Source: Tieghemostelium lacteum
Taxonomy: Eukaryota
Reading direction: 5' to 3'
Length of the DNA stretch: 64,000 nucleotides
NCBI GenBank assembly: GCA_001606155.1
Contig: LODT01000028.1
Coordinates: 470,735 to 534,734 of the forward strand
Shown: piece after piece, positions 1 through 64,000 of the stretch
Position numbering within the stretch: the stretch's first letter is position 1
Layout: each line of letters opens with the position of its first letter
Notes under the pieces: generated by a model
What the model was told of the DNA's origin: nothing
Database searches by the model: none
The model's input: only the letters and a program-made list of their open reading frames with translations
Program-made: the position numbers and the translations under genes

Positions 1-197
1 CATCTACAACAGCTGCAACAACATCTGAAACAAATACTGAAACTATAAATTTGGCAAATAACTATAGTTCTATTTACTATCTATTCAACATTCATTTATT
101 TAAATTGATTTTAAAGTAAGTTTGTTAAAAATAACCAAAATTTGGTGGTTTAATAGAGTGTTCTAACATTAATGTATATTCAAATTTTAAAAACAGA

Positions 198-1810
198 ATG
201 GAGTTTGATGATATTGTTTATCTATTAAATGATTACTATATTGAAGATGATGTTAATGGATATGATGATAATGATGATGAAGATAGTGATTATGAAAATA
301 TTGATGGTGAGGAATATATTGAAAATGTAGTAATCAATACCAATGCAATCAGTTCAGTTGTAGATGAGGATGACTATGTCTATGAACCATTTCAAACAAC
401 ATCAACAGATTTGAATGAGTTCTATCAGGACAATAAAGTCACGACTTGGTTGACAATATCCAGAAAATTAGAACCAATTATCAAAGCACTCTCTTATGAT
501 AATTTGATACAGGACACTGTTTGGGAGGATTTCTCTATTCTTGAAGATATCCAAGAGATCTCCACTCTCCTCTTCCAAAATCAAAATCTCAAAGAGATTT
601 ATGACTATTTCCCAAATTTTATCTATTTACTGCGTGATAGAATAGTTCACAAAACCACTGATATTCCATATATTTTACCAATAATTTTTAAAGTAATTCA
701 AGTTTCACCTGTAAATATAAATATACCCACTCATTATAACTACTTTGCCTAAACTAACAATATTTTAAATTTTATAAAATACAGGATGAATCCTCTGAAA
801 AACTATTAACACCATTCCAATTCAAAACTATCCTCTCCATTTTAGATAGTTTAGTTTGTATCAATAATCTACCAACTCAGTCTATTTTGGCATTAACCAA
901 ATACATATTAAAATATATGAACTATTTCCTGGATAGACTGTCATTCTGGGTAACTTTACCTAATGAACTCTTTAACCAAATCAATTCAAAATTTGAATTA
1001 GAATCTGTAAGTGTTAATAATTCTTTAATTGTATTTAATATTATGAAACTTTTATTAATATGAATTTGAATACAATTAGATATTAAATATAGTTAATTTT
1101 TATACAGAACATCCATTAAAAGAACAAGATAATGGTAACTGGAGTCAAACTATACTAAACAAGGGAATATTCTCTCAATATATGAATCTAGTTATTACTA
1201 AATTACTTGTGAACTCTGATGAAACCTCTATCAGAGCTGTTTCCATGTTTTGTTGTAAATCTGAAATGTTGAGTCATTTCATTCAAAAAGTACCTGAATT
1301 TATAGATTTGGTATTAAAGAATGAAAGATTCTCTGAGGAATTTGATCACTATCGTACCGTATGGTTCTTTATCCTATCTATACATCCTTTAAATCAATCT
1401 GATAAAGATAGTTATACAAATCAATTCAGTATGTATATTTACTGTTAACATTCCATTCACCAACATGTTCAATATCTCTAACACACATTTTATACAAATA
1501 TTTAATAGTTGATGGATTAGTAAAATCTGTTGAAAAAATTGAGTCAAAAGATAAAATTGCAATTCAAAAACTTGAAACCATCTTATCAATTCTTGTCATT
1601 TCGAAACAGAGTAATTCCAATCAATGGATATTTTCAAATGATAGCTCTCCACTACCACACCAATTATTAACATATGAAAAGAAACTCAATCATATGAAAA
1701 CTCAATTAACTTCAACCACTAACACTAGTAACGAAACCACTAATGAATTTCAAATTTTCTCTACCATTAGATCTTATCTAAAGTATCTTAGAGGCGGTGC
1801 AAACAAATAA
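198..1810 (+). CDS. Multi-exon gene for an acidic protein of unknown function. The N-terminus is Asp/Glu/Tyr-rich (MEFDDIVYLLNDYY...). Proposed exons: 198..692, 785..1006, ~1164..1428, 1509..1810.
   Basis: The ORF runs 198-752. A GTAATT donor at 693 and a ...aaatacag acceptor at 784 give an in-frame exon 785..1006 (DESSEKLLTPFQF...), with a GTAAGT donor at 1007. The ORF at 1182-1448 continues after an acceptor I could not place exactly; CAAG at 1163 keeps the frame. A GTATGT donor at 1429 and a TTTAATAG acceptor at 1508 lead to exon 4, which ends at TAA 1808-1810. Phases are consistent for this model. Confidence 0.4.
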
Positions 1811-2406
1811 ACAAGAATTCCCACCCATCAAAAGATTTTTTTTTTTTTTTTTTTTTTTACTCTTTTCAAAATGTCGGTTATTGTAAAACGTAGGCTTGAG
1901 TTCCTAATTACTGATGGAAATGAATAATGAATTGAAATTGCAATGAACAGGTTTTATTCCTCGGAAATGGGCAATAACTTTTCATCTCATTTGTATTAAA
2001 TTGAGAAATCTTTACCAAAAAATTTTTGATGATGTAATTAGGCCTTCTGTTTTAGAAACTAAGATTTTTTTTTTATTTTTTTTCTAGATTTTTTTTTACG
2101 AATCCAACAGAGTATATCATAATATTATTATATATAAAACATTTATTTTTATATATTAAAACAATTTTATATTACATTGGTCCATTCTTATATTTTGAAG
2201 AACCACACTAAATTAGAAACTTAAAAATTTTTAATTAACAAAAAAAAAAGTAATTTTCAAATTTGGGATCAATATCACACATTATAGTTAGAGATATATA
2301 TATTGAGGAAAAAATCAGAAATTAAATAGTAGTAATTAGTCAAATTTAATAGATCTTTGTGACTTTTAAAAAGGCATCAAAGAAAACAAAACAGATAGAA
2401 GACAAG

Positions 2407-3759
2407 ATGAATTATGGCATGATGAATGGTAATTTATCAATGATACCACAACAACAACATATGGAAAACGGAGTTGAGGAAGATCCTAGATTAGATTTAA
2501 TTTTACAAACCTCACCATTTGAGGAAAAAGTAACAAGAAATGGTCTACAAAAATTGATTAGGGTGGTTATTAAAAACTCACCATTTAATGTACAGCTAAA
2601 ACTTAAAAAATCTGATATAGATTTGAACCATGTTGCATTTGAATCAACACTGTTGTATGACTACGATAACAATGAAGAGAAAGAAGTGGATTTTGTTAAA
2701 TGTAAACCAGTAGAGCACAAGGCCACACCAAATGAACAGGGTGATACCATTAATGTAGAATTACGTATTAAAGTACTTACCTCCCAACACGAGGATATGT
2801 TCTTTAGAGTCAAGGTTGAAGGACAAGATCCCATCACCAAAGAGCCTATCAAAGGTTTATTTTGCCAAACCAACCCAATAAAAGTAATCAGTAAACCTGA
2901 ACAATTGAAAAAGAAACAGCCACCCAAAAAGAGAACATGGAATGACATTTTGATGGAATCTGTCTCAAAAATTCAACACCAACAAAACGAACAACAAAAA
3001 CTCATTGAAAAACTCATTGATTACAATATAAAAACACCACATAATATATTGAATGCTACCACTTTGATGGCTCAAAACGGTGGATCTGGTGGTCTGTTGA
3101 CCGCGTCTGGCAGCTCTATACTAAACAACAACAATAACAATAACAATCTAAATAGCGGAAAAACAGAATTTGAAGACTCTTTTAAACAGATGATGAATGC
3201 CTACACTCTTTTGGACCCTAGACAGAGGGCTGAAAAAGTTCGTAGAGTATTTCGTAATGCTTCTTCTAGAGACTCAGAAACTCTCTCTGAGTTACTGGAT
3301 CTTTTCATTACTGAAGGTGTTGGTGGTCCTCTTGGTACCATTGCTCCATTGCCTATATCCAACACACACGCCAACCAACAAATCACACAACAGCAACCTA
3401 TGAACATCTCTTTGAATAATAACAACAATCTCAATAGCTCACCTCTACTTCAATCACAAACATCACAACACCCACATTTACAACAACATTTACATTTACC
3501 ACAACAACAAAACACTACAACCACTAACAATAGCCTATCTCAATCAAACCAATCTCAAAACTCTGCACATCAACCCAACCCATTTTTAAATCACAACAAT
3601 CAATCACAACCTAACCAAAATCAACAAAATCAACAAAATCAAAATCAATCAAATCAAAACAGTAATGGTGAATATCCATTCTTTTCTACAATTCCAACTT
3701 CTTTTGACAATGAATTTAATTCATTTGGTAGCGGTAACAATGATTTTATTCAATTCTAG
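2407..3759 (+). CDS. Asn/Gln-rich nuclear-type protein of unknown function, with a basic KKKQPPKKR patch and long poly-N and poly-Q tracts.
   Basis: The continuous ORF is 2359-3759. The track start is GTG, and the first ATG is at 2407 (MNYGMMNGN...). Low-complexity N/Q runs are typical of dictyostelid nuclear proteins. I recognise no domain. Confidence 0.5.
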   Translation: MNYGMMNGNLSMIPQQQHMENGVEEDPRLDLILQTSPFEEKVTRNGLQKLIRVVIKNSPFNVQLKLKKSDIDLNHVAFESTLLYDYDNNEEKEVDFVKCKPVEHKATPNEQGDTINVELRIKVLTSQHEDMFFRVKVEGQDPITKEPIKGLFCQTNPIKVISKPEQLKKKQPPKKRTWNDILMESVSKIQHQQNEQQKLIEKLIDYNIKTPHNILNATTLMAQNGGSGGLLTASGSSILNNNNNNNNLNSGKTEFEDSFKQMMNAYTLLDPRQRAEKVRRVFRNASSRDSETLSELLDLFITEGVGGPLGTIAPLPISNTHANQQITQQQPMNISLNNNNNLNSSPLLQSQTSQHPHLQQHLHLPQQQNTTTTNNSLSQSNQSQNSAHQPNPFLNHNNQSQPNQNQQNQQNQNQSNQNSNGEYPFFSTIPTSFDNEFNSFGSGNNDFIQF

Positions 3760-4023
3760 ATCTCATTCATTAAAAATCAAACTCAACTATAAAAAATTCT
3801 CCAAAAATAACTGTCTCCCCTCCCCCATCTAACCTCCTTTTTTCCCCTCTCTCAAACTAAAACTTTCTCACACAATCATCTTGATGTAAAACTATATATA
3901 TAAATATTAATTGATATTGTAAATAAAAATATTAATTTTGCCAATGAATTTGAATACAACTAATATACAAAATGGTGGTGTTCTGTGGGTGTTTATTACT
4001 TTTCACTACTGTGGAGACCTACT

Positions 4024-7000
4024 CTAATAGATACCAAGTTGCTTTTTCATTTGCTCTTGTTTCCATACTTTTTGATTATCAAATTCACTCTTTGTCATTT
4101 TAAAGTGTTGGAAAAAGTCATCATCAGAAAGATATCTTTCCAATTTTGTTTTATCCAATGCTCTAGGTGGATGTTGAAGTTCATCCAAAGTATATTGTCT
4201 ATTAAGTTCACTCAAATAATCTTTGACCAAAACCATCTCTTCACAAGCTGGATTATGAATTTGAGTTTTTTGATCATTCCAACAATGGAAATATCTTCTG
4301 AATACTTTTGGTTCCAAACTGGATTGTATCAAATAACAGTTTAATAACACCTGGAAATTATCTTCACTTCCATCAACCATATTTGTTTTCTTTGCAACCA
4401 ATTGTGTATACTCCAAAACAGTGTTCATGGATTGAAGTTTTTCATCTTGTGTTGCATTTCTTCCTATCCAGAGGAAAATCATACTACCAACATCCAAAAT
4501 CATAACATCTTCATCATCAAGGTCTTGCTGGTCAAATTCAAATACTCTGTCAACTTTAAATGTACCAGATGAATACGAGCATTGATAGAGTTTTGGAGTT
4601 TGTTCTAATTTAAAACTAATAAAACTATCAGTTACCTCCTCTTCATCTTTTTCTTTAAAGAGATTAATGAATTCCAGAGGTTCTTGATCTTCCAATACCT
4701 TAATTATATCTATACCATTATACATTCTTTCAATGGTTTTATCGACTATTTCTTCAATATCTAAAATATTAGATGAGTAGTTACCTTTCCAAAGATAAAT
4801 ATTAAACACTTCCTCTTGAATTGTTGTTTTTACAATTTCATATTCTTCTTGTTGATCCTCTTCTTCTTCCTTCTTGTTTTCTTGATCACCATCAATATTA
4901 ATCTCATCGTTGTCTACATCTATAACTTGTTTTGCTGGTTTTGGTTTTACAATGAGTTCTTCTCTAACTGTATCTTTAACAGTGAACTCTTCAACCAATA
5001 TATAGTCATTGGAATTCAAATTACCAATATAGAAATCTCTAGTTACCAAAATTCTAAGATTTACATTATCACTATTATTGAAATGGTTACAAGACTTGAT
5101 ATGATACATTTTCTTATAGGGAGCTTGTTTTAGAAGTGTCTTATCATTATCCATTAAACCTTGGTGAATGGTAATACTTCCTTTGAATATTTTCATAAAA
5201 TGTACTGGCTCCTTGTTCTGAACGACACGTATCTGTTGTGCTACACCACCGATACTATCATCAAGATCAACAGTCAACAATGCGCTGGAACCCTTTTCAT
5301 TAATTGTTGATTTCTTTCCTTGCCAGAAATAAATGACATAGTGATCTTTGTTCTTTTGTTGATATTTATATAAAATTACATAACTCTCTCCATCATAAAA
5401 GTGACCATAGAGTTCGTTAGGCACAGGTTCTTTGGTGTGGTCTTTAACTCTCCATATCTGTACACTACCATTACCATCATCAATAACTCTACTGAAATAT
5501 ACAGGTGCTGGTAAACTCCATTGATCAATGATAGTCTGTGCTTTAAACTCTTCTTTCTTAACCTCTGCAACACGACCTTTTGCAATAGCCCCCATTGATA
5601 TAGGCAACGTGGAATTCCAATTAAAGAATTTTTCCTTAAACAATTCCGTCTCAGTACCTTCCGATATCTTCATTGGTTCAACCCATGCTGCTCTTCCTTT
5701 ACGTTTTTTCATAAACTCTTTAGTAAAGCTCATACAATGTTTCTTTACATTTTGATTCGACTGTTTACCAACCCATACATAAACCTCAGTCCAAGAGTCC
5801 AGAATATAGGTAAATTGATTCTGTTCCAAAAGAATCTCTTTCACCATTTTACCATTTGGATCTGGCGAAACTGCCTTTTCAGCGGATATCTCTGAACTTT
5901 CTTCAAGAAAATTCAACTGGTACAGTAAATCCTTATGTTTGATAGGTTTCTCAGAATCAGATTCTGGGATTTGTCCTGATGGTTTACCGCCTGGAATAAG
6001 AGACCAGAACTCATCTTCACCAGGTGACTTCTTGCCTTCTTCAATGACCTTTATTTGGGGTCTACCAGACCGTTCCTTGTTCTTTATACGACCTGCCAAA
6101 TCCATAGCTTTAGCAATTTGCATTTTATTTGATTTTGAACCTCTCCATTCATAGATGACAGATAAAGTGTCTAAAACATAACAGTTATTGCATCTGAATG
6201 ATTGACTTGACAACTCAACTAATCTAGGAATAATATTTTTTCTTCCGGTACATTGAATTAGTCTGAGATCAACTTGAGTATTGGTACTATTTAATTTCAT
6301 ATTCTTAAACTCTTGTAAGATGTCTTCAGATGATTGGTTTCCTTTTACACCAACAGATGCCAATAAACCAAATCCAGTGACAACTGAGCTTATATTAGTT
6401 CTAGATTTACTGTTATCAGTTGTTGTCTTGCTATTGGAATTCTGCATTGCCTTTATAGGATTAGCAGATGGCTTCTTTCTACCTGCTGGACCTATTGGTT
6501 TACTAATATTCTTTAATGTAGGTGACTGAATAGTAGTACCCATTGCAGCACCCAGAGTTGATTTAGTTTGTTGAGGTGTAGTAGTAACTTTAGAGGCAGT
6601 CTTTGTAGGAGTACTAGTTATTTTAGATGGTGTTTTAGTAATAGCTGTGCTTGTACTTTTAACAGGTGATTTTACAGCTACATTGCTACTTTTAGTTGGT
6701 GTCTTTGTAGTAGTAGCAGTAGTTTTAGCTGGAGCTTTTAATGCACTGGCACTTGTTACTGTAGTTTTTGCTGGTGTTTTAATTGAGGTTGTTGTAGCTG
6801 CCTTTGCTGGTGTTTTAGCAGTAGTGCTAGTTGTTTTAGCAGGTGTTTTAGCAATAGTACTAGTTGTTTTAGCTGGTACTTTTAAAACACTAGCAGAAGC
6901 TGATGTTGTTTTTGCTGGTGTTTTAATAGAGGTTGCTGTAGATGTTGAAGTGGTAGTAGTGGCTTTAGAAGCAGTAGTAGAAACTGCTTTACTTGGTGTT

Positions 7001-7869
7001 TTTATTGCTGGTGCTGTTTTAGCAGGTACTTTACTTCCTATGGATGTAGGTGTTGTTGTTGTTGTTGTCTTAGTTAGTACTTTAGCAGGGGTTGTTGCTG
7101 TTTTAACAGTTGCTTTGGTTGCTGTTGATGTTGAAGTTGAAGTTGAAGTTGTTTTAACTGGTGCTTTAATGGAAGTAGATGTTGTCGTAGTACTTGTTGA
7201 GGGTGGTTTTGTTATTTTAGTAGCAGCAGTGGATGTAGTTGTTTTTGGTGTTGCAGTTTTAGCTGGTAATTTACTAGTAGTTACTGAAATACTAGTTGGT
7301 TTTGCTACAATTTTTGAAATTGTAGGTTTATCTGTAACTATAGATTTTGTATTTGTTGATGAAGTAGATTTAGTGGTAGTTGTAGTTGTAGTTTTCAAAG
7401 TTGTTGTAGTGGATGTTGTGGATTTTGTAGACTTTGAAACTGCAGTAGTTCCACTAGGTTTCTTTACTATTGCTGTAGCTGGTTTCTTAATTGAGGATGT
7501 TGTGGTAGTGGGTTTCTTAACAGATGAGGGTGAACTAGTAGATGTTGTAGCAGTAGTAATTGTAGTTGTAGTATTAGGTACAACTGCAATCTCATCTTTC
7601 TGTTCAACCTTATCTTTGTCCACTTTTGTTACTTGATCTTCTGAATTATCTGTTGAAACTGTAAATGTTGTAGTGGTAACAGTTGGTTCTACTACAACTT
7701 CAGTTGTAGTTAAAGATGTTTCTTTTACAGTTGTGTTACTATTCGATTTTGGTTTCAGTTGACTTGAGATTGTCGCTGGTTTCTTTATACCAGGTTTGGA
7801 AGTATCAGGTGACTTTGCATTTAAAGCAGATTTCTTTGAAGTAGGTGCCTGGATACTTTTTCCACTCAT
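4024..7869 (-). CDS. Villin/gelsolin-family actin-binding protein. It has a long Thr/Ser/Pro/Lys-rich repetitive N-terminal region, gelsolin-type repeats and a C-terminal villin headpiece. Similar in overall layout to GRP125/villidin.
   Basis: Single 1281-aa ORF. The C-terminus ...LDKTKLERYLSDDDFFQHFKMTKSEFDNQKVWKQEQMKKQLGIY matches the villin headpiece consensus (LE.YLSD.DF...F.M....F..LP.WKQ...KK...LF). The central part has gelsolin-like segments (WRVKDHTKEPVP..., FYDGESYVILYKYQ..., QIWRV). The N-terminal 450 aa are TTTS/KTPAKTTS repeats. Confidence 0.8.
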   Translation of the reverse strand: MSGKSIQAPTSKKSALNAKSPDTSKPGIKKPATISSQLKPKSNSNTTVKETSLTTTEVVVEPTVTTTTFTVSTDNSEDQVTKVDKDKVEQKDEIAVVPNTTTTITTATTSTSSPSSVKKPTTTTSSIKKPATAIVKKPSGTTAVSKSTKSTTSTTTTLKTTTTTTTKSTSSTNTKSIVTDKPTISKIVAKPTSISVTTSKLPAKTATPKTTTSTAATKITKPPSTSTTTTSTSIKAPVKTTSTSTSTSTATKATVKTATTPAKVLTKTTTTTTPTSIGSKVPAKTAPAIKTPSKAVSTTASKATTTTSTSTATSIKTPAKTTSASASVLKVPAKTTSTIAKTPAKTTSTTAKTPAKAATTTSIKTPAKTTVTSASALKAPAKTTATTTKTPTKSSNVAVKSPVKSTSTAITKTPSKITSTPTKTASKVTTTPQQTKSTLGAAMGTTIQSPTLKNISKPIGPAGRKKPSANPIKAMQNSNSKTTTDNSKSRTNISSVVTGFGLLASVGVKGNQSSEDILQEFKNMKLNSTNTQVDLRLIQCTGRKNIIPRLVELSSQSFRCNNCYVLDTLSVIYEWRGSKSNKMQIAKAMDLAGRIKNKERSGRPQIKVIEEGKKSPGEDEFWSLIPGGKPSGQIPESDSEKPIKHKDLLYQLNFLEESSEISAEKAVSPDPNGKMVKEILLEQNQFTYILDSWTEVYVWVGKQSNQNVKKHCMSFTKEFMKKRKGRAAWVEPMKISEGTETELFKEKFFNWNSTLPISMGAIAKGRVAEVKKEEFKAQTIIDQWSLPAPVYFSRVIDDGNGSVQIWRVKDHTKEPVPNELYGHFYDGESYVILYKYQQKNKDHYVIYFWQGKKSTINEKGSSALLTVDLDDSIGGVAQQIRVVQNKEPVHFMKIFKGSITIHQGLMDNDKTLLKQAPYKKMYHIKSCNHFNNSDNVNLRILVTRDFYIGNLNSNDYILVEEFTVKDTVREELIVKPKPAKQVIDVDNDEINIDGDQENKKEEEEDQQEEYEIVKTTIQEEVFNIYLWKGNYSSNILDIEEIVDKTIERMYNGIDIIKVLEDQEPLEFINLFKEKDEEEVTDSFISFKLEQTPKLYQCSYSSGTFKVDRVFEFDQQDLDDEDVMILDVGSMIFLWIGRNATQDEKLQSMNTVLEYTQLVAKKTNMVDGSEDNFQVLLNCYLIQSSLEPKVFRRYFHCWNDQKTQIHNPACEEMVLVKDYLSELNRQYTLDELQHPPRALDKTKLERYLSDDDFFQHFKMTKSEFDNQKVWKQEQMKKQLGIY
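6560..7620. repeat. Degenerate tandem coding repeats of about 30-33 nt encoding Thr/Ser/Ala/Lys/Pro repeats (KTPAKTTSTTA-type) inside the villin-like gene.
   Basis: There are repeated units gctggtgttttagcagtagt... / ggtgttttaatagaggttg.... On the antisense strand they give an artefactual poly-Val ORF (6647..7636). Confidence 0.6.
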
Positions 7870-9547
7870 AATTGTAATTATTTTTTAATTTTATCTCCAC
7901 TCATCCAACAGTGTTAATAAAAAATATCTATCTAAATAGTTTTTTTTTAAATTATGTGGGGTGAATCTGAATGGTGAGAAAATATCCAAATAAATTTTTA
8001 TTTATGATTTATAAATACTTTTGTGTATATATATTTAAATGTATATATCTTATCTCATTGAGCAATTTAATTTTTTAATGTTCAGTTATTACAAATTAAT
8101 CTATATTATAAATTTGGGTGGGCAAGCACTAAAAATCAATTTTGAAGCTCCAACACAATCCAATTTAAAAAATGTGGATATGTCCAAATGTAAATGAAAG
8201 AATAGAATGGGAACTATTCGATTACTTTAATAGGTGTAGGTAGGAAATGAACAATGTTGTTGTCATAGGAATACCTCGATTTTAAAAGTTAAAATAGAGG
8301 TCAAAAACTCTTTTATAAAAAAACAGATATTTTAGAATAATTCCAATGATCTAATTTTTATGTGTTTATGATGAAACATTAACAAATAAAATAAACAAAT
8401 AAAAAATAAAAGAATATCGTGATCAGGCATCATAAATTCAATATTGCAATGAATCATTTAACTGCATTTTTTACCCTATCCTTCCTCAATCCGTCCTCTA
8501 AAAAATTTAAATATTTTAGTTTATGATTCATAAACTGACAAAAGGTCCACCTTGTAAAAAAAAAAAAACAAATTAAATTTTTTTAAAAATATTACAATCC
8601 TATTTAATTTATATTGAAAAGTATATTTTAAGATTTTTATTTATAAATATATATTTTATATTATCTTTCAACTGTTTTTTTTAGGGGTTACAACAGAGAA
8701 ATTAATATTAACAACACTATTGGAAAACTTAAATAGAACAATTATTCATATTGTAAAGAGAGTCTTTCAGAAAGGGTACTCTCTAATCTCAACTAGTTAA
8801 ACAACGAAATTCGAATAATTTACTACATATAGGTAAGCTTTTGATTTGATTAAGCCTTTTGAAAATTGGAATTTCATTGGTTAGTGTTGTTCAACTAAAA
8901 ACAATAATTGTGACATGTATGACAATGTGTGGGATGTTTTTGTGTGGTTATGTATTTTTTACAAGCGAACAACTTTTATATTTTGGGGTGGTTACTTTAA
9001 TATTTATATTTAAATATCTTTAATAAATTTAATTAAAATCTCTTAATGATATTTATATTCATATTATACTTGTAATGCCTTATTAATATACACTACAATT
9101 TATATAGTTATAAATGATGTTATTTGATGGGAACCACCCCTTCACCCTCACACACCAAAAAATTGAAAATTAAAGAAAGAGTGAAAAAAATAATTACAAT
9201 AATATAATTCATCTCTCATTTTGTGTTTATACTTTTTTCCAAATTCCTCCCCCCCCCCCAAAGATACCCAACAACAATGTTCGTGTTTTAATCAAACAAA
9301 CACCATCATTAATTAATTTTTTGTAATATATTAATTTATTTTTTTTCCTTACCTCTAATACCAGGACATTGGTTCTAATAACTTCTTATAATTTTTAATA
9401 TTCTTTAATTAATCTTATAATTACTTTAAAAAGCTATCTTTTTTGAAAAAAAAAATCTTACAGGTTACTCAAAGAAAAAAAAAAAAAAACAACTACAAAA
9501 GAGGTTTTTACACAGACAGTTTTAAAGTCATTAGTCATAAAGATAAA

Positions 9548-12085
9548 ATGGATTCGTCGGATATGAATAACAATTATTTGTATACTGGCAATCCAAATTA
9601 TTTTCAGGAATTCACAAATTTAGGTCTTGGTGCCAGTACGTCATCAATGTTTTTGAAACCTAATGAATTACCACCATTAAATATACAACCACAACAACTA
9701 AGTGGATATAGTATAGGAAACCAAATACCTAACCAATATTTACAGCATCAACAATCATTACAACCTATTCATTCACTTCAACCATTACAACAACAACAAC
9801 AACCACCACAACAATATAATAAGTTAGATGAGGATATATTTCATAAAGTTGATATAAAAGTACCAAATGGAACACCTACAGATTTAGATTATATAAGAAA
9901 TGTAGTATCTGTACAACAGGAGATGTTTCAAAAGAAGCTCGTTGATGCTGGTATTAATGTTTCAGACCAACAACTTCAGTTTATGTTCCAACAAGAACAA
10001 CAAAAGTATTTAAAAAAGCAACAACCACCATTACAACAACAACAGCAACAACAATATGTTCCAAATACACAATATATCCCACTACACCAATTACAGCAAA
10101 AGTATCAACCATATCCACAACAAGTTCAACCACAGCAACAACCACAACAACAACCACCACCATCACAACAACAACAACAACAACCACCAATACCACAACA
10201 AACAGTTCCCCAAGTTGTTCAACAACAAACAGTACAGAAGCAAACAGCTTCAACAACTACTTCTGCTACTAATAAGGCTAATTGTAAACCAAAGAAAACT
10301 AAACAACCAATACCGGAACCACCATTACAAGATAGTTCGGATGAAGATGATGATGATTATGACAAGTACAAAAACAAATCTAGATCCAGTCAGAATATGG
10401 CATCTAGAAATTATAGACAGAGAAAGAAGGACCATATATATGAAGTTGAGGAAAAAGTTAGAAAACTTTCTTTGGAAAATGAAAAATTGAGACAAGAAAA
10501 CTCTGTATTGAAAAAGGGTGATATGGGTGATGTTATGAAACCGGATACCGAGTTTCAAGAGGTGTTAGAAGGTAGTAATATACTGATGGCTTTACTTAGT
10601 GATGCTGTGGATAGACAGGATCTTGTGACTATTGAGTATCTATTGCAATTGTACTATTTCTCAAGTCATTTAAGATCGACTGTGGTGGAGAAGGAGGTGG
10701 AGAAGATTGTGCATCCTTATACTCAGATTAGATTAGTGTATCTAGGCTACAGATCTTCGTCGGAAGGTGCACTTTTGAAACCATTTTCCACTACATTGTG
10801 GTGGCCAAAGTTTGCAGAGGAGGTCCAACTCTCGGAAGAACAAAAACAGGCTTCGGATATCCTGTGGCATGACCATTTGAAGATTGATAAGGAACTTCGT
10901 TTGGAGAGAGATGCCCTCGATCGTGAGATTAAAGAAATATTCACAACTAAGATTATATCCTGTGGAGAGCATATGAGAGATGATAAGTATCTCTCAACTG
11001 TTCCTAAAGAAAACTATCCAACTATATCACCAAATAGTGAAATACCTTCATCACCTTCATCTAATTCCTCAAGCAGTAGCAGTAACAGTACATTTCCAAA
11101 TAGTAATAATACCAGCCCTAGTTTAGTCAATCATACCCCTCCTGAATCACCTTCGATTGCAAGTGGAGGTAGTGCATCAAGTTCGCATCAACACTATTCG
11201 CCATACCCTCTGCCTGACAGATCTGAAATCCCACTGGAGATTGTCAATGGAGGACTCGCAGGATTCAATGGCAGTACATTTGTAGGTGAAGGTAAACCTA
11301 TAGATCTCTCAGAGCTACTTGATCTCACTAGAAAACTAGAACTTTTGAAAAAGAATTTTGTCAAGCATCGTAACCTTATCTGTGACACTGATTTAGTGTT
11401 ATCTACTATACTTACACCATTCCAACATGCCAAATTGATATTAAGACTCAACAGTGTCACCAACTATGACATGTCCATTGTGGACACTGTTACTGGTATC
11501 TGGGGTACCATACACAACTACAATAACGATATCAGAGAAGGTAAATCTTTCATCTCTAAATTGCTTCCAGGAAACAATATCGAAGTCTTTGAGAATTTAA
11601 AAAAGAAATATGAACAAGATAAATTGAAAACCTATCGTTTGGAAACACTTCAACAAACCTATGAGAATCTCTATGACAAATTCTTCAAAAACAGCAAATC
11701 AGCAGCATTTGCACCCTCTGCTATATTTGCCCAATTAAACTCAAATAACAATAATAATAATAATAATTTATCTCAAAAAACTCATAATAACAACTGTACA
11801 GGAAACCAACATTCACCACCACAACCATCACATTATCAAGATCCATTATCCACACCTCCAACTATTAATATACCTCAACACCCTATTCCACTACAATCTC
11901 AAATACAATTACCACAAAATAAGACCGATTCTAATAGTAATGTAACTACAACCTCTGCAGCAACACCTACAACTACCACCAACACACCTAAAATACAACA
12001 ATCAGCTGGTGACACTACAGGTACAAACAAAAAGAAGAAACCAAAGAAATTTCAATGGTATTCTTATAAAAGCCCACAAAAGTAA
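9548..12085 (+). CDS. bZIP transcription factor with a Gln-rich N-terminus and a Ser/Asn/Thr-rich C-terminus.
   Basis: The ORF is 9443-12085 and the first in-frame ATG is at 9548 (MDSSDMNNNY). The basic region NMASRNYRQRKKDHIYEVEEKVRKLSLENEKLRQENSVLKK has an N-x2-(A/S)-x3-R-x-RKK motif followed by a heptad Leu zipper (L-x6-L-x6-L). Poly-Q tracts sit upstream. Confidence 0.7.
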   Translation: MDSSDMNNNYLYTGNPNYFQEFTNLGLGASTSSMFLKPNELPPLNIQPQQLSGYSIGNQIPNQYLQHQQSLQPIHSLQPLQQQQQPPQQYNKLDEDIFHKVDIKVPNGTPTDLDYIRNVVSVQQEMFQKKLVDAGINVSDQQLQFMFQQEQQKYLKKQQPPLQQQQQQQYVPNTQYIPLHQLQQKYQPYPQQVQPQQQPQQQPPPSQQQQQQPPIPQQTVPQVVQQQTVQKQTASTTTSATNKANCKPKKTKQPIPEPPLQDSSDEDDDDYDKYKNKSRSSQNMASRNYRQRKKDHIYEVEEKVRKLSLENEKLRQENSVLKKGDMGDVMKPDTEFQEVLEGSNILMALLSDAVDRQDLVTIEYLLQLYYFSSHLRSTVVEKEVEKIVHPYTQIRLVYLGYRSSSEGALLKPFSTTLWWPKFAEEVQLSEEQKQASDILWHDHLKIDKELRLERDALDREIKEIFTTKIISCGEHMRDDKYLSTVPKENYPTISPNSEIPSSPSSNSSSSSSNSTFPNSNNTSPSLVNHTPPESPSIASGGSASSSHQHYSPYPLPDRSEIPLEIVNGGLAGFNGSTFVGEGKPIDLSELLDLTRKLELLKKNFVKHRNLICDTDLVLSTILTPFQHAKLILRLNSVTNYDMSIVDTVTGIWGTIHNYNNDIREGKSFISKLLPGNNIEVFENLKKKYEQDKLKTYRLETLQQTYENLYDKFFKNSKSAAFAPSAIFAQLNSNNNNNNNNLSQKTHNNNCTGNQHSPPQPSHYQDPLSTPPTINIPQHPIPLQSQIQLPQNKTDSNSNVTTTSAATPTTTTNTPKIQQSAGDTTGTNKKKKPKKFQWYSYKSPQK

Positions 12086-12484
12086 CCTTAAGGTTTAATA
12101 GTTTAGTTTTTTTTTTTTTACAAACTCTATTCCCCTTCCCTCACCCTAAAAAAAGTTGTTTTATATAAATAAAAATATATTCTATTTTAATGCCAAACAA
12201 ATCCAAAAAACACAATTTTGCACAGATTGATAAGATCATTGTTGACAATGTTGATGTACACTAACATCTATCAAATGTGTAAAAAAAACAAAAAATATTT
12301 TTGCAACGAACTTTCTAATTGGATCAACATTGAGGAAGATAAAAAAAAGCCAAAATGGAAAAAAAATTTTTATTCATTTTATTTTCTAAAAACCCAACTC
12401 TTGATATATTTTATCTTTTATTACAAAGAAAGACTTGATATATTTAAATTCTCAAATTTTTAGGTAGGAAATAAACATTTAATC

Positions 12485-13019
12485 ATGAAAGCCACAACCA
12501 TTTTAATTATTGCATTAATTGCAAGCATATTTGTCATCAACAATACTGATGGTCAACAGATTTGGGATTTCTGTACAGGAAATGTCAATGCTGTATTTGA
12601 TATTGAAAAATTAACTGTAGATCCAGATCCCCCAGTTATTGGTCAAAGTGCTACTGTCTATTTAGCTGGTACTCTCAATGAAGAGGTTACTGGTGGTACA
12701 TCCTCTATGGCTATTCAATACTTTTTTGGTGGTAGTTGGAGAGCTCTTCCAGTTTTCCACGGTGAAGTTTGTAAGATGACTACTTGCCCAGTTCCAGCTG
12801 GTCCATTCCTTTACAATTATACTTTAGATGTTCCATTTATCACACCACAGGTATGTTTTGGATAATCTAGATCTGATTCCGAATATTTATATTAATGTTT
12901 TAAACTTTTTTTTTTATTGGATACAATTACAGGGTCAATATAAAGGTGTTTTACAAGTATTTGATCAAAACAATAAGAATATTACTTGTTTGACCTTCAA
13001 TACCACCTTATCAAGATAA
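12485..13019 (+). CDS. Secreted ML-domain (MD-2-related lipid-recognition / NPC2-like) protein. Two exons: 12485..12850 and 12933..13019.
   Basis: Signal peptide MKATTILIIALIASIFVINN. The Ig-like beta-sandwich pattern has 4-6 Cys (DFCTGN..., EVCKMTTCPVPAG..., ITCLTF), typical of Der p2/NPC2 ML domains. A GTATGT donor at 12851 and a ...attacag acceptor at 12932 (82-nt intron) keep the frame, and the CDS ends at TAA 13017-13019. Confidence 0.6.
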
Positions 13020-13178
13020 GTTATTGTGGGTTGTTTAAACTCCACTTCGGATACACTCAAGATTTTTATTTATCTCATATGACTTCAGTGGAATTTGTGG
13101 GTTTATCATTAATAAAAACCACATATTGTAACCTTCTATTTGTAAAAAAAAAACAACATTATGCATTGATGGCATTTT

Positions 13179-14191
13179 TTAGATGTATCTTTTATATCGA
13201 TTTGGTAATACTCTTAAGAGTAAATAATGAATAATTGCAATCAAAAACAGCATTGGAATGATTGGTAGTTTCAATAGAGATGCTACCAATGCACCCACAC
13301 CAAATATCAAAATGTTTTTGGTGATTCTCACATGGTCCTTTTTAGGTTTACCTTTGACATAGATAAAATTAAATGAGCTTCCAAATGACATTTCTAAGTT
13401 CAAGTCAATAATCGATTGAAGATCTGACGTCAACTTGTCACTGAGTTGTTTAGAATCTATTAGTCTTTGGTAGGTTATTAGACAGGCTCTACGAATTTCC
13501 TGATTGAGTGTGGTTATATTCTTTCCAGGTGTATAATCACTATCTCTTATTCTATCTAAAATCTGTTTAGTTAGAAACCCAATTGGTTTCTCATCATCGT
13601 AATTGACGCCTATTGGTAGACCTACTAGGAACTGTGTATCCCTATACCTATCCAATAGATGAGCTAAAATCTTATTATATTCCTCTGAAACTGGTTTTTT
13701 TAATTTAAACTGATCTTGAAAACAATCTAAAATACATATATTCTTGAATTGATAGTTTGGATCTTCTTCTGATAATTTAATTTGTTTATCTGTGATTCTA
13801 CTAAATATTGATGATATACTAATAAAGTGGCCATCTTGACACTCTATAAAAAACTCCTCTGCAGTTCCAAAATTTATATTAATACTCTTATTTACAATAA
13901 CAAATCTCCAATTATATGATGATAAATACGTTTATTATAATATCCTCTTCCGGAGAAAAAAAATAGTAGATCTTGATTTGGTTCAATTTTATCAACAATA
14001 TCATTTATTATTTGATTCATTTTTGATTTATCACAATCTGAATATCTGAATAATCTTCCAAATGAACAATAATCTTTTAAAATTGATGTAAATGCCTCAA
14101 CATCATTTAAATGTGAACCCCTTTCTTTATATGAATTTCCAATAAGAAATCCAATTCTTTTATTATCCCTAATCATTGTTGATCTTTGCAT
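13179..14191 (-). CDS. Caspase-fold (metacaspase/paracaspase-like) protein. The catalytic His is replaced (FFFSGRG instead of SGHG), the Cys-region motif is modified (ILDCFQD), and there is a C-terminal transmembrane segment. Two exons: 13930..14191 and 13179..13858.
   Basis: The N-terminus KRIGFLIGNSYKERGSHLNDVEAFTSILKDY...LLFFFSGRGYYNK follows the metacaspase p20 pattern (KRALLIGINY...L.GCINDV...L...GF.......D.LFFHYSGHG). A GTATTT donor at 13929 and a CTGCAG acceptor at 13859 (71-nt intron, phase 1) join to ...QEFFIECQDGHFIS...KNICILDCFQD..., and the protein ends with the hydrophobic stretch ILIFGVGALVASLLKLPIIPMLFLIAIIHYLL. Confidence 0.55.
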
Positions 14192-14581
14192 TTGTTTCCT
14201 TATCTATATAAATGTGTGTTATAAAGTGAAAATGAACATTAAACTAAAAAAATTTTTTAATTTTATTCATTTACACATTATTGTGTTATATATAAAGTAA
14301 CATCATAACAATTTCAATTTTAATTAATCTATAAATTTTAATATAATTCTAATTTCATTACATTTGACTCAATTATGTAATTAAATAAAGAAACATTTAG
14401 GTTACTATTTGTTATTTTGATTAAATTATGATATTTTGTAATTTGAAACAAGAGGTAACAGAATAAAATGAAATTTTATTTTTTTTGAATTAAATTTGAA
14501 AAAATTTTTGGACCTGATTTTTTTTTTGATTCTCTTTCGTTTATTGCGAGTTTTTGTTTAATCCACATATAACCAGAAATA

Positions 14582-15024
14582 ATGTCAACCACCGTTAAAG
14601 TAGCCAAAAGATCTGGTATTGCAACTGGTAACAACTCCGGTCACGCAGTCACCAAAAGAGTACCAAAATCAACCTTCAAAAAGGGTGTATGTATAGGATT
14701 TAGGATTGGAGGGTTGGATTAGATTAGAATAGGATATTAATCACATTACACATAGCTCGTCACAAAGAGAGTTGAAGTCATCCGTGATGTCGTCCGTGAA
14801 GTTTCTGGATATGCTCCATACGAACGTAGAATTCAAGAACTTTTGAAATCATCTTTAGATAAGAGAGCTCTTAAAATCGCCAAAAAGAGAGTAATTATCA
14901 TAGTATTATTTATTATATATTAAGTTACTAATATATTTTTTTTTCATAATTATAGCTCGGTTCCATCAGAGCTGGTAAAAAGAAGAGAGATGAAATGCAA
15001 ACTGCCAACAAGAAATTTAAATAA
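14582..15024 (+). CDS. rpl36: 60S ribosomal protein L36e. Three exons: 14582..14686, 14756..14890, 14956..15024.
   Basis: Exon 1 is [35 protein letters not shown]. Exon 2 is [45 protein letters not shown]. Exon 3 is [22 protein letters not shown]. This is the L36e family signature order. Introns run GTATGT...ATAG (69 nt) and GTAATT...TATAG (65 nt), both phase 0. Confidence 0.85.
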
Positions 15025-15686
15025 ATATATACACCAACTACACTCTACAATTCACCTCAATTCAAAAGTATAATAGTTTTTAGTATAGGAAAGAGAAAGG
15101 CTTTATCAATTCCTTTTTTTAAATATAAACTACAATATTACTCTACAGATTATACTATAAAATATATTTTCATGGTATATTTACCCCTATACCCTCTTTT
15201 GAAATGTGAAAAAAAGGGGTATAGATCGAGTATAATGTGAGAGAATACTAACATAAAACATTTTATGTGGGCTGATTTTGAGTAAAAAACAAAATGTATA
15301 CTGTACCCCCTTCAATGATATTCACGTCAATTTTTAATTTATGTGATGTGTTTAATAAAAAATAATTGTGGGGGAGGTGTAATTTTTTACTGTTTATATA
15401 TAACAAGTCATTTAAATAAAAATTTATTAACAGAATGAGTATATATTTCCTCTCTACCCCTCTTTTTATCTTTGTGTTTGAGGTATTACCCTATTAAATT
15501 CAACACAAAAACAACAACAATAACAAAAAATAAATTAAAATACATGTATATACTACATTTTCTCTTTTAATTTTAATTTTACTTTAATTCTCTTTACCCT
15601 TTAGATTTAAAATCAAATAATTCTCTATCTATTCAATTTTTATTTTAATTATTTATATATATATTATTTAAATTTATAGTAGTAAA

Positions 15687-16541
15687 ATGAAGTTACAATC
15701 AATATTGATATTATTGATTTTGATTTTAGTTAGTGTAGGAATAAATAAAGGTCATGAAGCAGATGACAGTTTTCATGTATTTGATTTAGATAGTTCCAAT
15801 ATAGATAGATATTTGACAGCTGGTGGCAGTTGGGTACTTAAATTTTATGCACCATGGTGCAAACATTCCATCCAATTTCAGGATACTTTTGAACAGTTGG
15901 CAAAAATGTTAAAAGGACATGTTAACTTTGGTCAAATTGATTGTGTAAATGATCCAGCTCTTTTGTATAGATTTGGTATCAAAGCTTACCCAACTGTAAA
16001 ATTACTTCACCAAGGTAAATTGTATGAATTCCAGGGAGAACGTTCTGTTAATAATATTGTACAATTCCTTCAATCTGATTACTTGGAAAGCTCTGTTATG
16101 GCTTATCCAGAATTGCCAGCTGAATATGAAAAAGTTGAACAAGCTCCAGAAGAAATCCACGAAGAGCAAACTGAATTGACAGAGGAACAAAAGGTATACA
16201 TTGAACAGCAACGACAAGAAATGCTAGTTCGTCAACAACAACTAAGAGAACAGTACCTAAAGGAGGAAGAGGAAATGCAAAAACAAAAACAAGAAAAGAA
16301 ACAAGAGAGACTTGCTAAGAAACTAAAGAACCCAAAAACCAAGAAAGAATATGAAGATGAGGTTCCAAAATATAAATTGGATGTTGGTGAACATTCCATC
16401 AAGAATGGTACCTTACCAATCATTGAAACTCTTAGAGAGAGTAAAGTTGTCTATATTGCTATTGGCGGAATGTTAACTGCTTTCATCTTGATGGCTAAAA
16501 AAAGATTGACAAAGAAATCTAAATTTATGAAAATAGCATAA
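15687..16541 (+). CDS. Thioredoxin-fold protein with a CxxS active site (WCKHS). It has an N-terminal signal peptide, a charged coiled-coil region and a C-terminal TM anchor. Probably an ER-type TMX/ERp-like protein.
   Basis: Signal MKLQSILILLILILVSVG. The segment WVLKFYAPWCKHSIQFQDTFEQLA is the thioredoxin active-site context, with the second Cys replaced by Ser. A C-terminal hydrophobic segment VVYIAIGGMLTAFILMA is followed by KKRLTKKSKFMKIA. Confidence 0.65.
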   Translation: MKLQSILILLILILVSVGINKGHEADDSFHVFDLDSSNIDRYLTAGGSWVLKFYAPWCKHSIQFQDTFEQLAKMLKGHVNFGQIDCVNDPALLYRFGIKAYPTVKLLHQGKLYEFQGERSVNNIVQFLQSDYLESSVMAYPELPAEYEKVEQAPEEIHEEQTELTEEQKVYIEQQRQEMLVRQQQLREQYLKEEEEMQKQKQEKKQERLAKKLKNPKTKKEYEDEVPKYKLDVGEHSIKNGTLPIIETLRESKVVYIAIGGMLTAFILMAKKRLTKKSKFMKIA

Positions 16542-16734
16542 TATTACAAATAGTTTTTTTAATATTCTTTATACAAATATAATAAATCAAATGCTAAAAA
16601 TTAATAATAATAATAACCCCTCCTTATTTTGTTTTTCTAATAAATAATATAATATAATATAATTTTACGATTTTCATTTAATTATTGTTCAAAGAATAGT
16701 ACTTGATAGAGATATATATGTTGTTACTATAATA

Positions 16735-17388
16735 TTAATTGACAGGGGTTGGCACTATATTCTTTGAATTATTAGTACCATTTGCAGTGGTGGTATTTCT
16801 TTTTGAGTTGGATTTAAATAATTCTTGATTTAACCAAGCAAAACCTTGTTCTACACCTTCACCTGTTAATGCACAACATGAAAATATACTCCATTTTCTA
16901 TTTACAATTTGATCAAGACCCATTTTCTCGGTAATCTCTGCCACAGGTCTAGATTGTGGCAAATCAGATTTATTAGCATAGACCAACAGTATGGCCTGTT
17001 GCATCTCAGGGTCATTTAAAACCATAAATAGTTGTTGTTTCGATTCTTCCAGTCTATCCAAATCATTTGAATCGACTACATATATTACAACTTGGGTGCC
17101 TACATAATAATGCCTCCACAGTGCTCTAATTGTAACCTGACCACCTACATCCCAAATTGTGTATCTATGATCATCTACTTTAACACTCTCTACAGAGAAA
17201 CCAACTGTGGGTATAGTCTGAACTGTTTCTTTTAATTTAATTCGATAGAGTAAAGTACTCTTACCTGCATTATCTAATCCCAACATAAGGACTCTATTTT
17301 ATGCATTAGAATACTGCATAACCCCATACATTTTAATATGACCACACTTACCTTACATCTTTATTTTTTTTAAATAACTTTGAAAAGG
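16735..17388 (-). CDS. ARF-family small GTPase (Arf-like) with a C-terminal Asn/Thr-rich extension. Two exons: 17352..17388 and 16735..17293.
   Basis: Exon 1 encodes the classic myristoylated amphipathic start [22 protein letters not shown] donor at 17351 and an AAAATAG acceptor at 17294 (58-nt intron, phase 2) join to [23 protein letters not shown]...WDVGGQ...ANKSD...CALTGEGV. The P-loop, DxxGQ and NKxD boxes are all present. Confidence 0.8.
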
Positions 17389-17652
17389 CCTTACCCATTC
17401 TCCTATTAACTTTTAATCACCCAAAATTTGGATAAATTTTACTATTATACAGTGTTATAAACAAAATTATAGTCTTAATACAATAGACAATGAATAATAC
17501 AAGATATATATAATTTAACGATGATCTACGATATTTTTAGTCTGGTTCGTGTCACCCCCCAAATTTTTAAATTTTAAAATTTAAAAAAAAAAATAAATAT
17601 TTTATTTACATTATTGTAAAAATGGATTGAATAAAGTGAATGAATAATAGGT

Positions 17653-19596
17653 TTATTCTATTTGTAATTTTAAAGCTCTGTTATAGTTTCTAAAGCTTTC
17701 TAAATATTTACACATTGGATGTGCACGGGATGTTTTTGCCAATACGGAAGATATAGGACCCTCTGTTCTATGTTTGAGAAGAAATAGAGTTATAGTAATA
17801 AAGTTATTTTGAACAGCACATTGAATAGAACTCTTATCAAATGATTTTGGTACATTTAGAGAATGTATATATTTAACTAACTGAATATTCTGATGAGTGA
17901 TTGCAGATGTTGAATGTAAAATTAAATTTTTATCAAGAGATGTCTCATGTAAATACTGAATAATTTCCAAACCACATTTGAGTCTTAGTGCTTGATCTAA
18001 ATCTCTTTGTGTGATTATCCAACTGACATGTACCTCCTCTTTGATAAACATTATTAAATCCAATTGACAACTTGATAGAACCTTTTCAATACCTTCGTGG
18101 TCGAGATAATTAAATGCGTATCTTCTGTGAAGATATCTAAGTACACTCAATTTTAGTGACATTAAACTACTGTCAATAGTCACAAAACCACCTTCTTTAA
18201 CCAAGAGCTTTTCAGTAATGATAGAAGGTAGATATTCTATAATCTTTATCATGCTATCTACTGTGATCTTTGAAATTTCAATATTGTTAATTGAGAGTTT
18301 CTTGTTATCCAAAAAATTGGTTCTCGAAAGGAGGTATATCAAAACCTCTGGATGACATACAAAAGTAAATTTAGTAACTATATATTTTGTAATGGATGCA
18401 TTATAGATATTCAAAGATAATATAGTGTCCAATAACTTGACGTTAGAGAATATTTCAGATAGATTGGAAACTGGTGGTACATAGTTCTCCAAATGAAAAT
18501 TGGAAGCTATTAGATATTCATGTTGAAGAATAATGAGGTCTATAGGTAATCTAAAATCAATTGTATAGCCATTGCTAATAGATTTTAGAAGAATGGACAT
18601 GTACCTCTCGGGTGATTTCCTGATTGGAATAATACGAATTAGCTGATCACTTCCCAATCCCAATATTAGATAGTTGGCTTTAAATTCCTTGAAAATTGGT
18701 TCAAAAAGCATAAAAGAGTCTTCAGTGATACAGCTTTTTAGAACATTTGTAAATGCAGAGGCTACATCTAAAATGGGGCTTTTTTTTAGAAATGCAATGA
18801 GAAAGTCTATTAGATCACTTTTGTAACCTAGGTTTGTAGGACTTCCTGTGAACAACTCTTGATGGTATGCCATTGCCATTACTATGATTTTGGGATTTTC
18901 AAATCTCTCTACATAGTATTTCAAAATATCCATAATCATGTGACCATGATCCTTATATTGTTGAGTCTTTAGTGTCTTTGCGACATACTTATAGTAGTGA
19001 TTCGTCAAAAGGAAATCAAAGAACTGTTTTGTACCTTGTTTGAGTATATCACAAATTGAATCTGACCAACTAATGGTGAAATCCTGGTCATAGAGATACT
19101 CCACCAGTTCATAATGTCCATTTGCAATGGCAACTGATATCGGTTCGTTAGATAAATATTCTGTTAACTCTACTTTTCTGTGTTTACGTTCAGATATAAT
19201 AAACTTTACAATCTGTAGATTACCAACCGATGATGCATTGATGAATGATTGGTCATTGATCATTAGTGAACTAAAGAAAGGGTAGTGTTTTTGAATGTGC
19301 TGGTAGACAATCTTAAAGTGGTTAAAGTCCTTCAAGTATTTTGTCATGTTTTTTATATTGTCTAGTGTAAATGAGATGGGATAGAGTTCAGGTCCATTAA
19401 GTTTCTCAATTAACACCTTGATACAACCTCTACCGATCACCCAATCAACAGTATGAATATTTTTATACTTTAAAGCAGGTTTTGAAATTCCATTATAGCT
19501 TTCGTACTGATTAATTTCATGTACAGCTTTAAATATCAATTTATTCAAATATTTATTAAAAAATACTAATCTAAATAAAATTTCAATTTTCTCCAT
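17653..19596 (-). CDS. Large protein of unknown function with ankyrin-repeat-like segments.
   Basis: Single 647-aa ORF. Ankyrin-like units are present (ANGHYELVEYLYDQD..., HSTSAITHQNIQLVKYIHSL...). I see no other recognisable domain. The ATG at 19596 is real (MEKIEILF). Confidence 0.45.
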   Translation of the reverse strand: MEKIEILFRLVFFNKYLNKLIFKAVHEINQYESYNGISKPALKYKNIHTVDWVIGRGCIKVLIEKLNGPELYPISFTLDNIKNMTKYLKDFNHFKIVYQHIQKHYPFFSSLMINDQSFINASSVGNLQIVKFIISERKHRKVELTEYLSNEPISVAIANGHYELVEYLYDQDFTISWSDSICDILKQGTKQFFDFLLTNHYYKYVAKTLKTQQYKDHGHMIMDILKYYVERFENPKIIVMAMAYHQELFTGSPTNLGYKSDLIDFLIAFLKKSPILDVASAFTNVLKSCITEDSFMLFEPIFKEFKANYLILGLGSDQLIRIIPIRKSPERYMSILLKSISNGYTIDFRLPIDLIILQHEYLIASNFHLENYVPPVSNLSEIFSNVKLLDTILSLNIYNASITKYIVTKFTFVCHPEVLIYLLSRTNFLDNKKLSINNIEISKITVDSMIKIIEYLPSIITEKLLVKEGGFVTIDSSLMSLKLSVLRYLHRRYAFNYLDHEGIEKVLSSCQLDLIMFIKEEVHVSWIITQRDLDQALRLKCGLEIIQYLHETSLDKNLILHSTSAITHQNIQLVKYIHSLNVPKSFDKSSIQCAVQNNFITITLFLLKHRTEGPISSVLAKTSRAHPMCKYLESFRNYNRALKLQIE

Positions 19597-19793
19597 TGTT
19601 TGTTATATTAATATTATTAGAGTTTGATATAGTGTTCAAAAAAACCATTTTGTTCACCTTTAGACGTGGGATTGAAATAGAGAAATTTATAATAAAACTT
19701 ATAAAATTTACAAAATTATCGTCATTTTGATTTTTTTTACACAGATATCTGAACAAAAACAAAGAAGATTTTGGGAACATTGTGGAATGACAC

Positions 19794-20348
19794 ATGACAT
19801 TATCAGAAAATAATGATTTCAATCCAGTAAATTTTGATAACAGATTAAAAGATTTAAATATTCAAGATATAAACTATACATCACCAGACCATTATTATCA
19901 ATGTCATCAAAATGATGATGATGATCAGTTAACACAATTATCTTTAAAGTTTAAATCATTATCTACTAGAGATACAACCCAAAATCAATTAGATAGTATT
20001 GATTATGATAATAATAATAATCAAATATACAGTGATAAGGTAATTAGTAAACTAAACTCTTTTAGAAAGTATACTGTGAATGAACGTTATGAATATGCTC
20101 TGTACATTGATCCATCACTAAAGAAACAAAATCTAATTATTAGATTGGTTAATATCTTATTTATATTGGTATTTATGGTAATGTTGCTAATTTCAATGTA
20201 TTACCTTCATTTGGATGTCATTGAAAATGTAAATTTAGAATTACAAAAAATGAAACTTCAAGAATCAGAAAAATCAACACAAATCTACATATTCCAATAC
20301 CTTATCATTCTCTTTTTTAAATTGATCAATTGTACTACATCACCTTAA
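19794..20348 (+). CDS. Hypothetical small membrane protein. The N-terminus is acidic or Asn-rich and there is one predicted TM helix.
   Basis: ORF with an ATG start. The hydrophobic stretch LIIRLVNILFILVFMVMLLISMYYL looks like a TM helix. No homology is recognisable. It lies in the divergent intergenic space between two confident genes. Confidence 0.25.
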   Translation: MTLSENNDFNPVNFDNRLKDLNIQDINYTSPDHYYQCHQNDDDDQLTQLSLKFKSLSTRDTTQNQLDSIDYDNNNNQIYSDKVISKLNSFRKYTVNERYEYALYIDPSLKKQNLIIRLVNILFILVFMVMLLISMYYLHLDVIENVNLELQKMKLQESEKSTQIYIFQYLIILFFKLINCTTSP

Positions 20349-20459
20349 TAAAAAATAACAATTTATTTACATTTTTTTTTTGATAAAAATCATGTATAAT
20401 ATTATTGCGCCTTTTTTAATTTAATTCTTCTTTTTCAATTAAAATTAATTATATAAAAG

Positions 20460-21878
20460 ATGCCAAGAGAAATTATATCTTTACATGTAGGACAATGTGG
20501 TAATCAAAGTATGAATTTGTAATAATATACCTATTAGGTCTAGAGATTGTATTTTTATATTAATTAATTGAAATGATATAAAGTTGGATCAGAGTTTTGG
20601 AAACAGTTATGTAAAGAACATGGGATCAACCCAAAAGGTTATTTAGAGGATTTTGCAGTACCTGGATTCGATAGAAAAGATGTATTTTTTTATCAATCAG
20701 ATGATGATCATTATGTACCTAGAGCATTACTTTTAGATTTGGAACCTGGTGTAATTGATACTATAAAGACTTCAGAATATGCCAACCTTTACAATAATGA
20801 AAATATATTTAAATCACCTTCTGGTGCAGGTTCAAATTGGGCAAATGGGTACAGTCAAGGTCAGAGTCTGAATGATACATTTATTGATATGATTGACAGA
20901 GAAGCAGACGGTTCGGAATCACTCGAAGGTTTTTGTATGACACATTCGATAAGTGGCGGTACTGGCAGTGGTATGGGAAGTTGTATACTAGAGATGTTAA
21001 ACGACAGGTACCCTAAGAAACTCATTCAAACCTATTCAGTATTCCCAGATGACAACCAAGTAGTACAACAATACAATTCACTATTGTCTCTAAAGAGACT
21101 TATATCTAATGTAGATTCCACAGTGGTTTTGGATAATACTGCTCTACATCGTATAACTGCTGAAACACTTCACATTGATCAACCTACTATCGATCAGACC
21201 AATTCATTAGTCTCTACAGTAATGTCAGCAAGTACCACAACACTCAGATACCCAGGTTACATGAATAACGATTTAGTTGGAATGTTGGCATCCTTGATTC
21301 CGTCACCTAAATGCCACTTTTTGATTACAGGTTACACACCACTTTCTATCGACAGACAAGTGGAGTCCGTTAGAAAAACCTCAGTTTTGGATGTAATGAG
21401 ACGTGTGTTGCAGCCACAAAATATCATGGTTTCAGCACCCACTAAAACTGGTAAATACATCTCAATGCTTAATATTATACAAGGTGATATCGATCCAACT
21501 GATATACACAATAGTTTACAGAGAATTAGAGAAAAGAGATTGGCAACATTTATTGATTGGGGTCCTGCTAGTATTCAAGTAGCTCTCTCTAGAAAATCAC
21601 CATATATTAAAACAACTCATAAGGTATCTGGACTGATGCTTGCTAATCACACTTCTGTACATCATTTGTTTTCTGATATTATCACTATCTATGATAAAGC
21701 TAGAAGCAGAAATGCATTCATTACCAACTATACTAAAGAATCTCAAAATATTTTACAGGAGTTTGATGATGCCAGAGAATGTGTAGTAGATCTCATCAAT
21801 GAATATAAAGCTGCTGAATCTTCAGATTATATAAACTATTCAATGAATAAGGATTTACATTACCAACAACAACCCTAA
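20460..21878 (+). CDS. tubC: Gamma-tubulin. Two exons: 20460..20508 and 20584..21878.
   Basis: Exon 1 [16 protein letters not shown] is the canonical tubulin N-terminus. A GTATGA donor at 20509 and an ...ATAAAG acceptor at 20583 (75-nt intron, phase 1) join to [61 protein letters not shown]..., which matches gamma-tubulin (EFWKQLC.EHGI). The length of about 447 aa fits. Confidence 0.85.
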
Positions 21879-22017
21879 TCAGAGGAGTGAAAAAAAAATA
21901 AATTGTTTAAATTATAATTTAGTGTACATAGTTTCAGGTTATTAAACCATGGTTTAATAATACATATAGTTTTCTGGTTTGGGGAGTATTAAGTGATCAT
22001 ATAATATTTGATTAATA

Positions 22018-22461
22018 TCATTGTGTAAAATGATTACCCAATATCAATTTCAGTGTAGTTAATTTGGTAAATTTAGATAGATCAAGTAACACTGTTGGTT
22101 CAGTGGGATTTCCAATTGGTTGAACATAGCTACCAACTATAAAAAATGATTCTACATTTGAAACGTTTTTATATGGGTAATCTTTTCGAATGACAGTTGA
22201 ATTGGTATATGCTAAATTTAATTGCTTTAAAGATGAAAACTTTTGTATATCCTCTATATTGGTGGTTATCACCGAATACACATTTTCAATTAAATGAGGA
22301 CAGGGAAAATTTTCATTTAATTGTGTCTTTACTTGAATGTATTTATACATTTCCTTTAATTTTTGGTATTTTTCCATATCTGCTATTGTGCCTATCACCA
22401 TACGGTCTTTAATGAATAGTTTAGATACAATATCTTTGAATACACTACAAACTAGTCTCAA
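22018..22461 (-). CDS. Hypothetical protein, partial model. The ORF continues upstream of the annotated TTG start, and its 5' exon is not resolved.
   Basis: Open frame with no recognisable domain. The frame stays open to about 22600 on the minus strand with no in-frame ATG, which suggests an unresolved upstream exon. Confidence 0.3.
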   Translation of the reverse strand: MRLVCSVFKDIVSKLFIKDRMVIGTIADMEKYQKLKEMYKYIQVKTQLNENFPCPHLIENVYSVITTNIEDIQKFSSLKQLNLAYTNSTVIRKDYPYKNVSNVESFFIVGSYVQPIGNPTEPTVLLDLSKFTKLTTLKLILGNHFTQ

Positions 22462-22728
22462 AGTATTTAAATATCTCCATAATTCTATTTTAAATGGAAA
22501 GAATGGTTTGTTTTTAAACCTTTCACTATATCCTACAAAAAGTTTTTTAATAGTGAATGGTGCAAGTTCTCTTTGGGTTTTTTAATCTCTCCAAATTTTA
22601 TAGAAATCATAAATAGAATTAGTTCTTAATTGACTAATATTATAATCAAAAATCTTTGATAGTATAAGGTGCGGCAAAATTTAAAAACTATTAAAAATTA
22701 AAAAAAATTTTATATTAATTAATATCTT

Positions 22729-24172
22729 ATGGACATCAAACATATAAATGATTGTAAAAAAGCTATTACAATTCAAATTCATGATTCAAAATACATTCCA
22801 GATAAACTTGTGGGATTGCAAGAATCTATTAACACACTAAACCAATTATTAGAAGAGATTATTCATCGTAAAAAGATGTGTGTTAAATTAATTACAGGTG
22901 CAAAAGGATGTGGTAAATCAACTGTAAGAATGACCAATTATTATAATATTACTTAGAATGAAAATAGAATTGACATATCAGTGTGTTTATATTTCAAATA
23001 AAATAGCTTTTTAGGTATTGTCTAAATAATTTCAGTGAAAGTAGCTATTCATTAATCGATATATCAGGTCTAAGATATTACAGTGACTATAAGACATTAA
23101 AAACAATTATCAGTGATTTAGAGTTACCTAAACCACCAAAATCCAAAGACACACCTAGTATGTTAAAGTATATAAAAGAGCAATTAGGTAAAGATTCAGC
23201 AGTACTCTCAAACACACAACTGAAACAAAAGAAATCCATTATTGTATTAGTAGATGATTTTGAGTTTCTTACACTACAGAACTCTAGATTATTCTTTTTA
23301 TATAATTTAATGGACTTACTACATTATAGGAATGTATGTTTATCATTCATCTGTATATCAACACCATATGATGTTGTAAATTCATTTGAAAAGAGAGTCA
23401 AATCTAGATTCAATCAGTTACCACTTAAAGTAAATCCACCTTCTACATTTGACTTCATTTGTGAGATAGTACACAATTCCATGACCATTCAACAAAAGAC
23501 ATTACAATATGGTAAATTAACAATATCAGATCGATTAGTTAAACTTTGGAATGATAACGTAACTCTTTTAATGAGAGATAAAGACTTTTTAACACAACTA
23601 GAATTCCACTATCGTTTATCAAATTCCATTTCCTATTTTCATTTAATTATTGTAAGTTTAAATTAGTTTACTTTCTAATTAGAAAATATTCTAACAAAGA
23701 TTATATATATTACTTATTTTAGTCAAAAACATTAAAGTTTATTGATGTGGATAATCCAGTTTTAACAGTAAATATACTAAAAGAAGCAATGAAAGAAATC
23801 TCTAGAAATACAAATGAAGATATTCTTTATAAAATATCAATTTTAGAATTTACACTACTTGGATGTATATTAAAATCAATGGAAAGTAAATCATTTCATC
23901 AACCTATACTGTTTATTGATTTATTTGAAAAGGAATATAAAAAATATGCTACCTCTTATTATAATGCCACTGAAGGTTTAGATAAACATTCATGTCTTTG
24001 TGCTATTGAAAATCTAATACATTTAGGTATGCTAGTAATACATGGTTCTCAAAATGGTGAATATACTCAATTCTATTTGAAAATTGACCCAGAAGATATC
24101 TTTCAAGTTGCACAAAATAGAGATGACTGTCCAACAGCTCTACAAAAATATATATGTTCATGGTTAGAATAA
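22729..24172 (+). CDS. AAA+ ATPase, probably origin recognition complex subunit 4 (ORC4-like). Three exons: 22729..22923, 23007..23651, 23723..24172.
   Basis: Walker A is LITGAKGCGKST and Walker B is SIIVLVDDFEFL, followed by a C-terminal winged-helix-like region. A GTAAGA donor at 22924 and an AAATAG acceptor at 23006 give intron 1. A GTAAGT donor at 23652 and a TTATTTTAG acceptor at 23722 give intron 2. All junctions are phase 0, and the length of about 429 aa suits ORC4. Confidence 0.5.
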
Positions 24173-24268
24173 TTATCGAAAGAAATAAATAGCTTTTGTT
24201 TTTTCTATTCTCTCTCTGCTCCTATTTATTCGTATATGCAATTATTGTATTATTATGCGTGTTTAGTT

Positions 24269-25366
24269 TTATAGTAACATAGATTCAGGATTAGAGATAT
24301 ATTTCTTAAAGGTATCTAAAAATTTGGCAGCAATTTCGTCAGTGAATACTCTGTTGTCACCTGATAGTGTTACATCCATGATATCTATAATTTGTGGTTT
24401 GGCAGCTTCTGATGTTGCCAATAGACTGTCTAGTTTATCTAGATCTGCAGTTGTAAATTGTTGATTTTTAATGACTCTTCTTCCGGTACCTATAGCCAAA
24501 ATACCAGCTTGTGGATAGTTAATGATGGCATTGAAATGTGTGATACCAAACATACCAAGATTAGATACAGAGAATGTACCACCAATGAATTGTTCTGGTT
24601 TTAGTTTACTGTCTCTGGCTGCTATTGCTAGTTCTTTGGATTCTTTTGAAATGTCACCCAGTTGTTTGGTGTTAGTGTTTTTGATTATTGGTGTAATGAG
24701 TCCTCTGTCGGTGGAGACTGCAAATGATACATCTACAGTGGGATTCAATTGAATCTCTTGTGTAGTTTCGTTCCATTTGGCATTAGCCTCTGGACAATCT
24801 TTTAGAGCTAATGCAACAGCTCTTAGTACAAAATCATTAACTGATACTTTTAAAGGTAAGAGTTTTTGTCTGAGTGATAAGACTTTACTGATATCACATT
24901 CCACTGTCATATAGAGATGTGGAATGATATGTTTACTCTGAGTTAATTTAGTTGCTATTACTTTTCTAATGTTATTATGTGGAATATCTTCAAATTTAAC
25001 TGTTGAACCTGCTCTTTTTTCATTTTCTTTATCTACCTGGAAAACTTTACTAGTTGTAGCTGTAGCTGTAGTTGTTGATGATGCTGTTGTACTACTTTGT
25101 AAAGTTCTAGAATCTATTGGTTTTAAATTCTTTGATTGAATATATGAAAGAATGTCTCCTTTTAAAAGACGACTCTGTGGTCCTGTTGGTTTAATCTCTG
25201 ATACATTTACAATATTGTAATCAGATAGTAATCTTCTAACTGATGGAAATAAATATTCAGGTAAAGAAGAACTACTAGAAGAAAAAAATCTTTTTCCTAT
25301 AATTTGATTCATTTCCTTTGTATTTGAAGGTGTATATCCCCAATTATATTTGAAGTTTGATGTCAA
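24269..25366 (-). CDS. Dihydrolipoamide acyltransferase (E2) / E3-binding-protein-like component of a 2-oxoacid dehydrogenase complex. It has a peripheral subunit-binding domain and a catalytic-type domain, but no lipoyl domain, and the catalytic His is replaced (DNR).
   Basis: The PSBD-like segment is PSVRRLLSDYNIVNVSEIKPTGPQSRLLKGDILSYI. The 2-oxoacid dehydrogenase acyltransferase core is GGTFSVSNLGMFGITHFNAIINYPQAGILAIG. The C-terminus SGDNRVFTDEIAAKFLDTFKKYISNPESMLL aligns with the SxDHRxxDG motif, but with Asn in place of His, as in the E3BP/protein X family. Confidence 0.7.
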   Translation of the reverse strand: MTSNFKYNWGYTPSNTKEMNQIIGKRFFSSSSSSLPEYLFPSVRRLLSDYNIVNVSEIKPTGPQSRLLKGDILSYIQSKNLKPIDSRTLQSSTTASSTTTATATTSKVFQVDKENEKRAGSTVKFEDIPHNNIRKVIATKLTQSKHIIPHLYMTVECDISKVLSLRQKLLPLKVSVNDFVLRAVALALKDCPEANAKWNETTQEIQLNPTVDVSFAVSTDRGLITPIIKNTNTKQLGDISKESKELAIAARDSKLKPEQFIGGTFSVSNLGMFGITHFNAIINYPQAGILAIGTGRRVIKNQQFTTADLDKLDSLLATSEAAKPQIIDIMDVTLSGDNRVFTDEIAAKFLDTFKKYISNPESMLL

Positions 25367-25477
25367 AAAATAAAAAAAAAAAAATAAAAAATCAAAAGGG
25401 AACTGAGAGTTTTGGTTAAAGTTATAAATTAACTTATAAAATTTTATTGTAACATTGTTTAAAGTACTTTAGGAATT

Positions 25478-28400
25478 TTATGTACTTCTTGATAAACTGT
25501 TTTTAAGCATTTTATCTAATTTTCTTTTTTTATAATACCAAATGCCTACAACTACTAAACATATAGCAACGACACCAGCAATAGTGCAAACGACTGGAAT
25601 TAGCCATTTTCTTTCTTTTTTCTTCTCACATAAATGTTGAGATTCAGATTCACTTTGATAATCTGGATTTAAAAGTACAGAGAAATTGGGGTCAATTTCG
25701 ACAATTTTGTAGAAATGTGGTACATTTACACCAACAAGACTGGAGGATGTTATATTACCACCTAGTGTGATATCACCACCTGTAACTACATTGTTAATGA
25801 GTACTTGACGACCATCTACCATGGCACGGTTTCCGAATTTACCGTAGACTGTGTAGTTACCTTGTGAGATCTTAATCCAACGGATATCATCTGCACCTGT
25901 ACCTTCACCGATCTGAGTCTGATTGAATCCAGAACAGAATGTTTCATCTTGAACTTGAGTTGCTAACTCTGATTTTATAATTAATTGACCAGTGTTTAAT
26001 TGAGATTTCCAGGGGTAGTTGGTGATATTAACAGAGTATTTCAAACCGTTTGGAGGAAGAGTGTCATCTTGACCAGCGAATTTAACGATAGTTTCTATCT
26101 TGAAGACTTGTAAGAGAACTGTAATGTTGGAACTTGGTGAGATTTTACTAGTGTAGAAGAAGTTGTCAGAGACATCGGAACTTGATTGAGTGTAGGTCCA
26201 GTTTGTGAAGATATTGGCTGTTACAACGGAACCATCTACGCCAATTTCATTGAATCCTGCAATGGAGATTGCCATGAGAGTTGAGATATCTTCATTAGTA
26301 CTGTTTGGAGTGATGATTATACCGGGACTGGTGGTATTGGGATTGGTTGGTGAGTCAATGGTTTGTTGATTACAAGTCTCGCCGGACCATCTTCCAGTAC
26401 AGTAACAGGTACCTGCAAGACATGTACCATGACCTGAACATGTTGGACTACTGCATGGGGTTGTTGGTGGATCGTTGTATGCGAATTTATTAATACCATC
26501 AACAGATGATAAACCATCAACAGTTACAACAACATTTTTGAGAACATTGCTAGATTCAGTTGCTTTTAAGTTACATAGAATATCAGTGTGGTTTACAAAT
26601 AATGGGGTGCAGATAACACCACCAATGAGAATAGATATCATTTGTGAGTTTGTTGAAACACCAAAGTTTGAACCTTGGATAGCTACATTACCACCAATTG
26701 GTAGAACACTGGTAGTAGACTCAATGGATGGAATTTGGTAAGAGTATACAACAATATTGGTGTTCTTGTTGTTGGAAGTACCAATTACATCTACAATACC
26801 AGTACCATTGCCAATGGTACAAGAAATTAGATTGGAGTTTACAAAGGTAAGGTCTTGGCAGTTTACTCCATCAACTTGGATCTTGGTTTGTGGTGCATCG
26901 ATAAAGTTTTCAACAGTGAAATAGGCTGTTCCACCGGTAGTTGGAACAGGAGTGAATGAGACAAATAGTGGGTTGGCACTATCAATAATAGTTAAAGTCT
27001 GACATTTGAAACAACTATTGTAGTTACCATTGACATCAGAGACTGATTTAACGTGGATGTAGTAGAGTCCAGTTGGGTAGTCTTCAGTTACACAAGTGTA
27101 GGTATAAACCATTCCATTTTGACTGGCAACTTGACATTCAATGATTGGAATAAAGTTTTGAGTGGAATGTTGAATCCATACTACTGGGTTGTCTTGAAGT
27201 GCTGAGTTATCATTGATAGTTGCAGTTACAGTTACAGATGTTGGTGGATTAACAGCAAGATCAATAAGAGACTGGGATAGTGAAACTGATTGAACTTCTG
27301 GTAGAATTTTATCAAGAGTAGATGCAGCATTGATGGTAATAACAGTTGGAATAAATGTTGGTGGATAGCTTATAATATTTCCATTGTTATCTTGTACATT
27401 TACAACACTTGCATAGAATTTAGTATTTTGAGCAATACCAGCATTGAAAGTGAACTGTGCTTGGAAATTGGCAAGTAAAGTGTTACCAGATACTCTATCA
27501 GCATATTGTAAATTAACATATTTGTAGATATTGGTGGATGTATTGAGATAAATTGTCAATGAGTTAATACCACTTGCATCATCTGCAATTTGTGCTGATA
27601 TTGTGATGGTTTGTGGGAATGAGGTGACTGAGTTAGAACTGGCACTTAGGGATACCAATGTAGGTGCTACAGCATCACCACTATTTGGAGAGACAATTTG
27701 AACAAATGTTGGAGTGAATCCAGCAGCTGCCAAGGAATCTGGTGTTACCAATTTAGTATTTCCAGAGAAATCAGAAACTATAACATAAATCCAGAAGTCT
27801 CCACCAAAGAAGTATTGTGGTAATACAAAGTTACAATTGACAATAGCAGCAAGTGTACCGTTTTGTGGATAGGTTTGTATGGATCTAAAGTATTGTAATG
27901 GGTTAACAATTTCAGTTTGATTGTCTGGTGTAAGAATCATTTCAACGGATTGGATACCTGATTTGTCATCAGTTACTGAAATGGAAATTTGATTGAGAGA
28001 TGTCCAATCGGATTGTGAGAGTGCATTGACAACTGGAGGAGTGACATCAACTTGAGATCTAATGGTAAGAAAGCATTCATAACCCTTCATGAATATATTG
28101 TCATAGGTAAAGTTTCTTTCACCTAGGTAAGAGAAGGTGTATACATTGATTGTCCAGTTACCTTCATTGGCATATATTGGGATGGTTACTGGGGCTGACC
28201 ATGTTCCATCGTAGTAAGTTCCAAAAGTGTTTTTCAAAGGGAATGTAAATTGTTGGTTAAGTCCAACTAGGAATACAGAGACCTCGTATAATCTGACACC
28301 AGAAGTCAATTGTACACTAATAGTAATAGATGTACCGGAACTTATGTTATACTGGTTATTTAGAATTTCAACACCTTCTAACATTATAGGTTCATAATCT

Positions 28401-30277
28401 AGATAGTTTTGGTCGTAGTTTACAACAGTGGAATACATTTGATTTGGACCACTCTCATTTCCACTAAATGGCATTAAAATGGAGCTTACACCTTGTACTC
28501 TATGATATTCAGGATAGACAAAAGTTCTACCTACAACACCATCACAAGCAGTGCCACTAACAAGATCATAGAAATTACTGAGTGTAGTTGAGAGTTGAGA
28601 GGTAATCAATTTTGGAGACTGATAAAGAAGATGAGATTCAAATTGACATGTACTATCAATGAAATTAATGAAAACCTCTTGAGTTTGTGGAGTTGTAAGA
28701 TCAATAGTTGAAGGTGGGTTATAGGCAATAGATGGGTGATATGGTAACATTTCATCAGCAGGACTTGGTGTGTAATCATAGAAAACATCAAAGAAATTGT
28801 GGTTATAGTCAAATACACGAATTGGAACTTGTGCAAGAGAAACAGATTTACCTAAAAGTACTTGAAATTCTGCATTTTGAGGAGTACCACTAAGACGTTG
28901 ATTTACCAAATACTCTTGCTCGTTTCCAAAGAATCCAAAGTTGACAACTATTTTAGAGATACCAGATTCAGCATCAGAAGTTGTGATGGAAATGAGTTGT
29001 GGGTTTACAGGGTTAGGTGTAATTGAGGCTGTTGGAGGTGTGGTATCAAAGTAGTATGGTCTATAGACTGAAACCATACCACATGACAATTGAATGTATT
29101 CAAAATATGGGTTATAGATTAGGAATGTACAGTTATAGTTTGCTTCAACAGTGGCATCAATATCAAAACTAAAGCTTACACCATCATTGGATTCTGGGAT
29201 TGCAAATCTCTTAAATTGAGCATAGAAAGTGTCAGTTGAATTGTCTAATGGCTCTAATTTAAGCATTACACCATCAAGAGGACCATTGAAATTTAAGATA
29301 TTCAAATTGGCAAACATTGGTTTTTGAGTTGACCATGATAATGGAATACTTTGGGTACTGAAATAGTATTCCAAATTCTGTGAAGTTGGTAGAGGATAAT
29401 TTGGAGTGGTATTTGGTTTGTTTTGGAAAGATATTGGCCATTCGAGTGATTCTAAATCCAATGTATCAAAAGCCTTGGCAGCACCATTGGAAAGTGAGAT
29501 ACCAATACTCTCAATATGGTAGGTACCTGGAACATTAAAAAAGTTATTGTAACCACGATAGTTTGTAATCATGTCTTGGTGGAATACAATATTACTGTCA
29601 GTCAAGGAGATAGAAACCTTCTGACCACCATTAGGTGGAATAATAGTAATCCAAGCATTATTAATGAGAATTTCACATGCAACACTAAGTTCAAAAATCA
29701 TTGGATTGAGGTAATCTGTGAAATCTACTTGATCTGGGAAGCTAAAGTCCAAAATATGGACTTGTTCATCTGGTTTATGTACAGTGATAAAAGGGTTAAA
29801 TCCCTTTGCGGTGATGTCGGATGGGGAAATGGTGGAATTTTGTACACCATCAATGGCGATGCTAATTGTTACAGATGATTTACCAGAGATATCTCTTGGA
29901 AAGATATCAAATTGGTAATTTAAAGATGTTGTTGTTGAATTACCTAGCAGATTAAATGATGATATCATTCTATTATTAATTCCACCAGATTCGTCATTTA
30001 AGACCATATTCAATACAATGTATTTTGCGCATTCTGTTATTGTTACTTGACTACTACACAATGTAATTGGATCAATAGATAGTGATACTAATCCCTGTTC
30101 ATAATGTTGTTGAATATTAAAAATTCTAGGTTCAATATCAAATGAAATTAATTGTCCTACATTAATTATTTAAATATTAATAATCATTTGAAATTTCCAT
30201 AATTCAATATCAGGATATATACCATTAATTTTAATTAATATTAAAAATATTAAAAATATTGAGAATTTTGTTAACAT
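25478..30277 (-). CDS. Large type-I membrane protein with multiple IPT/TIG-like Ig-fold repeats and a Cys-rich EGF/laminin-EGF-like module. Tgr/tiger-like cell-surface adhesion family. Two exons: 30223..30277 and 25478..30156.
   Basis: Exon 1 is the signal peptide MLTKFSIFLIFLILIKIN(G). A GTATAT donor and an AATGTAG acceptor (66-nt intron, phase 1) join it to the 4.6-kb ORF. TIG-like units include VDGVNCQDLTFVNSNLISCTIGNGTG.... An EGF-like block reads CSSPTCSGHGTCLAGTCYCTGRWSGETC. A single TM helix LIPVVCTIAGVVAICLVVVGIWYY is followed by KKRK. Confidence 0.75.
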
Positions 30278-30946
30278 TTTTTATGATTATGTGTATGTTC
30301 TGAGTGGACAGTGTGCAGGAACAATCAACAATGATGTGAATAAAAATTTTAAAAAAAAAACTGTTTATGATTGATAACACATCCTTATAAGCCAGATCTC
30401 AAAAACCCCGATTCATGATATTATTTTCAGATATTTCAGTAAAAATCAATCCGAATAATTAAAAAATTTTTTTTTTTTGAGGTTTTTATAGCAAAAGGTA
30501 CCATTAGCTCTCTGATGACGAGTAATCTTTGCACTTGATTCAATTTTTATGTGAAAAATAACCCTCTACAATATAACATTTTATTTATCTTCTAAAAATT
30601 ATTAAATATCTACAAAAAGGGTTTTAATAACTACAAAGGCACAAACAACAAAAAGATTATATCAAAAAGAAGGGAAAGCTAAATATACCACATAATTATA
30701 AGTAGACAGAATAGTTTGTATGTTTCTGTTTTTTTTGTAGAGTCCTCATATGATGCTCAAATACCTAATTTTTAATTTAAAAAAAAAATATCTATTTTTG
30801 TTAATAATAATGATCTATTTGTTTATATAATCAATATTAAAAATACTATCTCTTATACATTGAGAGTTATATAATGATTTTTTTTGGGTTATACTTTTTT
30901 TGAACAATGGGTTTGGGTTGTAAATTCAATGAAATAAGATATTAAT

Positions 30947-33900
30947 TTATTTTAAAATGGGTTGTGTTCCAAAACAGAAGGCATTCATGTAGGTAATGTA
31001 AAATAATAAATTTCTACCGGGTATTGATGCTTCATTTTCTACATTGAAGCATGTATATTTTCTTGATGGAGAATATTTTGTGAGATCATTGGTTTGAGTG
31101 TACACAAAAGTGTTGTACAGTGAGGGGTTTTGGTTGAAATTGTATAATTGTTGTACTAGTACTGCTGGGTTCTGATGGTTATAGGGAATAATGGAAATGT
31201 AAATTTGTTTGAATCCATCAAATGGGTATTGAATTGCAAAGGCTGGGTTAAGTTCTAGTGGAATAGTTCTTGCAAAGTTTTTAGCGTCGTAGGGTATGAT
31301 GATATTGTATTGGGTGTACATGGCACGAATAACAAGTTTAGAGTAGAGGAATGGTATAGGCGGAATCAAAACTAGAACTTTAGAAGTATAGGGTTTGTAG
31401 TAGAGTGTTGATACATTGTTTTTAAAGATATTGTAGTATCCATCATAAGGGTTGCTAATGAGGAAATAGTTGGTGTTACTTTTTATGATATTTTGGAGAT
31501 CGGTATTGGATGTGGTTATTTTCCATTTACTGTCTGTTGGTAGACGACTGCTTACAAATTCAGAGTTGATCCATGTTGAGAATGGACATGTATAGAGAGG
31601 CCATGTAACTGTTGAATTACAAGTCGATGGTGAGGAACCAACTGGACAATCTCTACTTTCAAATGAAGTATTCACGAATGTGTAAGTGGATGTTAGACAT
31701 TTTGTGAATTTAACTCTACTGTTGTAAGCTTGAGCAAAGTTATATCTTTCAACTAGAATTCCATCTTGTTCTCTTTCAATATACACAGGACTGTATGGAA
31801 TGGATTGAGTGTAAAATGTGGTAGATGTAGGAGGTATCCATTGAAATATATAGTTAGATGAGGTGAATGGCTTATCAAGTTTCTTGGAATTTGCTAGTTT
31901 ATAATAAAGTACTTCAGCTTGTGTCCATAGATCGATTATAGATGCACCTTGTGATGTCTTCCATTCTTGTGGAATAATGGATCTTATAGGTGCCAATTGT
32001 TGGTTGATAGGAACAGGTAAGAGATCAATAGTTTTGGCAAATTCACCAAATGTTGATACACCACCTTCAGTAGGTCCATAAGATCCACTTTGTCCACCAA
32101 TGACAATAATAGTGCTTCTAGTAGATTGACTTGAGAATTGTTGCATTTTAGATTCTGCAGTATTGGTAGTTGTAGTGGTTTCATAACTTCCAGAAGCTTG
32201 GAAGGTAGGTGATCTAGCTGACATTGCAAATGAATAGGTTGCAGATTCGGATACCTCTACGGAAGACATGGTTTCTTCAGTACTAGAGTCCATGACAGTA
32301 ATCTGCGATAGCTTACCTCCAAGTTTAGCAGAAAGTGTATAATGAGTACCATACTTTCTAATAAGGTTTAAGAATCCATTAACATTGGTCTCCCTAGCCA
32401 TGTCTTGAATGAAATTTGGATGGAAACTGTATCCGTTGAGTCTAACCTGTGAAGATGTGCATTCTAGTGAAGTCTCAATGATTCTACCTGATCTCGATCT
32501 TTTAAGACTTGATGCCTGGTCCACCGATTTATCTCTTGAGAAACTTGCAGAAGCTTCACCTCCAATCTTATTACCTGCACCTGCAGAAGCTTCATACTCA
32601 ACACTTGATGATTGCGATTTTGATTTTTGAAGATCACTAGCATTGGAATGGAATTCATTGGTAGTTGTAAATGCACACTTTGGTAGTGGGACAACGGAGA
32701 GTTCTTTAGGATACTCAAAGAATGCTTCTCGGAATGTATCTTCAATGATATTCACATCTTTTCCATCACAAAAACCAAAATAGAATATAGGTAAATCAGC
32801 TTGATCACCAGATACTATATCAGTACCGAATGCTAAATGTTGGTATCCTGGAAGTCTCCAAATGAATTGGTTACTCAATAGACTACCCATAGTATCCGAT
32901 TCAACACTTATGCCAGGCACCAAACTACCTTTTCTAACAGTCAAAGGTGCACATCTCTCAGTTATAAATCTATGGCAATCAACTATACATTCGTTAGGAA
33001 CTTCATCGCAAAAGCCATTACCACAAGTTCCCATAGTGACATTCACTGGAGCATCATCGAATCTTCCCATACCACTCTCTTTATCTGATTTACAGGATTG
33101 TTCTCCTATATCATATACACCATCACCACATATATTCTTTGAGAAAAATGTGATATCAAAAGGCTTATAGTTTTTAGTATCCAATTCAGAGAATTCCAAA
33201 GAAAATACTCTATCTAGACCACCAGCACTATTCTTCATATTGGTATACTCCAAAATGAATTCATTCACTACATCTGATATTATATATTGTGATGTTTCTA
33301 AAGTGTTTACTTGACCACTTGAAGTTGATGCATAGAAATCTAGAATTTTCTTTCTGTTTACAGTCAATTTAAACCCCAGGTTCTTGGACAGTATTCTAAA
33401 GTGTAGCTTAATATCATAAGGAATCTTAAAATAGCCCTTTAGAGTACCAGTTATTTTACCATCACTCTTCTCAAATACAGTTATATTAGAAGCGAGTATT
33501 TGGGGTGATGTAACACATTGGCTATCTAGACATTCACTTCTTAGAAACCCATTAAAGTATATGGATTTACAATCTGATGGACATGAAAAGTAATTTTCAG
33601 AAACTACATCACAAACTCCATTATTGTTACAAGTATTTTTAGCTATGGAATAGGATTTTGGTGAACATAATGTTCTACCGGTGATACTATGTACAACTCT
33701 ACTGTCACCACGACAATCAATTACCCAATTAGCAGAGGTAATGTTATCAAATGTTATTGTAGAATCTTTAGAATAAATATCATTATTGTAAAGAGTATCA
33801 ATTGAGTTCTCTAAAATGACTTTTTTGTTGTTGGTCATTACTAGTGAATCTGTAATTTCAATAGTAGATTTATAAGAGTAGATAGCAGCACCATTAGTTC

Positions 33901-34547
33901 TAGCAGTATTGTTATTGAATATACATTGACTTAAAGTCACTCTAGAGTTCACAGTTTGTAAAGTACCTTTTTCACTCTTACAATTATTCATTGTAACCGA
34001 ATTTAAGTTTACCAAACTATTTTGAATTGAAATTGCACTACCTGAATCACCTACACAATTATTCACTATAAAGCTATTCAATAGTGCTAAATTAACATTC
34101 TTTAACAGGAATAGTCTACCAAATCCCTCACAATCAAATGTAACTATAGTTGTAATTGTAACTGGTCTAAAAATAATATTAGTATATTTTACCGTTTATA
34201 ACCATTTTAATATCTTGAGGTTCTTATAAATACTTTAAAATTACAGGATAATCAATTAAAATCTCTTTATTATCAATACCAGTGTAAGTTCCATTTGATA
34301 ATAGTATTTCAATTGGTGTGATTTCATTGCTCTTTGAATTTGTTATTGCACTCTTTAAATTATTGTATGGTGTTGATATTGTTCCACATCCAGTCTCACA
34401 AGCAGGAGACGAAGGATTTACATATACCTGTCCTATTAATTTATTTTTAAGTGTAAGATTTTTGCAATAACCTATAGGATATATTTAATAAATACCATTT
34501 ACTATAATAAATAGAGATAATATTATAACAATAAGTAAAGCTTTCAT
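30947..34547 (-). CDS. Secreted MACPF-domain (perforin/C9-like pore-forming) protein. Its N-terminus carries a parallel beta-helix (Pmp/PbH1-type) repeat region and a Cys-rich module. Three exons: 34496..34547, 34234..34432, 30947..34166.
   Basis: The signal peptide exon is MKALLIVIILSLFIIVN(G). Introns are GTATTT...TAATAG (63 nt) and GTATTT...TTTTTAG (67 nt). FxxN/GGAI-like repeats are present (CIFNNNTARTNGAAIYS). The MACPF signature is IRKYGTHYTLSAKLGGKL, matching Y-G-T-H-Y-x6-G-G. It is flanked by Ser/Thr/Ala-rich amphipathic stretches that resemble the CH1/CH2 helix clusters. Confidence 0.75.
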
Positions 34548-45464: not shown

Positions 45465-47984
45465 ATGAGTAACTCAAAAAAGAAAGCAGCAGATACCAAA
45501 CCAAAGTCACAGGAAAATCTTATTCATAAGTTTTTTGATGTTTTACCAAATACAGTTAGCTCCTTAAGCCAATTCATGGGTTTTGGTGGTAATAAAAACA
45601 ATAGTACTTCAACTTCGACTTCAACTTCTACTTCAACTTCAACTTCAACTATAGATAATACCACAACAACTACTACTACTACAACAGTATCTACACCTAC
45701 ACCATCTACACCATTGGAATCTAGATTTAAATTACTTCCTTCACCACCACCACCACCATCCACACCAACTAAACCAACTTCTAAAAAGAAATCAGCAACA
45801 CCTAGAAAATCAAAACCTGCTGCGTCTAAAAAAAGTGATTCTGTAACACCAGCTAAAGGTCAAATTACCATTCAAAGCTTACTTGAAGAAAAGGAGTCAT
45901 CAGCATCAACATCTACACCTACATCTTCTAGAAAATCAAGTTATTCATCACCTCCTATACCTCAGGTTGTGATACCAGAGGTATCAGGAGCTATATCAAA
46001 TAGAAGTCCTGGAAAGAGAGTAATTACACCAGTCGCAAGAACCCTCTTTCAGACAGTACCAAGTAGATCATATACACCAAAAAAGAAGAATAATGAACCT
46101 GTTAAAAAGAAGATAAAATTAGATTCTAGTGAATCTAAAGATAAAGAGAGAGGGGTTATTGAGGATATATCAGAATCTGAAGAGGAGTCAACTTATGAGA
46201 ATTCACAGTCAGATTATTCAGATACTAGCTCATATGATGAGGACTCTAGTTATGAGGCATCAGATCATCCAATGTCCGTATCGGAGGATGAGAGTGAAGG
46301 TTCAGAGACTAGCGATTACGATGACAATAAAGGAAAGAAGAGAAAAAAACCTTCAAGTAATATAGGTGCACATAAAGCAATTTTGGGTAATCTAAAGAGT
46401 TTTGGAAAAATACCTGAAAAGAAGGTGGATATACCCACAAGTTCTCCACGTGATATACAGATGAATACCTCAACTGCATTGACAAAATCTAAAGTTTCAA
46501 CACCAAAATCAATAGTACAGAAAAAATTGGAGGATAGGTATGGAAATAAGATTTTGGTTGATGTAAAGAGTGATTTTAGAAGACCAAAGAATCAGGGTTT
46601 CTTGGTTGGAATGGGTAAAGAGAATACTACTGCTCAAGATACAATGATTTTACTTCGTGATTTTATAGAGGCTCCTTTTACGGTGGAGACTAATAGTAAG
46701 GTTATAGAGGAGTATCTCCCCACTCTGAAAAAATCTGAAAAATTATGTTTTTCAAATGATTATGAAAGAGTTATTGAAATGTCTCTTTTTGAGAGTTTGT
46801 TTAGTAAACAGGAGACATCGGAAGAGAATAGTGAATTTACTTGGTTTGTAGGTGGATATGTATCGGCTTTAGATTGGTGTCCTCTGCCAACTAATGTAAA
46901 TGAGACTAGAGATTTTATAGCGGTTGCTGCATATAGAGATCTGACGTCTTCACATTTGAAGAGAGAGATCTATAAAGGTAACAATATCATTCAGATTTGG
47001 GAACTGAATAACTTGGAGAAGTATTCGGATCATAAACCTAAATTGGCCTATGCCATTAAACACAATGGTAACTATGTAACTGAACTCAGATGGCTTCCAT
47101 GTGGTGGATATGTATCCTCTAAAGAACATGGAAATCAGAGAGTTGGTGTATTGGCAGCTGCATTTGGTGATGGGTCTGTAAAGATATATTCCATACCTCA
47201 CCCAGATGTAGTTCAAAAACATATTTCCTCTACTAAAATAGAGGTTAAAGATAGGGTTATACTACTCGATTTAGAACCTATATTTGATCAACCTGTGAAT
47301 TTAAGTCACGTCCCACAACTATTTAAAAGTAATTCTCAACCTGAGAGAGAATATGTATGTAATACACTCAGTTGGTCACCTACATATGATGAACAGAATG
47401 ACAGTCCTATGCTTTTATTAGGATGCACCAATGGTCTTATTCAAATGTATGATATAGGGTCTATATTACCATGGAAGAAAAATGGTAAAAAACTTAGTTA
47501 TGAAACTAGATTCATCATTCCTATTTTCATGTCACAAGAAAAACAGGAATGTTCTTCAGTTGCCTTCTCACCTCTTGACAAGAACCTATTTGCAACACTT
47601 GCACGTAGAAATGTTTGCCTATGGGATAGACGTCAACCTGAGAAACCAGTACTCTCTAATCTTTGGATGTTCTCTTCCAAAGCCACATTAATATGGCCTA
47701 GAACCAAACTACCTTGCCTCCTATTAACAGAAGCAAATTGCATCAAAGTCTATGATTTAGTAACTGGATCTCATCTAGTAATGGCAATCTCAGAATTTGA
47801 TATCAACAATATAGATGTTTCCTACAGTAAAAGATTTTTATCAGCATCTTCTAGTGAAGGAAGCTTAAAAATCCTCCCACTTTATCCTGAAAGAAGAAAC
47901 TATATCAGTGAACCAATTATCAATTTAGAATCTATAAAATTAAAACCTGAAGAAAACAATAACCAAGAAAACAATAATCAAGAA

Positions 47985-48024
<40 letters not shown>

Positions 48025-48305
48025 GTAGTAATAGTAATAATATAGAAGAAAAAGAAAGTATATTTATGTTATCAAATAGAGAAGATCGTGTTGAAATACA
48101 AAATCCTAAAGTATTTGGCAGTAAACCACTAACACAGATTAAACCATTAGAGAGTGTTTATTTCCCAGATAGAAGAGCTTCCATTACTTGGACTACTTGG
48201 TGCCCAAACAAACAAAATCAAAATTGGGTTGTTTATTCAACTGGATTTGGTATAGTTAGATGTAAATATTTTGATCAAACTCTTAAATCTAATTATAAGG
48301 GATAA
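45465..48305 (+). CDS. WD40-repeat protein with a long N-terminal Ser/Thr/Pro-rich and acidic low-complexity region. Possibly a TFIIIC-subunit-like or chromatin-associated WD protein.
   Basis: 946-aa ORF starting MSNSKKK. It has (ST)n and poly-T/P tracts and acidic SD/SE clusters. The C-terminal half has WD-like units (IQIWELNN...GNYVTELRWLP, GVLAAAFGDGSVKIYSIP, LLLGCTNGLIQMYDI). I have no confident orthology. Confidence 0.5.
45598..45660 (+). repeat. Hexanucleotide microsatellite (ACTTCN)n encoding (ST)n inside the WD-repeat gene. A further (AAT)n microsatellite lies at 47990..48040, encoding poly-Asn.
   Basis: acttcaacttcgacttcaacttctacttcaacttcaacttcaact and aataataataataataataataataataatagtagtaatagtaataat. 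Confidence 0.7.
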
Positions 48306-49490
48306 CTTTATCATTAAATATCTTATATATTTCTAATTATCAAGTTGTAAATGTTATCATTTCAGCATTTATGTTATAAATTATAATCAAACAATTTTTT
48401 TTTATTCACTAAGTTGATATCTTCTTGTCAAATTACATTGAAATAGTTAAAATTCTTGTGATAACTGCTGAAAATTTCGAAAAAACATATATATTAAATA
48501 GATATGTTATAGATAGAAACATCCAGTGGGGTATATATATATATTAATTCATTTCAAATTGTTATTTTCTAATCTAAATAGAAAACAAATAGGGATAAAA
48601 TGTAATATATTGATATATATTTAGGTTTTAAATAATATATTCCAAATTTATTCAAAAATTAAATTTAAATAGTAAATATGAAAGAGTAATACCTTATTTT
48701 GATAAAAATTTTTACTTTAAGTAATTTTGTGCATCAGATCAAAGTTTATAATATTTTTATTATTCTACTACACTTCTATCAACTAAATCAATTGTTATTA
48801 TTCACTCAGTACTACTATTAAAAATCTAAATATAAAATAAATTGATTATCTTCATCTTTTCTTTTTCTATTTTTTTAATTTTCATTTTTGATTTTATAGA
48901 ATACTGAATTTTCAATTTGCCTTATAACAACAATGGTTAGCGAAGAGATTGATAAGTAAGTTAATTTCAATACCGAATCAATATCAACAACCAATCTCTT
49001 TACTTTAATTTAATAGTGTTTTAAAATATTTCACCAATTTCACTTAATCTCTTATCCAACATATTAATACTTTAATACCTAAATAAATTTATAAACTTTA
49101 TAATAATTAAAAATTGTGTTTTTAGTTTCACATTTTAGGATAATTAGAATAATATCAAATAGAAGAGTATAAAAATTATAAAATGGAATTTCAACTGTTC
49201 TAAAGTAATTTTTTATTTTAGAGACATACGGAAAGGGGTTAGATTAAATATTTTATTTTTTTATATTTTTTAAAAAAAACATAACCTCAATCTCTGTAAT
49301 AATTATTTTATTTGATATCCTCATTGTAGATAAATTTGTGATTAAACAAAACATACAGAATAATAGATAATTCTATTTACTTTAACCAATGAAATATTTT
49401 GGTTATTCAATATTGTTGATTATATTGATTTCATTTCATTTAACGACTTTAGTTGTTTCTGGTATGTTTGGAATAAGGATAGGATAGTTA

Positions 49491-52400
49491 GTGATATCAC
49501 AAGAGAGTATTAATATAACTCAAAACTCAGAGTGGAATCAATTTAGTTTTCAAGGAGATGCACCAAAATCTAGGTTTGGACATTGTATGATAACTATTCA
49601 ATCTAAATTGTATAATAATGTAAATCAACAGTCACTATTAAAGAGTAGTGCTATTAGTAGTAGTAGTAATAATGTAAAATTACAAATTGTAAATAGTAAA
49701 CAAGAACAAATCGAATATAATAGTGATGATAATTATAATGTACATAGTAAAAGTGATATAGATTTTCAGAGATCTATAAATAAGAAGAAGAATTTAATAT
49801 TAAGAGAAACACCTACACCTACTGAATCTATACTTAGTAATAATAATAATAGTTATTGGATATATGGTGGAAGATATTCGTTTAGTAGTAATTTAGTAAC
49901 TACACCTCTGTTACTATTAAAAGATCTAACTGGAAAATTCGCAGAACAATCATTTTCATTGGGTTTGAATCCTGGGTCGAGATGGGGACATGCATGTCAT
50001 ACAGTTGGTTTCTATGATAATGCCACTGAGATTTTGGTATTTGGTGGTAGTACTGATGTTAATGATTTAGAGGTTAGTGGTCAACTTTGGAAATACTCTA
50101 TATTACTAAATAGTTGGAAACTTTTAACAGATTATCAAGCACCCATTTCAAATTCTACATCCTCTTCATCTTCTTCGAGTGGTAATGATACTTTGGTTGT
50201 AGATTCATTATCTTCATTATCATCATATAGTGATGATGGTACATCTAATATATCTAAAATTGTAATGGCGACTGTTACCCCTGTGATACCTAATGAATTA
50301 TTTCCATATCCTCGAACAATGTTTGGAAGTTGTACTAATGGTACATTTTTATTTATATTTGGAGGTTATGTAAATAAATCTGGTGTTATGGTAGCGGAAG
50401 ATGATTTTTGGATGTACAATATGATTAATCAGACTTGGATTCAATTTAAACCACAAGACGATGGTTTTAATTGGCCATCAGCTAGATTAGGTCATTCCAT
50501 GGTATTTGCTCAAAAGGCGTTATATTTATTTGGTGGATTAGAGATTTCAGAGAACTACAATTCAGCTAGCGACCAATTATGGAAATTCTCTTTGGTCACT
50601 TTAGAATGGACATTACTGTTTGACGAAAGTCCTTCACCAAGTGCCAGGGCATATCATACAATGGTTGTAGACTCAAAGAAAGAAACTGCATTCTTTATAT
50701 ATGGTGGTATTGATAGATATCAACTAACTCAGAGTGATCTATGGATTTATGATTTGGATTCTGAAGAATGGGATAATATTGAAACTAGTTTTGAGTCTCC
50801 TGAACTCAGTCACAGTGCCATGACACTGTCTTCGGATGTCAATGGATTTCTAATGTATGGTGGAACTGGTAGTGACCCATCTTCCTTCCTCTCCTATGGA
50901 CTAGACTGTAATTGTAATAGTAGAGGTGGATGTTTCTATGGTATTTGCAGTTGCTTTTCTGGTTACTTTGGAGAGTACTGTCAAAATAGTATCGATGGAC
51001 CTATTCTATTAGGATTAGGGCTGGCAATCAGTGTGCCTATTTTATGTTTTGGTTGGTGTGTTCTTAGATGTACCACATTACCAACTCGTATGAAAATTCT
51101 TACACTGATTATCATTGTCATGTCATGCTCGTTATTTGCAAGTGTTGAGTCATGTTTGGAATGTTGGTTACCAGAGGCTCTAATGGGTCTGATTACAGGT
51201 TCTATTGGTCTATTAGGTATACTGAAATACAAAAACCCCAAGATTATATTGTATTTCACTATATCTGTATTTTTGACATTGGGTGTGGGTGTCTATGGTG
51301 TAGTTTCATTCCTACCATCTTGTATGATGGGTAATTGTAGAAATGATAAACCAAAAGAACAATGGCTTCCCAAGTATGCCATTATAATGTCATTTGTCCA
51401 CTTGGCATTTTTAGTACTAGTTTTACCATTATCTTTAAAACTATACAAACATAGAAGATATATCAATACCATCAGTAATAATCCAGCAATTGCCTCGTCA
51501 TCTAGTGGTTTATTGTTTAGTAATAATGGGTTACCTCAACAACCTTTGAATCCATTGTTAAAGAAGATTCAAGAAAATGAACAAAAAGAAAAGAATCCAA
51601 ATAATAACAATAGTGATTCAAATGGTTCTAATGATACCTACACATCAGAACAAAATCAAAAGGCACTTAATTACCTACAAAAAGAGTATAATTTAAGATC
51701 AGATCTAAATAAGATTCGTGTGAGTAAGAATACGGCTGAAGAACTTAGAATTAAAGTGGATAGAGAACATATTCTAGAGGATACTTATAGACAGTTAAGT
51801 CAAGTACCAACTCAACAACTAGTTCAGAATATCTCCATTAAGTTTATTGGAGAAGAAGGTGTAGATATGGGTGGTTTGAAAAAAGAATGGTTTTCATTGG
51901 TGTTCAAGCAACTCTTTGATCCACTCTATGGCTTATTTGTATTGAATACTAACTATTCATTGTCTATAAGTCCAACATCACATTTACAACCTGACCATTT
52001 AGCATATTTTTTATTTGGTGGTAAAATGGTTGCTAGGTCGGTTATTGAAGGTGTGCATTTGGATCACACATTTTCACGAACAATTTACAAATTGATTTTA
52101 GGTAAACCACCATGTCTTGATGACTTGATTTATGTTGATCCGGCATTCCACAAGAGTCTTTTATGGATTCTTGAGAACTCTGTTGATGAGATGGAAGAAG
52201 TCACATTTTCAACTACAGTCGATCAAATTGGTGTTGGTCATGTTCTAGTCGATTTGAAACCTAATGGAAGAGATATACTTGTAAATGAAGATAACAAACA
52301 AGAATTTGTAGATCTAATGACACTTTGGAGATTCCAAAGAGATATCTCTGATCAAGCCTACCATTTTATTCAAGGTTTCCGTGAAATTATCCCTCTTGAG

Positions 52401-52814
52401 TTAATATCAAATTTCACTGAATGTGAATTAGAATTGTTTATTTGTGGTCTTGTAGAGATTGATATTGGTGATTGGAAAGCTAATACAACCTATCGTGGTT
52501 ACACAGCAACCTCTTCAGTTATTGAATGGTTTTGGGAGGTTGTAGAGGAAATGGAAATTGAAGATCGTATTCGTCTATTACAATTTGTAACTGGTAATGC
52601 TAGATTACCACCATCTGGTTTCCAAGGTCTACATTCTGCAGAAGGTTCTGTTAAATTCCAAATTCACAAATCCTTTACCCCTGATAATCAACTGCCAGTT
52701 GCTAGAACATGTTTTAATCGTTTGGATCTTCCAAATTATGATTGTAAAGAAAGATTAAAATATTACCTAATTTTAGCACTTAAAGAAGGTCTACCTGGTT
52801 TTGGATTAGCATAA
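49491..52814 (+). CDS. HECT-domain E3 ubiquitin ligase with an unusual N-terminal kelch-like beta-propeller region, an EGF-like Cys module and a multi-pass transmembrane segment.
   Basis: The C-terminus ...FQIHKSFTPDNQLPVARTCFNRLDLPNYDCKERLKYYLILALKEGLPGFGLA is the HECT C-lobe with its catalytic Cys context. The N-terminus has kelch-like blades (WIYGGRYSF, ILVFGGSTD, LFIFGGYVN, LYLFGGLE, FFIYGGID). The EGF-like module is CNCNSRGGCFYGICSCFSGYFGEYCQN. About 5 hydrophobic helices follow between aa 500 and 650. Confidence 0.75.
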   Translation: MISQESINITQNSEWNQFSFQGDAPKSRFGHCMITIQSKLYNNVNQQSLLKSSAISSSSNNVKLQIVNSKQEQIEYNSDDNYNVHSKSDIDFQRSINKKKNLILRETPTPTESILSNNNNSYWIYGGRYSFSSNLVTTPLLLLKDLTGKFAEQSFSLGLNPGSRWGHACHTVGFYDNATEILVFGGSTDVNDLEVSGQLWKYSILLNSWKLLTDYQAPISNSTSSSSSSSGNDTLVVDSLSSLSSYSDDGTSNISKIVMATVTPVIPNELFPYPRTMFGSCTNGTFLFIFGGYVNKSGVMVAEDDFWMYNMINQTWIQFKPQDDGFNWPSARLGHSMVFAQKALYLFGGLEISENYNSASDQLWKFSLVTLEWTLLFDESPSPSARAYHTMVVDSKKETAFFIYGGIDRYQLTQSDLWIYDLDSEEWDNIETSFESPELSHSAMTLSSDVNGFLMYGGTGSDPSSFLSYGLDCNCNSRGGCFYGICSCFSGYFGEYCQNSIDGPILLGLGLAISVPILCFGWCVLRCTTLPTRMKILTLIIIVMSCSLFASVESCLECWLPEALMGLITGSIGLLGILKYKNPKIILYFTISVFLTLGVGVYGVVSFLPSCMMGNCRNDKPKEQWLPKYAIIMSFVHLAFLVLVLPLSLKLYKHRRYINTISNNPAIASSSSGLLFSNNGLPQQPLNPLLKKIQENEQKEKNPNNNNSDSNGSNDTYTSEQNQKALNYLQKEYNLRSDLNKIRVSKNTAEELRIKVDREHILEDTYRQLSQVPTQQLVQNISIKFIGEEGVDMGGLKKEWFSLVFKQLFDPLYGLFVLNTNYSLSISPTSHLQPDHLAYFLFGGKMVARSVIEGVHLDHTFSRTIYKLILGKPPCLDDLIYVDPAFHKSLLWILENSVDEMEEVTFSTTVDQIGVGHVLVDLKPNGRDILVNEDNKQEFVDLMTLWRFQRDISDQAYHFIQGFREIIPLELISNFTECELELFICGLVEIDIGDWKANTTYRGYTATSSVIEWFWEVVEEMEIEDRIRLLQFVTGNARLPPSGFQGLHSAEGSVKFQIHKSFTPDNQLPVARTCFNRLDLPNYDCKERLKYYLILALKEGLPGFGLA

Positions 52815-52904
52815 GGAGACAATCTAAATAAAAATTACAAAATTTTTTTTTGTATGTGTATATACAGTGGGGGTGGTATCTGTTGGTTTTGTTTATTAGT
52901 TTTT

Positions 52905-54743
52905 TTAATGTTGCGAATCATTAGAGTTTATATCATCATCTAATAAATCATTATCTTTTTGACGTAGTTTTTGGTCTTGATAGACAGAGAATGTAAGTGT
53001 ATTTAGAAATTCAGATATCCAATGCTGATCTTGAACACTTTGAAATTCAGTTTGAATAAAAGATTCTTTTAAAAAGATGGAAATGGTTTTGTTGTGAGTG
53101 ACATTACGTATACAATGTCTTTGGAAATTGTCAAAGAGATTAGTGAGGTAAGTCTCAATTGATTGTGTGAAACCTTGTAAAATCACCTCTTGTTCTTTGG
53201 ATGGTGTATAACATAACTGTTGTTGCTTGGTATTGATGGTAGCACGAAGTTTGTTAGATGCCTGAATCATCTTATTTGCCAAATCTGTCCATTTTGGGAA
53301 TATTTCAACCATGGTTTTAGAGATGATTTTGTTTTGGTCAATATCAACTAAAACAATCTCTGAAGTATCGACATCTGGTGGTACCTGTGTGAGACCAATG
53401 ATATATGGTACTGGTGCTGACAATAGATCGTGTACAGATAGTGTGGAAACTGCACTTGGTAGCAATGGTAATATTACACTTTGATACTGAAATGGTTTTA
53501 ATAGGCTAATAACTGAAAAAATGATAGATGTAAGACATCTAGGTGATTTACTAAAGAATACCACTTTTTTCTCTAACAAAATGGAATTTAAAATTACCAA
53601 AATTGTCTTGTGAGTCAATAATTGTAATGTAACAAATAATCCATAATCTAAAAGATAATCTCTGTAGTCTGAAGTTACATCTTCCTTATCTTTTAAAAGA
53701 CCTCTCTGATATTGTACTTTTTGTTCCAATAATTTAATTTCATATTCAATCTGACCTCCATGTAATGGTATTGGTTGATTATAAAAATATTCAATCAATT
53801 CCAAAATTGGTTTTTTCTTTTCACTAATATTATTATTACTATCTAAAACTGAACTATTAGATTCAATTTTAATTTGATTATCATTAATCTGAAATGTTGA
53901 AGTTAATTTTGGTGGTTTTCTATTCTGTGAGATTATATTTTGGAATCTTGAAATCTCTTGGAAATGTTGAATTGCCAATACACCTTTAATAATCTCAAAA
54001 TGTAGAGGTAACAAGGGGTATCTAGTCAAAATAACATATGATTTTGGAGCTGTTAGAATGGTTTCACCAACTTGTTGAATATAGTCATTGGGACCTGGAT
54101 ATTCATCTACATCAATTTCATATTTTTCGCCAGGTAATAGGGAACCAATTTGTGTTATTTTAGTTGTACAGACACCGTATAGAATTTGTTTCTTTTCATC
54201 AGTCAACATGAATATAAATGAGTCCTCTGGTTGTTTTAAATGTCTCTGAGGGTATAACATCTGAAATAGGTTGGTATGCGAAGCAGTTTGTGAGACTGCA
54301 GTCACTGGGATGCCATTAGGAAATGGGAAATACTCTACACTGATATTCTCCAAAGACTTATCAGGTGGATATTGATATAATATAGTTGGTCTCTCTTTGG
54401 AGACTGTTTCCGGTTGGCTATTTACAGTTGCTGACTTAATTAAAGGTGGTTTTGGAGGTGGTGTAGGTGGAGGTGTAGTAGTAATATTGTTAGATGTAGT
54501 AGTTGTAGTAATTGTATTTGGTGTCTGAACAGTTTCAGATGGTTTAACACCAATAACTAGAAACCATTCAAATAGTCTAGGTCTATCCAGTGTTGATGAT
54601 TTTCTTCTAACACCAGAATAATTGAGTCTACTTATTCTCTCATCGTTTGTTAATGCTTCTACATCTGGTAATGTTACATCTAATTGTTTTCTACCACTAG
54701 CAGTTCTTTTATGGGTTTTTATAAAAGATGGTATCTTTAACAT
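52905..54743 (-). CDS. DENN-domain (uDENN/DENN) protein, a putative Rab GEF.
   Basis: The 612-aa ORF starts with an ATG. The uDENN-like pattern is ISVEYFPFPNGIPV...DSFIFMLTDEKKQILYGVCTT, followed by a DENN-like core. A Thr/Pro-rich linker is present. Confidence 0.55.
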   Translation of the reverse strand: MLKIPSFIKTHKRTASGRKQLDVTLPDVEALTNDERISRLNYSGVRRKSSTLDRPRLFEWFLVIGVKPSETVQTPNTITTTTTSNNITTTPPPTPPPKPPLIKSATVNSQPETVSKERPTILYQYPPDKSLENISVEYFPFPNGIPVTAVSQTASHTNLFQMLYPQRHLKQPEDSFIFMLTDEKKQILYGVCTTKITQIGSLLPGEKYEIDVDEYPGPNDYIQQVGETILTAPKSYVILTRYPLLPLHFEIIKGVLAIQHFQEISRFQNIISQNRKPPKLTSTFQINDNQIKIESNSSVLDSNNNISEKKKPILELIEYFYNQPIPLHGGQIEYEIKLLEQKVQYQRGLLKDKEDVTSDYRDYLLDYGLFVTLQLLTHKTILVILNSILLEKKVVFFSKSPRCLTSIIFSVISLLKPFQYQSVILPLLPSAVSTLSVHDLLSAPVPYIIGLTQVPPDVDTSEIVLVDIDQNKIISKTMVEIFPKWTDLANKMIQASNKLRATINTKQQQLCYTPSKEQEVILQGFTQSIETYLTNLFDNFQRHCIRNVTHNKTISIFLKESFIQTEFQSVQDQHWISEFLNTLTFSVYQDQKLRQKDNDLLDDDINSNDSQH

Positions 54744-55027
54744 GATTTAAGAGTCTCTAGTATAAAATCTGAAAACAGAATAATTAATTTTTAAAAAAAA
54801 ATTTTTTTAAGTTGTTTTGACACAATCTCAGATTAACTGTTTTATTTGAAACCTCCCCCTCTATCCTAAAATTAACCCCAATTTTGAATATCTCTAAAGA
54901 CTTTTACAAATTTTACTTGTAATAATCTATTAATAGATATTTAATTTACAATATATATTAATACTATTACTTGAATTAATTTTTTCAAATTCATTTCATT
55001 TTTGAATTTTCACTCAAAGCAATAACA

Positions 55028-55589
55028 ATGGCAATTTTAGACATTGATTGGGAAAATATAGATAAACTTAAAAGAGGTGATCTTCAAAGATTATGTAAAG
55101 AGTTAAATTTACCTATAAAAGGTACTTCAAAAGTAAGTCAATTAACTACTAAAGATTATAGATATAGTTCTAACTAAATTATAGAATACAGAACTATTAG
55201 AAGCATTAAAACAATATAGAGACCTACATCAAGCTGAAATAAACAATAGGAATTCAAAAACTAATAGTCAACTTGAAAAGGAGGATCAAGAAGCAGATGA
55301 ACTACAATCAAATCAAAATATAGATTCTGGTGAAAATGAAACTATCGAAGAAAATGTTTCAAATGAACCTATTATAACTACTAATATCAATATAAATAAG
55401 GAAAAAGAAGAATCGAAAACAGTTCAAATAGAAGACCAACAAAATAAAAGTAATAATGATACAACAGATAAAATGGTAGTAGACGAACAACCAAATCAAT
55501 CACAAAATATTGAACCAATGGAACAAGAAGTTTCAATAAAAGAAAAGAAATCAAACAAAAGAAAAAGTAGTGAATATAGAAAAACCTAG
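55028..55589 (+). CDS. Small acidic protein with an N-terminal SAP-like motif. Two exons: 55028..55132 and 55185..55589.
   Basis: The motif MAILDIDWENIDKLKRGDLQRLCKELNLPIKGTSK|NTELLEALKQY fits the SAP helix-turn-helix pattern across a GTAAGT...TTATAG intron (52 nt, phase 0). An acidic or Asn-rich tail follows. It ends at TAG 55587-55589 and overlaps the next ORF by 20 nt in another frame. Confidence 0.4.
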
Positions 55590-55983
55590 TAGTAATATTA
55601 ATAATAATAATGTAGATAATAGTAAAAATGATAATAGTAATAAAACAAATGAAATGGTACATATAGGACTTAAATTTAGAAATTATACACCTAGAGAAAC
55701 AACATTGGTAAAATATAAGATTGAAAATGCCAAAGTACCACCAATTGTAGAGGAGATTAACAATAGATTAGCAGTTTTGGAAGAAAATCAAGATATACAA
55801 ATATCATTTACACCAAAGAAAATTAATTGGGATCTAAAGAGAGATATCTCCGTTAAACTATCAAAATTGGAAAAGAAAACTGAAAGATCAATTTATCAAC
55901 TATTAAAAATGAAATTGGAAGCTGAAAGTAATGAAGAAAATACCTACATAATCTCAAAAGCTCTAGAAAATATAAAATATTAA
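55570..55983 (+). CDS. CCDC12/Cwf18-like spliceosome-associated protein (C-terminal conserved region).
   Basis: GLKFRNYTPRE...INWDLKRDISVKLSKLEKKTERSIYQLLKMKL matches the conserved Cwf18/CCDC12 blocks (LRLRNY.P; DWDLKRD...KKLEKLEKRTQRAI). The start is uncertain (ATG at 55570 or 55657), and the relationship to the upstream SAP ORF is unresolved. Confidence 0.5.
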   Translation: MNIEKPSSNINNNNVDNSKNDNSNKTNEMVHIGLKFRNYTPRETTLVKYKIENAKVPPIVEEINNRLAVLEENQDIQISFTPKKINWDLKRDISVKLSKLEKKTERSIYQLLKMKLEAESNEENTYIISKALENIKY

Positions 55984-56075
55984 AAATAGATAGATCAATT
56001 TGGTATTATAAATAGATGATATTGTTATTTTTTATTTTAAATAGGAGTTTATAAAGTAACAGGTATTGGAAAGAA

Positions 56076-57941
56076 TTAGTTTGATCCTTCTTCAACTAGA
56101 TCATAAAAGAATATGGATTTGTTTGATCTAATGGAATTTAAGAGTTGGTTATTGGATGATTGTGAGAATTGGTTAGAAGAGATTTGAATGTGAATGAGTG
56201 ATTTGTTGGATTGTAAGGATTGTACTAGAGCTGGTACATTATCATCTCCTAATTTGTTTTGTGAAATGTTGAGTTTCAAGAGAGTGGTTGAATTGGTGAG
56301 TGTTTTAGAGAGTTGAGTGGCACTATCTGCACTAATGGCATTATTTGAGATATCCAAAGTTTGAATGGTTTGTGAGAGATTAGCTAGAACTGCTGTAGCA
56401 CCACTGGATTGTAACTGATTGTTTGCCATTGAGATTTCTGATAATTTGAAACTGGAGAGATACTTGGCTAGAGTTTTACCACCTTCTTCACCTAAGAGAT
56501 TAGATGAAAGATCCAAAACTCCCAATGTACTATTTTTAGTGGATAACACTTGGAAAAGTGATTCCAAGCCACTGATATCCAAACTATTTTGAACTAATGA
56601 GAATTGGTGTAATGTGGTATTTACTGAAAGTGTTTTGGAGAATTCTTGAATGGTATCAGAACTTATCAGGTTTTGGTTGAGAATAAGTGTACGAATAGAC
56701 TTGTTAGATTGCAAACTCTGTGCAATTGCAACTCCACCATCATTGGAAATCTTACAATTAGTTAGATCCAAATAGGTTATATATTGATTGACTTTAATTG
56801 ACTCTGCTAGTGCCTTATGTCCAGGTGCTGATGTAGCAACTCTACTAAGATCAAGATATCTAATGGCTTTATTAACTTTAAGACAATCAGAGAGAATGGT
56901 TAATCCCTCATCAGTTAGATTATTGAATGATAAGTCTACCCAGTTTACCGAGGTATTTTGTTTGAGTGCTTCTGATATAGCCTTGATAGCCTTCACACCT
57001 AATTTATTCCAATTGAGTCTAACTTGTGTGATTAGTTTATTGAATTTGATGACATCAGCCATTGCAACACCACCATCTTCACCTAATTCATTTTTACCAA
57101 AGTCCAAGTGAGTGTGGGTCTTGGAGGTCTTTAGCATTCTAGCTAGAGCTATACCACCTTTGGACCCAATTTCATTGTCATTGAGACCAAGTTCGATAAA
57201 TCCAGAGTTTTGACGGAGAATATCTGCAAGTAATAAAGTAGATTCATCACGAAGTTGGTTGGAATGTAGAATGAGGTATTTTACAGATTTGTTGATTTTC
57301 AAGGCCTCTATAATTGGACCTACACCTCTGAATCCTAATTGATTGGATGAGAGATCCAAGTGAATAAGAGTTTGATTTTTCTTTAGTGCATCTGCAATGG
57401 CATTTCCACCATTGGCACCCAAGAGATTCAGACCTAGATCAATATGTGTAAGAGTTGTATTCTTTTCCAAAGCTCTAGCAATGGAAACACCACCTTTTTG
57501 CATGAGTCTATTGTTGTAGAGGTTCAATGATTTTATGGTTTTATTGGTTTTTAGTGAATCACAAAGTCTGTCAATTACAGAGTTTGTAGATGGATTATTT
57601 CTTAGATCTACAGTGGTAACTGATTTCAATTGGTCTAGATATTCGGTTACCTTTCCAATTCTCATAATGAGTCTATTGAATTTATAGGCTCTTGATGCAC
57701 CACCATGTGATGCAATCTGTGATAGTGATCCTTTCTCATTGTATTCAATGAGTGGTTCTGATGGTTGACTGGTTGCAATCAATAGATCAGTCCATGCCTC
57801 TGGAAGAATCTGTGTTGACCATAATTTACAAACCAATGAATAGTTTACTAACCAATAAGATGATGAACTAACACTATTAACATAATTTAATAATAATATT
57901 AAAATACTTTCTGGTAATTCATTAATATTACTAATTGCCAT
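56076..57941 (-). CDS. F-box-like / leucine-rich-repeat protein of the ribonuclease-inhibitor (RNI) type.
   Basis: The N-terminus NELPESILILLLNYVN...LVCKLWSTQIL is F-box-like. It is followed by about 16 RNI-type 28-29-aa LRRs (LDLSSNQLGFRGVGPIIEALKINKSVKYLILHSNQL...). Confidence 0.7.
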   Translation of the reverse strand: MAISNINELPESILILLLNYVNSVSSSSYWLVNYSLVCKLWSTQILPEAWTDLLIATSQPSEPLIEYNEKGSLSQIASHGGASRAYKFNRLIMRIGKVTEYLDQLKSVTTVDLRNNPSTNSVIDRLCDSLKTNKTIKSLNLYNNRLMQKGGVSIARALEKNTTLTHIDLGLNLLGANGGNAIADALKKNQTLIHLDLSSNQLGFRGVGPIIEALKINKSVKYLILHSNQLRDESTLLLADILRQNSGFIELGLNDNEIGSKGGIALARMLKTSKTHTHLDFGKNELGEDGGVAMADVIKFNKLITQVRLNWNKLGVKAIKAISEALKQNTSVNWVDLSFNNLTDEGLTILSDCLKVNKAIRYLDLSRVATSAPGHKALAESIKVNQYITYLDLTNCKISNDGGVAIAQSLQSNKSIRTLILNQNLISSDTIQEFSKTLSVNTTLHQFSLVQNSLDISGLESLFQVLSTKNSTLGVLDLSSNLLGEEGGKTLAKYLSSFKLSEISMANNQLQSSGATAVLANLSQTIQTLDISNNAISADSATQLSKTLTNSTTLLKLNISQNKLGDDNVPALVQSLQSNKSLIHIQISSNQFSQSSNNQLLNSIRSNKSIFFYDLVEEGSN

Positions 57942-58033
57942 TCTTTTGGAAAATCAAGATGATTGATGATATTTGTTTATCTTGATGAAAACTTTAAACT
58001 AAAAAAAAAAAATAAATTTAAAAAAACGACCGA

Positions 58034-61000
58034 ATGTTTCTAACAATTAATAGATGTAATTTATTAAAATGTAAATTACAAGAAACATTAATAAAACTTC
58101 CAATATATAATTATTATTCGACTACTACTAGTAGAAGACCTTTTAGTAATAGGTTAGAACAAAGAAGTATTAGTAGATCAAAAAGAGGTGTTAGTTTTAA
58201 AACTAATAAAACAATTGATAATGAAAATAAGAAAAATGAACAAATGAAGAAATTAAGGGCAATGTCAATTGATAATGATCTAGATGATATTGGTCTAACT
58301 GATTTAATTGATGAAAAGGAATTAGATGATAAAATTAATTTTGATATAACTCAAGATATTGGATATAAAGAAGATGAAGATGGTGTTGATGACTATGATT
58401 ATAATAGTTATCATGATGGATATTTGAGACCTGATGGAACTGAAGATAGAGATAAAATTGATCAAGAAATGAAATTAGAATTTTGGGCTCAACAAATGGC
58501 ATTAAGAGATTCAATTAAAGCTGATGGTGGAAATTTTCTACTGAATGAAGATGCTTATAATCAACCAGTGGAAATGTATAAAAAACTAGGAAAGAAATTA
58601 ATGAAACAGAGACAACAAGAAAAGTTATTGGAGAGAGAGGAAAAAGAAAAAAAGAAACAAGAGTTGATGAATAAGATATTACAGGAACAGAATGATCAAG
58701 ATTTGATAAATTTATCTATGGAAGAACGTTTGGAAATTGAAAATCAAAAGGATCAAACCTCGAATGAAATTTTAGAAAAACAAAAAAAGGGGGAAGAATT
58801 GGATGAGGATGAAGATGATGGGTTACCTGATTTAACTAGACTGAGACCATCTTCAAGTGTACCACCACCAATTGAAGTTATAAATGAGGTTTTGGAAAAG
58901 AAGAAATTGGAATTACTAAGAAAATCAGAGGAGGCTGATAATGAATTTGAAAGAAATCGTAAACAAAAGAGAATAGAATTTCTAGCTAGAAAAAAAGAGT
59001 TACAGAGAAAGCAATGGGAGGAGAATAACATTAAAAGAGGTTTAATAGTAGATACACAATCAGATTTACCAAGTGAAATTAGTGCTGAACTTTTTAATAA
59101 ATTTCAAAATGGTGAAATTTCTCAAGAGGAAATGTTTGATTTGGCAAGAGCTGAATTGGAAAATGATCACGATGAAGAGGAATATGAAGACGATGATAAT
59201 GATAATGTTAAAGAAAAGAAACATTATGATTTTCTACAACATTGGAAAATTGGGTCTATTGAAATTCCACAAAAATTAAAAAAGAAAATCTCACAAGCTA
59301 TTAAAGGATACTCAACTGAACAATTGAGAGTTGATGCATCTAATCTATCTAATTCTCTAAGAGAAAGAACAAGATCTACCAAATTAAGTTCAAAGTCACC
59401 TGTGGTAATTCAACCTGAAGATAAACCAGTTATAGAATATGGCAAAGGTCAGGTATTAGCCTATATAAGTCACAGAATGCCTGGTGTCTATGCATGTACA
59501 CATAGAGTATTTTCAGAGATTGCTCAAAGAATTCCAAATTTTAAACCCAAAACCATGTTAGATTTTGGGTCTGGTCCTGGAACTGTTTTGTGGTCTGCAA
59601 AAGAGATTTGGGGTGAAAGTCTAGAGAGAATACGTGCGATAGAACCTTCAAGTTTTATGATTGAAGTTGCCAAAAAAATGATGGAAGGTGACACCAATAG
59701 CATCAAATGGAACCAATTTCTCAGTATGAATAGTTATTCTAGAAAAGATGGTTCCATAAGTGAAGCTGAACAAAATGAATTGGTAGTTGCATCTTATGTA
59801 ATGTCTGAGTTACCCGATAAGGAAACTCGTGAAAATGTAGTTAAAGATCTTTGGAAATTAGTTAAACCTTCTGGTCTACTAGTTCTCGTTGAACCTGGTA
59901 CTCCTATTGGTTTTGGACTGGTTAAAGAACTCAGACAAATGCTTTTAGATATGGAACCTGAAAAACCATCTTTATATAAATCCTATAAAGCTCAGGTTGT
60001 AGCTCCATGTCCTCACAGTGGAAAGTGTCCTATGGGGTTCAACAGTTGGTGTCATTTCTCACAGAGAGTTGTAAGACCTGTTTTTCAAAAACTTGCTAAA
60101 GGACCTCAAAGTACCATGCCATTTGAAGATGAAAAATACTCTTATATTGTAATGCAAAAATTGGTTCAATCTACCATTTCAAATCAATTGGATAAACAAA
60201 ATTCTGTTTTTCCACCTGAGGAATTAATGGAAACTAAGCAGTGGTCAAGACTTGTTGAAGCACCTTTAAAGAGAGGTGGTCATGTTATAATGGATGTGTG
60301 TACACCTTCAAGAGATTTAAAGAGGGTTACAGTCGCAAGATCGCATGGAAAGGCCTTATATAAGGAGAGTAGAAAATCATTTTGGTCAGATGGTTTCATT
60401 TTAGATGAGTCTATTGTTGATTATGTACCATCTAGAAATCAAATGAGAAATATGACAGAAGGTGAAGTTTTGGAATTACAATTACTGGAACTACAACAAA
60501 AGGCTTCAGATTTGAAGAAATCAATCAAGATGAAAGATGGTAAAGGTGTGATTGAAAGTGAACTTAAGGAATTGGCTAGAGAGCAAGGTCAACCAGTAGA
60601 ATTATCCGATAAGGAACTTAGAAAACAAAAGAAACAAGAGAGAAAGGATAATGAATGGATGGATGATTTAGGTGACTCTGATAGAAAGATTATAGAGAAA
60701 TTGATTAAAGAAGGTAAATTTAGTGCCAAAGAGAATACTAATTTGTTTGGTATTGAAAACCGTAAATCATCATCAGACTATGGTAAAGATGAAATGGAAA
60801 TGAATTTTGAAGATGATATCGAAATGGAAGATCGTCTACTAGATCACCAATATCAATTGGAGGATAAAAAGAAAGCACTGAAACAACAATTGAAACCTGA
60901 AACTTCTGCAACTAGAAAATTGAGAAAAGAAAAACTTGCAAGAGATCTTAATGGGGGTATAGTAGTACCAGAAGCTAAACTCAAAAAGAAATATGATCCA

Positions 61001-61177
61001 AAATCACCAGAATTCTATGAGGATATAGATCAAAATCCTAAAGATCCAAATGAAATTTTACAAAACAAATTAAAAGAAAGAATTGAAATGCAAAGTCGTA
61101 TGACTCAAAAAGCAAAGGAAGTTACAGGTTTGGGTATAAATTCAAAAACCTCAAGGGAGAAAAAAAATAATAAATAA
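58034..61177 (+). CDS. Rsm22/METTL17-like mitochondrial SAM-dependent methyltransferase with long charged (Lys/Glu/Asp) N- and C-terminal extensions.
   Basis: Rossmann-fold motif I is MLDFGSGPGTVLWSAKEIWG. The acidic post-motif II reads VVASYVMSELPD, and there is a Cys cluster (CPHSGKCPMGFNSWCHF) as in Rsm22. The N-terminus MFLTINRCNLLKCKL...YYSTTTSRRPFS is presequence-like. Confidence 0.6.
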   Translation: MFLTINRCNLLKCKLQETLIKLPIYNYYSTTTSRRPFSNRLEQRSISRSKRGVSFKTNKTIDNENKKNEQMKKLRAMSIDNDLDDIGLTDLIDEKELDDKINFDITQDIGYKEDEDGVDDYDYNSYHDGYLRPDGTEDRDKIDQEMKLEFWAQQMALRDSIKADGGNFLLNEDAYNQPVEMYKKLGKKLMKQRQQEKLLEREEKEKKKQELMNKILQEQNDQDLINLSMEERLEIENQKDQTSNEILEKQKKGEELDEDEDDGLPDLTRLRPSSSVPPPIEVINEVLEKKKLELLRKSEEADNEFERNRKQKRIEFLARKKELQRKQWEENNIKRGLIVDTQSDLPSEISAELFNKFQNGEISQEEMFDLARAELENDHDEEEYEDDDNDNVKEKKHYDFLQHWKIGSIEIPQKLKKKISQAIKGYSTEQLRVDASNLSNSLRERTRSTKLSSKSPVVIQPEDKPVIEYGKGQVLAYISHRMPGVYACTHRVFSEIAQRIPNFKPKTMLDFGSGPGTVLWSAKEIWGESLERIRAIEPSSFMIEVAKKMMEGDTNSIKWNQFLSMNSYSRKDGSISEAEQNELVVASYVMSELPDKETRENVVKDLWKLVKPSGLLVLVEPGTPIGFGLVKELRQMLLDMEPEKPSLYKSYKAQVVAPCPHSGKCPMGFNSWCHFSQRVVRPVFQKLAKGPQSTMPFEDEKYSYIVMQKLVQSTISNQLDKQNSVFPPEELMETKQWSRLVEAPLKRGGHVIMDVCTPSRDLKRVTVARSHGKALYKESRKSFWSDGFILDESIVDYVPSRNQMRNMTEGEVLELQLLELQQKASDLKKSIKMKDGKGVIESELKELAREQGQPVELSDKELRKQKKQERKDNEWMDDLGDSDRKIIEKLIKEGKFSAKENTNLFGIENRKSSSDYGKDEMEMNFEDDIEMEDRLLDHQYQLEDKKKALKQQLKPETSATRKLRKEKLARDLNGGIVVPEAKLKKKYDPKSPEFYEDIDQNPKDPNEILQNKLKERIEMQSRMTQKAKEVTGLGINSKTSREKKNNK

Positions 61178-61800
61178 TAAATTTATTTCTTTAAATCCTC
61201 AATAATTGAATTAATGCTGTTGTTATTATATAAGTTGTTAGTAATGAACGAGATATTTAAGTACTTTCGAATGAGAATGGAGAGTTGGTAAAGAAATAAC
61301 AAAAACAAAGAAAATATTTACTAAAAGTTCTTGTCAAGATAAGTTATCAATAGTTTAGGATATGGATGTCAAGGTTGATAGTTCTGAGATAAATGAAACG
61401 GTATGTAGTTGTGAAAATTTGAAAATTGAATTTATTAAAAATAAAAATAAAATTAATGAATCATTTGCACTGTTCAATTATCAGACCTATATCATCAAAT
61501 ATCAATTTTTTTTATATTATTTATAAACTATATAATTTAAATTTCTTTATTAATTTTTTTTCTTTAATATATTTAAAGTTACACCAGAGTATTTATCAAG
61601 AGCTTTGCATACTGAATTAAATGGTTTTTAAATATTTAAAAAAAAAAAAAGATTCACTCCAGTGGGTTACAAAAAGATTTTTTTGATATTTTTGATTTTT
61701 ACGACAGAATAAACCAAATTTTTGTATTTCGTATTTTTACCATATAAATACATAACTGGGCATTCCAGGAGCAAAACACCAAAAATTCAGAGGGTCGATC

Positions 61801-61820
61801 AAAAAAAAAAAAAAAAAAGA
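61801..61820 (-). terminator. RNA polymerase III terminator (oligo-T run) immediately 3' of the tRNA gene.
   Basis: There are 18 consecutive A on the plus strand, which is T18 on the tRNA strand, starting 2 nt after the tRNA 3' end. Confidence 0.55.
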
Positions 61821-61893
61821 TCGCTTTAAGTGGGATCGAACCACTGACCTAGCGGTTAACAGCCGCTCGCTCTGCCGACTGAGCCATAAAAGC
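61821..61893 (-). tRNA. tRNA-Asn (anticodon GTT).
   Basis: The minus strand reads GCTTTTATGGCTCAGTCGGCAGAGCGAGCGGCTGTTAACCGCTAGGTCAGTGGTTCGATCCCACTTAAAGCGA. It has a perfect D arm (GCTC/GAGC), anticodon arm (AGCGG/CCGCT with loop CTGTTAA) and T arm (AGTGG/CCACT with TTCGATC). The acceptor stem as I read it pairs imperfectly. A T-run follows immediately 3'. Confidence 0.7.
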
Positions 61894-62202
61894 TAGACGT
61901 GTGAAATAATTAATTTTATACAATATTTGATTTTCCCAAAAAAATGTAAGAATGTTCCTTACCAAGTTACAAGAGTACAATATAGATTAGTATAAAGTAT
62001 ACATAAAAGGTAGTCAGGAATGGATGACTATCATCTTAAGACCTTTTAGCGTAACTGTTAATACTTAGTACTTTACAAAAAATGTAAAGTTCCAAGCAAA
62101 AGTGATCACCTAATTCTAGAATACACCTTTGCATTCTTTTCACCCCCAATAATACCTACTAGAAGATGGTCTCTAAATACAGAGATTTGTAAAGAACACT
62201 CA

Positions 62203-63673
62203 GTGTTCTCAACAATGCAGAACTACCTCAAATCCAAAATAGAAGCATTAGGGAGTGGGGAAGTGTCTGCAAAATGGAGTAAAATGAAAGTAGAGATGAA
62301 AAAATTCTACAAAGATTTTGAAAGGAAGAGAATAACCGAAATTGAGAAAGAAAAAAAGAGGTTACTAGCATCCTTGCAAAGTAATCCTACACAAAAGAAA
62401 GCAATAGCAGACAGAATTAATGAAATAGCAGATATCCAACTTAAGGATAACTACGTGAAATCAAGTGTGAACAAGCTGTTATATGGGGAAGTCCCATCTA
62501 AATTGTTGACGGCCACACTTAAGTCAAAGGAAAGAGACTCGCAGGTGGAAGCACTTATAAACAGTAGAACGAATACAATATTCCTGACGTTAGAAAACCT
62601 TTCGTGTTGGAAACTGATGCCTCTGGTGTAGGTGCTGGTGCAACTCTTTTACAAGATAGTAAAGTTATATCTTGGTTCTCTAAAAAATTTAATGATAATG
62701 AAAAGAGAATTCTAACTGCTTGTGAGAAAGAATGTTATGCTATTGTTTTAGCCTTAAAACACTTTCATTATATTGTTGCTTCTTCACCCATTACCGTCAT
62801 CACTGATAATAATGCTCTATTGGCTCTCAAAGATGGTAAAATCAACAATTCTCGACTCTTGAAGTGGAAATTGACGTTGGCTGATTACCAAATCACTCTT
62901 GTACATAAACCTGGAAAATTAAACGTAGTTCCTGACGCACTTTCCCGTGGTAATTATGGTACAATGAGTCTCAACAACTTGTCTGTTTCTAATGTAGTGT
63001 TTAAGAACTCTTCTGTTCTCTACAAGAATGATCAATTGGCTGAAAAAGTTGCTGATACCTCGTTAAAAGTGTCACAAGAATTCAAGGAGAAATTAGAAAA
63101 GTTTCAATCTCAAGATCCTGAATTGAATTCGATGGCTGAGTATTTGAAAACTTCTAAATTACCATCACCGTCAATTAATCAAAAGAATGTTATTCTCATG
63201 TCTTATTTCTATGTTGTTGTAGATAATATCCTTTACAGAGTCCAACCACAAAGAAATTCTAATATTAATGCTCCTTCCTCGTATATTCTCTTGATTGCTG
63301 TTCCTAGAGCTATGGTCGATAGTGTGTAATCATCATCACAATGATCCTACCAATAGCCACTTTGGTTTTCTAAAAACTCTCTCCAATATTAATGGTATTT
63401 ACCACTGGACTAATATGGTAAATGAAATCAGAGAGTTCCCCACTTTTATAAAGGAAAAATACATTGACAATGGTAATTATAACCTGTCAAAGATTCTATA
63501 TCAAAGCAGAATACTATTCATACACCGAAACAGATATTCAGGTTATAATCAATATAGTCTCTGGTCTTCCATTGCATGGTACCATTGAAAAATACTGTGT
63601 ATGTATATTTCGCAACCTTACTATTAATATACGTAAACAATATTTTAGTAAACTAATCACAGTTGATCACTAA
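62203..63673 (+). mobile_element. Degenerate fragment of a Ty3/gypsy-type LTR retrotransposon (RNase H and the N-terminal integrase zinc-finger region) with internal frameshifts. It is truncated, has no LTRs visible in the window, and lies about 300 bp from the tRNA gene.
   Basis: RKPFVLETDASGVGAGATLLQD...EKECYAIVLALKHFHYIV...ITVITDNNALLALKDGK...NSRLLKWKLTLADYQITLVHKPGKLNVVPDALSR is the canonical Ty3/gypsy RNase H tether. Downstream, the HHCC-like segment is ...NHHHNDPTNSHFGFLKTLSNINGIYHWTNMVNEIREF. Reading frames are broken at about 62600 and about 63300, and the coding signal stops at about 63700. Confidence 0.6.
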
Positions 63674-64000
63674 CTCTAATGATAAAGTAAAAAGAAGAAA
63701 ATATTTTAAATTCTTGTTTATATTATCTTTACACTATTTAAATAAACATTCAAGTATAATTATACAACTACAAACATATGTGATTTCCACGGTTAAATAA
63801 TTAGAAATATTTTGAGACTTTAGAAAAATTTAACATTCAATAAAATAATTTTTCAAAACATAACCACAACCACTAAATTCTGAAATTCAACCAGTTCAAT
63901 CTCATATTTCACTTGGACCATCATCCCCTCTACTTGCAGTTTCAAATAAAAGAAAATGAATTAGATCCATCATCACTTTTAGACGTTGAGCATATTAGAA

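Follow-up and report, generated by a model that had tools for sequence, protein, structure and literature searches.

Caspase-fold pseudo-enzymes, which keep the fold while one or both residues of the catalytic His-Cys dyad are substituted, are a known class, and several of its described members offer points of comparison for the locus reported here. In the human pseudo-caspase FLIP(L), the His is replaced by Arg315 and the Cys by Tyr360, and the protein pairs with caspase-8 (PMC7586951). In Trypanosoma brucei, the metacaspase homolog MCA4 is inactive and membrane associated, has a biological role, and works together with MCA3; a single Cys-to-Ser change is already accompanied by inactivity in this protein, and both dyad residues are missing from MCA1 (PMC3220528). 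Pseudo-orthocaspases make up 8.6% of the caspase homologs of bacteria (PMC6426788). For the paracaspase MALT1 (MEROPS C14B; PDB 3V4O, 3UOA, and others), the dyad consists of His415 and Cys464 (PMC12953060), and the S1 pocket that anchors the P1 arginine is formed by Asp365, Asp462, and Glu500 (PMC4626109). A paracaspase is also present in the dictyostelid D. discoideum (PMC2064784).

The gene DLAC_05582 of Tieghemostelium lacteum lies in the 64,000-nucleotide stretch of DNA that we analyzed (the window), and its product probably represents a cytosol-facing, membrane-anchored pseudo-protease with a complete paracaspase-type domain, in which both catalytic residues have been replaced. It resembles FLIP(L) in having Arg for His and an aromatic residue for Cys (Arg315/Tyr360 in FLIP(L), Arg82/Phe134 here), but FLIP(L) belongs to subfamily C14A, is a paralog of caspase-8, carries death-effector domains, and is soluble; the likeness is convergent, with no sign that the substitutions share descent. 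MCA4, MCA1, and the pseudo-orthocaspases are closer in domain type, all having C14B-type domains with dyad substitutions. MCA4, however, keeps its His, has Ser in place of Cys, and is tethered by acylation without a transmembrane segment, whereas the pseudo-orthocaspases carry mostly Tyr/Ser and lack a p10 half. For MCA4, an S219C mutant showed a pseudo-protease whose scaffold is intact. In none of these proteins does an Arg/Phe pair occur together with a transmembrane anchor at the C-terminus, and it is this anchor that sets DLAC_05582 apart as unusual within the class.

Gene structure and annotation

The gene and its surroundings are laid out as follows.

13179..14191, minus strand: whole gene DLAC_05582 with the corrected, longer N-terminus (ATG at 14191..14189, TAA at 13181..13179; 313 amino acids)
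13930..14191, minus strand: exon 1 (262 nt; residues 1-87 and the first base of codon 88), encoding beta1 (RIGFLIGN), alpha1 with Asp30, beta2, alpha2, and beta3 ending in SGRG
13859..13929, minus strand: intron (71 nt, GTATTT...CTGCAG, phase 1, GC 0.225)
13179..13858, minus strand: exon 2 (residues 88-313 and the stop codon), encoding the remainder of the p20-like half, the p10-like half, a helical linker, and the hydrophobic anchor
14192..14581, no strand assigned: AT-rich intergenic region (GC 0.18) between this gene and a divergently transcribed ribosomal L36e-like gene

The frame that opens at ATG 14191 closes inside the intron, and removal of the 71 nt joins it to a second frame, giving 313 codons. 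Other GT...AG pairs also restore the frame. Four such models were scored against Peptidase_C14 (the GTATTT donor with introns of 86, 95, and 140 nt and a GTAAAT donor with an intron of 77 nt) and were rejected, two of them reaching 34.9 and 30.0 bits and two giving no match; the 71-nt model gave the best score, 38.5 bits. This exon model had been derived by hand in a first-pass annotation of the locus, and its splice junction proved to be identical to that of the public annotation, in which a protein search identified the gene as hypothetical protein DLAC_05582 of T. lacteum (record P0001).

The public record differs at the N-terminus, where it starts at the internal Met58, 57 residues too late. 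The protein starting at Met58 scores 18.0 bits against Peptidase_C14, below the Pfam cutoff of 21.4, and for this reason databases list no domain for DLAC_05582. No other start codon lies between the preceding in-frame stop and ATG 14191, exon 1 by itself reaches 29.6 bits with Peptidase_C14, and the 11-residue leader that precedes beta1 resembles the leader of the homologs; judged by these features of the sequence, ATG 14191 is the better start.

The intergenic region at 14192..14581 probably serves both this gene and the ribosomal L36e-like gene as a promoter region. The other neighbors encode an ML-domain protein, a bZIP factor, a thioredoxin-domain protein, and an Arf GTPase; these genes are unrelated and of housekeeping type, and the genomic context adds nothing to the interpretation. 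The window as a whole is eukaryotic and AT rich. Codon usage of DLAC_05582 correlates with that of the neighboring genes at an r of 0.79, a value that does not discriminate, as an off-frame gives 0.81. The supplementary material of a paper on dictyostelid transcriptomes contains no mention of the gene.

Domain type, relatives, and catalytic positions

With the longer N-terminus, the protein contains a domain that can be followed from end to end.

13473..14173 (intron included), minus strand: complete caspase/paracaspase-like domain, residues about 7-216, delimited by Pfam, hhalign, and HMM

Pfam Peptidase_C14 (PF00656) matches residues 13 to 137 with 38.5 bits (E 1.3e-9), above the gathering cutoff of 21.4, in keeping with the caspase fold proposed earlier. 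In hhalign comparisons with the nearest family, the p20 half was matched at a probability of 96.2% (E 2.2e-9), and full-length family members matched residues 7 to 211 at 93.3% (E 2.7e-7), the p10-like half included; in that half, GFLTKQIL corresponds to GLFTKHLL of the family and NITTLNQEI to DITQIFRSV. An HMM built from 41 homologs, from which the query was left out, scored 53.4 bits over residues 4 to 216. When the profile of the nearest family was compared with the PDB, it covered the entire paracaspase domain of MALT1 (E 6.7e-23), with caspases and metacaspases far lower; the yeast metacaspase was matched at an E value of 5.7e-4, versus 4e-19 for MALT1. Together with the acidic S1 pocket described below, the position of this family closest to MALT1 marks the domain as paracaspase (MALT1-like), by a link to MALT1 that is transitive. 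In direct comparisons, a phmmer search of the PDB with the query returned nothing relevant, and Foldseek ranked MALT1 first and second at E values of only 0.5 and 1.3, with a poor model as its input. That model was an AF2 prediction of the N-terminally truncated P0001, which is without the first two core strands (pLDDT 53; with a 42-sequence alignment, pLDDT 60.5 and pTM 0.38). Searches of NCBIfam and PADLOC with the query gave matches at noise level only.

The first-pass annotation had described the p20-like region as following the metacaspase pattern closely, a view that we do not retain. The nearest relatives and the best solved homolog are MALT1-type paracaspase domains rather than metacaspases, the Cys box reads LDCFQD and is not of the DSCHSG type, and neither the prodomain of type I nor the linker of type II metacaspases was seen in Pfam. 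The classical definition of a paracaspase, with flanking death and/or Ig-like domains, does not describe the protein either; Pfam detected no domain besides Peptidase_C14 and, specifically, no death domain and no Ig-like domains. Its alignments identify the protein as a caspase-fold domain that is complete within a single chain and belongs to the paracaspase-like (C14B) type, not specifically a metacaspase, and it would be at most a domain-only paracaspase-like protein.

Across the whole domain, no solved structure is closer to the nearest family than MALT1, which has in common with DLAC_05582 a single-chain layout of p20 plus p10-like halves and three acidic positions for P1 Arg (Asp365/Asp462/Glu500 in MALT1, Asp30/Asp132/Asp175 in the query). 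The two also share the style of their motifs, GHGY type in MALT1 beside SGRGY in the query and LDMCRK type beside LDCFQD. Unlike MALT1, the query has Arg82 and Phe134 at the dyad positions and is without death domain and Ig domains; its C-terminal membrane anchor stands where MALT1 has the Ig3 domain.

Relatives of the query itself are scarce. Word-index searches returned its own annotated record, with no dictyostelid relative and no close relative, and HMMER, run exhaustively against 1.84 billion cluster representatives with a profile of 256 positions from which the N-terminal columns were missing, returned this record and one weak match (E 2.8e-4), the bdelloid rotifer protein P0002. Metagenome contigs scanned at the DNA level yielded no relative, and within the window there is no paralog, the gene being a singleton. 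The protein is a near-orphan, with no ortholog or paralog detected in the searched data.

P0002 belongs to a large family that carries the database label "uncharacterized caspase-like proteins" at a length of roughly 155 amino acids. On a 92-kb contig, the family forms tandem arrays with a mariner-type transposase nearby, and each array member is followed by a GTAAGT intron of about 45 to 50 nt and then by an ORF for a p10-like half. Because the p10-half ORF follows the intron, the "p20-only" form is an artifact that arose when genes of a rotifer-like eukaryotic genome were called in two pieces. The properly annotated members, listed as "Caspase family p20 domain-containing" proteins (P0002, P0020, P0089, P0094, P0118, and others of this rotifer-like family), have 250 to 298 amino acids and the LDCCR motif. 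They are the source of the sole nonself match of the exhaustive search and align with the query at hhalign probabilities of 93 to 96%, sharing with it a short N-terminal leader, a Cys directly past the strand-end Asp, and helices of the GLFTKHLL and DITQIF types; some members (P0090, P0107, P0041, and P0084) are degenerate at the dyad as well. Identity to the query is only about 20 to 23%, however, and the family nearly always keeps both the His and the nucleophile Cys, has no conserved membrane anchor, and occurs in tandem arrays whereas DLAC_05582 is a singleton.

Four sites in the domain bear on catalysis and on substrate binding.

13946..13948, minus strand: codon AGA for Arg82, in the catalytic His column (MALT1 His415)
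13719..13727, minus strand: codons GAT TGT TTT for Asp132, Cys133, and Phe134, corresponding to MALT1 Asp462 (S1), Met463 (x), and Cys464 (nucleophile)
14102..14104, minus strand: codon for Asp30, corresponding to MALT1 Asp365 (S1); posterior probability "*", column composition D 24, N 16, E 1
13596..13598, minus strand: codon for Asp175, corresponding to MALT1 Glu500 (S1, p10-like half); posterior probability 8

The SGRG motif comprises residues 80 to 83 and ILDCFQD residues 130 to 136. At the end of beta3, where S/A-G-H-G would provide the catalytic His, every alignment places Arg82 in the His column with maximal posterior probability ("*"), and all 41 homologs have His there. The His-to-Arg substitution read earlier from SGRG in place of SGHG is thus upheld, and alignment to the C14 family, itself significant, brings no conventional His to the dyad position. 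His98, the only His nearby, was considered as a displaced dyad residue and rejected, its column being nonconserved and often gapped.

For the Cys box, the outcome was different. The Cys had been regarded as kept in a changed context, but Cys133 stands at the x of D-x-C, a variable position that is Met463 in MALT1 and Ala in several relatives, and the nucleophile column, with Cys in 37 of the 41 homologs, holds Phe134 (posterior probability 9). In the relatives, the nucleophile is the second residue past the strand-end Asp, as in DACR, DCCR, and DCCHSG and, with the preceding residue, in LDACRN, LDCCR, LDCCHSG, and LDACHSG. The second Cys of the family motif LDCCR aligns onto Cys464 of MALT1 (LDMC464RK), whereas the query reads L-D132-C133-F134-Q and has no Cys in the third position of D/Q-x-C. 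The 49-residue spacing from His415 to Cys464 is reproduced through the 3V4O alignment, and MAFFT independently reproduces the register of the dyad. With Arg82 filling the His column and Phe134 the nucleophile column, both dyad residues are, on alignment evidence, lost. The fold predicted from the sequence is kept with both dyad residues substituted, as in a caspase-fold pseudo-protease, and by the same alignments the protein is a member of the C14 fold family, not of its active peptidases.

The codons themselves are informative. Three substitutions separate AGA from any codon for His (CAY), and a sequencing error is therefore no explanation for Arg82. TTT is a single substitution away from TGT, which suggests that the ancestor carried a motif of the LDCC type.

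The residues that line the S1 pocket have fared differently from the dyad. Three alignments place Asp30 at MALT1 Asp365, Asp132 corresponds to Asp462 with posterior probability "*", and the position of Asp175 is acidic in 16 of the 24 homologs that have a p10-like half. With all three acidic positions retained in the alignments, the binding pocket is predicted to be kept and the chemistry lost.

C-terminal anchor and predicted topology

After about residue 211 to 216, the sequence leaves the family pattern, and a predicted helical linker leads to a hydrophobic stretch, the two together making up the C-terminal 100 residues.

13206..13316, minus strand: hydrophobic anchor, residues 269-305, NILIFGVGALVASLL-KLP-IIPMLFLIAIIHYLLLRVL, followed by the basic 8-residue tail PNRYKRYI

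These 37 residues reach a Kyte-Doolittle value of up to 2.43 in a 19-residue window, confirming the C-terminal hydrophobic segment noted previously, and end 8 residues from the C-terminus. They form the only strongly hydrophobic region of the protein; the N-terminus is beta1, with no signal-like segment, and the single hydrophobic region close to the C-terminus corresponds to the arrangement of tail-anchored proteins. Since the N-terminus is beta1 and no hydrophobic segment precedes it, the caspase-like domain should face the cytosol. Both AF2 runs on the truncated P0001 gave two helices in this part of the chain (residues 262 to 283 and 287 to 304 in full-length numbering; pLDDT 62 to 76). 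As modeled, the anchor may be one transmembrane helix with a hydrophobic juxtamembrane helix beside it, or a helical hairpin, with the break at K-L-P.

A tail anchor common to the rotifer-like family was considered and rejected, as a hydrophobic tail occurs in only a single array member, where it looks like the product of a frameshift. In actinobacterial caspase-family proteins, a transmembrane helix follows the domain, so that the fold is tethered to the membrane there too.

Proposed role and alternative readings

In the absence of a thiolate-imidazolium pair, canonical proteolysis of the clan-CD type would be impossible for DLAC_05582. The groove and its acidic pocket, if retained as the alignments indicate, could still bind a basic (Arg/Lys) peptide, and the fold that caspase-fold proteins use for dimerization would likewise be preserved. 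The protein might thus act noncatalytically, held at the membrane by its tail and binding a partner or substrate with a basic motif; alternatively, it might pair with the putative active paracaspase-type enzyme of the amoeba as a decoy, scaffold, or regulator. By analogy to FLIP(L) with caspase-8 and to MCA4 with MCA3, binding of a partner or of basic motifs at the membrane seems the most likely role. Of the two possibilities raised in the first-pass annotation, a pseudo-protease scaffold or a protease with an altered mechanism, the pseudo-protease is the one we regard as probable; because the nucleophile Cys is replaced by Phe134, an altered mechanism is much less likely.

A clearly less probable reading, yet one to be taken seriously, is that DLAC_05582 is a functionless relic, a lineage-specific and degenerating copy of a paracaspase-like gene that is still open and perhaps transcribed but is under no selection for activity or binding. 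The near-orphan status of the protein fits such a history: one weak nonself match (E 2.8e-4) among 1.84 billion representatives, word-index searches without a dictyostelid relative, and an empty metagenome scan. So do the loss of both catalytic residues, the departure from the family pattern toward the C-terminal end of the fold, past about residue 211, and the GC content of the coding sequence (0.29), which is lower than that of all 13 reference ORFs of the window (0.31 to 0.39). Because no ortholog or paralog was detected, purifying selection is not demonstrable for this gene. Several features weigh against this reading. A frame of 313 codons is open across a correctly phased intron in sequence that is 71% AT, far beyond chance expectation (P about 4e-13); when the sequence was shuffled 20,000 times with its composition preserved, the frame stayed open in 0 cases, and the off-frames of the gene contain 30 and 38 stops. 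The hydrophobic core pattern and the three S1 acidic residues are kept at high posterior probability, the transmembrane tail is clean and has a basic C-terminal end, and loss of the dyad is by itself typical of functional pseudo-enzymes. We therefore favor the membrane-anchored pseudo-protease over a relic.

It is improbable that the protein is an active protease with a shifted center, in which Cys133 would serve as the nucleophile and His98, or Arg82 in an unusual environment, as the base. Cys133 adjoins the nucleophile position, and every member of the nearest family (38 of 38) has Cys at the x position, including those in which the canonical Cys is lost; the S1 pocket is intact as well, and for metacaspases the possibility of a different Cys acting as nucleophile has been considered (PMC3220528). 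Against this, the x position is Met in MALT1 and Ala in other relatives and hence not generally catalytic, and the column of His98 is nonconserved. To our knowledge, no clan-CD enzyme works without the dyad His. Moreover, T. brucei MCA4 is inactive with a single Cys-to-Ser change, and FLIP(L), with the equivalent pair of Arg plus an aromatic residue, is inactive as well. Fainter still, on the strength of the conserved Cys and the pocket, is the prospect that Cys133 does serve as a nucleophile, or else as a redox switch, in which case DLAC_05582 would be a membrane-bound, dyad-less enzyme that its acidic S1 pocket directs to Arg/Lys sites.

That a wrong gene model hides a canonical dyad, or that the caspase-like resemblance is due to chance, is scarcely credible: the exon model was derived by hand and several other in-frame GT...AG combinations exist, but the AGA codon, within exon 1, precedes all candidate introns and is three substitutions from CAY, which excludes sequencing error, nearly all candidate introns end before the D-C-F codons, no splice variant alters Arg82 or D-C-F, the chosen model has the best score and matches an independent annotation, and the family assignment is backed by four independent alignment methods.

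Provided that the pseudo-protease is expressed and has a function, no eukaryotic paracaspase-like pseudo-enzyme tethered to a membrane through a C-terminal anchor of its own would have been described before it, and the solution known from FLIP(L), His to Arg combined with Cys to an aromatic residue, would have arisen here independently. Its significance is limited by the lack of a detectable ortholog, by the fact that dyad-dead C14 proteins are common, and by the nature of its function as a prediction. The role of the dictyostelid paracaspase is obscure, and developmental cell death is independent of it; a tethered, dead paralog with an Arg-binding pocket would give a handle on what the paracaspase system of these organisms binds. 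For the annotation, moving the start of DLAC_05582 by 57 codons upstream makes the gene product recognizable as a protein of the Peptidase_C14 fold.

Truncated gene model and genes around it

In the public annotation, DLAC_05582, the caspase-like gene of the window, starts at an internal methionine (Met58). The 57 residues thereby left out (window 14020-14191, minus strand) make up the initial strands and helix of the caspase fold; without them the model reaches 18.0 bits, below the Pfam threshold of 21.4, which is why its entry shows no domain. The following genes lie nearby.

Window 9443-12085, plus strand: long open reading frame (ORF) rich in poly-Q and poly-N, with a bZIP domain (bZIP_2, E 9.8e-6)
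Window 12485-13019, plus strand: secreted ML-domain (MD-2-related lipid-recognition) protein gene, two exons (Pfam E 2.6e-19)
Window 14582-15025, plus strand: ribosomal protein L36e-like gene, two short introns, identified by eye only

The ML-domain gene and the caspase-like gene are convergent, with 160 nt between their 3' ends; the L36e-like gene and the caspase-like gene are divergent, and the 390-nt intergenic region between them has a GC content of 0.18. A Pfam search with the first exon of the L36e-like gene (35 residues) gave no match. The product of the poly-Q/poly-N bZIP ORF is probably a transcription factor.

Invariant cysteine at the x position of the nucleophile motif

Alignments of the rotifer-like family, the nearest relatives of the DLAC_05582 protein (A2 and A5), revealed a cysteine at the x position of the D-x-C nucleophile motif, directly after the strand-end Asp, in all 38 of the 38 members; this column corresponds to Cys133 of the query (window 13722-13724) and to Met463 of MALT1. 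In the same alignments, three members that are degenerate at the catalytic dyad (P0041, P0084, and P0107) have lost the nucleophile Cys and still carry the one at the x position.

Tandem arrays and split gene calls

Genes of the rotifer-like family occur in arrays on L001, a 91.6-kb contig of ENA ERZ25069412.

L001 1-6500: arrays of C14 ORFs

The arrays are in tandem and adjoin a mariner-type transposase, and the contig is therefore probably bdelloid-rotifer-like. Each C14 ORF is followed by a GTAAGT intron of approximately 45 to 50 nt and then by an ORF for the p10-like half. The "p20-only uncharacterized caspase-like proteins" of roughly 155 aa, which are frequent in protein sets from metagenomes, result from split gene calls.

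One array member (L001 2527-2973, minus strand) carries a hydrophobic 20-residue tail, GVALTFLVSGVLFNLLYCFLL, 14 residues from its end. A shared tail anchor is disfavored; the tail looks like a frameshift-derived one-off, because the paralogues read ...HHRTCSMRSSYIND at the equivalent point.

Membrane-tethered caspase-domain proteins

Proteins P0159-P0176, matched in a word-index search for relatives (e.g., from Actinoplanes and Jidongwangia), the named ones being actinobacterial "caspase family proteins," are roughly 460 to 540 aa long. A strong transmembrane helix, approximately 270 to 340 residues in, precedes a C-terminal region of approximately 175 to 205 residues; this layout is a recurrent membrane-tethered caspase-domain architecture.

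Follow-up and report, generated by a model that had tools for sequence, protein, structure and literature searches.

We analysed a 64,000-nucleotide stretch of nuclear DNA from Tieghemostelium (Dictyostelium) lacteum (contig LODT01000028.1), referred to here as the window. On its forward strand, a stop-free ORF of 1107 codons (49491..52814) spans kelch, EGF-like, transmembrane (TM) and HECT regions, and the placement of all four, with five TM segments, in one gene and in that order agrees with the first-pass annotation of this DNA. As that annotation also described, a short signal-peptide ORF in the same frame starts upstream, at 49389, encodes MKYFGYSILLIILISFHLTTLVVS... and ends at a TAG (49485-49487). 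The two ORFs had been considered separate, on the grounds that the 26 nt available held no acceptable intron. The features of the locus are listed in Table 1.

Table 1. Features of the kelch-EGF-5TM-HECT gene (positions in the window)
Feature	Position	Strand	Content or basis
Exon 1	49389..49461	+	Start codon, 24-residue signal peptide (MKYFGYSILLIILISFHLTTLVVS), base 1 of codon 25
Spliceosomal intron, 69 nt, phase 1	49462..49530	+	GTATGT...CAG; in-frame TAG (49485-49487) inside
Exon 2	49531..52814	+	Residues 25-1118 and TAA stop; open frame, translation
Six-bladed kelch beta-propeller, residues 25-480	49531..50897	+	Pfam, GG motifs, model, Foldseek
Single EGF-like six-cysteine module, residues 484-508	50907..50981	+	Cys pattern; immediately before TM1
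Five-helix transmembrane region, residues 511-662	50988..51443	+	Hydropathy, predicted helices, loop charges, per-segment identity
TM1, residues 511-537	50988-51068	+	Most conserved segment of the whole protein
Cytosolic linker, residues 663-760	51444..51737	+	Alignment; predicted helices 698-709 and 728-752
HECT catalytic domain, residues 761-1118	51738..52811	+	NEDD4/HUWE1/TOM1 class

Structure of the 5' end of the gene

Enumeration of in-frame GT..AG pairs showed that the donor GTATGT at 49462 and the acceptor CAG ending at 49530 define an in-frame intron that removes the stop. Its size is typical for the window, in which obligatory introns elsewhere in the window measure 63-80 nt. The spliced product of 1118 amino acids matches the T. 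lacteum protein KYQ92994.1 / A0A151ZGK4 at 100% identity and 100% coverage; GenBank models of this species are mainly Augustus predictions (PMC5282741), and the match is therefore not independent evidence. The splice join, ..VVS|EW.., agrees with all the orthologues, two of which derive from a single ORF and from a transcriptome, respectively. The former, metagenomic orthologue P0164, is one unbroken 3162-nt ORF present on four contigs with the signal peptide included, and its junction region reads ...SVKSEWYEFGFKKDPPKSRFGHCM, compared with ...LVVSEWNQFSFQGDAPKSRFGHCM in the window. The orthologue L001 is continuous at the splice point (TCA GAA TGG, S-E-W), and a TRINITY transcript supplies the orthologue from the protosteloid Clastostelium, whose ORF is complete and has the same architecture.

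Two shorter introns from the same donor, of 30 nt and 42 nt (acceptors 49491 and 49503), would also remove the stop and retain the EW. We rejected both because they are smaller than every obligatory intron in the window, would place 4-12 extra residues, absent from all orthologues, between the signal peptide and the EW, and yield products that differ from the deposited protein. Longer introns with acceptors further downstream (93-435 nt) were rejected because the conserved EW...RFGH strand would be lost. Judged from the sequence and its orthologues, the in-frame TAG that seemed to end the reading frame behind the signal peptide lies within an ordinary 69-nt canonical intron whose removal joins the two ORFs; it had been missed because only the AG within the TAG was considered.

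The encoded signal peptide has a hydropathy peak of 2.12 over residues 5-23. The V-x-S|E-W sequence that follows obeys the -3/-1 signal-peptidase rule, and a V-x-[SA]|[ED]-W junction is found in 6 orthologues, suggesting that the peptide is cleaved at VVS|EW.

Conserved domains and their distribution

The N-terminal repeats had been described as kelch-like with at least five blades. A Pfam search bore out their identity, with seven kelch/propeller families exceeding their gathering thresholds (E=3e-39 to 9e-07), among them PF24681 (134.9 bits; cutoff 50), PF24981 (126.1 bits; cutoff 50) and Kelch_1/2/3/4/6, each above its cutoff. The blade count can be sharpened to six, the number of 'hydrophobic-GG' kelch signatures. 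Low-complexity, lineage-specific insertions occupy residues 49-129 (nt 49602-49844) and 229-280 (nt 50142-50297), and with these excluded the propeller model has a pLDDT of 70-89. Foldseek aligned it to six-bladed kelch domains from ESP, TFP and LZTR1 with a TM-score to target of ~0.75. The EGF-like module, CNCNSRGGCFYGICSCFSGYFGEYC, contains six cysteines that fit C-x-C-x2-G-Y-x4-C, in keeping with the Cys-rich motif first noted here; Pfam EGF_TEN, EGF_Teneurin and EGF_2 match it below threshold (E=0.003-0.05, 14-18 bits; cutoffs 22-65), and model confidence in this part is <50. The module is 70-73% identical among dictyostelids, and Clastostelium retains 4 of the 6 cysteines.

At the other end of the protein, Pfam HECT (PF00632) matches ORF residues 803-1106 with E=3.3e-83 (280.3 bits; cutoff 23.9), covering profile positions 2-305 of 306 and ending at the last residue, and the HUWE1, SMURF2, ITCH and RSP5 structures in the PDB match at E ~1e-94. 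The predicted catalytic residue is Cys1085 (nt 52710-52712), where ARTCFNRLDLPNY aligns with AHTCFNQLDLPEY of HUWE1. This cysteine lies 34 residues from the C terminus (here ...GFGLA) in 8/8 members, and the -4 Phe is likewise present in 8/8. Domain match, cysteine position and -4 Phe together place the predicted protein among the PF00632 HECT E3 ligases. The preceding linker contains a basic juxtamembrane KLYKHRRY, a low-complexity part and the conserved helices PLLKKI and KALNYLQKE. A Pfam scan of the protein gave no C2 or WW match at E<=1; thus, although its HECT domain is of the NEDD4 class, the protein does not belong to the NEDD4 family.

A search for orthologues with the same domain order recovered seven other amoebozoan proteins from 7 other species, one of them transcript derived, and the order is kept across Dictyostelia and Clastostelium. 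In a HMMER search of 1.84 billion representatives, the full architecture was confined to social amoebae and a single protosteloid amoeba, which upholds the view that it is unusual for a HECT ligase. Four of these representatives are true full-architecture matches and score at least 603 bits; scores then fall to ~330 bits for HECT-only proteins. Two candidates lie outside the family: P0015, which scores between these groups (476 bits) and is an arachnid WWP1 duplication artefact, and P0016, a kelch-repeat protein from a metagenome. A full-length word-index search, swamped by what were probably low-complexity words, missed orthologues that HMMER recovered. Scanning metagenomes with the EGF-5TM alignment yielded no dictyostelid contig beyond one already known; three other matches (L006-L008) were confined to the EGF part, and L007 is a bacterial EGF-repeat protein. 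The searches, which covered protein collections with incomplete retrieval, returned no Dictyostelium discoideum or D. purpureum orthologue. Clear errors occur in several orthologue models, with fusions in P0011 and P0013 and exon 1 missing from P0163. No description of such a HECT family was found in the searchable literature, and a 2013 eukaryote-wide HECT survey never mentions 'transmembrane'.

We considered whether the gene model could be an artefact, with the signal-peptide ORF outside the gene and translation starting at an internal Met, or with the kelch/EGF/TM and HECT parts representing separate genes or a decaying pseudogene. The in-frame TAG, the errors in several orthologue models (P0011, P0013 and P0163) and the computational origin of the T. 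lacteum models, many of which were later corrected by RNA-seq (PMC5282741), are compatible with such an artefact. However, it would have to account for 1107 stop-free codons across all four parts, the same order in 7 other species with purifying conservation throughout, the Clastostelium transcript ORF and the uninterrupted ORF that includes the signal peptide. Furthermore, neither the catalytic Cys nor the -4 Phe has been lost, and without the signal peptide, five TM segments would leave the HECT domain outside the cytosol and unable to work. We consider this explanation largely refuted and highly improbable. Instead, the two exons probably form one gene encoding an 1118-residue polytopic, receptor-type HECT ubiquitin ligase for membrane proteins.

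Membrane region and predicted topology

The five or so hydrophobic helices reported previously correspond to five hydropathy segments, each of which is also a predicted helix in the structural model (513-536, 541-560, 567-589, 594-623 and 637-674). The model was a full-length AlphaFold prediction from a 6-sequence alignment with a mean pLDDT of 52; it was used for secondary structure and the propeller only, as its quality does not support conclusions on helix packing or HECT orientation. The predicted topology is based on hydropathy and charge analysis. In 6/6 orthologues, the proposed inside loops carry 2, 2-4 and 4-5 K+R with 0-1 acidic residues, compared with 0-1 K+R in the pre-TM1 segment and in loop 2. 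Loop 4, which lies outside in our model, is basic in dictyostelids (2-4 K+R) and counts against this topology. In four orthologues, the density of N-x-S/T sequons in the ectodomain exceeds that in the cytosolic part by a factor of 3-9; the T. lacteum densities, 1.7 and 1.5 per 100 aa, do not discriminate between the two sides.

A HECT domain requires cytosolic E2~ubiquitin. The signal peptide, the five TM segments, the conserved positive-inside charges and this chemical requirement agree, and from them we infer that the kelch and EGF-like parts lie outside the cell or in a lumen, with the C terminus inside and the HECT domain cytosolic. The protein thus combines the sequence properties of a type-I-like secretory membrane protein (Nout-Cin), namely a signal peptide, an odd number of TM segments and positive-inside loops. 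The earlier judgement that the topology could not be decided from sequence was therefore too pessimistic.

TM1 (GPILLGLGLAISVPILCFGWCVLRC) is near-invariant: its identity is 92-100% within the dictyostelids and 77% with Clastostelium, compared with 49-71% for the HECT domain. It has a small-residue face and, at its cytosolic end, three cysteines; the loop between TM2 and TM3, on the outside, bears a CxxCWLP motif. The small-residue helix most likely packs against a helix of a partner or substrate, or self-associates, and TM1 may be palmitoylated.

Comparison with known ligases and proposed function

The HECT domain is 40-45% identical to those of NEDD4/RSP5, HUWE1/TOM1 and SMURF (class VI; Grau-Bove et al. 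2013), is C-terminal as in those proteins, and has in common with them the catalytic Cys 34 residues before the end and the -4 Phe; NEDD4/RSP5 also act on membrane proteins. In contrast to these soluble or peripheral enzymes, the T. lacteum protein is predicted to be integral to the membrane with an extracytosolic propeller, and has no C2, WW, UBA or ARM-like regions by Pfam. Membrane-integral HECT ligases do exist, as demonstrated by PfUT of Plasmodium falciparum, which has four predicted TM domains and was localised experimentally to the ER/Golgi (PMC4022464). PfUT differs in its length of 3893 aa and its armadillo-like substrate-binding fold; descriptions of it mention neither a kelch nor an EGF domain. 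Orthology to PfUT was not evident, as apicomplexan matches cover the HECT domain only. RING ligases of the RNF43/ZNRF3 type combine a signal peptide, ectodomain, membrane span and cytosolic E3 in a single chain and down-regulate surface receptors; they have a PA-domain ectodomain, one TM segment and a RING. Their layout is similar to that of the T. lacteum protein, without sequence relationship.

In animals, a complex of MEGF8 or attractin with MGRN1 (and MOSMO) clears surface receptors (PMC12458338, PMC12752501, PMC13161197). Here too, a kelch-propeller and EGF ectodomain followed by a TM helix is coupled to a membrane-proximal cytosolic E3, and the Pfam attractin/LZTR1 propeller model matches the T. 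lacteum protein with E=2e-36. However, the animal components are separate polypeptides in which a cytoplasmic MASRPF recruits a RING E3, whereas the T. lacteum HECT domain is covalently fused; the MASRPF motif was not found in the T. lacteum protein, and a Pfam scan of it found no CUB, PSI, C-lectin or laminin-EGF domains. Attractin and MEGF8 have a single TM segment, not five. The MEGF8-MOSMO-MGRN1 complex likewise has one EGF-proximal helix and four further helices. Specific homology of the ectodomain to attractin/MEGF8 was rejected, since its nearest solved sequences are generic kelch proteins (BSU1, KLHDC2 and LZTR1) and MASRPF is absent. On this comparison, the relation is one of analogy, not homology: the protein functionally resembles the metazoan MEGF8/attractin-MGRN1 system in one chain, with HECT replacing RING.

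In the mechanism that we propose, the HECT domain would sit in the cytosol against the membrane, accept ubiquitin from an E2 onto Cys1085 and transfer it to lysine residues in adjacent membrane proteins or in the ligase itself, marking ubiquitinated membrane proteins for endocytosis or degradation. The ectodomain would provide recognition of a ligand or partner. A ligand or partner at the kelch/EGF part, or the TM helix of a client at TM1, could be relayed through the five-helix bundle so as to switch on or position the HECT domain, and an outside signal would then directly control surface-protein ubiquitination. It is conceivable, as a tentative extension of the comparison with MEGF8-MOSMO-MGRN1, that the family is the first single-chain HECT receptor-type E3, in which such recognition and relay control the HECT domain, and an independent amoebozoan invention of the same logic.

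Two other accounts were considered. The ectodomain and TM segments might only tether a constitutively active Nedd4-like HECT domain, with no signal crossing the bilayer and with substrates chosen through cytosolic adaptors that bind the linker. NEDD4/RSP5, of the same HECT class, reach membrane cargo through adaptors; the conserved short linker helices (PLLKKI and KALNYLQKE) would suit such binding, and the lack of C2 and WW domains means that membrane targeting must come from elsewhere. However, a 480-residue propeller plus EGF-like module kept from Dictyostelia to Clastostelium exceeds the needs of a tether, and conservation is higher in TM1 than in the catalytic domain, making an anchor of this kind quite unlikely. 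Alternatively, a ligase of the same topology could reside in the ER/Golgi for quality control, its luminal kelch/EGF part binding misfolded or glycosylated luminal and membrane proteins, its five TM segments resembling the membrane core of an ERAD ligase, and its HECT domain ubiquitinating emerging clients. PfUT, the only described membrane-spanning HECT ligase, is found in that compartment (PMC4022464), the cysteines of the luminal loops (CxxCWLP and SCMMGNC) fit an oxidising lumen, and the TM region, especially TM1, is conserved beyond the needs of a simple anchor. Against this, no ER-retention motif was noticed in the protein, it resembles neither Hrd1 nor Doa10 nor any Pfam TM family, and the short loops and five helices do not hint at a channel; moreover, kelch and EGF domains abutting a TM helix characterise surface proteins, among them attractin and MEGF8. 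These points are not decisive, and we regard an ER/Golgi role as unlikely.

The receptor-type reading bears on how HECT ligases are thought to work. These enzymes are regarded as soluble, with C2 domains or adaptors bringing them to membrane substrates, and to our knowledge, receptor-type E3s in which an ectodomain is linked to ubiquitination in the cytosol are RING based. A conserved amoebozoan family of this kind would show HECT chemistry wired directly to an extracellular sensor, and a TM1 as extremely conserved as this one suggests a specific interaction within the membrane. The family would also give a compact, one-polypeptide model for information transfer by membrane-spanning E3s, and experimental work is feasible in relatives, for example Heterostelium album (Polysphondylium pallidum).

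The junction between the signal-peptide exon and the main frame

The window, with a G+C content of 31% and poly-N and poly-TS runs, comes from the nuclear genome of a social amoeba, Tieghemostelium (formerly Dictyostelium) lacteum. The features described in the first-pass annotation (a HECT domain, kelch repeats, an EGF-like stretch, hydrophobic helices and a small upstream ORF) are real. That annotation had found no acceptable intron between the two ORFs, only one of 26 nt, having paired the GTATGT donor at 49462 solely with the AG inside the TAG. When all GT..AG pairs linking both ORFs in frame without a stop were enumerated, this donor also yielded introns of 30, 42, 69 and 93 nt. Splicing of the 69-nt intron gives MKYF...TTLVVS-EWNQFSFQGDAPKSRFGHCM..., a protein of 1118 amino acids that is exactly KYQ92994.1 (UniProt A0A151ZGK4; 100% identity over the full length). 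GenBank already lists the gene under the generic title 'putative E3 ubiquitin-protein ligase [Tieghemostelium lacteum]', a name given automatically. Because T. lacteum gene models are mainly Augustus predictions, many revised later by RNA-seq (PMC5282741), this identity is not independent support for the splice.

Obligatory introns were defined in a scan of the window as those that meet a stop on read-through and whose flanks on both sides stay open for at least 60 codons. Six such loci were found, with shortest solutions of 63, 71, 72, 73, 75 and 80 nt, GTAAGT or GTATGT donors and an A+T content of 75-89%. Since these introns measure 63-80 nt, one of 69 nt is typical here, and introns of 26-42 nt would be aberrant beside them.

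Related species supply independent support for the splice. In all orthologues with an intact 5' end, the hydrophobic N-terminal segment closes in V-x-[S/A] and is followed immediately by [E/D]-W, with R-[F/Y]-x-H standing about 12 residues further on. The closest case for the junction is P0164, a metagenomic dictyostelid orthologue that shares 80% identity with its Polysphondylium violaceum counterpart; in P0164 the junction reads ...CIIYSVKS-EWYEFGFKKDPPKSRFGHCM. Four independent contigs each encode P0164 as a single uninterrupted ORF of 3162 nt; three of them are mRNA-sized (about 3.5 kb) and may be of transcript origin. Its DNA runs continuously through TCA GAA TGG (S-E-W), whereas the window has TCT G / 69 nt / AG TGG. 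In the protosteloid amoeba Clastostelium recurvatum the orthologue comes from a TRINITY transcript, whose complete ORF is laid out in the same way. We conclude that the apparent stop after the signal-peptide ORF is a short intron.

Features of the HECT ligase gene, its protein and its surroundings (residues in 1118-amino-acid numbering)
Feature	Nucleotides	Residues	Strand	Remarks
Upstream in-frame small ORF	start 49389, TAG 49485-49487		+	encodes MKYFGYSILLIILISFHLTTLVVSGMFGIRIG
Intron	49462-49530		+	69 nt, phase 1, GTATGT...AACTCAG
Main ORF	49491 to TAA 52812-52814		+	1107 codons, stop-free
Signal peptide		1-24	+	Kyte-Doolittle peak 2.12; V-V-S/E at -3/-1
Kelch propeller		25-480	+	kelch/propeller Pfam families and GG signatures
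Low-complexity insertions in kelch blades	49602-49844, 50142-50297	49-129, 229-280		pLDDT <50
EGF-like module		484-508	+	one six-Cys module, CNCNSRGGCFYGICSCFSGYFGEYC, fits C-x-C-x2-G-Y-x4-C
Five hydrophobic segments		511-662	+	hydropathy
Cys-bearing outside loops (predicted)	51078-51092, 51249-51305	564-570, 621-639		conserved cysteines
Linker		663-760	+	basic juxtamembrane stretch, low complexity; two conserved short helices, PLLKKI and KALNYLQKE
Linker motif L-x-P-L-[LIMV]-K-K-[IM]	51534-51566	693-703	+	conserved in otherwise variable linker
Linker motif KALNYLQKE	about 51654-51680	733-741	+	conserved in otherwise variable linker
HECT domain		761-1118	+	C-terminal; complete Pfam match, E=3.3e-83
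Upstream neighbour	45465-48305		+	946-aa ORF; long TS, poly-N and acidic low-complexity tracts
Convergent neighbour	52905-54743		-	612 aa, uDENN+DENN; Pfam DENN E=6.7e-21, uDENN E=1.4e-09
Candidate obligatory introns, other genes	1007-1079, 1429-1508, 23652-23722, 35113-35175		+	intron-size reference
Candidate obligatory introns, other genes	42028-42099, 42431-42505		-	intron-size reference
Convergent neighbour on L001 (metagenomic contig carrying P0164)	L001 3598-9422		-	very large Roco-type protein: RhoGAP, myotubularin-related, LRR, COR, kinase

Domains and predicted topology

The kelch-like nature of the N-terminal repeats was borne out by a Pfam search, in which seven kelch or propeller families scored above curated thresholds (E=3e-39 to 9e-07). 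The hydrophobic-GG signature occurs six times (WIYGG, LVFGG, FIFGG, LYLFGG, FIYGG and LMYGG), which gives six blades, in line with the earlier count of at least five. By Foldseek the propeller superposes on complete six-bladed kelch domains (ESP 5gq0, TFP 5a11 and LZTR1 9mez; TM-score to target about 0.75), and its nearest solved relatives by sequence are the generic kelch domains of BSU1, the dynein heavy-chain N-terminus, KLHDC2 and LZTR1 (E~1e-14). In the AlphaFold model the propeller has a pLDDT of 70-89 outside two low-complexity insertions, which are specific to T. lacteum and missing from the orthologues. Both are in frame and stop-free, and part of them may be either coding or an unannotated in-frame intron. 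At the insertion site P0164 has about 30 residues and T. lacteum about 85. Three Pfam EGF models matched one short stretch, all below threshold (E=0.003-0.05).

Predicted helices at 513-536, 541-560, 567-589, 594-623 and 637-674 cover all five hydrophobic segments. The first-pass annotation had considered the topology undecidable, but the signal peptide, the odd number of TM segments, the conserved loop charges and HECT chemistry together give an orientation at the level of sequence. A cleavable signal peptide with an odd TM number predicts an outside N-terminus and an inside C-terminus. Across six orthologues, the predicted inside loops 1 (RCTTLPTRMK) and 3 (KYKNPK) carry 2 and 2-4 K+R, respectively, and the stretch after TM5 (KLYKHRRY...) carries 4-5, with 0-1 acidic residues in each; loop 2 (ESCLECW) and the segment before TM1 each contain only 0-1 basic residues. 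Loop 4, predicted outside, departs from this pattern, being longer, of mixed charge and cysteine-rich. In Cavenderia, Heterostelium, P. violaceum and P0164 the ectodomain has 3-9 times the N-x-S/T sequon density of the cytosolic part, and the T. lacteum protein shows no such difference. HECT catalysis requires cytosolic E2~ubiquitin. From all these lines, which agree, we infer that the kelch and EGF parts are outside or luminal and the HECT domain cytosolic. The two predicted outside loops contain conserved cysteines, in S-C-x-x-C-W-L-P and, among the dictyostelids, in P-S-C-M-x-G-x-C. The outside-loop cysteines suggest either an inter-loop disulfide staple or a CxxC with redox activity on the luminal or external side.

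Within the linker, the L-x-P-L-[LIMV]-K-K-[IM] motif could be a docking or autoinhibitory element, and KALNYLQKE probably belongs to an N-terminal helix extending the HECT domain. The HECT domain is closest to those of HUWE1, SMURF2, ITCH, RSP5, WWP1/2, NEDD4 and TOM1 (E~1e-94 to 1e-84). Cys1085 aligns with the active-site cysteine of HUWE1; in 8/8 family members the catalytic Cys lies 34 residues from the C-terminus, with Phe at -4. Its sequence makes the protein a genuine HECT E3, in the NEDD4/HUWE1/TOM1 class, and it lies outside the NEDD4 family because C2 and WW domains are absent from its Pfam scan.

Distribution and constraint of the family

When 1.84 billion cluster representatives were searched exhaustively with HMMER, 27,076 matches were obtained, only four of which have the full architecture: a EukProt dictyostelid-like model, Cavenderia fasciculata DFA_05631, Synstelium polycarpum and Clastostelium recurvatum. 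After these four, scores fall from at least 603 bits to about 330 bits, the level of HECT-only proteins. The sole match within this gap, at 476 bits, is P0015, a duplication artefact of an arachnid WWP1. A profile search added P. violaceum CYY_010244, Heterostelium album PPL_10746 and P0164, and a JGI metagenome scan with the EGF-5TM alignment found nothing beyond the P0164 contig already known. The same domain order was thus recovered in orthologues from dictyostelids and Clastostelium; the members found span all four classical dictyostelid groups and a protosteloid, and none was seen elsewhere in the HMMER, profile and metagenome searches. Three public orthologue models contain errors: in P0011 (2130 aa) the ligase is joined to an oxysterol-binding-like protein, ankyrin repeats and a cytochrome-b5-like part, P0013 (Synstelium) skips TM1-TM4 and has an unrelated N-terminus, and P0163 (P. 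violaceum) starts at an internal Met and misses the signal-peptide exon. That the T. lacteum architecture is itself a gene-model artefact is essentially excluded by the uninterrupted ORF, the conservation across eight species and the transcript-derived orthologues.

Identity to T. lacteum is 92-100% in dictyostelids and 77% in Clastostelium for TM1 (GPILLGLGLAISVPILCFGWCVLRC), 66-71% and 49% for the HECT domain, and 31-41% and 24% for the propeller. The loop-2 motif CxxCWLP is also conserved out to Clastostelium. Rather than a passive anchor, the membrane part is therefore a functional module under constraint. That the protein acts as a constitutive membrane tether, with no signalling, is quite improbable.

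The convergent DENN neighbour is likely a Rab GEF. Its stop is only about 90 nt from that of the HECT gene, so the two 3' UTRs probably overlap. Synteny is not conserved on this side, where L001 carries a Roco-type gene. In the upstream 946-aa ORF, the C-terminal half has WD40/propeller matches, all of them below threshold (E=1e-4 to 3e-3).

Known systems and proposed mechanism

MEGF8/attractin with MGRN1 forms a membrane-spanning ligase that clears surface receptors (PMC12458338, PMC12752501, PMC13161197), and the T. lacteum protein resembles it in logic, since both pair a kelch/EGF ectodomain across a membrane span with an E3 in the cytosol. It is not an attractin/MEGF8 family member: it lacks the MASRPF motif, its Pfam scan has no CUB, PSI or laminin-EGF domains, and it has five TM segments against one. 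Among membrane-spanning HECT proteins we found a description only of Plasmodium PfUT, which has an armadillo-like fold, four predicted TMs and an ER/Golgi location (PMC4022464) and no kelch/EGF-type ectodomain. By analogy with PfUT the T. lacteum protein could be an ER/Golgi quality-control ligase, which we consider unlikely. A eukaryote-wide HECT survey nowhere mentions transmembrane segments, and the only HECT proteins to which it ascribes kelch repeats are from the brown alga Ectocarpus (PMC3673628). The phrase 'transmembrane HECT' was not found in a searchable literature of 8 million papers, and the kelch-EGF-5TM-HECT architecture appears not to have been described previously as a family.

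The sequences show the domain order and that it is conserved; from this we consider it likely that the protein is a single-chain, receptor-type HECT ligase. It would be inserted co-translationally, with cleavage of the signal peptide at VVS/EW. The propeller and EGF module would be exposed to the medium or to the lumen of an organelle and recognise a ligand or partner. A flexible linker of about 100 residues would keep the HECT domain close to the inner face of the membrane. There the domain would be loaded with ubiquitin on Cys1085 and would then modify itself or neighbouring membrane proteins, in the way that NEDD4/RSP5-class enzymes ubiquitinate membrane cargo. TM1, with three cysteines at its predicted cytosolic end and a face of small residues (G-L-G-L-A), probably mediates a specific helix-helix contact with a partner, a substrate or itself, and it may be palmitoylated. 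The family is confined to a small clade and its role is proposed from sequence; its architecture is surprising for a HECT ligase and conserved, and its topology and mechanism are testable.
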